Below, piece by piece: positions 1 through 64,000 of a stretch of DNA of 64,000 nt. The stretch's first letter is position 1; the number at the start of each line of letters is the position of its first letter. The notes beneath the pieces are model-generated. The model was not told the DNA's origin. It made no database searches and saw only the letters and a list, made by a program, of their open reading frames with translations. A program made the translations under genes and the position numbers. The DNA is from Camelus ferus (taxonomy: Eukaryota). The stretch is from contig NC_045696.1 of NCBI RefSeq assembly GCF_009834535.1, forward strand, positions 56,050,001 to 56,114,000. The letters are read 5' to 3'.

Positions 1-199
1 GGTCGCGTAGTTAGGGAGCAAAACTCTAAAAATGGAAGTCTTTACCGTAAACTCATGAGAGTGGAAGGGGGCTGTGGTCAGGAAGAGCCCGCAGCCACCT
101 TTGGGATCCTAGCAGTGGCCTGACCCTAATTCATTACACTGTACATGTATGCCCTTTGCATTTTTCTAAATGTCCATTCTATTTCACAATTTCAAGAAT

Positions 200-580
200 G
201 CTTTAAAAAGAAGCAGTTCAGGGCTGAGATGATGGTTCGAAAAATTCATCAGAGACCCAGGATCCTTCCAGCTTTCTGTTTTTCTGTCACTGGGGTATGA
301 CCCTTACGGCAATTTAAGATGATGGGTATCCCTGTGTTTTGTCCCCATGAAGTGAAAAATGAAAAGAGAGGGAAAAAATAAGCTAGTTCTTTCCCTTTAA
401 GAATCCTTCCTGGAAAGTGCACAGATCACTTCTGCATGTATTCCCTTGCCAGAGCTATGGTGCTAGGAAATGTGGTCTTTATTCTAGGCACCTGTTGGCT
501 CAGCTAAAATCCAGAGGTTCTATTGTTTAAGAGGAATGAGAGAGGACATTGTGATACATGTCTGGATCTCTGCCACAGTT
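200..580. mobile_element. Old MaLR (MLT1-like) LTR fragment
   Basis: Motifs agagacccaggatccttccagcttt and ctaggaaatgtggtctttattct, typical of MLT1 LTRs; subfamily and boundaries uncertain. Confidence 0.45.
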
Positions 581-899
581 AGGTAGTTTAAGCAAGTCAC
601 ACTGCTGGTAAGAACAAAGCCAGGATCCAAAGCAGGGTTATTGATGTAAGCCCATGACCCTTCTCTAGTATTGTATTGCCCATCCCAAACTGAGACTCAT
701 AATTCTAAAATGAAGCAGATGGGTGGGGGCTGCCCAGAGCCGGGTAAGTGGGTAGATTAGAAAAAGATTGACTATCTGTAGTAAAGAAAAGGGGTGGTCA
801 GTGAGGGTACTGACCCATTTCATTAACTTAATGAAATAGATGTGCTAAAAAAAGTCGACCAATGTTTGCACATTTTTCTTGTCTTGTTTACAGTAGTAG

Positions 900-1223
<324 letters not shown>

Positions 1224-1646
1224 TAGCGTAATTCTCTGGAAGCCCACAGACCTGTACCTTTGTATGGTAGGAACATTGGGAATAGAATTTTCAGCTTTCC
1301 CCTGCAATCTGGATCACTCTGATGTTTCTTACTTTTAGAATATTGCAAAGCCTGAGAGCAATGTAAGTATATCCAACTTCACTTGGGCTTCACCCCAAGG
1401 TTTTTGGCTTCCCTGTGTAAGTCATATCTCTAACACTCCCCTCCCAGCAGGCAGGGTAAATTAAAGATGGGGTCAAATTTGAATTTTCCATGGAGTTAAC
1501 CAAGCTCACCAGGAATGTGATATTTCAGATCACTTAAGGAAAAGGGAGGAGTCGGACTTGAGCAGTGGAGTTCCTTACTACAGGCAAGGAGGATCTAAGT
1601 ATAAATCAGCAGCGCAAGTAAGGCAACAAAGAAAGCACTAGTTTAA

Positions 1647-1802
<156 letters not shown>

Positions 1803-2038
1803 TAAACTGTTTTCAATATTCCAGAGATTTAAACCTGAGCAGAGGTCTGGGGAAAATGCTGGAGGAGAATCACTGTTTTCTTATTTCAAAGCTTATCAAG
1901 TTCTCTTGACGCTGATTCCAGAACATGATCACCATTAGTACTGATGGGTGCAGGAAGTTTGACAGAGTAGGAAAATCCTTTAAGAGGCAGTCCCCAAGTT
2001 CTCAGAAGAGGTATATTTGGGTTTGTTGTTGTTGTGTT

Positions 2039-2290
2039 TCATTTTATTGAAGTATAGTTGATTTACAATCCTGAGTTAGTTTCAAGTATACAGCAATGTG
2101 TATGTACACATAAAACTCTTTTCCATTATAGGTTACTATAAGATACTGAGTATAATTCCCTGTGCTCTACAGTAAGTCCTTGTTGTTTATCTATTTTATA
2201 TAGAGTGGTGTGGACCTGTTAATCCCATACATCCTAATTTATCCCTTCCCCTTCTTCTCCCCTTTGATAATCATAAGTTTATATTTTGTG
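2039..2290 (-). mobile_element. LINE-1 3' end fragment
   Basis: ttttattgaagtatagttgatttacaat...ataattccctgtgctctacagtaagtccttgttgtttatc, a cetartiodactyl-type L1 tail in antisense. Confidence 0.8.
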
Positions 2291-3489
2291 ATTTGATTTT
2301 TTCAACGTAAAGCAAGCATAGAGAATATGCAGGGTTTTCCCACTGTTGCAGCCTTTTGGAGGCAGGGCACGTGCAAAGGCAGGTGTTGAAAGCTGGGATG
2401 CCTGACAGACCTAAATCTCCTCTGCGGCTCTGCCTGAGTCACAGTATCTTCTGTTCCTGCTAGGACCAATCTCAGTATAATCCTCACTTCCCATTTGCCA
2501 AAAGTGGCATGTTTTTAAAGATTGATGCTTTTAATCAATAGAGAAGGAGGGAAAAAAAAGTGTTTAAGAAAAGAATGTTCTTCTGGAGTTCTGTCAGACT
2601 ACTGCTGACAGTCCTGATCCCAGCGGGAAGGGTGCAACAAGAAGATCGATGTTTAAGCGAAATGAGAGCTCAGGAGGTTTTAGAGTTTGTAAGGGAGTTC
2701 TAGACAGGTTTAAGAGAAGTGTAACATTTCAGATCACCTAACCAGGGAGAAAGGAATGGTGGAGTTCTAATGCATTGGAAGAGAACAAAGAAATGTCTTA
2801 TTTTCCCATGACATGATTGTACTGTAATTTTAACTGTTAAACCAGCGACAAGCATTTAGTTTATTTCCAGTGTGTTTTCCTATAAACAGCAATGTATATA
2901 CTGGCCATGACTTTGAGAGTAAATTCCTAGCAGTCCAATACTGGAAATAGGGTTTGAGTGTTTTTCATTTTGATGTACCACCAAATGGCCCCCACAAAAA
3001 AGATTATTCTAATTCATATGTATGATAATGCCTCTACCAAAAAAATTTAGTTTTCAGATTCTATAATATTTCTGTGTCACCTTATATTTTAAAAGGGATC
3101 TTGTTGATGCCCAGGTCCTTAAGAAAATATGCAACTCCTTTCTTCTCTTCCTCAGTCCAAAGTGAGGTCAACTTGCTTCAGATCAATTCCACCTGAGGGA
3201 ACTGAAGGAGAGGGGAAATCCTGTGTGTACTAGTTACTAGTTTGTGACCCTGCCCCCAGCTTCTCCTGGCTCTGAGGGGAAGGTACTGGGGGTGGGCGGG
3301 TGCTTGAGCGAAAGGAATCAGTGGGACTTGTCTGTGGGCAAGCAGGGCAAGTCCTCAGATAAAAAGTGCCACCTGGACAGGGAGCAAACATTAGGGCCTT
3401 TTGTGTTATAGATACTCTACCCCAATTAAGTAATACTAAATTCAGATTGTTTTGAGATGTCTCATTATTGATTTATTTATTTGGATGAA

Positions 3490-3933
3490 TTTATTTTTTA
3501 ATTTTATTGAGGTATAGTTGATTTATAATATATAAGTTTCAGTGTGTATCACAGGGATTAAAAATTTTTATAGATTATACTCCATTTAACATTTACTATA
3601 AAGTATTGGCTATATTCTCTGGGTTGTACAATCCATCCTTGTCGCTTATTTATTTTATACATGGTAGCTTGTACCTCTTAATCTCCTACCCTTACCTTGC
3701 CCCTTTCAGCTTCCCTTTCCCCACTGGTAACCACTAGTTTTCTGTGTCTGTGGATCTGTTTCTGTTTTGTTAAATTCATTTATTTCATTCTTTTGATTCC
3801 ACATATAAGTGATAACAGTGTTGTCTTCTCTGTCTGACTTACTTCACTAACCACAGTACCTTTAGGTTGATCCATGTTGTTGCAAATGGCAAGATTTTAT
3901 TGTTTATGGCTGAGTAATACTCCATTGTGTATA

Positions 3934-3975
<42 letters not shown>

Positions 3976-6692
3976 ATCTTTATCCATTCATCTGTTGATG
4001 CTCACTAAGGTGATTTCCATGTCTTGACTATTATAAATAATTCAGCTATGAACATTGTGGTGCATGTATTTTTTCAAATTAGTATTTTTGTTTTCTTCAG
4101 ATATATATGCAGGAATGGGATTTCTGGATCACGTGGTGGTTCTATTTTTAATTTTTTGAGGAACCTACATTTCCCTTAGTGGCTGCACCAATTTATATTC
4201 CCTCTGACAGTGCACAATAGTGTTCCCTTTTCAACACATTCTCACCAACATCTGAATGAAAGCCTTGCCGGGTAGAGTATTCTCGGTTGTAGGTTTTTCC
4301 CTTTTATCACTTTAACCATGTCTTGACTACTCCCTTCTGGCCTGCAGAGTTCCTACTGAAAAGTCAGCTGACAGCTTATGGGAGTTCCCCTGTATGTAAC
4401 TTGTTGTTTCTCCCTTGCTGCTTTTAATATTCTCTCTTCATCTTTAATTTTTGCCCTGTTAATTCCTCTTCAGGTTGATCCTGTTTGGGACCCTCCATGC
4501 TTCTTGGCTGTGGGTATTTGTTTCATTCCCCAAGTTAGGGACGTTCTCAGCTATTATGTTTTCAAATATGTTCTCTTCTTTTTCAGGGAGCCTGATAATG
4601 CAATGTGCTTGATGTTGTCCAAGAGGTCTCTTAAACTGTCTTCGTTTCTTTTTATTCCTTTTTCTTTTTTCTTTTAAAGCTTTAGTGATTTCCAGTGCTC
4701 TCTGTCTTCCAGCTCACTGATCTGTTGCTCTGTATCACTTAATCTACTATTGATTCCTTCTAGTGCACATTTTATTTCAGGTATTGTATTCTTCATCTCT
4801 GGTTCTTCTTTATATTTTCTAACCCTTTGTTAAAAGCTTCCAATCTCTCATTCTGTTCATTCTTCTCCTCAGTTCTTTCGTCATCTTTATAATCACCACC
4901 TTCAACTCTTTCTTGGGTAGATTGTCTTTCTCCACTTAGTTCTCCTGGGGTTTTAATATTGTTCTTTCATTTTAAATGTATTCCTTTACCACCTCAATTC
5001 GCCTAATTTGCTGTCTTTATTTCTATATACCTGGTAGGTTGGTTATGTTTCCCAGCCTTGGAGAAGTGGCCTTTTGTAGGAGATGTCTTATATGTCCAAG
5101 TAGCACATTCCCCTCTGGCACCAGGGCTCTGTGCTCTAGGGGTGCCCCGATGTGGGTTGTGTGGGTCCTTCTATTGTGGTGGCTGACTACTGTGGGCAGT
5201 CTGGTAGGCATGGCTGGCCCCTGGTCTGGTTGGTTGCCAGCCCCTGCCTTGTGTGGAGGCCGCTAGCCACTGGTTGGCAGGCTGGGTCGTGATGCCGCTG
5301 GATGCAGGAGTCCAGTGGGTGCTGCGACTAGTGCTGGCTCACTGGTGGGCAGAGCCAGGTTCTGGGGTGAGTGGTTGCAGGGCCAGGGTTCCCTGCCCTA
5401 GTGTCAGCTTGCTGGTGGATAGGGCCAGAGCCCAAGGGCCTGGGGCTGATGCTGGGTCATGACAAGGCAAGGTGCAGGGCTGTGGTGGGTCCTTGGGCCA
5501 GTGTCCATCTGCCATTGGGTGGGGTTAGGGTCTAGGAGATAAGGCTGGTGCCTTCCCACTGGTGGGTGAATCCAGATTCTGGGGTTGGTGCAGGTCTGCT
5601 GGTGGGCAAAGCTGGGTCCTGGGTCTCCGGCTGCAGGGCCAAGGTTCCCAGAGCTGATGTTTCAAACTGCTGGTAGGTGAGGTCTGGTGTATCCTAACGC
5701 TTGTGATGACTCACTGCTGAGTCTGGGGAGGCTAGCTGAGAGGCCCAAGATGTCTCAGAGCTGGTGTTGGCCTACTGGTGGGTAGAGCTGGGGCCCAGCA
5801 GGTCTGGGGCTGGTGCCAGCCTACTGGGGGTTTGAGCCAGGTCCCAGGGTCTCTGCCTGCAGGGCCCTTGGGGTACCAGTTCTAGTGCCTGTGCCCTGGT
5901 GTGTGAGACCATGTCCTGGGATGGCTGTGGGCTCAGGGTATCTTAAGGCAGCCTGCCCACTCGTGGGTGGGGCTGTGTCCCTGCCCAGCTAGTCACTTGT
6001 CCTGAGGGGTCCTAGTACAGTCCAGGCTGGTGGGTGTGGGCAGGGTGGGGCCCCGAGGCTATTAAGCTAGAGGGAGGGCTCCACAGCAGCACCTGCCAGC
6101 ACCAGTGCCCACGTAGTAGGACGAGTTCCTCTGTACAGTTACTGCCCCCAGTGTCTGTGGCCCCGGGCTGAGCTCCAGTGGCCGCCTGCCTCTCTGGAGA
6201 CTCTCCAAGATCAGCAAGTGGGTCTGACCCAGGCTCCTTCCAAATCACAGCTTTTGCCCTGGGTCTCAGATGGTGTATGATCTTGTGTATGCCCTTTAAG
6301 AGCGGAGTCTCCATTTCCCACAGGCCTCTGGGACTCCCAAAAGTAAGGCCTGCTGGCCTTCCAGGCCAAACATTCTGGGTGCTCTTCTTACCGGTGCAGG
6401 ACCCCGGGGCTGTGGAGCCTGACGTGGGCTCAGACTCCTCACTCCTCGGAAGAACCTCGGCAGTGGTAGTTAGTCTCCTGTCTGTAGGTCGCCTGCGGGG
6501 GTGTGGGTCTTGACTACGCTGCGTCTCCACCCCTCTTGGCCACCTTGCTGCGGTTCCTTCTTTACCTCTTTCATTGTAGAGGCCTTTTCTGGTAGGTTCT
6601 GGTCTTTCTCATCAACAGTTTCTCTCTAAATAGTTGTAATTTTGGTATGCCCATGAGAGGAGGTGAGCACACAGTCTTCCTACTCCACCAGC
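3490..6692 (-). mobile_element. LINE-1 with 5' UTR and ORF1 portion joined directly to the ORF2 C-terminus/3' UTR (internally deleted)
   Basis: 3' tail at 3490-4250; ORF1-like antisense sequence from about 4251 (gccttgccgggtagagtattctcggttg); GC-rich repetitive 5' UTR 5150-6690 ending tcttcctactccacc. Confidence 0.75.
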
Positions 6693-7009
6693 TTCTCGTT
6701 TTCCTAAAAGCTGATGGATGGGAATGACCCTGAAGAGACCTGGGTATAGATGAAAATAGCATGCATTTCAACTTTGGTAGCTACTAAGTTCCAGACAACG
6801 TACCAAGCATTTTTAGAAGTGCCTTATCTCACTCATATTTCAGTTAAGGAAATTAGAGTGCATAGAGGCATTATACAACTCACAGATTGTACCATGGTCT
6901 GTGTGGCTCCAAAGTCCCCATTCTTTCAACCATACTGCCATAAAGTGTTATAAGCTGCTATGATTCACCCTGTGTAAACTAGCTGACTAGCACAGAATCC
7001 ACAGTACTT

Positions 7010-7185
7010 CTTACTGTCCTTTACTAGCTATATGACTTTGGGCCAGTTACCTAATCTCTCTCTGCCTCTGTTTCCTCATCTGAAAATGGGGGCATCAATA
7101 GTACTTTTAGGGTTCTGGGGTGGTGTAAATGAATACTTATATGCCACCTGCTTAAACAGTGCCTGGCACAAAGTAAGAGCAAATG
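7010..7185 (+). mobile_element. MIR SINE
   Basis: Core tgactttgggccagttacctaatctctctctgcctctgtttcctcatctgaaaatgggg...acagtgcctggcaca. Confidence 0.8.
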
Positions 7186-7845
7186 ATAATCATCATCATC
7201 ATGATTGCCTCTTTCCAAGGCTTAATGTACTAAGCCTTGATAATAAATATTTGTAGAATATGGAGCCAGGACCCATTTCTAAAGCTGTGAGCTCAGAAGC
7301 TCATCATCAGTCAGCAAGTACCCTCTATGTTAGGGACCAAGGCTCAAGAGAAGTGAGAGACAAGGTCTTTACCTTTAAGTCATTCACGATCTAGGTAAAA
7401 ACAAAATGCAACTCGCATGAAGTGCTTCATTGCTGAATGGGTTTTTCCAAACTCAAGAGTGGCAGTGGTAAATGTGGGCAGACCCAGCCGGAGGAGACTT
7501 CCTGGAGGAGCTGGGACGTGGGCTGGGCTTTGCTGAAGGGCAGGACGTGGAGTGCAGGCATTCCAGGCAAGGGAGGCTGTGGAATGGAAGCAACCCTGGT
7601 GGGGAGGAGTAGGAGCAGACTGAACGGAGAGTGGGAACCGGGGGAGCAGCAACAGTAAGGTTTGGGTTTAGGTACTTTAAGAACGTGTCCTTCTAAAACA
7701 GAGAGCAGGTAATTTTTATTTAATCCAATCAGCCTCAAGCGAGAGAATATGTAGTTTGAAAAATGATCATTTCTGTCACTACTCTTGAAAACCTTTGGAA
7801 ATGACTTTGTTCAGAGTGAAAAATTCTCCTGTCCCTTTGGCACAG

Positions 7846-7985
7846 TGAGGACCGCTCAGCGGAAGCACATCCTCGCAGCCCATGAGATCGTCCACCAGCA
7901 CACAGAAGCCATGCTTGAGGAGGATTTTGTTGAGCAACAGCAAGAATCAGACACTGAGCTACTTGAGGGAGCTCAAGACAGCTAA
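7846..7985 (+). CDS. CFAP91: CFAP91 last coding exon, with stop codon
   Basis: Acceptor ccctttggcacag. Encodes (V)RTAQRKHILAAHEIVHQHTEAMLEEDFVEQQQESDTELLEGAQDS*; TAA at 7983-7985, followed by G|gtgagc donor-like motif. Confidence 0.88.
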
Positions 7986-10589
7986 GGTGAGCTTGGTTTT
8001 TCATATGGAAGGAAGCAGAGAGGAGGACAGGCAGCATCATTCAGTTTTGTGCGGTGTGCTAACAATCAATGTGAAGATGGCCCATTGTTTAACAAACTGG
8101 CATTTATGCTGGCACGTTTCATCTATGTTATGGAATCGGCTGTTGAAATTGTTAGATAATAGAGTTGCTATTACAGCAATTGGACTCTTGTGACCAAAAC
8201 ACAGGATTCTATTTTTTATAGGTTCTTTTAGCATATGACTGTACTCCATCATAAATAAAGCTGCAAAATGTGTCACTGTTATAAACAAAGCTTGTTCTTA
8301 GGGAGGTAGACAAGGTACCCCTAATTATAATTATAGAACAAGTCACAGCCTGTCCAGTTCTAGCCCTGATGCCTCTGCATTGTGCACCAAGGGTTAGTCT
8401 TAGGCTCAACCAAATATTCACTCACAATACTAACATAGGCCATATTTCATATGATTTGAGTATCAGTCTACTCAGATAAAGACAGGAACCACAGCTCCCA
8501 GCAGGGCAGCACAGATGTTTCTCTTTCCTTGGGAGCTCTCACCATATCCACACAGAAGACCACATCACTATTGTCATTAACCCCCAGGTTACAAAGCTCA
8601 GGTGCAAGGCAAAGAGATTCTTGGGTGGCTGCAGGAGCTGCCTTGGTTTCCATGGCCCAGGACCAGCATCTCTTGTAATAATTCCATAGGCATAGTTTCC
8701 AGGGTCCCCCCGATGGACATGCCCAGTTATAAGTCAGCACACTCAGGGAAAGCTCAAAGCTTTAGTTTCCCATTAGATAGTAATGGTGTATTTATAATTC
8801 CTCCCAATCAGATGCTAATTACCAACCAGGGGCCATTTTTACCTTAAGTAGTGTTGCTTAGTAATGTAGTTGACACCACTTTATCAGATGATTGGAGAAC
8901 AGAGCTCGAGAGTCCGTTGAAAGTAAAGTTCTCATGAGAAGGGGAAAGGGAGCGAACCATTTGCCTATACCTTCTCCCTCTACCCGCTTATATTAGAGGC
9001 ACATTGTCTATTTTGGCCTTGAGTATGTGCTGTCAGGTTAGGGAAGGCTTAAGGGAAATCCTGAACCTGGCATTCAGAAGGTTTGGGAGTTGGCAGCTCT
9101 GCCACTAAATATATAATCTTACGCAAATCACTTCCCTTCACTTGAGGTGTGCCCATGCACATGTGACCAGGAGACGCTCTGCAGGGGAATCTGCTGGGAC
9201 TTTAAGTCTCAATCACAGAAGGTCATGGAAGGCAGGCTGAGATGAGGGGGCAGTTAAGAAAGAAAGCAAGAGGAAAAACTGATAAAGAATTCTTAAATAC
9301 CAAACGATGGCTGTAAATTACAGCAGAAAGTCTTCTGTTTTTAATTAATAATGAAGTGACCTCTGAAATCATTGAAGATATAAGCCATGTATTTGCATGT
9401 AATGTTTATATTACTATCTGTATAATGTATATTCAAAGATCAAAGCATTTTGCCTATCTTATTGTGATAAAATCAGCCTTAATGTTGGGGTAGTCATTCT
9501 TCTTACATGCAAATTTAATAAGATTAACTTACATAGTGTGACTTGAATACATCTGCATTTACTTCTGAGTATTATACCTGTTCTGTGACGTCTATGGTGA
9601 TCTGTGAAACCAAGCCATAGGAGTTTTTTTTAATGATTTTCTATTTTATACTTAGGTTTTAATGAAATATATTTTACTTTCACTATTTAAAGCATATTGT
9701 AGTTACAAAATATAATTCAAAAAAAAAAATCTAGTTTTCAGGCTAGTTACAGACACTTAGCAAGGAAGATTAACCAAAAAGTTAATAGAGTATCTTCTTC
9801 ATACTTTATTAAATGGCTGGAACATGATGCTTTGTTGCCCCATAGTACATATTATTCCCTCTTCCTTCTCTCAGAGGAAAGGAGGAAAGGACTGATGTGA
9901 GATTATTTAATAATATTTAGGGAGAGGGGCAGTAGACATGGACTGCTGATTTAAAACATTTTTTAATAAGCTTGAAGACAATGGAGAGCTAATAAAACAG
10001 TGACGAGTTTCTGGGGAAACTCTAGGAGAAGGAAAAGTCAGAGTTGGGTCTGGCATTTGGATGCACTTTTTTTTTCCTTAGGGAATATGCAAATTCTAGA
10101 AAATGTGGCTGAAAATCTGAGTAATGCTTTCACTAGCTTTGCAAAACTATAGAGACAAAAAGTGGAGTCACAAGGTTGAAGCCCTGGTAAACCTCTGGGC
10201 TGGGATTCCATAAGGCTATGCTCTAGTAGAAAGGGTTCACTGGAAGTAAACCAGCCCTCAAATCGACTAACAGTTGAGCTTTTAATCATCTGAGTGATCC
10301 AAAAAACAAAAACCTCAGTCCTACAAATTGAATTAAAAAGATCCTTGATTCCTGTTGCCTCAAGGAAATTGTCAGAAACAAACTTAAATTCTCTTCAGAG
10401 AAAGTTGGCATTATCCTAGATCTGTTTATTTTTGCAATTTTTCATGTACAATTTCCAGAACACAAGCATATCCAGCTGCATGAGGAGACACAACAGCTTG
10501 AACAAGTAGCAGCAGAAAGTACAGATAATAGAAACAGACCTAAAAATATTGGAAGGGTGAGACAGATTTAAAAAGAACTATGCTTACTG

Positions 10590-12217
10590 CTTTGAACTTC
10601 TAGTCTCCAGAATTGTGAGAAAATTAATTTTTGTTGTTTAAACCACCCAGTCTATCTATGGTATTTTGTCATGGCAACCTGATCTAAGATAGATTTTGGT
10701 ACTAGGAGTAAAGTGCTGCTGTAACAAATACCTGAATGTGTGGGAACTAGATAATGAGTAGAGTTGGGAGAGTTTTGAGGTGCAGGCTAGAAATATGGAT
10801 GTTAAGGGCATTTCTGGTGAGGTCTTGGGTAGAAATGTGGAACGTGTTATTGGAAACTGGAAATTTGACTGAACTTTGTTCTAGTGTTCTAGATAGAACT
10901 TCTGAGCGATGGAATTGGATACTTAGCTGGGAAGATATCTAAAGCAAAGTCTTGTTTCCTCCTGACTGCTTATAGTAAAATAGGAAAAGAAAGATGAATT
11001 GAAGAAGGAACTGTTAAGCAAAAAGGAACAAGTACTTAAAGATTTGGAAAATTCTCAGCCTATCCATATTTCAAGAAATGAGAAAGTACATTCTGAAAAG
11101 GAACACTGAGGGTGTGGTTGAAACAGCTATTTGATAAAGAGCTTATGGAATTATAAGAGTAGGAGCTCTGCCAGTTTGAAATGAAGGGATGGAGACAAGA
11201 TGACATGAAGGAAGACTGTCAGATTTACTGGATTTGACAGGGTGAGATGATAGTTCTATTCTGCTGCAAATGTGCACAGTTCTTCAAAATAATCCTGAAA
11301 GCAGTTCAGAGCTCATCAGCCACTGCCTCAGTTTCAACAGGTCAGAGAGCCTCTGCCCAGAACTTCAAGGATGGGACCATCTGTGGGACCCTTACCCTGG
11401 CAGATCTGCAGTGACCAGATCCCTACCTAAGAAGTGGGGATGGGGGATGGCAGAGCAGAAAGGTAGGGGCCACCCCCAGAGCAATGGGAGCTATGCTGCC
11501 ATCCCAGTGGACCTGGAAGGCAGACACTGAGCCAAAGGGGATTAATCTTGAGCTTTAAGACCCAATAGAACTTGTCTAGCTAGGCTTTAGACTTGCTTGG
11601 GACCCATTACTCCTTTCTTCCTTCTGATTCCCCCCTTTTGTAATGGGAATATCTATCCTAGACCTGCCCCCACCACTGTATTTTGGAAGCACATAGTGCA
11701 TCTGGTTCACAGCTGGAGAGGAATGTAGCCTCAGGATGAATCATACCTTGAGTGTCACCCACATCTGGTTTAGATGACTTGTAGATGAGAATTTGGACCT
11801 CAGACTTTAGAGTTGGTGTTTGAATGAGTTAAGACTTTTGAGGTTGTTGGGATGGAATGAATGTATTCTGTATGTGAGAAGGACATGAATTTGGAGAGGC
11901 TGGGGTGGAATGCTATCCATTTAGTTGTGTCCACCCAAAATTCATGTCAAAGCCCTAGCTTCCAATATGATGGCTTTTGGAGATGAAGATAATAAGGATT
12001 AGATGAGATCATGAGGGTGGGTCCCTTATGATGGGAATAGTGCTCTTATAAGAAGAGACATCAGAGCACTTGCTTTCTCTCTGCTTCTTGCCTTGTGAGG
12101 ACATAGCAAGAAGGCAGCCATCTACAAGCCAGGAAGAGAGTCCTCCCCAGAAGCTGGCCATGCTGACATTTTGACTTTGGACTTCTGGGCTCCCGAACTG
12201 TGGGAAAATAAATTTCT
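10590..12217 (+). mobile_element. MaLR (MLT1A/B-like): partial 5' LTR, internal region and 3' LTR (3' LTR resumes at 14081-14141)
   Basis: LTR end ...ggtattttgtcatggcaacctgatctaagata, then internal start gattttggtactaggag; polypurine tract gaggctggggtggaa before the second LTR at 11911. Confidence 0.75.
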
Positions 12218-14055
12218 AATAGCCCAAACAATTTGAGACTCAAGGACAACAAAGCTGGAAGTATCACATTCCCTGATTTCAAACTATATTACAAAGCTAC
12301 AGTAATCAAAACAGCATGGTACTGGCACAAAAACAGATACATAGATCAGTGGAACAGAACAGAGAGCCTAGTAATGAACCCACACTTAAATGGTCACTCT
12401 GTGACAAGGGAGGCAAGAGTATACAATGGAAAAAAGACAACATTTTCAATAAACGGTGTTGGGAAAACTAACAGCTACATGTCAAAGAATCAAACTGGAC
12501 TACTTTCTCACACCATGCACAAAAATAAATTCAAAGTGATTAAAGACTTAAACGTAAGAACTGAAACCATAAAAATTCTAAAAGAAAACACAGACAGGAT
12601 GCTCTTTGACATTGGCCTTAGTGATACTTTTTTTTAGATATGTCTCCTCAGGCAAGGGAAGCAAAAACAAAATAACCAAATGGGACTACAAACTAAAAAG
12701 CTTTCACACAGTGAAGAAAACTATCAACCAAATGAAAATGCAGCCTACTGAATGGGGGGAGACATTTGCAAATGATATATCTGATAAGGAGTTAATATTC
12801 CAAAATATACAAAGAACTCATAACTCAACATCAACATCAAAAAAACAAGCAACACGATTAAAATTGGGCAGAAGACCTGAAGAGACATTTTTCCAAAGAA
12901 GACATATGGATGGCCAACAAGCATAGAAAAAGATGGCCAACAGGCACAGGAAAAGATGCGCAACATCACCAATCATCAGGGGACTGCAAATCAAAACCGC
13001 AATGAGATTTCACTTCACACCTCTCAGAATGGCTGTTATCAAACAGACCACAAATAACAAATGTTTGCAAGGATGTAGAAAAAGGGGAACCCTCATGCAT
13101 TGTTGGTGGGAATGTAAATTGGTGCAGCCACAATGGAAAACAGTGTAGAGATTCCTCAAGAAATTAAAAATAGAACTACCATATATTCCAGCAATTCCCC
13201 TCCTGGGTATTTATTTGAAGAAAATGAAAATACTAGTTAGAAAAGATATATGCCTCCCTATGTTCACAGCAGCATAATTTACAAGTAGCTAAGATATGGA
13301 AGCAACCTAGGTACCCATCAGTAGATGAATGGATAAAGAACATATGGTATATGTATACACAATAGAATATTCAGCCATTAAAAAGAATGAAATCTTGCCA
13401 TTTGTGGTAATATGGATGGATCTAGAGAGTGTTATGTTAATTGAAATAAGTCAGACAGAAAAAGACAAATTCTGTATGATTTCACTTATATGGAATCTAA
13501 AACAAAAAAAAAAACCCACCAAAACATAAAAAAGCATAACAATATAGAAACAGAATCATAGATACAGAGAACAGGTGGTTGCCAGATTGGGGGTGGGGGA
13601 GCGAGAAATAGGTGAGGGAGATTAAGAGGTACAAACTTCCAATTGTAAAATAAATGAGTCACAGATATGGAAGGTACAGTTTGGGGAATATAGCCAATAA
13701 TTATATAATATCTTTGCATAGTGACATCATAATTAGACTTATTATGGTGACCATTTTGAGATATATAGAAAAATCAAATCACTGTGTTGTATAACAAATT
13801 AACACAGTGTTGTGGGTCAATTATACTTCAAAAACAAACAAACTCATTAAAAAAAGATGAGATTTGTGGTTACCAGAGATGGGAGGGGAGTAGAGGAGAC
13901 TGGATGAAGGCAGTCAAAAAGGTACTAACTTCCAGTTATAAGATATAAAGTACTGGGGATATAATGTACAACATGATAAATATAATCAACATTGCTGTTT
14001 GTTATATAGGAAAGTTGTTAAGAATAAATCCTGAGTTCTCATTTAAAAAAATAAA
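12218..14055 (+). mobile_element. 5'-truncated LINE-1 (ORF2 C-terminus and 3' UTR), degenerate
   Basis: ORF fragments AGSITFPDFKLYYKATVIKTAWYWHKNRYIDQWNR and [11 protein letters not shown] are L1 ORF2; frameshifted; A-rich tail near 14045. Confidence 0.92.
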
Positions 14056-14141
14056 TATATATATATATATATATATTTCTGTTGTTTAAGCTAACCAGTC
14101 TAAAGTAGTCTGTTGTGGCATCCTGAGCTGGCTAAGATACA

Positions 14142-15850
14142 TTTTATGTTCAAAGAGATGAAAGTCAACACTGAAATTTTTCATAGAACTAGAAATGATA
14201 AAAAGTAATATAGCAGATCTGAAGAAAATAGAAATTCTAGAATTTATAAACACAGTAGTCAGTATGAGAAACTCAGTGCATGGATTTAAGAGCAGAATAT
14301 ACACAGCTGACGAGAACACTAATGCCTTAGAAGAGCAGAAGAATTTGTCTCAAATCAAGGAGACCAAGAGTTGGAAACTACAGAAGAGAAGGAAGGACAG
14401 ATGAGTCCTTAGGAAGGGACAAGAGGATGTGAGCATGGACTATTGATTCAACAAATATGACTTCTAAGGGAAAAAATTTGTTGGGAAATCATAGAAAATG
14501 TGAACTTTCTAAAACCGATGAAAGGGGTCAACATTTAAGAAGGCTTCTTAACCCCAAGCAGAAAAAATTAAAAGAAACCTATACCTAGACACATTTTAAT
14601 ATGAATGTAAGTCAGAAAGGGCATAAATGGATTAAATTGCCCTAAAGCACTGGCATCGTCTAGGAGGAAGATGCAAGTATCATTTAACATTATGATTGAT
14701 GACTCAAACATTCTGTATCCTCTCAGGTAACTCCTAAAGGATAGTAAAAAAGATGTATGACATGGGAAGTAAGAGAAGAAAATGGAATAAATAAAAAACA
14801 CTCAAAAAGAGGACAGAAAAAGGAAACAGATCCAATAGAAAACACTGAATAAAATGGTAGGTGTTTATCACTGATTCATTAATTACATTAAATGTAAGGA
14901 GACTCAATGCTCAAAGTCAAGTCAGAACCTGTCAGACTGAATAAAAAGTAATTCAACTGTGTGCCGTTTTGTAAGAGACATATATAAAATCTAATGGTTA
15001 CAAGTTAAATGAGAGTAAAAGATACCATCAGAACACCATCTACGGGAAAGCTGCTGTAACTATATTACTATAAACAAAGAAGACTCTTAGCCAGAAAGCA
15101 CTGCTAGAGAAAAAGAGGGACATTTCATAAAGATAAAGGTTTCATTCATTGGGAAGGTATAATGAGTCACAATTTGAATATACCTAATAACATGGCTTCA
15201 ACCTGTAGGAAACAAAGTTTAATAGCAAGGAGAAGTAGAAAAAGCCATAATGACGCTAGGAAATTTTAATCTCTATCAGGAATTGATATAGCAAGTAGAG
15301 GAAAAAAACAATAAACAAATGGAAGATTTGAGATACATAGTTAAGGAACTTGACCTATTGGACATTTATAGACTGTTACACCCAGCAACTCCAGAATGCA
15401 TATTACCTTCAAGCACACACAAAACATTTGCAAAAACTGACTATACTGTGTCATAAAGCAAGTGTCAACCATTTCAAAGAAGCAAAGTCATGGCAAAGTG
15501 ATAACAATGCAGTGAAACTTAGAAATCAATGACAAGATAATTCCAATATGTTTGGAAATTAAGAAATACAAGTATAAATACTCTGTTCATCAGAGAAAGT
15601 ATCAGAATAGAAACTAGGAAATATTTTGAACTGAAAAATGACAAAAATGCTACTTATATATCCAACTTGTGGAATGCAGCTGATGTGGTGCTTAGATGGA
15701 CAGTTGTAGGCTTAAGAGCATTTATTAAAAGAGGAAAGGTAAAAAATAAGACTAAGAATCCTTTTCCAGAAATTAGAAAAATAATGTCAAATTAGTTGCA
15801 AAAAAAGTAAAAGGAAATAAAAGTAACCGAAATTAATAAAACAGAAAATA
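14142..15850 (+). mobile_element. Ancient LINE-1 (L1M-type) ORF1/endonuclease remnant
   Basis: A-rich degenerate L1-like sequence (attacattaaatgtaagagg, aacttgtggaatgcagc, gggacatttcataaagataaagg). Confidence 0.65.
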
Positions 15851-16189
15851 GACATGTCTTTTGATTCTAGGTAGGATATAGTGGGTAGCTGCAAGACTAC
15901 AGAAAATAATGGATAGACTGTGTAAATGTCATTTTTCAAAGACAGTGAAGAGATGTGGAAAGGCAGGGGACTAGATGAGCTAAAATGGTAGAGAGGAAAG
16001 AGTCCCTCCTAAGTGATCTGAGATCACTGGCCATTTTCTTCCCCTGGGCCACTGGGCACACACGGGCCTAAGACTTTCCTAGGGGAAACAGAAACCAGAA
16101 AGGCTTTTAAAAGTCTGAGTGGGCTAGCATGATGGATTGCAACCTGGAAGAGCCCCAAAGGCCAAATTTACCCAGAGTGTCAGCTTTAG

Positions 16190-17700
16190 GTTTTCAGTAG
16201 ATAAACCCTTTATTAGTGGAAAACTGTTTGAATCTATCATGTGTCATTTAACCAGCTGTGTCAGTGTTATCTTCACTCAGTCTCATAGATTTAACCATCA
16301 TTAATTCATCATTCCCTGAATTCTTTTGTCAGAAGTAGCGGAACATCCTGCCTTGCCCTACCACACTGATGTCCAGTGACTCAGCAATGGTCATATTTTA
16401 GTGCGATTTTTTTTAGTTCAGAACAAGGGTGAGATTTTTTCTAAGAAAACTACCCTTAACCACTATTATGGAATACTGAATGACTTTGGAAATTAGCTTT
16501 TGCTGGAGACTTGGTAATATTCTGCAATGAAAACAACCTGAAATTACAAGGCAAAACAGAGCTTATATGCAGAATGTACACTGTGGTAAAGTCACTTCTG
16601 TGGCAACTAACACTGAATCACAAATAACGGTAAGCTGCTTTATGTGCTTCCTGTGCTGCCAAAGCTAGAAAAGCAGGGTCTCCATTCGCAGCCATATTTG
16701 CAGTGAATGTATTTTCTGAGCTTAAACTACACTTCCAGGAGCATTTTTTGGACCTTGAAATAAGTGCATAGGAGATTCCCATATTTCACAATTGTTTCCC
16801 TGTGCGATGGCGGCATGTCCACACAACCTTTAATTGGAACGGATTCGTCTGTGTTGTAATGACACGCTAACAGGCAAATAACAAGAGAAGAATCCAATGG
16901 AATTCTATAAATGCCTTCCAAGTGATAAATATGCACAATTAAAAACATGCTTATGGACTGAGATCAGTATTGGCAGCACGTGTCTGTGATTTTTTTTTAA
17001 TTGAGGTATAGTTGATTTACAATATTGTATTAGTTTCAAGTACACAGCAAAGTAATTCAGACATATATATATGTGTATATATACACATATATATATGTTC
17101 TTTTTTATTCTTTTCCATTATAGGCTACTACAAGATACTGAATATAGTTCCCTGTGCTATACAGTAGGTCCGTGTTGATTATCTATCTTATTGATGGTAG
17201 TGTGTGTCTGTTAATCCCAACCTCCTATTTTATCCCTTCCTGCCTTCCTTTTTAGTAACCATAAGTTTGTTTTCTATGTCGGTGAGTCTGTTCCCGTTTT
17301 GTAAATAAGTTCACTTTCACTATTTTTTAGATTCCACATACTACGTAAGTGATAAATAATATTTGTCTCGAAGACATTTTCAAAACTGAGATGAGGGAGT
17401 CTCATTACACATCACCATTAATAAACATTTGTGATCAATTTTAATTATTTGAGCCCCAATTAAGCAAAATGTTATTTCCTAAATAAGAGATCCATTCTTC
17501 TCTTTAGTAGATCTATATTATGAAAAAAAAACTATCAGTTATTATTACTATCTTTTGAATTTTATCAATAAAAATTGTGAAAATTTGTTTTCTTTCTTGT
17601 TATTTGAGTACCTACATATTATCTTCAATTTTGTCTTTTGGCCCAAAAGGCCTAAAATCTTTACTATGAGGCCCTTTGCAGAAAAAGTTTGTTAATTCCT
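16190..17700 (+). mobile_element. hAT-Charlie DNA transposon remnant interrupted by an L1 3' fragment (about 16990-17370, minus)
   Basis: Terminal motif ggcccaaaaggcctaaaatctttactatgaggccctttgcagaaaaagtttg; degenerate transposase-like interior; inserted tttaattgaggtatagttgatttacaat L1 tail. Confidence 0.55.
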
Positions 17701-20112
17701 ACTCTACAGCAGATAAAAAGAGTGAAGGAGAACTAAATAGAGAAGCATGGATGAATCTCACAAATATAATAAGGATTGAAAGAAGCCAAGTCCAAAAATA
17801 AATCTGTAGTATAAGTCTATTTACATAAAGTTCAAAACCCAGCCCTAAACTATAGTGTTGAGGAATGCACACTTAGGCGGTAAAGATACAAAGAAAAGCA
17901 AGGAAGTGATTATTATTAAAAAAAAAAAAAAAGTAAAAATCAGAATAGTGATACTTTTAGAGGGTAGGGAGGGGGTCTTTACTGCAACAGAGTTAAGTGG
18001 GGACTTACGGTATTTCTTAACCTGGGTGGTATTTACACAGGTGAGTGCTTCACATTAATTCATTAAGCTGCACACTGATTTTCTCCACTTTTCTACATGT
18101 GTCATATTCTATAGTTAAAAGTTAGAAATATCTATGCATATATACAAATATGTATGTACATGCATTAGGCCTGCAGCATACACAGACTATTCCTGGGAAG
18201 ATCAAAAAGAACTTGGTAAGTAGTTGGTGCTGGGCATGGAAACTGAGGACTGGCAGTCAGACTGAGGGGAAAGAGAGTTAGTTTCCTCATGTTTATATCA
18301 TTTTGTGGTTTGAATTTTTTTGACAATGTATGCATATTAGGTTTTCAGCTATAACCAAGTTAATGTAAATGTAAAGCTTTTTTTTTTTTTTTAAGTGCTA
18401 GAATTTGGAAACTGAGACCCTGTGAGTTAGGAAACATTCGGATCATGGAACCCGTAAGTGGCAGAGCTCAGATATGTCTGGGGCTGCCTGACTTCAAAAC
18501 CAGGGTTCTGTGTAATTGTATCATAGTAATTTTAGGAACATATTGATCTGATAATGACTGTTTCTGAAAGATGACATAATCATAAACATGTGTTGTTTTT
18601 TTAGAGATGATGATCTTTTTAAAAAAAGGGCTGTCCGACTCATCAGAAAGCATTCCAGTAGTCTGTGCTTCTCCCAAGATGTGCTGCTCTTATGGGCTTG
18701 TCGGTGTATGATTCATGAGGAAAGAGATTTGTTTTCCTTAAATTCTCAATAACTTACAGTGGTTTTCAGTAATAATAATCAAATGAGGAGCTTTATTCTC
18801 TTTGGTGTTTCCTAGATGCTCTACTTCAAGAGAAAGTTTTCTCATGTCTCGTTTCAGCATTTTGTTGACTATGGAGATATGTCAGCTTGTTGAATCAAAT
18901 AAAAATATTGCTGAATATTCCGTAAATGGTTTTGGTTTGCTATGCATGGTGCAGTGGCATCATCTGTTAAGGTTGAACATATACATCCCCATGACCCAGC
19001 ATTTCATCTCCCAGTGTTTCACTCTTCCACCAAGAGGCATGACAGGAATGCTCTAGCCGTACTAGTCATGCTGCCCCTGAACTGGAAACCCAAATGTCCA
19101 TCACACAGGAAAAGGAAAAAAGCCTGGTATATTCATACAGTGGCACATCAAGTCACCACTGAGCTTAAGATCTGAGAAGTATATTCATGCAACACTCAGG
19201 GAGAGGGTGCTGCCGGAGAGCCATCTGCCCATCCTGTGTGCTGACAAGCATCAGGGTTGAACAGATCCCTCCTCATCGAAAGATAAGTAAATAGGAAAAA
19301 CAATAAATAAGCAAAACCAACAACAACAAATCAACATGGGACCCACGTAAAGAACTTACAAAACACAATGGAGGTTACCCTGAAAACAGAATAAAAGCCT
19401 AGCTTAGAAAATATCTTACTTTAGGAAATGATAAAAGGTTCAGAAACTATCTGCTTGGTGTTTGGTGTTCTTCATAGGAAGCAAAAAGAAATGGCCTCTT
19501 AGGAAACTGAAGCAGGGCATAGTGAGAACAGACAGAGGCCAAAAACCAGACAGACGTGTGCTGAAAAGAAAAGCTGACTGAGATTTTTAAAAAATATAAT
19601 GACATCCATTTGGATGCAGTTAAAAGAACAGAAACATCATAGCAGAGGGTATAATTGGTGTGTTGCTGATAAATCTGTTAAGTCATCCAGTATGGGATGG
19701 GAAGAAAAGGCCAAAGAGATGAAAATGACAGGAAGTTAGCCCTGGGTGGCCGATCCTACAAGCAATAGGAATTCTTAAAGAAGAAACCAAAACAAATAGA
19801 AACAATAATCTGTTATAATAAAAGATTTTCTGAGCTCAAAGAATATCTGATCATATAAACTTGAAAGGGTTTACCTTACTCTAGGAAAACGAGGATTGGG
19901 ACAATTTTTTTTTCCTTGAGGATCACTGATAAACAGAAAAGTACGGCACAAGTAAAGGGCAATTGAATTTTATTTTGTTCCTTTAAAAATGCTGACCTGA
20001 ACTAGGTTAAGGTTATATTATTCACTTGTGAAATGAAAAATCAGGTACACAAAATGAGAAGACCTGAATTCGGGTTGATGAGATAGCAGGTGGGAGGAAG
20101 AATGCTATACAG

Positions 20113-20323
20113 CAGGGAACAGAACTTTTTCTGTAAAGAGCCAAGTAGTAATAATTTTGGACTCTGTAGGGAAGATGGTCTCTGTTGCAGCTACTCAACT
20201 CTGCCAGTTTAAGGTAAACGCAGCAATGGATAACACATGAATGAATGAACCTGGCTGTGTTCCCAATAAAACTTTATTTACAAAAACTGGTAGCAGGACA
20301 GATTTGGCCCATGGGCCATAGTT
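20113..20323 (+). mobile_element. MER58-type hAT MITE
   Basis: tttttctgtaaagagcca...ctactcaactctgcc...ggctgtgttcccaataaaactttatttacaaaaac...tttggcccatgggccatagtt. Confidence 0.8.
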
Positions 20324-21309
20324 ATTTATGTGTATATATATAGATATAGATATATAGATATATTGATATATTTATACACATACATATATGGCACCCCTAT
20401 TGTATAGCAATAAACTCACATTAAAATCAATACCTACTTTGAAAAGGGATTTAAAGCAGCTTCTAATAAAGAATATACAATGAAACTTACAATAGAATAT
20501 TTTCTAAATTAATCTTTATCCCAGTGTCTTCTAAAACTAAGTTTTGTGTTTAGACAAAAAGGAAAGTATAAGGTATTACAAAGTTCTCATTAGGTAATTG
20601 AAGTTTTCCAAGAAAGGAAAACTTCTTCCTGATACTGGCAGCCCTCCACTTATAATGGCTTAAGTTAAAACACCCTGACTTTAATAACTTATGCTCTTGG
20701 AAATAAAACACCCTGAGTGATGAGCAAAACTCATATTTAAAGCCACGTGATCATGGTAGCTGACACCATATAGTGGGTTGGAGCTACATTATTACAGTCA
20801 AGAGCAATAAACAATCACAACAAACTGATTTCTGAGGTAGGAAACTTTTTGCATGGATGCATAATTAGATTTAGTGAAGCCTTGTGCTGCTTAACAAGGG
20901 CATTGCCTCTTTTCTTTTCAAAATGCTTAAGGATAGGCAAGGTAAAATCCAAGGAAGAAGTCTGTAGTGTGAGTAAAGGATCTCTTTGGGATGAGAAACT
21001 TTTGGCACAAAATTGCTGAAGATTCCAAATTCCTGAAGCACAGAGCCCCCAGACAAATTAAAGTCTCAGTAATTGTGAGGTCAGGGGGCGCTCGCACTAC
21101 TAACTCTCGTCCCCTCAATTCCAGGTCATGGTACCCACTTGGGAGTAGAGTTCATCTACTAGGACTTGGAGTACTTTCATGCAAGTGGCATGGAGACTCA
21201 CAGACCCAGTTCCTAGTGAAATAGAGGTTACCAGTGAGCACATGAGTGACAGAATAGCCTCCAAGACTCTTTACCACTCATGGAACAAAAACCAACCTAG
21301 CACCGTGGC

Positions 21310-21550
21310 GGTGGAGTAGCATGGAGGTTAAGAGAGGAGGCTCTAGAGCCAGATGGTATGGATTGAAATCCCAGTCCAGTGACAGTGTGTCCTCAGACAA
21401 GTTACTTAACCTCACTAAGCCTGAGCTTCCCTATGTTTAAAATGGTATAACCACAGAATGTACATCATGGGGTTGGTATGAAGATGTAATGAATTACTTT
21501 ATGTAAAAAGGTCCTGGCATATGGTAAGCACCCAATAAACGCCAATTAGC
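21310..21550 (+). mobile_element. MIR SINE
   Basis: ggctctagagccaga...caagttacttaacctcactaagcctgagcttccc...cctggcatatggtaagcac. Confidence 0.7.
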
Positions 21551-23329
21551 TATTTTTACTATGGGATAGAAGCAAAAAGGATATGGGTGAAGTATGTTTC
21601 CTGCTCTTAAGGCAAAGTGAGTATACCTACTGCTACATGGAAAGTGGCCCAGTGTATTTCAGTCTCTAAGCAATCAGATGAATTTCTCCATCTCACCTGG
21701 GGAAGAGAATACGGATGCGCTGTCACAAGTGGGCAGGGAGAGGAATGAGTGCCCTGTGTTCTGTAGAGTCTTGAAGTGTTGACAGTAAGGGCTCCTTGGC
21801 TACCAGACATCAGAGACATTAGAAGGAAGCTGTAAGCATCGTGAAGAATTTCCTGGACAACTTAACTAAAACCACTGAAAAAGGACCTTTTATTATAGGT
21901 GTCAAATGTTAAGAAAACTGGAAGCAGGGACTACAGTGGTTCTCAACCATGGCTGCATGTTAAAATTATCTGAAAACTTTTAAAAACTTGTTCTTAGACC
22001 TCTTTCCAGACAAATTAAAATAGAGTTTTTGAAGAGGAGCCAGACAAAGTTATTTTTAAAAAGCTTCCCAAGTGATCTAATGTGCATTCAAGGTTTAGTT
22101 ATAGAACCATTTCCCAAGGAAACTGGCCCTTCCCAAGCATTAACCATTCAGAAAGATTTGCCATGGAAGACGTGTCTTCAGTAGAGGTTATAATGATATT
22201 TTATTTCTAACCCCTCAAGTGTTCCAGAGGCAAAAACTGTGGGAGGAAATACTGACACTGGGCACAATCATAACACTCATGCTTCCTCGGCCATAGCACA
22301 TATCACTTGATTCTAACTGCCTGTGTCATCATCTCACCAACTGGCCTCTCAGGTCTGAGAGGAGGGCAGGAGCTGTGCCTCCTGAATTTATTTGTTTATA
22401 TTCCTGGTGCCTGGTCTCTCTAGCACATGGTAATTTCTCAATAAGTGTTGAATTGAATTCCAGGTACCTGATGTTTGCAGAAGCAAACATTTATGTGGTT
22501 TTGGAAAACACTTATGATATCTTGATATTTTATGGTATAAGATGAGTTTTTAAGAACATAATTCTAACTTATAATACTAATTTCTAATAAATAAAGGTTT
22601 AAGATTTTATGATTCAAATGTTATCAAGGAACCAGGTAAATAATAAAGGGAAGAGGAGCCTTCTGTACTATATCCTGAAAGAAAATTATCCCATTTATCC
22701 TTGCACAAACAACATTCAACAACTTAAGAAACTTCCAACAGAGGATTTGGAGAAGATACAAAAATGTTCTCCTCACTGTTTATTTTGTTTTAAATAAAGT
22801 TTAAAGACATTGTATTAAAATGTAATTATAGTCAGTTTCTAATTATGACAGAAATAAGAGGTCAGCAATCCTCCTTACTAAAAAAAGTATATTACTGGGA
22901 AAAAAATTGTCAAAAACACCCATTTTAAGGCAATAGAAATCTACCCGAGATAGATAATAAATTGAAAACCTGCTGGAGATTCAGGTAAGAAGAGTAGACA
23001 TCTGCTATTGCCCATGGCCCCTACCTAGCTCAATCAGCAATAATGGTAGTCTTCTAACCCAGCAGCTTTGCTGTCAGACTGGGAAGACTGGCTTTAGAGT
23101 GGTCAGTTGGGGAGAAATCTTGTGACTTTACATGCCAAAATTAGTAAACTTGGTTAGAAGTGAACAGGGAAAAACTATAGCTTTGTTAGCCCAAAGACAC
23201 AGTCTTATTCATTGGGATGAACAGCAGACCAACCAGAAATTTAATGGGGGAGACCCTGGAAGGGTTAAGGCAAGCTCTTCACGCATCCCTTGATGACTGG
23301 GAATACCAAAAATTAACCTAGACTAGGGA

Positions 23330-26260
23330 AAGAGTGGAGAAACAGAAGACCACAATACAGATGGGAGAAACAAAACAGATAGCAAAATAGTACACCTAAA
23401 CTCAACTGTAACATGCATTAAATATGAGTGGATTAGGCACCCCAAATAAAAAGGCACAGATTGTCAAAATGGATTTTTTTAAATGCAAAACCCAAGTATG
23501 TGATATTTGTAAGATAACCTTTAAATATAAAAAGGGAAATAAAGTAAACAAATGGAAGAAGTGTACCAGAAAAATACTTAACATAAGGAAACCAGAGTGG
23601 CCCTATTATTATAGCTGGCAAAGAAAACTTCAAAGCAAGGAGTATTACCAGAGATAAAAAATGATGTTTTATAATGATAAAAGGATCAATTCATCAGGAA
23701 AACTGAACAATCTTAATTATTTATGCTTCTAATAAATGAGCTTCAAAATTTATGAAGCAAAGCTGTCATAAGCAAAGAAAGAGACAATTCTAAATCATAG
23801 TTGGAGATTTAACAACTTTCTCTCAATCCTCCATAGAACAATTAAACAAGGAATCAGTAAAATTTGCACGATTTGAACAACCCTATCCAACACCTTAACC
23901 TAATACCAATCAGAACACTACATCTAACCACTGAAGGCCATATACTTTCAAATGCACATAGGACATTTACCAAGATGGGCCATATCCTGAGCCATAAAAC
24001 AAGTCTCAAGAAACATCCAAAGATTGAAATCTTAAGGAATATATTCCTTGTTCACAAAAATAATTAAATTAGAAATCAGGAGCAAAAAACAAACAAAAAA
24101 GGTTAGGAAATCCCCCAAATAGTTGGAGGTTAAACAACACATTTCTAAATAATTTATGGTTCAAAGAAGAACTCACAATGGAAATAAGAAAAAACTTTGA
24201 CCTTAATAATTGAGAAAATACAACTCTGAATTTTATGGGATGCAGCTGAAGCAGTGCTTAGAAGTGTACAACTTTATATTCTCATGTTAGAAAAGTTTAA
24301 AATCAATTTAAGTTCCCACCTAGGGAAGACACACAAAGAAAAGCAAAGTATATCCAAAGTAAGTTGTAAGAGGGATATTTTACAGTAAGAGCAGAAATCA
24401 ATGAAGCAGAAAACTTACAATCAGTAAAGGTAATTAACAAAATCAAATTTAGTTTCTTTAAAAACCTTAATTAATAAACTCCCAGCAACACTGCCAAATA
24501 CCCCTATCAGCCCCTGTTGCTCCAGCACTGTTCCCTATGGGACTGAGGGTGCCAGTGCTGGAAGGGGGAAGAATACACACTTAGGAAACTGATTTTAAAA
24601 AGAGAAAATACAAATGATCAATGTCAAGAATGAGAGGAGGGGACTCAAATCAAGATGGTGGAGCAGTAGGATGCGGAACTCACTTCCCCCTACAAACATC
24701 AAAAATACATCTACGTATGGAAAAATTCTCACTGAAAACTAATTGGAGAGCAGCAAAAAGACTCTTGTACAACCAAAGCTGAAAGAAAGATCCACACAGA
24801 ATAAGGTAGGAAGGGAAGACAAGTGATCAGGATGTGTGTCCCTGGGAGGGGACTCAGGAAAAGGGAGATTACATCAGGGCAACCCTCCCAAAGGAGTGAT
24901 CAGATCAGGACCCAGCCCTGGGGTCTGACAAAGGAAAGAGGGACCTTGTTAGCTGATGAGAGGCTGGAGTTATAGTGCTGCCCAGGCAACCAGGAAATTG
25001 ACTCTCCGGAGCCAAGTTAGCTGGTAAAGGCTGAAAAACCAGAGAGCATTAGAGAAAGCACATCTCAGCAAAGCTGAGGGAGGATCTCAGTCAAAAAGCT
25101 GATACTGGGTGCTGGGCAGAATCCTGGATAATTCAATACTAAGTTTGAATTCAAACAGCTGTAGAGATCCAGTTATGATCCGAAATCAACAGGTGAATCT
25201 GGAATCATCCAGGAGACGCTGACTATCTGGATATAGAGGCTAAAATTGACCTGGCCAGCCTGGGGCTAAAGCTTGCCGAGAGTCAGTTACTAGTGTGCGA
25301 TAGCTTCACTCATCGGGGACATGGCGTCCTGTTACTTGCTACTTCATGTTTGCTTCTGTTTCTTCACTTGTTGGTAGTTTAACTTCTAAAATGTCCAGCA
25401 GAGTACATTTTACTGAAGTGACATCATGGGAGAAGTGCCAGCTGCCAAAGAGGAAAATCTATGAAATACTAACAATGATGCATTATTAGAGTCTCTCCAA
25501 CTCACATATTCTTAAGAAAAAGGAGTCTGTCTCCTTCCAGGCAGCTACCAGCTAGGCGTGTGGGTGTACACTAGCAGCAAACAATTAGGAGATGAAAACT
25601 TTAATCTATAATAACAATAGTATTAAAAACTCTAAATACTTAAGAATAAATTTAACAAAAGACATGCAAGACCTCTGTACTGAAACCAACAAAATACTGA
25701 AAAAATAAGTGACCTAAACAAATAGAGAGATATGCCACATTCACATATTGGAACACTCAACTTATTATGATGTTGATTCTCCCCAAATTGATATATAGAT
25801 TTAATGATAACAATCAAGCATTTCAGTAACTTTGATAAGCAGATTTTAAATTTTATATAGTAAAGCAAAGGGCTTAGATATAGCCCACAATTTTGAGCAA
25901 AGTTGAATGACCCATGCCACTTGATTTCAAGACTTGCTGTAAAGCTTCATTCAGAACAGTGTGGTATTGGCAGAAGGATAGATAAATAGATAAATGTTAC
26001 AGGCTAGGGGGTCCAGACAGGCCGAGACGTCTGAAGTTAAATGATTTTTTATTAATGTGCCAGAGGTGCGTAATGGACAAAGGATTGTCTTTTCAACAAA
26101 TTATGCTGGAACTACTGAATAAATGAAACGGAGGAAAATGAATCATAACATCTGCATCACACTAAACACAATTAGCTTGAGGTGGATCTCAGAATTAAGT
26201 AAAAAATTTTAACTATAAAGCTCCTAGAAGAAAACATAGGAGAATACCTTCATGGCTTAT
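23330..26260 (+). mobile_element. Old LINE-1 ORF2 fragments with a younger L1 5' UTR piece inserted (about 24640-24960)
   Basis: Endonuclease-like fragment HRTFTKMGHILSHKTSLKK; later ORF2 fragments 25570-26260; caagatggtggagcagtaggatgcggaactcac L1 5' start at about 24650. Confidence 0.7.
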
Positions 26261-26330
26261 CTGCACAGAAACCAAAAAGTACTAATCATAAACAAGAGAT
26301 AGATCCCTACAGCTCCTTCTAGGGAGACAC

Positions 26331-26907
26331 TGTTTACCAGCACAGCCAATGTGGACACAAAGCCCAACACAAAAAGGTCTTGGGACTTATGGGGAAAAAA
26401 ATGTTGCTTGCCCTGTCAGTAAACAATGAATGTGCCATCAAGCCATCAAGCCATCAAGCCATCAGCCATTGCAGCCATCAACGATGGTGTGCCGGGGGGG
26501 GGGGGGGGGGGGGGGGGGATTAAGGATGGAAAAAAACAGGAGACTGGCCCTAGATAGTTAAAATGCCTTTCAAAGGAATAATTTCAGTGAGCCCAGATTC
26601 TTGCATCTTCCCAGACATAGAAGGGCACTAAAATCATTTATTTCAAATGTCTGGTGTGTGTGTGTGTGTGTATGTGTGTGTGTGTGAGTGTGTGTGTGTG
26701 GTTAGCAGAAATCTCTTCATGTTCAACTACGTGCTTTTTTCCTCTCCAGCAAAACCTCCTATATATCCTGGCCCTTCCCTTATCCCTTTGGAAGTTTCCA
26801 CAGAGCTAACTGAGAGGCTGTTTCTGAGCTATAGTTCTCAGTAATGTCCTCGAATAAAACATAATTCTCAAATTTTAGGTTGTGCTTTTTTATTTTTTCA
26901 GGTGACA
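26331..26907 (+). mobile_element. Solo ERV-type LTR
   Basis: TG...CA ends, TATA-like cctatatatcc at about 26758, AATAAA at about 26853; contains a G25 run and a (TG)n tract. 5' boundary uncertain. Confidence 0.65.
26494..26518 (+). repeat. G25 homopolymer
   Basis: 25 consecutive G inside the LTR. Confidence 0.9.
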
Positions 26908-27054
26908 GGCTTTTGGAATAGGCTTTTTGTTGTTATTTTATCAATCTTGTCTCTCAAAAAGAAGGCCACACCTCCAGGCACCTGTGTCACCTCCTGTACA
27001 GGAGGCAGGAACTGAGACAGACACAAAGAAGTTAAGAAATGAGTCATCCACCAG

Positions 27055-28215
27055 CACTGGTGACATCAGCAAAATGGAAGGGCAGGTAGCTCCAAACTCC
27101 TGTCCCTTCACATAAACACTGAAGAACAAGCAGGAACTATCAGAACCAACTTTGCCAGAATGCTCAAAAAGAGTCGAAGGTTTACAGCAACCAAGAAAAT
27201 TCTGAATCAAGAAAACGACAACTTAAAAGTGGTAGGAGAGCTTTGTGGCATTTTCACCTTTCTTGTGACTTCCCCTCCCTGGCTCAGCAGCAGTCTTGAA
27301 ATCAGCTTAGCCTGTATTCCCAGTACAGGGCCCTGGACCCTGGTTCTGGAGGGAGCAGAGCAGTCCGTACGCACAAATTATTGTGTCTGTTTGTCCTAAC
27401 CTGTCTGGGGGCTCACTGAAGGACTGGTGCAAAGTGCTTTCTCTGTTTTGACTAACTTGGACTCCACACAGGGAAGAGGGTGCCTGTGACAAGCACTGCT
27501 CAAGAACCTAGTAAGGCAAACAAAAAAATCTGCAGCTTCCTGGGGGCAAAAGATTAAGGCTGAGACATACAATAGACTGCCTAAGGCCTAGGAGGAAAGG
27601 CCAGGGAGAGTGTCTTTGGGAAACTAGGAAAATTCAAAAGTGTCTGTGCATACTGGGAAACTGAGAAAGCAACAGGCATGCCTGGGACAGAACAAGGTGC
27701 AGAAAAGACGGTAGAAGACCCTCAGCTTCCACCGCTGGTGGCTCTCCAGGCTCAGTGCAAGCAGGAAGTGAGGGCTGAGAGTGTTTTAAATGGCTCCGTG
27801 TTAAAGGGAGTGCCCTCGGACAGAGCCAACCCTCAGAGATAGGAGAGGTGGTGGCTTTGTTTAGTTTTGTTTAGCCCCTGGAATTCAAGGAAATCTCTGT
27901 CAAACACTAGCTGAACACAAGCTAAGCCTTCAACGATTAAGAAAAGCAAACCCTGGAGGGGGGAAGAATCTGGCTCCCAGAGTTAACGTATTATAATATT
28001 TAAATGTCCAATTTTCAACAACAACAACAAAATCACAAAACATACAAAGAAGCAGGAAAGTATGATCCATTCAAAGGAGAAAATCATAAATTGACAAAAC
28101 TGTCCATGAGGAAGCTCAGATATTGAACTTACTAGACAAGAACTTTTTTAAAAACTGTTTTAAATATACTCAAAGAATAAAAGAAAACCAAGGACAAGAA
28201 CTAACAGAAACAAGC
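27055..28215 (+). mobile_element. Old LINE-1 5' region fragment
   Basis: caaaatggaagggcaggtagctccaaactcc... through aaatgtccaattttcaacaacaacaacaaaatcacaaaacatacaaagaagcaggaaagtatg. Confidence 0.6.
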
Positions 28216-28889
28216 TACAGCTGTTAAGAGAAAGTCAGTGTTACTAATATTGCTAGAAAGAGGTACTGTTGTGTTATTAGATTCCAGATTTCCACCTTCT
28301 TTTCTCAATTCCTTTCTCTCTCATACATTATAGTGATTTATTTAAAAATAAATATGAAAGCCCAAATCACATCTTAGTTTTTAGGTAATTCCATATATAT
28401 TACATACCTAATTTTTTTTTTTACTGTCAAAATATAATTTATCTCTATCATGACATTTGCCATCATTGTGTATTTAAGTTTTAAAGATGAAAATTTAAGA
28501 GGTTTTATTCATTTGAGTGTTAATTCATTTAATAATAAAATAATAGTAAGCATGAGTTTCATTTAATGGTATCGTAAGCGGCAAGGAACATTCTCTCAAA
28601 GTAGTTATGAGCTGATTTTTTTTCTCCTTTTCAATCAAAGCAGAACTCTATTAAAGCAGTGTTAGGAAAGACCATCTTTAAAAGAATTATTGAGCTGACC
28701 TGAGCCCCCACCAAATGAAGGTGGTACAGGTGCTGCCCTCAGGGAGATTATAACCACCTAGCAGGGAACTCACACATAGGCATCACGTTCTGCGGTATAA
28801 TTCATAAATGAGGGGGAAACAAAGTGTTCCAAGATTCTGGGAAGAGAGATACTGGGCCCACAACCACAAGTATGACTGTCGTGGGTAAG

Positions 28890-28902
28890 GGGTCAATGAC
28901 CC
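28890..28902. promoter_or_regulatory. Perfect IR1 (FXR/RXR-type) element
   Basis: GGGTCA-A-TGACCC, about 4 kb upstream of NR1I2 exon 1. Confidence 0.45.
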
Positions 28903-29659
28903 ACGGTCCTTGGTGAAAGAATTCACAGCATGTGACAACTTTTTATTAGTTAAAGAAACAGTACAGAGGGACAGGACCTCTGTGGTCAGCGAAGGAACCG
29001 CCTCTGCAGGTGGCTGTCAGGGCTTTTTAATGCGCACCCCACCCCATGGAATTTTTCCAGTTCGCCAGCGCACATGCTCACTCCTATCTAGAAATCCTGT
29101 TTGTACATGGGAAGGAAAAGAGAAGGGGAGGTGTAAACCAGAGCCCCAGCACATCTGGTTTATCGGTCTTCCTCAAGGTCTTTTCGTGTTCTTTGTTTTG
29201 AATTCCTCACTCCTCTGCTTGCCTTGCTCTGACTGTCGGGTCCCCATCATGACTGGTGGCACTTCAGAGCAATTATAGGGTCTGGAAGAGCAGAAGCTCA
29301 GTTTTAGTGCCCCCCACCCCCTGCCGGTTGCTGGAACCTGCCATTTCTAGGAAGGGAAACCTCTTGTCACTGCTTCCATTTACGAAAAAATAGGACCACT
29401 TTCAAAGAAAAGGTTCCTATTCCTCATCTTCTTGGGTACCTTTCTACTATCTCCACCCAAGGACAAAAAGGGAGGGGGTTCCTTCAAGACTGCCTCATGG
29501 GAGCAGAGCTGCACCTCCACATCTCACCCTGCTGCCCCCTTATCAAGGGGCCGACCTGAGCACACCCCACTGGAATCCTGAGAGATTTTGAGAGGAACAC
29601 CTGACTGGTTGAGAAACACCTATTTTCCTTAAGCTCGACCTGAGTTTATACCATTGGTG

Positions 29660-30075
29660 AAAAAAAGCTTTATTTGGTGATCTTACTGAGGACTATAGCC
29701 CAGAAACAGCCTCTCAGATAGCTCTGAGGAACTACTCTGAAGCAGTAAGGGAGGAGCCAGGATATAGAGGAGTTTTCTGCTCGGGGGGGGGGATCAATAT
29801 GTGGTCAAACATCAAAAGATTACTGCCAATCACAAAGAACAGACATCTTAAGTTAATGAATTTAGTGCTTTTCTCTGTCTGAGAAGATGCAAGAGTCTGG
29901 ACTCATTAAAATTACTCCTTAGATTTGCATCTTAACTGTGGAGGGCTCTATGGAAAGTATGGGAAGCACAGACGTTTCCTGTTTTTCTCCATCCTGAATT
30001 CCCCTCAGGGCGCACTGCTACAGCGGCCAATGACCTGATCCTTGTGGAAGTGGAATGGCAGGCAAGATTCCCTGC
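29660..30075 (-). mobile_element. ERV-type LTR of the same family as 26331-26907, opposite orientation
   Basis: ctgaggactatagcccagaaacagcctctcagatagctctg and gaagatgcaagagtctgg are near reverse complements of motifs at 26800-26842 and 26593-26610. Confidence 0.65.
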
Positions 30076-30779
30076 CCACTCATCACTCCTTTTGTACTGT
30101 TTGCTTGTTTTTTTAATATAAATATTCCTCAGAGGGAGGTATAACATTAAGTGAATTCACACTAAGGAGACTCGGTGGGCTTATCGGATCTGCTTGTCGA
30201 GTGGCTTAAGAGCTCCACGTTTCTGGCTGCGAAAGAGTAGAATGGAGGTCAGGGACTCAAATCTCTCCTCCTTCCCAGCTGTGCCTGAGGCTGACTCAGA
30301 CCCTCATCTGGGGGCATCAGTGTTGCTGTCCTTAATAACCAGAGTGTACTTTCTGGGTGTTTCTTAGCTTAGAGCTGTGCCTTAAGTTAAAACTGCACTT
30401 ACAGCCGTGGGAGGCCCGGCAGCCCACAGCCTTTCCCCCTGTCTTCTGGTTTGGGACCACACGAGACCAAGAGAAAAAGGGATCCAGAAGGTCCCTGAAG
30501 AAACCTGGGAACAGTTTCTTTGCCTCAGTGGTTTTTATACCGTGTTCTTAGTTTCCTGTTCCTGCTGTAAATAATTCACCATTTTTATAAGAGCAATAAG
30601 GCCAGGCCCTTATGAGCCAGGAGGGATTGAGAAATGAAAGCTATGTATTTTGCCCGTGACCCAAGGCCTTCTGGCAAGTTGCCCTACCTGAGCTGGGATC
30701 TGCCTTTTTTTCCTGGACCCAGAAATGCCTATCCTTACAAAAAGGGCTCCTTTAAAAAAAAAAAAAAGACTACAACAAT

Positions 30780-31060
30780 TTTTTTAGAGGAGTTTTAGGC
30801 TCACACCAGAATTGAGAGGAAGGTACAGAGATTCCCCATCTACTCTCTGCCCCTAACATGCACAGCCTCCCCCATAATCAATATCCCCACCAAAACGGTC
30901 CATTTGTCACAATCAAGGAACCGCCAGTGACACATCATAATCACCAAAAGTCCACAGTTTACATTACTCTTGGTGTTGTACCTTCTATGGGTTTGGGTAA
31001 ATGTATAATGACATATAATCTACCTTATAGTTCCATGTAAGAGTATTAACCCTCTGTGCT
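30780..31060 (-). mobile_element. Old LINE-1 3' fragment
   Basis: ttttagaggagttttaggctcacaccagaattgagaggaaggtacagagattcccca...ttctatgggtttgggtaaatgtataatgaca. Confidence 0.7.
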
Positions 31061-31911
31061 CCCAGAAAAACCTACTTCTAATCTTGGAAATAACATTTCC
31101 TGGGATGACATTCTAATCTTGGACATAACATTTCCTAACCATTTTCAGCCTTCCAACCCTCTGTGGCTGTAGTCATGACTTTCTGGTCATACCTTCTCAG
31201 GGTGTCAGAGGTGCTACCTGGCCCAGCATACAGCCCCCAGGACAGACTAGGGCAGCTGCTTCAACTGGGACCTGAATCCAGCATTTCACATATTCTAGGT
31301 CCTTCCTGCCCAAGGCCCTAGTCAACTTCCCAATCGATGGGATATATAATCCAGTGCTTCCCAGTTCCAGCAGAATCCCCTTTGGATGGTCAGAAGCTTG
31401 GCTGAAAGACGGGCCCCGGTCCCCAGTGCTGGTGGCAGGTCTCTCACAGTGAGTGTGTGAGCTGCCTTATTCTCTGTGTTTAGCTGGGAAGAGCAAGGCA
31501 AGCAACCACTTGAGAAATGCTGACCCCTAGGAAATCCCAGACCCAAATCCTCCTTAACCTCTGGGGGGTGGGGGGTGGGTTGCAAAAAACAAGTAAAAAC
31601 AAACCCCATAGTTAGTTATCCTTGCTTTTCTCATCAGGAGGGCTGGATTAAGACATGTGTTCAAGATAAAAACAATTTAAATCAGGAAGTAAGTGTAAGG
31701 AAACCCAAAATATCACATGAAGATCACCATAATAATCTGGGGGCAACCTCTAGTTCTCTCTCCCACCTGTCTACTCAAAAGTTCCTCTCTCCCCCTCCTC
31801 CCCTTCTCTCTCTCTCTCCTTGTGACCAGGACCCTGCTTACTATTATCTGAAGCATGTACCTAGTCCACTCCCCACACCTGCCATAAAGCATCTTAAAAA
31901 CAAAGCAGGTG

Positions 31912-32115
31912 AAGCAATAAGGTCCTACTGTTGAGCACAGAGAACTATATGCAATACCTTATAATAGCCTATAACGAAAAGGACTCTCTCCCTCTGTATA
32001 TGCATAGATATATGTGTCTGTGTATATATATGTATATGAATCACTATGCTGTACACCAGAAATTAACACAACATTGTAAATTGACTATACTTCAATTTAA
32101 AAAAAATCAAAAAAC
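31912..32115 (+). mobile_element. Short 5'-truncated LINE-1 with 15-bp target-site duplication
   Basis: L1 tail ...aacacaacattgtaaattgactatacttcaattt-polyA, flanked by aaaacaaagcaggtg (31897-31911) and aaaacaaagcaagtg (32116-32130). Confidence 0.85.
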
Positions 32116-32712
32116 AAAACAAAGCAAGTGGAAGAAACACATCCTATGAAACCCACCGCTTTGGGCTTTTGTCTACTCTTTTCCCTCGAGAGCTAGAACA
32201 GCCATCAGCAGCTGTTGCTGGGAGCACAAAGGACTAGATTGAGAGTGAGGGGCTGCTGGCTCCTGGCAGGGCCTGATGGGGGAAAGAATCCTTATAACCT
32301 TTCCCCATGGTCCATTCTCCCTGCTCCCAGTCAGCCAGCCGTCCTGAGGCCGGGTCATACTCTCATGAGCTGTGCTTAGCCCCCTCATCTCCCCCTCTCC
32401 CTCTCTCCCTGTGTGCCTGTCTCTCTCTTACACAAACATGCAGGTTTCAAGTCAAATAACACTATCCAGGAAGGTGGCTTAGACAAAGGAAGAAGTGTTC
32501 GGAGATCTAAGTTCAAATTAACTTCGCCCCAGGAGCTAAAGTGCAGAGACCCTCGGATGCATGACATTTGCTCAGAATTAGACAAAGCAGATACTACCAG
32601 CAACCTTTGTCCCTTTCTCCAGTGTTCTACAAGGAAGTCATCTGAGGGAAAAAAAGAGGGGGCACATAGTGAGAGTAAATATGGTAATCTGGTCGTTTGC
32701 TAGTTCAAGCGC

Positions 32713-32725
32713 TGGACTTGGGACT
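32713..32725 (-). promoter_or_regulatory. DR1 / HNF4A-type element in the NR1I2 proximal promoter
   Basis: TGGACTTGGGACT, reverse complement AGTCCC-A-AGTCCA. HNF4A is an established activator of PXR. Confidence 0.55.
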
Positions 32726-32772
32726 TAGGAGTGCCAGATGGGGGCCACTTACAGCCTACATCTGACCTGGAC

Positions 32773-33047
32773 TGAGATGGTGAGAAACAAGGTCGGCACA
32801 GACCCTGGGAAATAATAACCTATGACTAAGACAGGGAAAAGGAAGCACTGCCCTGACTTCAGCGGGAACCGCAGTCTCTCCCTGCAGTGAAGCGTTCACT
32901 CCTGCGAAAAACAAAAGATTAAGCCAACGCTCCAGTCTTTTACAAGGCAGCTACTTCAGGGATTCTGATGTTTTGATTGATTCTTTGTTCCTGATTGTTC
33001 AAAGTGGACTCCAAAGGAGAAGTCAGAGCAAAGTTACCACCAAGCAG
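32773..33047 (+). other. NR1I2: NR1I2 non-coding exon 1 (5' UTR); 5' boundary approximate
   Basis: Ends ...ttaccaccaagcag|gtatgg, matching my recollection of the human PXR exon 1 end (..CTTACCACCAAGCAG) that joins TCCAAGAGG of exon 2. Sequence 31100-33047 resembles the human PXR 5' region. Confidence 0.75.
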
Positions 33048-34042
33048 GTATGGTTTTTCTTTCTTTCTCTTTTGCTGGGGGCAGACTGCCTCCAGCTCCA
33101 TGTGAAAAAGGTGTCGGAACCCAAATGTGCCTTTCATTTGAGGTCAAGCATCCCACTGGGGTGTCTATCATGTTGGCCTTGCTGCTCTCCACATTTCCAG
33201 GACTGGAAAAAATCATGAAGGCAATCACTTAATATTGTCTCATTAATGATGCTTCCTACACCTGCACTTGCCTCCTGGAGAAATAATCAAAGTCCTACAT
33301 GAATTGCCATGGGCCGTACGTACAATCAGCCCCCTCCTAGTTGCAGAGTTGGAGTCTCCTGATCCAAGAAATATCATGGTCTGGGACTGTGGGAGCTGGG
33401 AACACCCTAGCCTTGGTCCCTCTCAGCCCACTGAGTTAGTGTTGGCAGACCCTGGGGACCGAGGCAGAGACAAAGCAGTGTGGCAGTCACAGGGCCTCAC
33501 ACCCTCAGTGAGGGGTCCCTCCTAGACCACCCACACCTTGCATAGCCCTGGGACTGAGCTGGCTTTGGAGCAGTGAATTTTGCCAGGAGAGGCATTGTCC
33601 CATAGAACTGAGCCTCTCCTACATGTGCTCAGCGCTACCAAGCCCTCCTCCCCACCTCACAGCCCAGCCTGGCTGAGGCTATAGCCAGAGACTTTGCCAT
33701 AAGGCAATTCCACATCTGGGGATGGTCAGGAGTCACCTCTGAGGCCACCAGACCTTGACTCAGTGAGTCAGCTGTGGCAGGCACTACCCCCCATCCCAGG
33801 AATGGTTGTGTGACTCTGCTGCTGGGAAAGTCAATGGTCACCACCGAGATGGCCAAGGTAACTAGATTATCTCCACTGGGTTTGGTCTCTAATGATATGG
33901 CCAGAGTCTAAATTATTCTAATCAAGTTCCCGGAGACTACTGCTTATTTAATTAGTTGGTTAATAGGAAAGATTATTTTTCCATATGCCAAAAATAACTG
34001 ATTTAAAATATATTTTAGCTATATAATAAACTTAGTCTAAAC

Positions 34043-34256
34043 CAAGGGTTGGCAAACTATGGCTCACAGGCCAAATGTGAGCTATTTGTTTTCTATAAAT
34101 AAAGTTTTATTGGAACACAGCCATGCTCATTCATTATACAGTATTAGCTGTAGCTGCTTTTGCCTCAGAACTGAGTAGCTGCAAAAGAGACAGTGTAGCT
34201 CCCAAAGCTAAAATGCTAACTATCTGATCTTTTACAGGAAAAATTTGCCAACTCTT
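34043..34256 (-). mobile_element. MER58-type hAT MITE
   Basis: caagggttggcaaactatggctcacaggccaaat...aaagttttattggaacacagccatgctcattc...aaaatttgccaactc. Confidence 0.78.
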
Positions 34257-34962
34257 AGTCTCAACCTATCAACTTGTCCCTCAATTATCATGGGATAAAC
34301 ATAATAGAAAACCACAAAACTATTGTTAGTAAGTAATAGCTTTTTAAAATTATAAATGTAATGCATGATTACACGCTCCTTGTAAAATGAAACAGCAATA
34401 CAGATGAAGCTAAACTCTCCTTTAGCCACCCTGCCAGCGCCGATCCCCTGTTCCCCCAAAAGTAACTGCTCTCACCAGTTTGGTGTGTGTATTGCCAGAG
34501 GGTCTCCTTTGCAGTCACACATTCATATATGTCCTAATAAACTACACATTCTTATTATTCCTTTTTTCCACTCCAATGTTCCATATCCATACTCCATATG
34601 GAGACTTTCTGTATCACTATCCAGCTTTAACCCATTAATTTTAACCACAGCACAGTATTCCACAGAGTACAATATTTTCATTTAGCCATTTCCTTTTTGA
34701 TAAATATTTAATCTGCTTCCAATTTTTCACTCTTACCAGCAATGCTACAGTGACTCTCCCTGTCTACACCTTAATTTTTGATACTGTCAGATCTCCCTCC
34801 ACAGTGCCTGCACCAATTTTATACTCCTCCCCAGCAGAGAATAGTTACTGTTCGTCCACACTCTACTACTTACTATTTATTAAACATCTGATTACTTTTC
34901 CAGTTGGATGAGTGAAAATAGTAACCCATTTAAAAAATCTTTAAATTTCCCTGATTACTAAT

Positions 34963-35318
34963 ATATTAGTTTGCCACAAAGTACCACAGACTGGATGGCT
35001 TAAACAACAGAAATTTCTTTTCTCACAAGAAAGGCAAAAAGTCCAAGATCAAGGGGTCCACACGCTTGGTCTCTCCTGAGGCTTCTCTCCTTGGCTAGCA
35101 GGTGGCTTCCTTCTCTGTGTCCTCTCATGGCCTTTCCTCTGGGAGGGCATCCTTAGTGTCTCTGTGTGCAAATTTCCTCTTCTTACAAGGAACCCATCAT
35201 ACTGGGTCAGGACCCACTCTAACGACCCTGTGTGAACTTAATTACCTGTTTAAAGGCCCTATCTCCAAATACAATCACATTCTGAGGTACTGGGGGACAC
35301 AAGTCAACCCATCACAAC
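34963..35318 (-). mobile_element. MLT1-type MaLR LTR
   Basis: caaagtaccacagactggatggcttaaacaacagaaattt...aaggccctatctccaaatacaatcacattctgaggtactgggg. Confidence 0.75.
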
Positions 35319-36667
35319 TACTGAGGTTGGGCATTTCTTTATATAATTCTCGTCCATTGTATTTCCTCTTAATGGCCCATTCATATCCTTAGCTCATTTT
35401 GTATTGGTTATGTTTTTCTGCTCATTTGTAGGAGTCTAATATTCTCGATGCTAACCGTTTGATAGACATATAATATTCTAAGTCTGTCACACTGTTTTTA
35501 ACTTGGTTTACATCATGTTTTTAGTCAATAGAAGTATTTACTAATATTGTTTTCACTATTATTATTTTGATGTAGTTGGATTGATTAATTTTCTCCTTTA
35601 TGGATTCTGCTCTTTGGTTCTTATTTAAGAAAGTCTTCTCAGCAGCCAAGATTATGATAATATTTTAGCACACTTTCTTTTAATACTTTTATCTTTTAAA
35701 AAGTAAGTCTTTAATCCACCTGGAACATATTTTTATTAATTACTCCAATAACATTGAAAAGTCTGTCCTTTTCCTATTCATTTCAAATGTCACCTCTATC
35801 ATGTGTAAATTCTCTCTTTTCCATGTCTATTCCTGTATACTCTGTTATTTTGTATTTATTTCCTATTCCTGAGCCAATTTCCACTATAGCTTTACTGCGT
35901 CTAATTGATTTTTTACTGATATATAGAAAATCTGTTTTTGTTTTATGTTTTGTTATTTTGTCTGGTCACCTCACTCGAATCTCTTGATTCCTTTGGGATT
36001 TGTTGGCAGACACCATATTGTATATGTATAACAAGGGCTTTGCTCCTTCCTTTCAATTTCACACTGCCTTTTTTTTGGTCTTATTGCCCTTTCTTGGCCT
36101 TCCAGCACAACGCTAAATTATAGCAAAGACAGAGGATAGTCTCAGGGCTGATGTATACAATTGTGTATGTATAATTCACAATTCTGCACAATTCTAGGGG
36201 AACCATTCACATTTAGATGTCTTAGGTATTCTTGTCATGTTCGTGATTTTAAACCATTGTTATTTCATACTATGAACACATATTTCTTGGAGACACCTCC
36301 ACAGGATTCTTTGGGGCTGGGGTTGTACACTGGTCACAACCTGGGAATGACAAAGGAGTTTGTGGGGGACTCTTCTTGCACACAGGGGCCTTCTAAGAGG
36401 TGTGATTTGAAGGGGATTGGGAAGAATTTTCTACCATCCGATACCTGCTCTTCCACCTGCCATACCTCCTCAACATCTGTGAAACATTGAGATAACCAGC
36501 TAAATACCCAACTGAAAATTAAGATAAAGAGACATAGCCAACTCCCTCAAATAGTATGAAACAATTCTCCTGGGTCTCCATAAATTCCAAAGACGCAAAC
36601 TATAAAACTATAGGCAACATTATAGAACCAACTTCACATGTGTATAAGAGACAGGTAATTAAATCAG

Positions 36668-36835
36668 AGGTCATTGCACCTTGTTAAATATTGGAAGAGC
36701 AGACAAGGTGTACTTTTGACTTGGGCTGACCCATGTCTAGGAATGAACCCTCTGACCTCTTTGATGACTGCATCTCGAAAGCACAAAGGTCAAATTTCAT
36801 TTATTGCCCCCCCCCCGAAGATAGCAACTGACCTC
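36668..36835. promoter_or_regulatory. Nuclear-receptor half-site cluster in NR1I2 intron 1 (candidate enhancer)
   Basis: DR3 TGAACC-ctc-TGACCT 36744-36758; DR4-like TGACTT-gggc-TGACCC 36717-36732; IR1-like AGGTCA-t-TGCACC 36668-36680; CAAAGGTCA 36784-36792. Confidence 0.45.
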
Positions 36836-38419
36836 TTATATTTAAATTAACACAACGTGACTCTTGCTGAGTTTTCTCTGGGTGTTAGTCCCATGCCAGG
36901 GTCAAGGAAGGGGAGACTTTTGTTCAGAATATTTGATTCATTTAAAAAAAAATTTTATCCTCATAAGTTTTGTGACAAAAATTTAACTTAGATAGTATAT
37001 CTATTTGCACTATAGAAAGAATCAGAACAAAGGGGAAAGAAAAAAAGTTCTATCCCTTACTTCCTGTGTGGCCTTGGACACACCTGGAAGCCCCAGTTTC
37101 CTCAGTTGTTAAAGGAACAGTATGTCCTGCCCGCCCGGCTCAACTGGGGACAAGCCCTGCTCCGCCCACCTCACAGCACCTCCACATGCGAAGATGATTT
37201 TGAAATCATTTTGTAAACAACAAAACCTCTGTGATGTGAGTTAATATGTTTACCAGACTGCTCCCTTCATTGAACAAAGCAGTCCAACAGTTTTATAAGC
37301 TTCACCATTAACGTCTTAGAAATTCGATTCTTATATAATTTCCTTTTACCTGCTTTTTTTCCCTCTTTACTCTCTGGCCACACACACACGTGTGTGTGTG
37401 GATATATACATATTGTAAGATATACATATTAAATATACACAGATAAGACACATCATAAAATATATAAAATAATCCCACTGTTTCCAATAGTTTCCATTCC
37501 TAAGACGATGATTTTTCTACCATTTTCCCCTTTCACTTAGACTTACTGTTGCTTCAACTCCAAGTTGCCCACTCTTTCCTCCCTGTAATCTCAGCAGCCT
37601 GGTTCAAAAGCCTTTTGATTTGACTCATTTGAAGATTAAATGTATCTGCATCTCTTCCCCACACCTTTTTTCTGGGAAGGCGCTGTCTCACCCCCAAATG
37701 TATACTGACTTTAAAACAACTTTGATGCCAGCCATTTCCCGTGTGTTTGATCACTGCCTCTATTTTCTAGAACGCTAAAGATGTTTTTTCTTACCGTAAC
37801 CTCTGCCTGCCGCTCGGTCATTTCTCCATCGCATCCTTTTGGTGTCCTGCTGGTTTTCTGTCTGGGTGGTTGGTGATTTCGTAGGTCCTTGCTGCTCTGA
37901 AGCCGACCAGCACCGCCGGGAGCTGGTGGGAAATGCAGGAAGCACTCAGGCCCATCCCAGACCCAGGGCTTGGAATCTGCATGTTAACAGGCTCCGCAGG
38001 TGATCTGTATGCACATTAAATCTCCATTCTAGATCACAAACACGTGCTCAGGGTTAACTGAAGCCGTGGGGTTTCTGAAGCAGGTGTGGAGAGTTGGAGG
38101 CAGACCCAGGCCTCACAGAGACTCAAATGTGGTTCAAAAACTAAGGTCATTTAGGATCAAATGCAGCTCAATTGCCCTGGTTATCTTTTTACTCCTCATT
38201 GTAGTGCTTTCAACCACTGTTGCCACTTTGCTTTCTACTTCTTTGCCTGGTAGCTTCTGCCTCCTCACAGCTCCTCTCGGCTTCCGGACCAGCCTCCTCT
38301 CTGTGTCAGCACCTCCCGGACCAGGCAGGGCTGAGATGTGTGGGCACTCATGTCGGTCTAATATTTTGGCTTCTCCTTTAATGTTCTAAATATTTGATCA
38401 ACATCTGTTTAAGGACACG

Positions 38420-39437
38420 TGATTTTTGTGTGTATACAATACACGTAACATAACATGTACCATCTTAACCACTTAAGTATACAGTTCAGTAATGTTAAGT
38501 ATGTTTATATTGTTGTGAAATTGCTCTCCAGACCTTTTTCATCTTGTAAAACTGAAACTCTGTACTCATCAAATGACTCATTCTTCCCCTCTACCCCCAG
38601 CCCCTGGCCACCACCATTCTACTTATTTTTAACTTTATTGAAAAAAAACAGTTGCAAATATAATTGTACATATTTAAAGTGTACAATGTGATGATTTGAC
38701 ATACATATACATTGTAAAATGATTACCAAGATCAAGATAACACATCCATTACTTCACAAAGTGAACATGGTTAACTCTGTGTGTGATAAGAATGCTTCAG
38801 AGCTGCTCTCAGTAACTTTCAAATAAATAATACTGTATTATTAACTACAGTCACCATGCTGTACATGGCCACCATTCTATTTTCTGTGTCTCTGACTACT
38901 TGTTAGTGAAATCAGATAGTATTTATCCTTTTGTGGCTGGCTTATTTCACTTAGCATAATGTCCTCAAGTTTCATCCATGTTGTAGCCTGTGTTAAAATT
39001 ACCTTCCTTTTCAAGGCTGAAAATATTTCATTGTATGTATATGCTGCATTTTGTTTATCCATTTATCTGTTGATGGACAGTTTGGTTGCTTCCAACTTTT
39101 GACTGTTGTGAATAACACTGGTGTGAACATGGGTGTGCACATATCTCTTTGAGACCCTGCTTTCAATCCAGAATTGGAATTGCTGGACCATATAGCAATT
39201 CCATTTTAAATTTTTTGAGGAACCTCCATCCTGTTTTCCATAGTGGCTGCATCATTGTATTTTCCCCCCGGCAATACACAAAGGGTCTAATTTCTCCACA
39301 TCCTTGCCATCACTTGTTGTTTTCTGTTTTTGTGACAGCAGCCATCGTAATGGGTGTGAAGCACAGTCTCCTTGTGTTTGATTTGCATGTCCCTAGTGCT
39401 TAGTGATGCTGAACATCTTCACGTGACTGTTGGCAAG
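38420..39437 (-). mobile_element. L1MB-like 3' fragment with a second L1 tail inserted (about 38624-38866)
   Basis: Antisense L1 3' UTR/ORF2 end (ORF WMKLEDIMLSEISQ); the motif ccaccattcta flanks both sides of the inner insert. Confidence 0.8.
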
Positions 39438-40685
39438 TGATGTTCTTTTCATACAAAATGTGTATCGTGTATTTTGTAGTCAAATAAGTCATTTATTCTG
39501 TGCAATTTTCCAAACAGACAACTTGGAAAGCAAAAGTGTTTAGATAATTAGAATCCACTCATTCCCTGCAGACAGCCCTACACCGCACATTATGTTTCTG
39601 GTTCTGCCTGCCAATTTCAGTACGTTGTTCAGGGTTGTCCTCAGGTGGTTGGCTGGAACGGCCCTGTGTACAGGCATATGGGGGCCCCGATCACTCCACA
39701 GGGGCTGGTCTGCGTCGTTAAGGAGTGTTGTAAATCTCCTCCTCAGGGTGATGACTACTTTGGTAGGAAAGGAAAGAATTTCTGGTTTACCTCAGTACTG
39801 ATTTATTCCAATAATGTTTTAGTGCCCTTTGGATATATTGGCTCCCTAGGCAGCAGCCCAGCCAGCGGGCCCTTTAATTTGGCCCTGTCTGTATACCTGA
39901 CATTTGGATTCACTAGGAGAGGATCTGAATGGGTCAGCGGACCCCTAGTCCCTGGGAGAGAGCAATTACACCATCCCTCCCAAGCCCCGGGAAGCCCATG
40001 GACCCTTTGTTCTGGTGCCTGGACCTGGTCCAACCAGGACCCCCTCTGAGGGCAGCTGTGGGAGACAGGCCTACCGAGCGTCCTCCTCCAGCAAGGTCGG
40101 GCAGGGCGAGTGTATGAGTCTCCTTCACAAGGACAGAGCTGGGAGGCTGCGAACACGCACACACACGCGCTCATGTGACACCGTTTGTGTAATTGCCTCA
40201 CAAATGTTGGCATTTTATCTGACACATCCTGTCTTCTTTTGACGGGAGGGGAGGGGAGAGGCATCCCTTTTTCTATCAAAAGCTTTCCTCAGTCTCTGTG
40301 CTTTTCAAAATCCCACCTCTCACCTTACCTCCCACCTTGCTGCCAACACATTCTCTTCCAGCCAAAGCCCACTCCCTCCCCATTCCCAGCTTCACAGCTG
40401 CCAAAGGAAGAGTGAGCCTCCGTCTTTGCCACTCAAGCAAGATGGAGGGTTAACAGTGCGGCAGGGAGGCAGGCGGGGTGGACCACAAGCAGTCCCACCC
40501 AACCCAATCTACAAAATGAGCCACCCCGAGGACTTCTTGTTTAGCCTCTTTGATCCGGGAGTTTGGGCCAGACATCAGCATCGACACGTGACACAGAGGA
40601 GACAGGGCAGTAAAGGCTCTGTCCACTGGTCTGAGATGTAAGGTCCCCTGGAGGCTGCAGTGGGCTCTGTGGCTTGGCTTTTCGG

Positions 40686-40686
<1 letters not shown>

Positions 40687-40718
<32 letters not shown>
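40687..40718 (+). repeat. (TG)n microsatellite
   Basis: Uninterrupted TG run in NR1I2 intron 1. Confidence 0.9.
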
Positions 40719-40722
<4 letters not shown>

Positions 40723-41451
40723 ATACATATATGTGTGTAGTTTTACAAGTTATATATATGTATGGCTCATGCATACATCAGTGTAGTTTTATAGGCAAAA
40801 CAGGAGCAGTGCAGAAGGAACTCAGGTGTCTGGGCCTCACTCACACGTGCTCCTCCCCACGTCATTTGCTTTTGTAATATTTCCAAGACATTTAACCACA
40901 ATTGTTTTAGACGGTTTCTACTCACTGATCATATTTTCCCTCCTGAAGCCATCGGTGGTGGAACAGCCGTGTGCACAGTCAGGGTCGGGCTGGGTGCCGT
41001 GCAGCGGGGGCACATTCGGTCTGGGCGCTGGGCTGCAGTCACGGGCAGAGCTGAGTCACTGCTGGCCTCCCAGCGTGGACACGCTTCCGGGGTCACCCCA
41101 GTCTGCCTGCTCGCCCACCGTCCGCCAGGAATGCGCGGGGCCCGTGTTACCACACCTGTGGTGTCCAGCCCAGGCTAAAGGAGGCAGCCGAGGTTTGAAA
41201 TGTGTGCAGCCAGAACTTAATCTGTGGAAAATCCTTCCAAATAAGAAGGCTTAAACAAAAAATAAAAATCTTGATAGAGGTTTTCTTAAGTTGACAACAA
41301 TGTTCAACATACTTGTGAAGATGAAACTTTTCTCCATGATCATAATCAAAAGCAAATTTTGATCAGCAATTCTAGGGGAAAGACTTCATTATCTTTCTGT
41401 TGTTTATATTAAAAAATGACGCTATGAAATCATTATTTTATGAGGAGTATA

Positions 41452-41935
41452 AGTCACTTTCTATTGCTGCTGTAATAATACCAAAAACTTGGTGGCTTAA
41501 ACAAAACATAATGTATTACTCACAGTTCTGGATGTCCGAAGTCCAAAATCAGTACCACTGGACTAAAATCAAGGTGTCCGCCAGGCTGGTTCCTTCAGGC
41601 AGGCTCTGGGGAGAATCTTTGCCTTTTCCAGCTTCTAGATGCCGCCCAGGTTCTTTGGCTCCTGGGCTCTTCCTCCCTCTTCAAAGCCAGCAACACAGCA
41701 TCTGACCCCTTTTCCATCATTGTATCTCTTTCTTGGAACAAACCAGGAACATTTTTTTAAGAACTCACATTACCTAGATTGAGTCCACTTGGGTAACTCT
41801 GGCTCATTTCCGCAGCTCATGGTCTGTAGCCTTAACCACAGCTGCAAGGACCCTTTTGCCATGTAAGGAAACAGTCACGTGTTCTGGAGATTAGGATTGG
41901 GATGTTTTGGGGGTGCTGTTATTCTGTCTTCCACA
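41452..41935 (-). mobile_element. MLT1-type MaLR LTR
   Basis: ttctattgctgctgtaataataccaaaaacttggtggcttaaacaa...ccttttgccatgtaagg...ttattctgtcttccaca. Confidence 0.78.
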
Positions 41936-44900
41936 AAGAGACAATCAAGGATATTCCAGAGGTGTGTCAGGCAATTAATTTACTGAAATGCTACCTTATT
42001 TTTCGGGAGTTTGTGATGTGTGCTACTTGTCCTTTTTAATAGTTGTAATTTATTGTGATTTCTCTCCTCAGTCTTTCTCACAAATACATATTTTCTTTGG
42101 TACCTAATTATATGTTTGCTACTTTGAATTCTTTGCCACAGAAACGACTCCCCTAATTGTATAAGCCCCAGACCCCACATAAGCTGACAAAGGGCACTTC
42201 TGCTTGCCCATTGATTCAACTGAGAACTTGAACTCTCTCCCGCGGCCAGCAGGGGAGTCTGCTGCTGGCCGAGGTGGGTGACCCACGGGCTCCCGGGCCA
42301 GCAGGGGAGCCAGGGAGTGGGAAGTGGAGCCGACCTGTGTCTCACAGTGACCCTCCTCCTGTCTGTGCCCCTGGAGGGTCACTTTCCCGAGCAAATGCAG
42401 AACCTAGACCTGCCCTAAGGGATGCGCAGAACGACAGACAAGGGCAGGGGTGAGGCTGGGGTCCCTTGCTGAGGCATGAGCCCTGAACCGTTTCACTGGG
42501 AACGTCATAAATCTGCTTTGGCAAGTGCCATGATTCTCCTGGGTTCACGCAGGCAGCTCTTGCTCCCTGATTAATGGCCAAGACACTGCAGCGTGTCTGC
42601 TTTCCCCTCTGGGATTCTTTTCAGGCCTCAGCAGTCACTGGCGGCCTCTCTGCTGTTCTCGCGCTACCTTATGAAAAACACCCATCCCCAGCGGTTTCTC
42701 TCTGGCCGCAGTTAATATGCCCTCTTCACCTCCCAGCGCTGCCTGCCCTCTGCCGCCGTGTCCCTCCCTTTGTCTTGAACGTCTTTCACTCTGCTCTGGA
42801 CTGTTTCTGAACAACAGGCCCCCATCCTCACTTCCTTAGCACTCGCTCTCTGTATCTCTCAGCTACATCCCATCACCCTGACCAGGGCTTCGCTCTTGCC
42901 TCCCTTCCAGCATTAGCGTTTCCTGCGCTAGTGAGAATTTTCTCCCCTGCTCCACATCTCTGCTAAACTTGCACAACCTAAGAGGCAGCACCTGGGGGGG
43001 GGGGGGCCCTCCTGACTGGCGTTTTCTTCTTTCTCGCACATAAAGACAACCACTTCCCACATCAATACCTGACTCCTGGCCTGTTGGCCCTGATGCTGCC
43101 AAAGCACTGCCCACACTATCTCTAAATATTTGACTCCAAAGGTTACTAGTTGATCACCATCCACCCTCCTACTTTCCCCTAAGGCAGAGTCTTCCCAGCA
43201 CCTTCCTTCCAGTCCTTGCCTTTCCCACGTTCCTTCTGCAGCAGAGGAGCGAGCATCATCACACATCTTTCTGGTGTTTCTCTAGTTTGGAGACAAGATC
43301 AGCCATCCATCCTGTATCACTGTGCCATCTCAGGTCGTTTATCCATTCACATTGAGTGTGCTGCCTCTCGCAGCCTAGTCCCCTGACAATCAGGGAATCC
43401 CAGGTCCTGAAGCAGGGTCTCATTCAGCGTAATTTCAGAACCTGAAATTGCTGTGAGTCCTCATGCAGCACCTCTTAACAGCTCTGCCCTTGTGTGAGCC
43501 TCCTGGAACCCAGCCTCCTCCTCCTGGTCCCAGCTCACCCTTGGGCTCCGTCTAGTTCCCGTCCTCCAGGCTGCCCGGCAGCCCTCTCCTTGCTCTCCTT
43601 TTCACCCATGAGTCCTGTGCTAGTCTCCTCTCTCCCCTGCCTCCCAGCCCCGTTCCTCTCCTCTTCCTCCTGAAGATGCTTGCTCTTTCTCCAGCAGAAA
43701 CAATCCATGTTTTCTTTAGAATGTCCCCCCTCACTGTTTCGTCTCAGGATGCACCACTCTCCTTCCTTTCTTTCTCCCCAGAGTCAAACGTGTCTCCCTG
43801 AGCTGCATGCTCTCCCCGCTCCAGGGGTTCCCTCTGGGCTGGCTTCTGAGTGGCACATGTCTCTCCAGTTCCTCCTTCACTCCTCTCCCCACCAGAGCAG
43901 CCTGTGGCAACACCCCCGCATAGCTCACTCTCCTCTTCCTTTTCATGCCAAAGGCCATGCTGACTTCTTCCAGCACATTCCATTTTATTCATAAGAATCC
44001 GGAGCGCCAAGGAGTTAGTGAGGAGAGAGAATGAGTCAAAGGTCACCAGGACCAGGCCCTCGGGATGACGAGAGCAGGACAATACCTGCCCCATCTCCAG
44101 CCCCAGGGAACATCCAAAGTCCTCTGACCTCCAGGTGACTGTGGGACAGCTGGGCTCTGGTCACAATGAATCATTCCCATATGCAGACCCATGTATGTAG
44201 TCATTCATGGAAGACCTCCTTCTCCCTCATTTAATAGGGTATTCGGGGCCCTTAGCAAATGAAGTAACTGCACACCTTAACATCTGCCTGGTCAGGCCAC
44301 TGCTGCACGTACCCAGGACTGAGCCTTCAGCAACGTCCACGATTTCTCAGGTAGCACGCTGGGGAACCATCCAGAATGTGCAGCCCATCCCCAAAGCTCT
44401 CCAAAGGTCCCTCGCCTATGCTGGTATTTGAAGGGCTTAGTAAAAGGCCCTGGCTGGTGAGATACACAAGAAAAAGGCCCTAACACGAACAGTGACCTAA
44501 ATACAAAGGCTTCTTGAGAACCACTGAATCTGCAGAAAACAGGCAGCGTCAGCCCCCAAAGCTGCAGGTCCTTTCAGCCATTCAGCCGTCTGTTCACACG
44601 AGCCTCCGCTTAGAAAGTGAAGGATGTGGAACACAGACGGAGCCTCCCCGGAGCTGGTCAAGAGCCAGTGGACGGACACGTGCTCCTCTGGCCATGAGAA
44701 GTCCAAGGGTGTGGGACAGAATGCCTCTGAACGGGGCCGGAGTCATGGCAAAGTGCCTTGGTCCCCTGTGCTAGAACCAGAACTGGGGACCGTGGGGAGT
44801 CAATTTCTGCCCAAGAATAGAGAGCCCCCTCAGAGGAACCCCACGGCATGGAGGGCTCTGTCTGATGCGAACTGCCTAGGAGCACGTCTGCGCAGAAACG

Positions 44901-45569
44901 AAGGAGGTTTAGTAAATGGTTCGCCCACTCAGAGGCAAGTTTCGTGAGGGATGCACCTGCAATGTTGAGTTAAGAACACATGTTTTGGGGTTAGACTGAC
45001 CTGGGTTCAAACTCTGGCTTCACCTTCTACTAGCTAATCTCCTAATTAATCCCCCGGCCCAGAGAGGGGCTGAGGACATGTGTGCTCAGGGCAGCAAGCC
45101 CCAGTCACAGATGAACACCAAATTCATTAATTTATTCATTCATCGATTGATGGCTCTTCCTTGCTGAGAATTTACCCCATCTTTGGTATACAGCTAGATA
45201 CTGGATTTTACAATTAATTATTTTCACAACGGCCTTGCTGCAGAAGTATTTCACTTTCATGGAATACAAGAGGTGGTCCTGTCAACCCTCTGCTGGCTGG
45301 ATCTTACAGACGCCCAAGTAGTGAGGAGCAGGCGCAAACCTCAGAGCAAACACAGCTGGATGGTGCAGTTGAAACTACACCTCTAACTGGTCTTATTAAA
45401 TTCACACGAGAGAGATGTGGCTGGCACGTGCCGTGCTAGTTGCTGTCATTTCCTGCCCACGGGCATCATTCTGTAAGGGAAACTAACAGAAGAGTGGAAG
45501 AGGATGGAGCCTATGGGTGTCCACTGGCACCCACCCACCCCAGTTCACGTCTCTATCTGACACAACTCC

Positions 45570-46010
45570 AGGCCTTCTGTTTCCATGATCTCTTGCCATG
45601 TAACATACCTCCCCCAAACTTACTAATTAAACCAACCACCACTTGATCTTCTGTCCTGATCCTGTGGGTTGACAGTGCTCAGCTGGGAGTCCTTCTGCTC
45701 CACAGGGCATGGGCTGGACACTCAACTGGGCTGGGAGGTCCAAGAGCGCTAGCTCACTCATCTGGAGCCTGGCAGGGACAGCTGGAAGGCTGGGGCAGCT
45801 GGGCGCATCCCAGGGCTCTCCCTCTCCCCAGGGCCTCACTGCATGGCAGCAGGGTAGCCAAACTTTCTCACATAGTGATCTAGGCTCCCCAAACAGCAAA
45901 AGCAGAAGCAACCAGGCCTCCTTACGGCTTAGGGGCCAGAACCTGCACAGTGTTGTTTCCCCACGTTTGACTGGGTAAAGCAAGTCACAGACCATCTGTG
46001 ATTCATCCTG
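45570..46010 (-). mobile_element. MLT1 (F/G/H-like) LTR
   Basis: ctgtgggttgacagtgctcagctggg...gctggaaggctggggcagctggg...aaagcaagtcacagacc. Confidence 0.55.
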
Positions 46011-47026
46011 GGAGGGGATGCAATAGGGTGAGAACCTGGGAGAATGAGCTGCGGAATGAACCAGAGTCTGCTTATTTAACTTGGGCCAAAGCCAAAGTTA
46101 TACAGATGCTCCAGAGTGAGGTCCTGGCATTCATTCTAACACCTCCTCATTACGGAACTGGGGATTGTATCAGTATTAATCAGACATAGTTTAAGTAAAT
46201 GTCTCTCCTCTGTGCCCTCGGAGACATTCATCCTCCTGGTGTGTGGCATTTACTGAGCTCCTAGTGAGTTATGCATCATATTGTAATTGTCACTTTCCAG
46301 CTGGGGAATGGCATTGATGCCAATCACTGAGGGAGCAGCCACCTTACTATCCTCAATTGTCCAAAGTTGATCATTTATGTATGGAATCCCGGCTACTGTC
46401 CCCACAGCCCTGGAGTCTACTATTCCTAATGGCTCCTGAATGAAGCTGAAAATTAAGGAAGGTTGGTCTCCTCCAGTGTCTCACATGTAAAATTTTCCCT
46501 TCCTGCAAGGCTCTTTGATTTGGGCACACTTTTTGTGTCTGTGAGCAGTGAGGGTTTCATAGCACATCCTGGATTTCTGCCAAAAGAGTGACCTTCAGCT
46601 TTTGTAGAACCTGGAAAAGGACCAACATAACAGAGCATCTGGTGTGCGGTAGATGCTCAACACAGGCTTGTTAAGTGAAGTGACAAACACTGTGATCATC
46701 ATCATCATGAGTAAGTGAGCTTTCTTTTGCAGAGGACCTAACACACTGAATTTCAATAGTTGTTAGTTACCATTTTAGTATCTTTCTGCCCCATCCCTTT
46801 AAAAGTATTTATTTATGTTTATCAAGGTATAATTGACATATAATGTTAGTTTCAGATGTACAATGTAATATTCGATATTGTACATGTTGTGAAACGATCA
46901 TCACTGTGAGTCTAGTTAACATCCATGACCATCCCTTATTTGCTAACACTCGTCCTGAAACACAGATTGCCCCAGCTAGCAGCTGAATGCATCTGTCTCT
47001 GTCTTTTAACAAGAACATTTACTATA

Positions 47027-47988
47027 CAGTTGACTCTTGAACAACACAGTGTTAGTGGCACCCACCCGCGCAGTGGGAAATTCATGTATAACTTTTGACG
47101 CCCTCCCCACAAAGTTAACTACTAAGAGCCCACTGTTGACCAGATGCCTTACTGGTAACAGTTGATTAACATATATGTTGTATATTACATGTATTATTCT
47201 TACAATAAAGTAAGCTAGAGAAAAGAAAATGTTATTAAGAAAATCATAAGGAGGAGAAAATATGTTTTCAGTACTGTGCTGTGTTTACTGATACCAGAGG
47301 TTGACATTACCTGTTTGCAAGATGAATCGTCTGTCAGTACCTACATCAGAATTGTCTCATATGATACAAAAGACTGCAGACGCTATACGTGTTACTAACG
47401 CTAGACATCAAAAATGAAAAGATAATGTGCAAAAGAAGTTCCTATTTATTTACAGGTATAATGATTCATGGATTGATAACAAAGCAGCAGCAATACGATT
47501 GCTTTATGGTAGTCTAGTGTGAGGGCTTCACATGGTCTAGCCTATATACTAATGAATGGTCATAAAATTTTTATGGCATATATATTACAATCATATTCAT
47601 AATACAGTACTGGAAACATTGTTACATTTTAAAAAAACACTTACCTGTGATAGGTTGATACCCAGTTTTCCAATTACGGGACAGGCCTATTGTACAGTAA
47701 CATAAGTAATGTTATAAAACAGTAAGAAAACTACACATTATTTATATGACACATCACTTACATTATGCCTATGTAAGGATAGGCTAGTATCTACATATAT
47801 TTTATGGGCTCATGACATAACTAATTTTTTTCTTAATTTTTAAAATATTTCTAGGCTATGCAGTTCATCTGAGAGTTTTTTCAAATTGCCCAAATATCCA
47901 AAAATTTTTCCAATATTTTTATTGAAAAAAAAATCTGTGTATAAGTGAATGTGCTCAGTTCAAACCTGTTTTGTTCAAGGGTCAACTG
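47027..47988. mobile_element. Tigger2-type (TcMar) non-autonomous DNA transposon, both TIRs and TA TSD intact
   Basis: TA|CAGTTGACTCTTGAACAA ... TTGTTCAAGGGTCAACTG|TA; the TIRs match at 17 of 18 positions; 962 bp. Confidence 0.88.
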
Positions 47989-49846
47989 TATTTACCCTTA
48001 ATTACCAATATTTCTGCTCTTTCCCACCATCTCAACTTACACTTTCTATTTGTCTCATCTTTTCAATCTCTTTTTATCTCCCTAGTTGGATTTTTTCCTT
48101 CTTCTTCAACTTTTTTTCTTTCCTATTTGCTTCTAAGTCATGCATCCTTTTTTTTGGAATTTTAGGGTTACCTAGAAATCTTAACAAGCATATTTTATTA
48201 ATTATAATCTTTCCTCCCTCAGTACAGAACCTTAGAAATTTTTTACCATGATCATCCATCTTCTAACTTATGTTTTTGCATATTTTAGTTATGTTTTGCT
48301 GTAACGCCCGAGACACTGTTATTATTGGCTTATATAGTTATTGTTTGTTAGGATTTTATGGTCAATTTTATTCAGTTTGCAAATCTGCTTGGGCAATTTT
48401 ATAGTATTTTGCTCTTTCCTTATATGTTCAACCTCTTCTACTATTTATTTAAATACATTCTGTGTTTGATAATTCAGGGGTCTTTGCATGTCTCATTCTG
48501 CTGTAAGTTGTTTTGCTGGCTTTTGCTCATGGTGCCATGTTCATCTTTGATTCATGATTTGTGGGGGTTTTCTCATATTTCTTGAAAATTACTTGTGTGA
48601 TTCTTTGTGTCTAGGTGGAAAGTGAGGAGAGGAGGACTAACCTCTGCTTCTGTGAGTGTCTGAGAGCACTATCAACCCAAGATCACTTTAAATCAAATTC
48701 TTTGTGGCTTTTGTCAACACTCAAAGTATGCATTCTTTCTGCAATCCTGTGTGAGGTCAGGATTATAATGTGAAAAATCGAGGGAGATTCCCACACAGTC
48801 AGTCCTAGTTTCCAGTCAGCCTATTTTATTTGTAGTTTTCTGGCGCTCCTGGGTCAAGGGACAGGTTAATTTTAATTCATCCTTAAAGGTGACTGTCAGT
48901 TCTCATCTGTCATGATGTTGGAAACAGTAATTCAAGTGTTAACATTTTACTGAAAAAAATTTTTTTGACTTAGACAAAAACAACATTATCTGTGGTGGGG
49001 TGACCTAGAGAGACTTCTGTGAAGAGTAGTAAATAGGATAGCTTCCAATTTCTACTCACCGTCCTCAGTGCCCATTCGAAACAGAATTCAAGATGAAAGT
49101 TGCAATAAAAACCCAATTACCTCCCCCACCAAAAGAAAAAAAACTAAAAAAAAAAAAAAAGAAAGAAAAGAAAGATGAAAGCTGCCTGGGGAGGACACCT
49201 TGAGCACAGCTCTATTAATGGGTACCAGCCCTCTGATTACTCACTTACACTCCAGCTCGACTGGGACCTGCCTGGCTATTTTCTCCCTGCAACGTAAGCC
49301 TGACTCCTCTCCTTCTCATCTGCTTAGTTACTCAGTTGAAAACCCTCTTTCTGCCCAGCCTTTCCAGCTCTCTCTGGGAACCTGCACCACAACACACCTG
49401 AGGGGCCATCCCCTGGGGTCTTTCCAATTCCAGAAGCCATCTTGAACAAGTGTCCTGTCCCATGAGCGGCTCCCTGTTCAGGTCTTTGATCAGCTCATGG
49501 CCTTCTAATCTCAGTCCATGTAAGTATGACGTCTGTGGTCCAATCCAGATGGTTTTTTCTTTCTCCTTCTCATTTCTTCCTCTCACCTTTCTCCCCCATC
49601 CCCACCATGTTCTTATTCACGTGTTTTATTCCAGGGCCCTACTACTGTGTATAAAAATGTCACGGTTACGTCTCTTTTTATAGCAACTCTCGTCTTCTAC
49701 CTCCGTTTCTTTCATAAGAAGTCAGCTCTTGAGCCACAGAACTGCATGCGAGTGACACACGGGGTGACGGCCTCAGCACATCCCTGCCCAGCCCTCTCAC
49801 TCCCTGTGGTGTTTTCACTTCCAGTCCAAGAGGCTCAGAAGCAAAG

Positions 49847-50043
49847 CTGGAGGTGAGAGCTGGAGAAAGCTGGCACCATGCTGACCTTGTGCACCGTGAA
49901 GAAGCAGACTCCGCTTCTGGAAATTCCACCGTCAATACAGATGGGGGAGAGGAGGGTCCCCAGAGCTGCCGTGTATGTGGGGACAAGGCCACTGGATATC
50001 ACTTCAATGTCATGACATGTGAAGGATGCAAGGGCTTTTTCAG
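49847..50043 (+). CDS. NR1I2: NR1I2 (pregnane X receptor) exon 2 coding part; CUG start, first zinc finger (exon begins 49825)
   Basis: Acceptor ttttcacttccag|TCCAAGAGG. AAG-CTG-G start, then [13 protein letters not shown]...[25 protein letters not shown](R); donor gtagag. Confidence 0.95.
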
Positions 50044-52860
50044 GTAGAGTTACCAGTCAACTTTCACCCATCTGACACCCTGGGTCACATCTAACTGGGG
50101 TTCTGCCAGTAGCCCACTGGGCACCATCTCAGGGCCTCTGTTTAACCTGACTTCCCAGGTTCAGAGTGTGGGCTGGTGACCTGTCCAAAGGCCTCCTAAT
50201 TAGTCTCAGGAGAACCATTTATATCTGAGAGGAAACCTTCATCTTTTGTCTTCTCATTCTGTTGGGAAAGGTCCCTTCCCATTAAGATATTTCTTTGTTT
50301 CTCCTTGTGTTTTGAATAAAATAGCAAATGAGTCAGTAAAAGAGGAAAGAATTTGAAAATCCAAAATGCAAATGTTCAAATCACTCTTACGGACTGGTGT
50401 TAAGTAAAGAAAGGCATAAAATAAGTGAAGAATATGACAAACCAGCTCACCTAGGAACAGAGAGATCCAAAAAATTAAGGACTAAAAAGTCCCATCCCAC
50501 AGCAAGGCAGGCACACACAGAAGGCTCACACTGTCCAGCTGAAGAAAGAGAAAAAACAAAGCTCAACAGGCTCAAACAGGCTTAGACCAAGCAGGAAAGA
50601 AGCCAGCCAGGGAGGGCGGGGGCTCTCGGTCTGCCCTCCAGGAGGGCTAGGTGTGCAGAGGCCAGCTCCCACTGCAGGGCACACTTGGGACCCCGGGACT
50701 GCCAGCCTAACTTGGCCTCTGCAGAGTTCTTCCTGCTGGTTAGATATTTAAATAGAAACGGACCCTGGTGCCAAGGCCCACTCTGCAGTTCCACCAAAGC
50801 CAGGCTGCCAATCAGCTGGGTGGGGGGCAGAACCCATGGGTGGGGGGCCGTCCAGGCCTGGACCAGCCCAGGGAGGCCCTGCAGCAGGCCAGCGTCCCCC
50901 AGAGTGAAGAAGTCCTGGCTTCAGGGCTGACATGGTCAAGTTTCAGGCATTCTCAGGTCCCAGGGGCTAGGTGAGCCCAGGCAGGTCCAAAGGCTCCCAT
51001 GTTCCAGGGGGAAGTGAATGTCCTTGTCTGTGGGTCTTGACAGAGGCCAGACACAGCAGCGGTGCCGGCCTGCACTCAGCTCCAAGCAACAACCCTCCAC
51101 TCAAAGTGTTTCACCGTTAGGAAAACACGTCACCATGCATATCTAGACGTCTGAGTGCTTCGAGGGGTTGGTGAGCTCAGCTGTTAGTACTTTCTTCTCT
51201 TCTGTCATCAGAGGGTGTTGACCTGGACTGCTCCCTTGGGGGCAGCAAAGTGCCAGGGGCTCAGGCAGGACCCTCATGGTTCACTGAGGAACAGAGAGGC
51301 CCCTCTCCTCCTCTCTCTCAGAACAAGGGAACCTTTCTCAGAAGACCCCCTTACTTCACATGGGCTGGAACTGGGCCCCAGCCTACTCCCGAACTGGCCA
51401 CTAGCAAAGAGCTCAGATGGAGCCCCAAGCGGGCTTAGGCCAACACGGCCGCATGGAGGAGGATGTACATCTGAGCCAGCCCTGGATTCTGCCGGCAGCC
51501 TCCATGTCGACTGCCCTAGGGTGTGGGGCCATTCAGGTGCTGCCCTGGGATGCCCCAAGGGAGGTAGCATACACTGTAGTGGTCAGAGCTTGGATGCTGG
51601 TATCAGGTGGACCTGGACTCAGATTTCTGCTTGACATCTACTTAGAGGACAGGGAGCGATCTGGCTTCTCAAAAACTCAGTTTCCTCATCTGTGCCAGGC
51701 AGATGACATGATGAATTTTGTAGGCTTCAAGAACTAAATTTGCAAAGCTCAGCACAGTCTGCAGCCCACATCTGATCCACAGCCTGTGCTTATGAACATG
51801 GGTCCCTTCCCTCCTACCCATTCTGGGTGGGCTCTCGGGTAAGGTCAGGGGTCTCTTACCCAAGCCAGCAGGTGGTAGGGGTGGCATCTGTGAAACATGC
51901 CCCTGGGCGGGTTGCTGGCCCAAGATCTCAGGCCTCCCGGTTCAGCCCTCAGGGCCCACTCTGCAGCCACGCCTGTCCGTTCTTCATTTTCCACACTGCT
52001 GGACCAGAACCAGAGGCCAGAGCCGAGGAAGAATTTGTTCCTTTCTTCTTAGCTGTGAAAGGAGGGGATAAAGTTAGGGCCACACTGACCGGGCAGAAGT
52101 TCAAGATGCTTGGGCTGCCGGAGAGGGTGGGTGTGCTGGGGTCTCTAAAAGGCTCCCACTCCATTGTCTCCCTCCTGGCGCAGCTATGCAGGGACGCGTG
52201 GGTGCACTGCCTGCTGCTCACTCCACTATTACACTGCTCTGAACCTCTCTGTTCCCCTCCGTCAATCAGGAGAATCCACTTTTCCAACGGGAAAACCTCT
52301 GTCCAATGAGGTAGAGAGTTTCCCATGGTCTACCCATTCCTCTCGCTGCCCCTGGTCCCCCAGTCTAGAATGGGGACTGGGGAAGGCAAGGGGCTTCTTA
52401 TGGCCGCATTGATGGGCCCTGGTTTCCTCCAGCTATCTCTTCCAGGAAGGAGAAATCCAGGAAGAGGCCACCCTCAGGAAACATGGCCCGGTCCTCCTGG
52501 GGTGCCTGGGGACGAGGAGGGAGGGGACAGGGCACAGGAGCTGGGCCGGGCCTGGAGCTGAAGCAGCCCAGAGAGGGCTCTGGCGCAGGCGCTGTGGACA
52601 GCTCTTGAGTGAAAGTTGCAGGCGAGGTTTCCGCCCCTAGCGACTCCCGGGCCTCTGGGGAAGCCCAGCACGGACAGAAGGAAGCTTTATGAGCCCCTAC
52701 TGGTACTTTTCCTGTGAACCCAACCGAGGTCAGAGGCAAAGGCAGGGCCCACAGAGGCTGTGACTGGTGTCCGTGTCGGGAAGGGACAGGGAGACAGACG
52801 CGTGGCCTGGGGAGCCAGGTGCCCCACGTCGCCTACCTTTTGCTCTCTGTCCTCTCACAG

Positions 52861-52994
52861 GAGGGCCATGAAACGCAACGCTCGGCCCCGGTGCCTCTTC
52901 CGGAAGGGCACCTGCGAGATCACGCGGAAGACCCGGAGGCAGTGCCAGGCCTGTCGCCTGCGCAAGTGCCTGGAGAGCGGCATGAGGAAGGAGA
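52861..52994 (+). CDS. NR1I2: NR1I2 exon 3, second zinc finger
   Basis: Acceptor cctctcacag, donor gtgagc. RAMKRNARPRCLFRKGTCEITRKTRRQCQACRLRKCLESGMRKE; 134 nt. Confidence 0.96.
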
Positions 52995-53789
52995 GTGAGC
53001 AGCGGATGCGTGCCCGGGTGGGCGGTGTGCAGGGGGCCAAGGAGGGAACCCCGCCGGCTGTGTACGAGCGCGCGTGCAGGCCTGCAGCAGCAGCAGCGCG
53101 CATGTGCACACGGCAGGGCTCAGCTCGTGGCCTGCCGGCAGCTGCCACGTGCCCCTCTCTCCCCTCACTTGCCCTTGCTTGATTCGTTTGGTTCCCTTCT
53201 TGGTTGTTTTAGCCAAATTGGGAGAGTGAATTGGGGGCGGGAAGCTGGAGACACGTAGTATACTATGACGCCCACCTTCCAGAGCAGCGCATGCCCACTT
53301 GCCACCCAGACCTGGTGTCTTCCAGAGGAACTGTGTGACAGTGACAGAGGGGTTCTCATTCCACCTGTCCAGCTTTGTATAATAGTGTTCCCTGAGCACT
53401 CTGAGATAAAGAGCCTGGGAAAAGGCTGGGAGCTTCCAGTGCATATTTCTCTTCACCAGTCACAGAGGGACCCTAGACCTTGGGCAGCTTTTCAGGGGCC
53501 AAGTTCCCTGGGCATGCTGATAGAGCCTTTCCCACAGACCAGCTGTCCCTGCTGTCCCCTCCCCGCCGACCCCTACAGCTTCACTCTGCACACAGAAGTG
53601 GGCTCCAGAAATCCATGGACGACCCTAAGGCTCCAGGCTACTTAAGAAGTGGTCAAGTTTGATATTTCTTGCTAAGTAGAAGCCCCAACTCTCCTGGGTC
53701 TTGGAGACCCAGAGATCTTGGAGGACTCTGAGGAGTCTTGTTGATATCTGATTCACCAGAAAAGAGTAATCAGCTGTATTTATCGAACA

Positions 53790-54000
53790 ACTGTTATGTA
53801 CTGAGAGCTGTATTAGGTACTTTCCATGCAAGTGTCTCATTGCAACAGCAGTGTGAGGTGAGCACAGTCACACCAGATTACCAAGAAGGAAACTGAAGGC
53901 AAGAAAGGTTAAGGAAACTGTCAAGGTCACAGCTAGAAAGCTGCCAAGCCGGCACTCAAGCTCAGTGCCTTTAGATTCTGAAGCCTGAGCAAGTCCCACT
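53790..54000 (-). mobile_element. MIR SINE
   Basis: gaaggaaactgaaggcaagaaaggttaaggaaactgtcaaggtcacagctagaaag. Confidence 0.65.
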
Positions 54001-54157
54001 GCTCCACAAAGTTGCTGCAAACTCCACCGTCACAGGCAGCACAGCCGTCCTTCCCCAAGTGTTTCTCCAGAGGGGCGCTAAGTCCTTGGGAGTCTGGAAA
54101 GGGGCAGGTTTCGTGTCCCCTGAGTACACCTTGAGACTGCTCGTGATGTCCCTGCAG

Positions 54158-54346
54158 TGATCATGTCGGATGCAGGCTGTGGAGGAGAGGCGGGCATTGA
54201 TCCGGAGGAAAAAGAGGGAACAGATCAGAACTCAGCCTCCAGGAGCCAAGGGTCTGACGGAAGAGCAGCGGATGATGATCAGGGAGCTGATGAACGCTCA
54301 GATGAAAACCTTTGACACCAACTTCTCACAATTCAAGAATTTCCGG
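54158..54346 (+). CDS. NR1I2: NR1I2 exon 4 (hinge/helix 1), carrying an apparent +1 frameshift
   Basis: Acceptor ccctgcag, donor gtatga. The 5' part reads (M)IMSDA in one frame and AVEERRALIRRKKREQ...KTFDTNFSQFKNFR in another. Length is 189 nt where phase 1 in / phase 0 out requires 3n+2 (188). Confidence 0.92.
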
Positions 54347-54420
54347 GTATGAGGGTTCAGAACCAGCTCAGCTCCTTTGTAGCTCCTCAAAAGCCCACCT
54401 CCTTCCTGGGGGTTCTTGTA

Positions 54421-54590
54421 GAGTGGCCTCTGGACGAAGTAGCAGCATCACCTGGGAACTTGCTAGACATGCAAATTCTCAGATCATCCCAGACCTCCTG
54501 AATCTGAAACTTTGAGGGTGGGGCCCAGCAGTCTGGGCTTTGACAAGACCCCTCAGGTGATTCTGACCCACGCTCAGGTCTGAGACTCTC
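54421..54590. mobile_element. MER5A-type hAT MITE
   Basis: agcagcatcacctgggaacttgctagacatgcaaattctcag...ctgaatctgaaactttgagggtggggcccagcagtctg...caggtgattctga. Confidence 0.8.
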
Positions 54591-55086
54591 TGCTCTCTCC
54601 TTCCGCAGCAGGTAGGAACTGGGTCTGAGAAGTAAATGGAATTTTGGAAAGCTGAGTTGCCCCGGGTTGCTGGCACTCAGGGCTTTATGAGGATAGGGTC
54701 AGGACCTGTTGGGGGCATGATGTTTTTGAACTGGTTTTACTGATCCAAAAAACGCTCGTGATCTCAGGAAAATTAGCTGTGTCTGATCCCAGTGCCTTCC
54801 TCCACCTGCGCTCAGAGGTATCTCGGTGACAGGTCCAGCTAGGAGAACGGATAACCAATGGCCTCAAAAGTCTGTTCTTTCCATCTAGCTCCCAGACCCT
54901 TTCCTCTGAGTCTCCTGACGCAAGATCAGGGATGCTTGGGACACATCCATGGGTGGCGGCCCCCTCACATTCTACAGGGGCAGGGAGCACACCCATCTCT
55001 GACCAGGCAGGGATGTGAGGGACCATGAATTCATAGATCCACTCAATAGGAGAAGACCCCAGAGAGAAGAACCAAGTGCTGTGTCC

Positions 55087-55122
55087 GTGTGTGTGTGTAT
55101 GTGTGTGTGTGTGTGTGTGTGT
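55087..55122 (+). repeat. (TG)n microsatellite upstream of NR1I2 exon 5
   Basis: TG run with one interruption, about 125 nt before the acceptor. Confidence 0.85.
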
Positions 55123-55246
55123 ACCCATCTGCCGTTGTGCATCCTCTCAGGCTACAGCTGTGGCTGTGGGTGCCTGTATGGGAACCCATTTGGGAGAATA
55201 CATGCTGTCTCTGTCTCTTTTCTCCACCTCCTGGCTCGTTCCCCAG

Positions 55247-55521
55247 CTGCCAGAGGTGCTTAGCAGTGGCTGCGAGATTCCAAATTCTCTGCAGACTCCA
55301 TCGGGGGAAGAAGCTGTCAAGTGGAGCCAGATTAGGGAAGATCTGGGCCGAGTGAAGGTCTCTCTGCAGCTGCGGGGGGAAGACGGCAGCGTCTGGAACT
55401 ACAAGCCCCCAGCTAACAACAGCGGGAAAGAGATCTTTTCCATGCTGCCCCACATAGCGGACATGTCAACCTACATGTTCAAAGGCATCATCAACTTTGC
55501 CAAAGTCATCTCCTACTTCAG
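55247..55521 (+). CDS. NR1I2: NR1I2 exon 5, ligand-binding domain
   Basis: Acceptor gttccccag, donor gtaggg. LPEVLSSGCEIP...VSLQLRGEDGSVWNYKPP...PHIADMSTYMFKGIINFAKVISYF(R); 275 nt. Confidence 0.96.
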
Positions 55522-57557
55522 GTAGGGGCCAGGTGGGTGGTGTCGAAGGAGCAGGAAATGGCCAGCAGGTTCAAAGGGTCTGAGGTAGATTTCTCTGAAT
55601 TTGGGGGACATTGGTACCAAAGGACCCTCCTTTACCTCTGCCCCCAGGGCACCTGGTGCTGCTGGGGAGTGGGGCCCTCGTTGTGTGTAGGGCTCATCCG
55701 CTCTGTGACCGCAGCCTGCCGTTTCACCTGTCTCAGCCTCCCTCCTCTGCTAGACCAGGACTAATAGTGCCAACCTTGCAGGGCTGTGGTGTGAAATAAG
55801 AAAACATCTTGAAGAGCACTTAGCACATACATGGTGGACATTCAGATCATAATTTCCCTCCCTATTTCCCCACAAAAGGGCAGGAATCACAAGTGGGCAG
55901 TTCCAGAGCAAAGAAGGATTTGGAAAGAAAGGGAAGGAAGTGCAGAGGAAGCAGGAGGAGAGGACTGGGAACAGACCTGGGGCGCTGGCAGACTGCCTCC
56001 GGGAGAAGGCTGAGGAGCCACGAGGAGGATGGGTGGTCCTGAGAGCCACAGGGCCAGCACTCCCCAGAGCTAGTCATGGAGGCAACAACCATGGGGCAGC
56101 CAGGGTGAGCGTGAGACCCTGGAACCTACTGGTCTGGTGGGAACCATGGCCCCGTAACATAGAGCCTATCAGGACTGGGGATGGCCCAGACGTGTCTTCC
56201 CTGGGGTCGGCCACTGGCCTTGCCGGGCCCGGGCAGGTGAAGCAGAGTCACACATGAGGAGTCCTGATTTCATCCACAGGCAGAGTGTGGAATCTATTCC
56301 AGGAGCCCACAATTTCCCTTGTGGCCCTGAGGGTGACACACAGGACTTATTTACTGGGGCGAGAGTGGCCACAGGCTGCCATGGGGTTCAGATTGGGGCA
56401 AATTAGGTCAAGGGAGCAGGGATAGAGTCCCCTTATACGCGTGGACCTTGGCCATCCCCCTGACATCTGATGACCCAGGATCTACCACCAGGGTGGGGAG
56501 TCACTTGCTATTTCTCGGGACCCCCAGTGTTGAGCGCAGCCCCCTCAGGAGCAGGAGTTACTCTCACCTTCCTTCGACAGATAGAAAACTGAGGCTCACT
56601 TAAATGAAGGCTTGCACAGGGCTGCAGTTAATCAGGGAGGCCAGCTTTGGAAGCAGAGTACAGTCTTCAGAGCCCAGCCTCCCATCAGGGCCTGGGCACT
56701 GGGGGTACATAGAAAGAAAAGGTCAATTTCACGGCATCTGTGGCTCATCGTTGTGGATCTAAAGGAAGGGACTGAACTCCTGAGGAGACCAAAGCCAGGC
56801 AGAGAGCTTCCTCAAGAGCCAGCAGGAAAGACCTGCCTCCTTCAGTGGGGAGTTGGGGACCCCCTCAGGTGGGGAGGGTGTCAATCTGTGAATTCCAGAG
56901 GCAGCCACTGTGTTTGGGCCTGTGCTCAGGGCTGGGGGTGGGGCTCAGGGCATCCAGGCTGCCTGGAGAGAAACAGTAGAAATAGCAAATCCCAAACAGA
57001 CAGTGCGAAGTAAAGAGCCCCGCTGCATGGAACTCACACGGGAGGATTGGCACGCAGAAGGACTGCACTCTGGAAAGACCTCTAGGAGGCACAAGAACAG
57101 CTTGGTCTGAAGGACTAGCAGGATGTACATAAGTGAAGCTAAAGGGGTAATCGTTTCAAGGGGGAAACCAAGGCAGAAAGTATGAGGCTGGGGACCAGAA
57201 GCTGAGGCACTGGCTGGGGGTCGTGGCTGTGCAGGGAGCTGGAGGAGATGGGGCAAGGTTGTGAGGGGCCTGGACACGAAGCTCTATGAGCAGTGGAGAG
57301 TCCCTGAAGGTAGCAGGAGCCCAGAGGGGCATGGCAGGGAGGAGGAATCTGCTTGGCTGGACTGTGAGTGGGAGAGATTAGAGGTGATTCAAAAGCAAGT
57401 GCAATAATCATAATCCTCAGGGGTAGAAGCCCATTCTACCTCTTGTTTTTGCCCCTCTCTCTCCCCCTGCCCTGATTTCTGGATTATGGGAGTGGGTGCC
57501 TGTGGCCTGTGGCAGCTTCCCAGGAAGCCGGCATCCCCTGCCCATCCTTGCTGCTAG

Positions 57558-57700
57558 GGACTTGACCATTGAGGACCAGATCTCCCTGCTGAAGGGGGCC
57601 ACCTTTGAGCTGTGCCAGCTGAGATTCAACACAGTGTTCAACGCAGAGACTGGGACCTGGGAGTGTGGTCGGCTGTCCTACTGCTTGGAAGACCCTGCAG
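57558..57700 (+). CDS. NR1I2: NR1I2 exon 6, ligand-binding domain
   Basis: Acceptor ctgctag, donor gtgccc. DLTIEDQISLLKGATFELCQLRFNTVFNAETGTWECGRLSYCLEDPA; 143 nt. Confidence 0.96.
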
Positions 57701-57897
57701 GTGCCCAAGAGATGCCTGCTGCCCTGGCAGAGGGAGGGAATTAGCCATTGAGGGAGGAAAGGAGCCACGCCAGGGAACACAGGTCCTGGGATTGCAGGGC
57801 AGATTGGGCGATGGGAAAAAAGACCTTAGTGAGGAAAGTCTGGGTCTTGGGGCAGCTTCCTGAGAAGTTTACCCCTCCAGCCTACGCCCACCCACAG

Positions 57898-58014
57898 GTG
57901 GCTTCCAGCAGCTTCTCCTGGAGCCCATGCTGAAATTCCACTACATGCTGAAGAAGCTGCAGCTGCATAAGGAGGAGTATGTGCTGATGCAGGCCATCTC
58001 TCTTTTCTCTCCAG
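57898..58014 (+). CDS. NR1I2: NR1I2 exon 7, ligand-binding domain
   Basis: Acceptor cacccacag, donor gtgata. GFQQLLLEPMLKFHYMLKKLQLHKEEYVLMQAISLFSP; 117 nt. Confidence 0.96.
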
Positions 58015-58397
58015 GTGATAACCCCATCTGCCCTACCTGGTCTCCCTGGACCCCTCCCCAGGCTTGCTCTCCCCACTACCCTCCCACCCCCCAACCTCTA
58101 CTTCAGCTGCAAGAGGCAGCAGCACCTCCCCTGCCCTCCCCAGAGAAGGTCCCAGCTGATGGCCTTACCCACTACTTACTGCATGGCCAGGATGGGGACT
58201 TCAGCCGTTTTCCCCCAGGGTCAGTGGGCAGTGGGGTGATGCAGAGCCCTCTGAGTTCTCCCCTCACTTCCTTGCCTGGGAGTCCCTGGCTCTGGAAGAT
58301 TGTGGGCAGGCAGTAGGCCTCCTCTGGGATCGCCCAAACTTGGCCCGCAGGCCCCCACGGCCTTGCAGGCACCACACTGCCTTCCCCTCCCCATCAG

Positions 58398-58503
58398 ACC
58401 GCCCGGGTGTGGTACAGCGCTGCGTGGTGGACCAGATGCAGGAGCGGTTCGCCATTACCCTGAAGGCCTACATCGAGTGCCACCGGCCCCAGCCCGCCTA
58501 CCG
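58398..58503 (+). CDS. NR1I2: NR1I2 exon 8, ligand-binding domain
   Basis: Acceptor cccctccccatcag, donor gtgagc. (D)RPGVVQRCVVDQMQERFAITLKAYIECHRPQPAY(R); 106 nt. Confidence 0.95.
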
Positions 58504-60176
58504 GTGAGCAGCAGGCGGGGAGGGTGTGAGGGGCAAGGCCCTGCCTCCAGTCCCCACCTGTTCTGGGCCTCCCTGGGATGCAGACCCGAGCCGCCCCAGG
58601 GGCAGTCTCTGATTACCAGGACTTTGGGGCCCTGCTCAGTGACGTCTGCTGAGGCCTCCTGCCCAGTGGGCCTGAGCTCCAGCCCAATAATGGAGAGGTT
58701 TGAGGAGGGCGGGGACCACAGTCAGCTGACAGGATGTGGCTCCCTACACCAACCACCTGATGATGCTGACACTGGGAGGGGTGCTGCATGGCACACCCGG
58801 CTCCGTGAGCCCCTGACTGTGACCACGCTGGACCTGTCACGTCTGGAGTCACCATGGCTACCCCTTCCCTACCCTCACCCCGCAGCCAGCAGCAACCCCA
58901 AGCCCTGGCCGGTGCCCCTGCAGTGCCTGCTCCCTACCTCTCTGTCGGCTCTGCCTGCCCCTGGCGTGGCACTGGTCAGGCGTGAGCCTGGTGCCAGTAT
59001 CTAAATGTCTATCATTCTAAGACCAAAAAAAAAAAAAAAAGGTCTGTCTGCTGAGGGCCTTCCACACTCCTGTCATCAAGGGGTGGGACAGCCAGCTATT
59101 CTTCTGAGGCTCCTACAGGGCCTTCTAGCAACAGCCAGCAATGCGTATGATGACAATAAAGGTAACAGTGATAACAATAATGATGCCACTAATAAACAGA
59201 CCTAGAACAGCTATTTTTTGAGATGTGCCAGTCCTGGTGCCAAGCAGTTTACATGCAGGATCACCTTTAATCTTAAAAACAGCCCCATGCAGCGGATGCC
59301 ACCATCATCCTGCAAGGGACTGGAGTTCAAGGCTACTGCCTCAGGTCCCACAGCCGGACAGGTGAGATCTGGAGGTAGATGCTTGCAGACCAAGTCCACA
59401 GCCTACACTCTTGAACACTGACTACCTAACCCTCTCCCAGGACAGACACAAGCTAACAGGGTAGGAAGCTCCTTAGTTCTGGTTACAACCCCAAAGAGGA
59501 AGGCTGCTCAGGCCTTGGTCAGACAGAGCCTTCCTTCTCTTCACTGGGCCTCAGCAGTCCCTGTGACCTGGTGCCCACAGGCCCAGGTTGTGACAGGGGA
59601 AGGCCAGTGCTGGGTCTGCTAGTGTGAATGTAAAACCTCAAGCCTTACTTGGCCTGCTACAGCTTGCTTTTGAACTTGGCATCCTAGGATGTGGGTCCTC
59701 CCCCGTAGGGAGCCAGGAGGTGTCATGGCGAAACTGAGGCATGATGTCTGTCCCAGACACCAGATCCCAGGCTAGGTCCAGGGAGAGACTGCAGCCTGCA
59801 GCCCTTCCTCCACAGCCACTCCACCTGGTCCTGACCCCCATCCATTAGCTGCAGCTGTGACGCCCCCCACAACTTGACTTATTCACTTGGTGCCTGCAAT
59901 GCCTGGTTTTCCCATGGATGGCCCTGTGCACAGGGACTCAAGCCCAGAGGAGGAGGTGGGGGTAGGGAGAGTGAGTGAGTCCTCACCTCAAAGCCCCAGG
60001 CTGTTCTGCCCTTCTCGTCAGCAGGCTGAGAGAAACTTAAGGAGTTCAGCTGAGCTTGTCTCCTGGCTGACCTGAGAGGTCCTGAGACAAAAACCCTGAG
60101 TCTTGGGCCATTTCAGCATTGGTGGGTGGGGGCAGGGCGGGCTGCTCCCCAACCCTTTCCTCTGGCTGGTCTGCAG

Positions 60177-60321
60177 GTTCCTGTTCCTGAAGATCATGGC
60201 GATGCTCACCGAGCTCCGCAGCATCAATGCCCAGCACACCAAGCGGCTGCTGCGCATCCAGGACATTCACCCCTTTGCCACCCCACTCATGCAGGAGTTG
60301 TTCGGCATCGTGGAAGGCTGA
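60177..60321 (+). CDS. NR1I2: NR1I2 exon 9 coding part, AF-2 helix and stop
   Basis: Acceptor ggtctgcag. FLFLKIMAMLTELRSINAQHTKRLLRIQDIHPFATPLMQELFGIVEG*; TGA at 60319-60321. Confidence 0.96.
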
Positions 60322-61546
60322 GTGGCTGCCCCAGGCCAGGGCGCTCGGAGCCTCCACTCCCGGGGCTAGACAGACGGATGCTGCTGACAGTGCCCTGTGT
60401 GTCCTGCCTCCCCAGGGAACTCACGATGACAGCTGGGATGATGACTGGTTAGCATTCCTCAGGAAGGGGACATGGGATCCCCCAGCCCTGAGCTCAGTCT
60501 GTGGAGAGCCAAGCCCTAGACCCTGACATGGAGAGTACACTGGCCCATAGGTCAGCCCATCGAGAGGCAAGACCACAGTCCCTTTAGAAAAGGCGCTGGA
60601 TCTAGGGATTTAGTGTCATGGTGGGAGAGGGGAAAGGGCACCTGTGGCTGGGCCATCTGAGGGTCTGTGCCCACGCCCAGTTTATTAGCTTAGTGGGTAT
60701 TTACACTGCTACGTCTCATACCCTGTCTCCTGCTTGCCACCTATTCCCAATCTGAAGCCTCCTGTCCTGAGCTGAGCTGCTCCATGAGTTCCAGGCCCAT
60801 GTCCACCAGTAGGTACATTAGTGTCTCTGGGAGAATTCTAGAGAGAGGCCAGAAGGTCAAATGCACCAAATGTCATGAGCCTGTCATGACCTCTCTATGT
60901 CTATTATCTCCTTCTGGGCCCCTCATTCTGTGTCTCTGCATTCGTTGAAACACATCATTAAGCACCAGTAACATGCAACCTGCTGTGGGGAAGATATGGA
61001 TCTTGACCTCGAAGCATTTATAGTTCAGTAAACAAAGCAGAAACATGAATAACTTTGATCAATCACAAGGAAAAGTGGTAAGTGACATAAAAAGACACAA
61101 GAAATGTCTTTCTGTGGATGCTGAGCTGTGCTGGGCTTCTGCAGGCACCCGGAGAGCCAAGTGAGGGATCCCTAGAATGTGGTTCGTGGGAGGAAGGGCA
61201 CTAGCTGCTGTGTGGACATGTGGGTGATGTGGTGCAAGTCTGCTCCACGCCTGAACTGGGGCTGGGTTGCTCCTGAGGCTGGAACACTGGGGGCTCTGTG
61301 ACAAGGCTATGCTGATGGCAGTTAATAAACATGTTCCTGTTTACACATCTGTCTTCAAAGCTAGAGTATGAAAGGGTCTGCTCTGTGTGTAGCCATTTTG
61401 AGTAAAAGTGTTTTTGCACTTTCAGCAAGTTCAATTTTAACCAACTTTACATAGGGCATCGCATACCTAAGAACCAGGCTTAGCAAATGTTCCTGTGGTT
61501 AATGTCAAATCAAGGCAAGAGGACTTCAATAATTAACTTCTGGCTA
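60322..61546 (+). other. NR1I2: NR1I2 3' UTR (3' end approximate)
   Basis: Follows the stop codon; AATAAA at 61324-61329. Sequence near 61500-61546 (aatgtcaaatcaaggcaa...tggcta) resembles the recalled human PXR mRNA end. Confidence 0.6.
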
Positions 61547-62276
61547 GAGATTTAAACCGTTTTTGGCCTTTCGTTCTGGGGAGAAAAGATATGTGGGGGT
61601 GGGGAAATAGAAATTATATATGTATATATTCCTATTTTTTAATACTTATTGTCCTTTACATACTTGAAGACTGTTGGTGTGAGAACATAAAATTCATTAT
61701 TTAGCTTGATTTGCTCATAAAATGATTATTCTATAAAAATTTAAAGTAAATATGATTTAAAATGTAGTAATTAATTTTAAATGTCTAATATTTTGATCCA
61801 AAGAAGCTACAAGTTAACTGAATTTTAAGAAACAGATACTTAGCTTTTACCATTTTACAAGAAGGCCAAACTTGGAGAATGTAAACTGTAGACACTATAA
61901 ATCAAAGCAAGCAAACATATTCCTTGCCATCCCTCCAGGTTTACCAGTCTCTTCTGTATCATTTTTAGAAAAGAAACTGAGGGGAAAAGAGCGCCTCTTT
62001 CCAAACACAATGAATACAATTCCCCAGGAACTGTGTCTAATTATACTCATTTGGAAATAAAAATTTCATTCAACTGTATTCATAAATCATAAACATCTCC
62101 TCTTTCCCATTTAAATAATTTTGAGTATGCTATTGATTCGAGAGCCTGAAATGGTTGTTAAATGTAGACTAAAGTGAGGGCAAGGTGAGATTAAGATGGG
62201 ATATGAACTCCCATCTCCCAGGGGATTTTCCCAGGCATTGAATTGATATGTACATATGATTTATATATATTATAAA

Positions 62277-62336
62277 AACTAAGTGTAGTCCAAGTGCAGT
62301 TAAAATAACTAAGTGTAGTCCAAGTGCAGTTAAAAT
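62277..62336 (+). repeat. Perfect 30-bp tandem duplication
   Basis: aactaagtgtagtccaagtgcagttaaaat twice. Confidence 0.95.
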
Positions 62337-63379
62337 TCAAGGTTAGATGCACCAAAGAGCTTACACAGATACTTCCTTTCAGCAGCTTTGTGGATCTCGA
62401 GTTTACAGGGCTAGAGGCCAGATTCAACTTTCCTACTCTCAAATATTTGAATTTCCGTTACTCCCTTCCCTGAACTCGTGAGCAGTAGAACAAAGCATCA
62501 GTTTCTAGGCATCCCTGAGGCCCCTATTCTTTTTCTAGGTCTTGCCTCAGTCAGGTGAGGATGGAGTCAGTCTCCAAAGCTCAGGAGAAAAGCCCTTCTA
62601 AGTAACTTACTGCTTACCTTCTGGCTCCCTGTTAGTCAGGGCCACTCTGCCTCCCATCTCTACCTGGCCCAGACTTTCAAGATCCAGTTAAATCCATGAC
62701 ATCAACAACTCTTGTGGGAAGGCCCAGGGTGGCCACTCCTTTCTGGAGAAAAGAGGATGTAAAGAGAAACATATTTAATGAATCATCCCTTCCCAGCTTC
62801 TGACAACCTGTGGGCCTCATCATGAATCTTCCACAACAGCTTCAGTCCTGTCCCTAACATAACCAGAGCTCTTCTAACCCCGAAGGTACTAATGGGTAGG
62901 TGAAATATTCCCACACCTGAGAGGGGCATCACCCCATCGCTTTCATTCACTTCCTTCCACAGACTTCCCCATGAAGGGTATCTGCAACCTGAGCTCTCCC
63001 CTTCCTAACTACCCGTCTAGAACACCTTCTAAACTGGCATCCAGCATCACTGCTCTCCTGAGATGTGATCCCGAAGGACTGGTTTGGTTACTACTTTTTT
63101 GGAAGTTGTTAAAAATTAAAAATGCAATCTTTCAGGATTTTTTAAGTTCAAAGGGTATCTTGCTCAATCCCTATTCAAATAGGGCAGGAAATAAGATAGT
63201 AAATCCCAAACAAATGCACTTCAATGCCACCAGGAGGCCCAGCCCACAAGTGGCATCTTGCATATTTGTGCTGATTCCCACTCTCCCCACCCCCACTCCC
63301 AACTGGTAAACCTATTTCACTTTTACAAATATTAGCCAATCCCACCACCACAATACGTAAATAAGCAGAGAACCAGGCT

Positions 63380-64000
63380 TTATCCAATATAAATTCATTT
63401 TTATTGAAGCAGCAGTCACATGACTTTATATCTATCCTTTAGATTAGGCCTGACAAAGTGTGCCAGCCCTAAAAAATTGTTTCTTTTTGCACTAAGTGAC
63501 ATAACAGGTTTACATACATTATCCAGTATTGGAAATGAGCAGACTCAAACACAACATGTGTTGGCTACCTGGGAGGTACAGCCCCACTGTTTGTGGTGTT
63601 CATATAATTCACAGATACTCCCAAAGACCATTACTAGTGGGATGAAAGTTAAAAGAAAATACAGCTACACCAAACCAGGAATACAGTAATCAGACAGCAG
63701 CGTATACATGTTTTAAAATTTGTCCCTTTCAGGGATGTTTTTCCTTCAAAGCAGTGTCTGCAAATCTTCCTCTACATCAAATCCAAAGGTTTCCAAGATG
63801 GAAGCTGCACCTCTTGGGGCTATACAATGGAGTAGGACCATCTGAAAGAACGGGAACTAGTGTTCCTATCTTGACTTTAATAACAAAGATCCATGTTTCT
63901 CTAACCGGAGGAACGAAGTGCTGATGTGACTACATTTTTGCAGTGGCAAAATAGGTAGGGTGAAGAAAAGAAGGTTGGGTACTGAAATAAAGACCACACA
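63380..64000 (-). other. GSK3B: Probable distal 3' UTR end of GSK3B, convergent with NR1I2
   Basis: Minus-strand AATAAA (tttatt at 63400-63405) followed by non-repetitive UTR-like sequence. GSK3B lies tail-to-tail with NR1I2 in mammals. No coding exon is in the window, so this call rests mainly on synteny. Confidence 0.55.

Follow-up and report, generated by a model that had tools for sequence, protein, structure and literature searches.

The analyzed window is a stretch of 64,000 nucleotides from the genome of the wild Bactrian camel, Camelus ferus (assembly GCF_009834535.1, contig NC_045696.1, positions 56,050,001 to 56,114,000). On its plus strand it carries the gene NR1I2 (PXR), the coding sequence of which is distributed over eight exons (Table 1). 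The exon lengths, listed there in 5' to 3' order, add up to 1306 nt, which is one base more than a multiple of three (3n + 1). An AG dinucleotide precedes all eight coding exons, and a GT donor is present at each of the seven internal 5' splice sites. The gene model starts with a CTG codon (49847-49849); a CTG start is also used by human PXR. The translation of 49847-50041 matches the Pfam zf-C4 family (PF00105, positions 2 to 27, E = 8.7e-12), and the second coding exon ends with ...GMRKE plus one base of the following codon. At the other end of the protein, the C terminus (...PLMQELFGIVEG) forms the C-terminal activation helix, a motif that we take to be AF-2.

Table 1. Features of the NR1I2 locus (numbered from the first base of the window) and positions of the protocadherin lesions (numbered on C3)
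Feature	Coordinates	Strand	Length	Remarks
ATG-started open stretch (MKAAWGGHLEHSS...)	49175..49294	+		Upstream of the exon with the CTG start
First coding exon, NR1I2	49847..50043	+	197 nt	N terminus and first zinc finger of the DNA-binding domain
Second coding exon, NR1I2	52861..52994	+	134 nt	Remainder of the DNA-binding domain
Third coding exon, NR1I2 (exon 4 in the sequence-only reading)	54158..54346	+	189 nt	Hinge; in-frame length 188
ATG put in the ligand-binding-domain frame by the extra base	54170..54172	+		320-aa hinge and ligand-binding-domain frame in the predicted spliced RNA
Extra base	54175..54176	+		GG; one G expected from the camelid relatives (GAT GCA GCT GTG = D A A V)
Premature TGA in the shifted frame	54313..54315	+		31 nt upstream of the exon end
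Fourth coding exon, NR1I2	55247..55521	+	275 nt	Ligand-binding domain begins; intact
Fifth coding exon, NR1I2	57558..57700	+	143 nt	Intact
Sixth coding exon, NR1I2	57898..58014	+	117 nt	Intact
Seventh coding exon, NR1I2	58398..58503	+	106 nt	Intact
Last coding exon, NR1I2	60177..60321	+	145 nt	Includes the stop TGA at 60319-60321
Protocadherin lesion L002	C3:98563400-98567000 (lesion near 98,564,700)			One single-base insertion
Protocadherin lesion L003	C3:98718000-98721600 (lesion near 98,720,260)			One single-base insertion
Protocadherin lesion L004	C3:98332200-98335800 (lesion near 98,333,858)			One single-base insertion
Protocadherin lesion L005	C3:98369500-98373100 (lesion near 98,371,080)			One single-base insertion

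The gene had been named PXR in a sequence-only reading of the window, and protein matches, Pfam domains and a single genomic locus all support that identification. The translated fourth coding exon shares 100% identity with C. ferus EPY76842.1 and 99% with its C. dromedarius counterpart, and the named matches among the best approximately 50 of the 120 listed are NR1I2 or PXR. When Pfam was run on the C. bactrianus protein XP_010969161.1, which equals the window model minus one base, PF00105 was found at residues 1 to 54 and PF00104 at residues 187 to 356. All five ligand-binding-domain exons of the window are open and identical to this C. bactrianus protein. In the genome, a single locus of high identity to NR1I2 was found, at C1:56.10 Mb, and the remaining matches are 33 to 53% identical; a second copy or haplotig with an intact third coding exon was not found in the 2.09-Gb genome (2043 contigs). 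The flanks of the gene (1-49000 and 60400-64000, both strands) were scanned as a crude test for neighboring genes, with reading frames taken from stop to stop and at least 45 aa long. Among the 80 longest of the 513 flank frames, there were no Pfam matches, and no neighboring gene was recognized. The intron preceding the fourth coding exon contains a (GT)18 microsatellite (55087-55122).

Sequences related to alternative forms of the receptor are also present at the locus. The ATG-started stretch at 49175-49294 resembles the first 40 residues of a 481-aa Vicugna PXR model, residues 3 to 40 of which align with 97% identity to 49181-49294. By this similarity, the stretch may represent an alternative first coding exon of NR1I2, and an ATG-initiated long PXR isoform may be made in camels also. 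Camelid PXR models labeled "isoform X2" (363 aa) are without the 16 residues LPEVLSSGCEIPNSLQ, which are encoded at 55247-55294; their absence fits the use of a predicted alternative acceptor with an exon start at 55295 (context ...TCTCTGCAG|ACT). In the DNA-binding domain, the window (52861-52994) and other Camelus PXR models read CLFRKG, Vicugna reads CPFRKG, and the newer C. bactrianus RefSeq PXR models (P0123 and P0124) read CLFWKG. The R-to-W replacement lies at a conserved position and, judged from these models, may be either a real variant or an assembly error.

The third coding exon is the site of the frameshift. It reads TG ATC ATG TCG GAT GCA GGC TGT GGA..., and no uninterrupted frame joins the DNA-binding and ligand-binding domains in the window as written. 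To locate the lesion, each base of 54160-54199 was deleted singly, and the spliced product was translated and compared with camelid PXR proteins. Deletion of any one base in 54171-54176 produced ...AVEERR... and a frame that stayed open to the natural stop. Deleting 54174, 54175 or 54176 gave exactly the C. bactrianus protein XP_010969161.1 from MTCEGC... to the end (with MSDAAVEE at the site), and deleting 54172 gave exactly the 379-aa C. ferus protein XP_006190542.2 from MTCEGC... to the end (with MSDQAVEE). No second lesion was found across the eight coding exons and their splice sites. Because the Pfam domain limits flank the shift, with the zinc finger ending about 7 residues before it and the ligand-binding domain starting about 125 residues after it, the lesion was placed in the hinge. 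With a difference of exactly one base, chance is not at issue; what is at issue is whether the animal carries the base.

In the frame as written, translation yields 162 aa and then reaches the premature TGA, and the last 46 residues of this product are an aberrant tail (14 D/E and 4 K/R). Five exon junctions lie downstream of the stop. If the base is real, the mRNA would encode a peptide with the DNA-binding domain only and would be a predicted target of nonsense-mediated decay, the usual rule for which is a stop upstream of exon junctions. These results agree with the sequence-only reading on the structure of the gene and on the nature of the lesion. Re-derivation from the window returned the same exon coordinates, lengths (1306 nt, 3n + 1) and splice sites, and the single-base deletions confirmed both the exon sequence and its claim that removal of one base of 54171-54176 restores the frame. 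The roughly 46 acidic residues, the TGA at 54313-54315, the 162-aa product and the junctions predicting nonsense-mediated decay were likewise as it had described, as were the position of the lesion between the two domains and the intactness of the other exons, splice sites and C-terminal activation helix.

A real extra base could have its effect undone in the RNA, through a cryptic acceptor inside the exon or through re-initiation at ATG 54170; the product would then be a hinge-shortened receptor or a protein with the ligand-binding domain only. Thirty-two AGs in 54000-54300 were examined as acceptors in combination with the natural donor at 52994. Three of them, all within the exon (exon starts 54243, 54246 and 54264), formally restore the frame, but splicing at these sites would drop 28 to 35 conserved hinge residues. 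The AGs that had been tried in the sequence-only reading (exon starts 54125, 54136, 54176, 54185, 54188 and 54190) do not restore the frame with this donor, as had been stated there. ATG 54170 does open a 320-aa frame through the ligand-binding domain; however, the coding part contains 11 ATGs that precede it. Skipping of the third coding exon was considered as a further route and does not restore the frame. Rescue in the RNA also presupposes that the base is real, and we regard it as very improbable.

Whether the animal carries the base was approached through comparison with other camelid sequences. Alignment with sister species, a check that the sequence-only reading had proposed, gave a uniform answer: all 10 site-covering members of two camelid clusters read MSDAAVEERR. 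These members come from C. bactrianus, C. dromedarius, Vicugna pacos and the older C. ferus assembly; the patched model XP_006190542.2 is excluded from the count, and one further camelid cluster member begins downstream of the site. The ancestral camelid state implied by the relatives is therefore GAT GCA GCT GTG, and GCA GGCT in the window contains one extra G. The extra base is thus private to the assembly of the window among the camelid gene models compared.

The most direct comparison is with C. ferus itself. EPY76842.1 comes from another assembly of this species, where it lies on a 2.78-Mb scaffold, and all of its 362 aa were matched by the window after the same one-base edit, as 227 aa, then 52 aa of translated intron, and then 83 aa. 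The 52 intron-derived residues are found exactly at 58063-58218 on the plus strand, in the intron after the sixth coding exon; this segment is evidently a mis-prediction in EPY76842.1, and the two C. ferus assemblies agree there. The other C. ferus protein, XP_006190542.2, is labeled "LOW QUALITY PROTEIN: NR1I2 [Camelus ferus]," which is presumably the pipeline's mark for a suspected genome defect. It is the same as the window gene model minus base 54172, so this public model represents the same locus with one base dropped, and the annotation pipeline had therefore already met and patched the frameshift. By skipping a base, the model conceals the frameshift, and it reads D-Q-A-V at the site, whereas the relatives read D-A-A-V. 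It also begins at an internal methionine (MTCEGC...), without the N terminus and the first part of the zinc finger. A literature search combining "LOW QUALITY PROTEIN" with Camelus ferus found no paper.

These comparisons bear on the idea that PXR has been lost, or is being lost, throughout the wild Bactrian camel, as it has in cetaceans. What speaks for such a loss is the frameshift itself and only that. The second C. ferus assembly encodes an intact hinge, which means that the lesion is not common to independent assemblies, and deletion of one base makes the protein the same as in C. bactrianus, with none of the multiple lesions of a decayed copy elsewhere in the gene. Published surveys point in the same direction: the accessible part of one set of screens lists no mammals with NR1I2 loss other than cetaceans and a shrew (PMC6386725), and a 2026 preprint with camels in its species set describes NR1I2, in the portion available, as generally conserved outside cetaceans (10.64898/2026.05.21.726804). 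No paper joining camels and NR1I2 loss was found in a literature search. A cetacean-like loss of PXR at the species level in the wild camel is not supported, and we consider it extremely improbable.

Searches of broader collections were also made. The camel reading frame of the third coding exon was not found in a large protein collection (the best of 22 matches was 86% identical), and an exact 40-base scan of metagenome contigs gave no matches. Among DNA-type sequencing runs, the 14 that cover 52800-55000 best, which come from two organisms and six studies, all share 0.99 of 226 sampled words, and none shares 1.00; these shares are totals that do not say which words are missing. A share of 0.99 is about the cost of one private base and is compatible with an assembly error, although it does not constitute a test of one.

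We then asked how common such lesions are elsewhere in the same assembly. The variable exons of the clustered protocadherins are approximately 2.4 kb long, and the Cadherin_2 domain (83 residues) at their start was used as an anchor, such that a frameshift does not hide the gene. All 78 candidates from the anchor scan were scored, giving 55 matches. Of the 50 clustered variable exons on C3 (98.32-98.86 Mb), 46 were open for at least 788 aa, and the frames of the remaining 4 broke off at 320, 693, 422 and 399 aa. In all 4, the reading frame switches once and only once, to +1; protocadherin homology is found before and after the switch, and there are no further stops. In every one of them a single extra base was present relative to the paralogues (L004 has CGC[T]GAG, for example, and L003 has CAC[A]AGC). 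Together with the PXR lesion, all five are insertions. The lesion rate corresponds to approximately 1 per 30 kb of conserved coding sequence, a figure that may overstate the rate in unique genes since polishing is more difficult in a cluster of paralogues such as this one. Judged from their sequence, the four lesions are likely to be assembly errors as well, which could give rise to false "pseudogene" calls, and this check suggests that single-base insertions of the PXR kind are not rare in the assembly. Two other controls were set aside. The C. bactrianus protein P0157, considered as a read-through control for L004, turned out to be a chimeric model in which identity falls right after the site. 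A scan for G-protein-coupled receptors (GPCRs; PF00001) as a second background sample was biased, because only the best 147 of 1641 candidates were scored and split genes went unlisted.

One alternative is that the extra G is real, a rare or private loss-of-function allele that the sequenced wild camel carries in heterozygous or homozygous form. Such an allele would give an mRNA for the 162-aa protein, limited to the DNA-binding domain, and nonsense-mediated decay would probably eliminate that mRNA; the position of the premature stop, upstream of five exon junctions, fits the usual rule. The base is, after all, present in the assembly, its sequence context is untypical of homopolymer errors, and a gene without further lesions is to be expected of a very young allele no less than of an error. 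However, neither the other C. ferus assembly nor any other camelid model compared has the base. True frameshifts are expected in roughly one to a few per thousand genes of a mammalian genome, yet 4 of the 50 conserved exons surveyed in this assembly have a lesion of the same class. Moreover, among natural indels deletions are commoner than insertions, and a set of five lesions that are all insertions fits a technical bias better than it fits natural indels. We therefore hold a real private allele to be unlikely.

The reading that we favor, with a probability of about 80%, is that the extra G at 54175/54176 is a single-base insertion error in the long-read-based, chromosome-level C. ferus assembly. 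The evidence that favors it is of three kinds: the base is private to one assembly among the camelid gene models compared, the annotation already compensates for it, and the lesion class recurs. The occurrence of the same class in other conserved exons, the absence of the base from the independent C. ferus assembly (EPY76842.1) and the label on the public model are all expected of an assembly indel artefact. The absence of other damage, the canonical splice sites and the single-copy locus count for the same reading. We infer that the base is absent from the DNA of the animal. Its NR1I2 would then be ordinary and intact from the zinc fingers of the DNA-binding domain through the hinge to the C-terminal activation helix of the ligand-binding domain, and the intact PXR would act as a xenobiotic-activated transcription factor, as in other mammals.

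Some points weigh against an error. The site is not a long homopolymer (the change is from G to GG), and the surrounding sequence is unique, so that any short-read polishing that was performed should have been effective. Wild camels are few, and drift could carry a null allele among them; PXR-null mice are viable. The sequence-only reading had offered a very young loss-of-function allele or an assembly error and had kept the error fully open. Of its two options, the error has gained from the private base, the patched annotation and the recurring lesion class, and the young allele has lost ground and is probably wrong.

Should the doubtful case nevertheless hold, the wild Bactrian camel, a critically endangered species, would harbor a segregating null allele of PXR at the earliest stage of its history, when no other part of the gene has yet decayed. 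It would be a knock-out that arose in nature, in a desert herbivore with toxic plants in its diet, and the gene affected would be that of the main xenobiotic sensor. A real base would also bear on ideas linking PXR loss to diet and, in a species numbering below one thousand animals, on conservation genetics. For an assembly error, which we consider the better explanation, the consequences are of another kind. In gene-loss screens run on this assembly, a single inactivating mutation would be enough for PXR to be scored as lost in the wild camel, and single-lesion "losses" derived from it need read support. Collectively, the comparisons indicate that the PXR frameshift is most likely a sequencing error and not a lost gene.

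The window can be set beside three kinds of known systems. The first comprises the intact camelid receptors. PXR of C. bactrianus (XP_010969161.1) and of C. ferus in the other assembly (EPY76842.1) has the same exons and protein as the window, without a frameshift and with one base fewer. PXR of C. dromedarius (XP_010979872.1) shows one difference from the window within the fourth coding exon, a D-to-N replacement, and Vicugna pacos PXR (XP_006210411.1) has the same exons, a near-identical protein and MSDAAVEERR, the window being one base longer.

The second comprises the PXR pseudogenes of cetaceans and a shrew, in which the same gene carries an inactivating lesion according to the available text of Hecker et al. 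2019 (PMC6386725); the mention of cetacean loss in the sequence-only reading is borne out by this source, which adds the shrew. Those losses are described there as lineage-wide, with cetacean remnants that are without liver expression (PMC6386725), and the cetacean copies bear multiple signs of pseudogenization in the accessible part of the preprint (10.64898/2026.05.21.726804). In contrast, the camel has one lesion in one assembly, contradicted by another.

The third comprises the residual indels of long-read assemblies. High-coverage long reads, combined with chromatin contact mapping, went into the chromosome-level assembly of the wild camel according to the available text of PMC9374477, and Illumina short reads assembled with SOAPdenovo went into the older one according to that of PMC3514880. 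Uncorrected PacBio indels that truncate proteins are a documented concern in camel assemblies, as an excerpt of a further study records (PMC7468183). Residual indels of this type resemble the PXR case, a probable further example: the gene is flawless but for one added base, and the lesion class recurs in other conserved exons.
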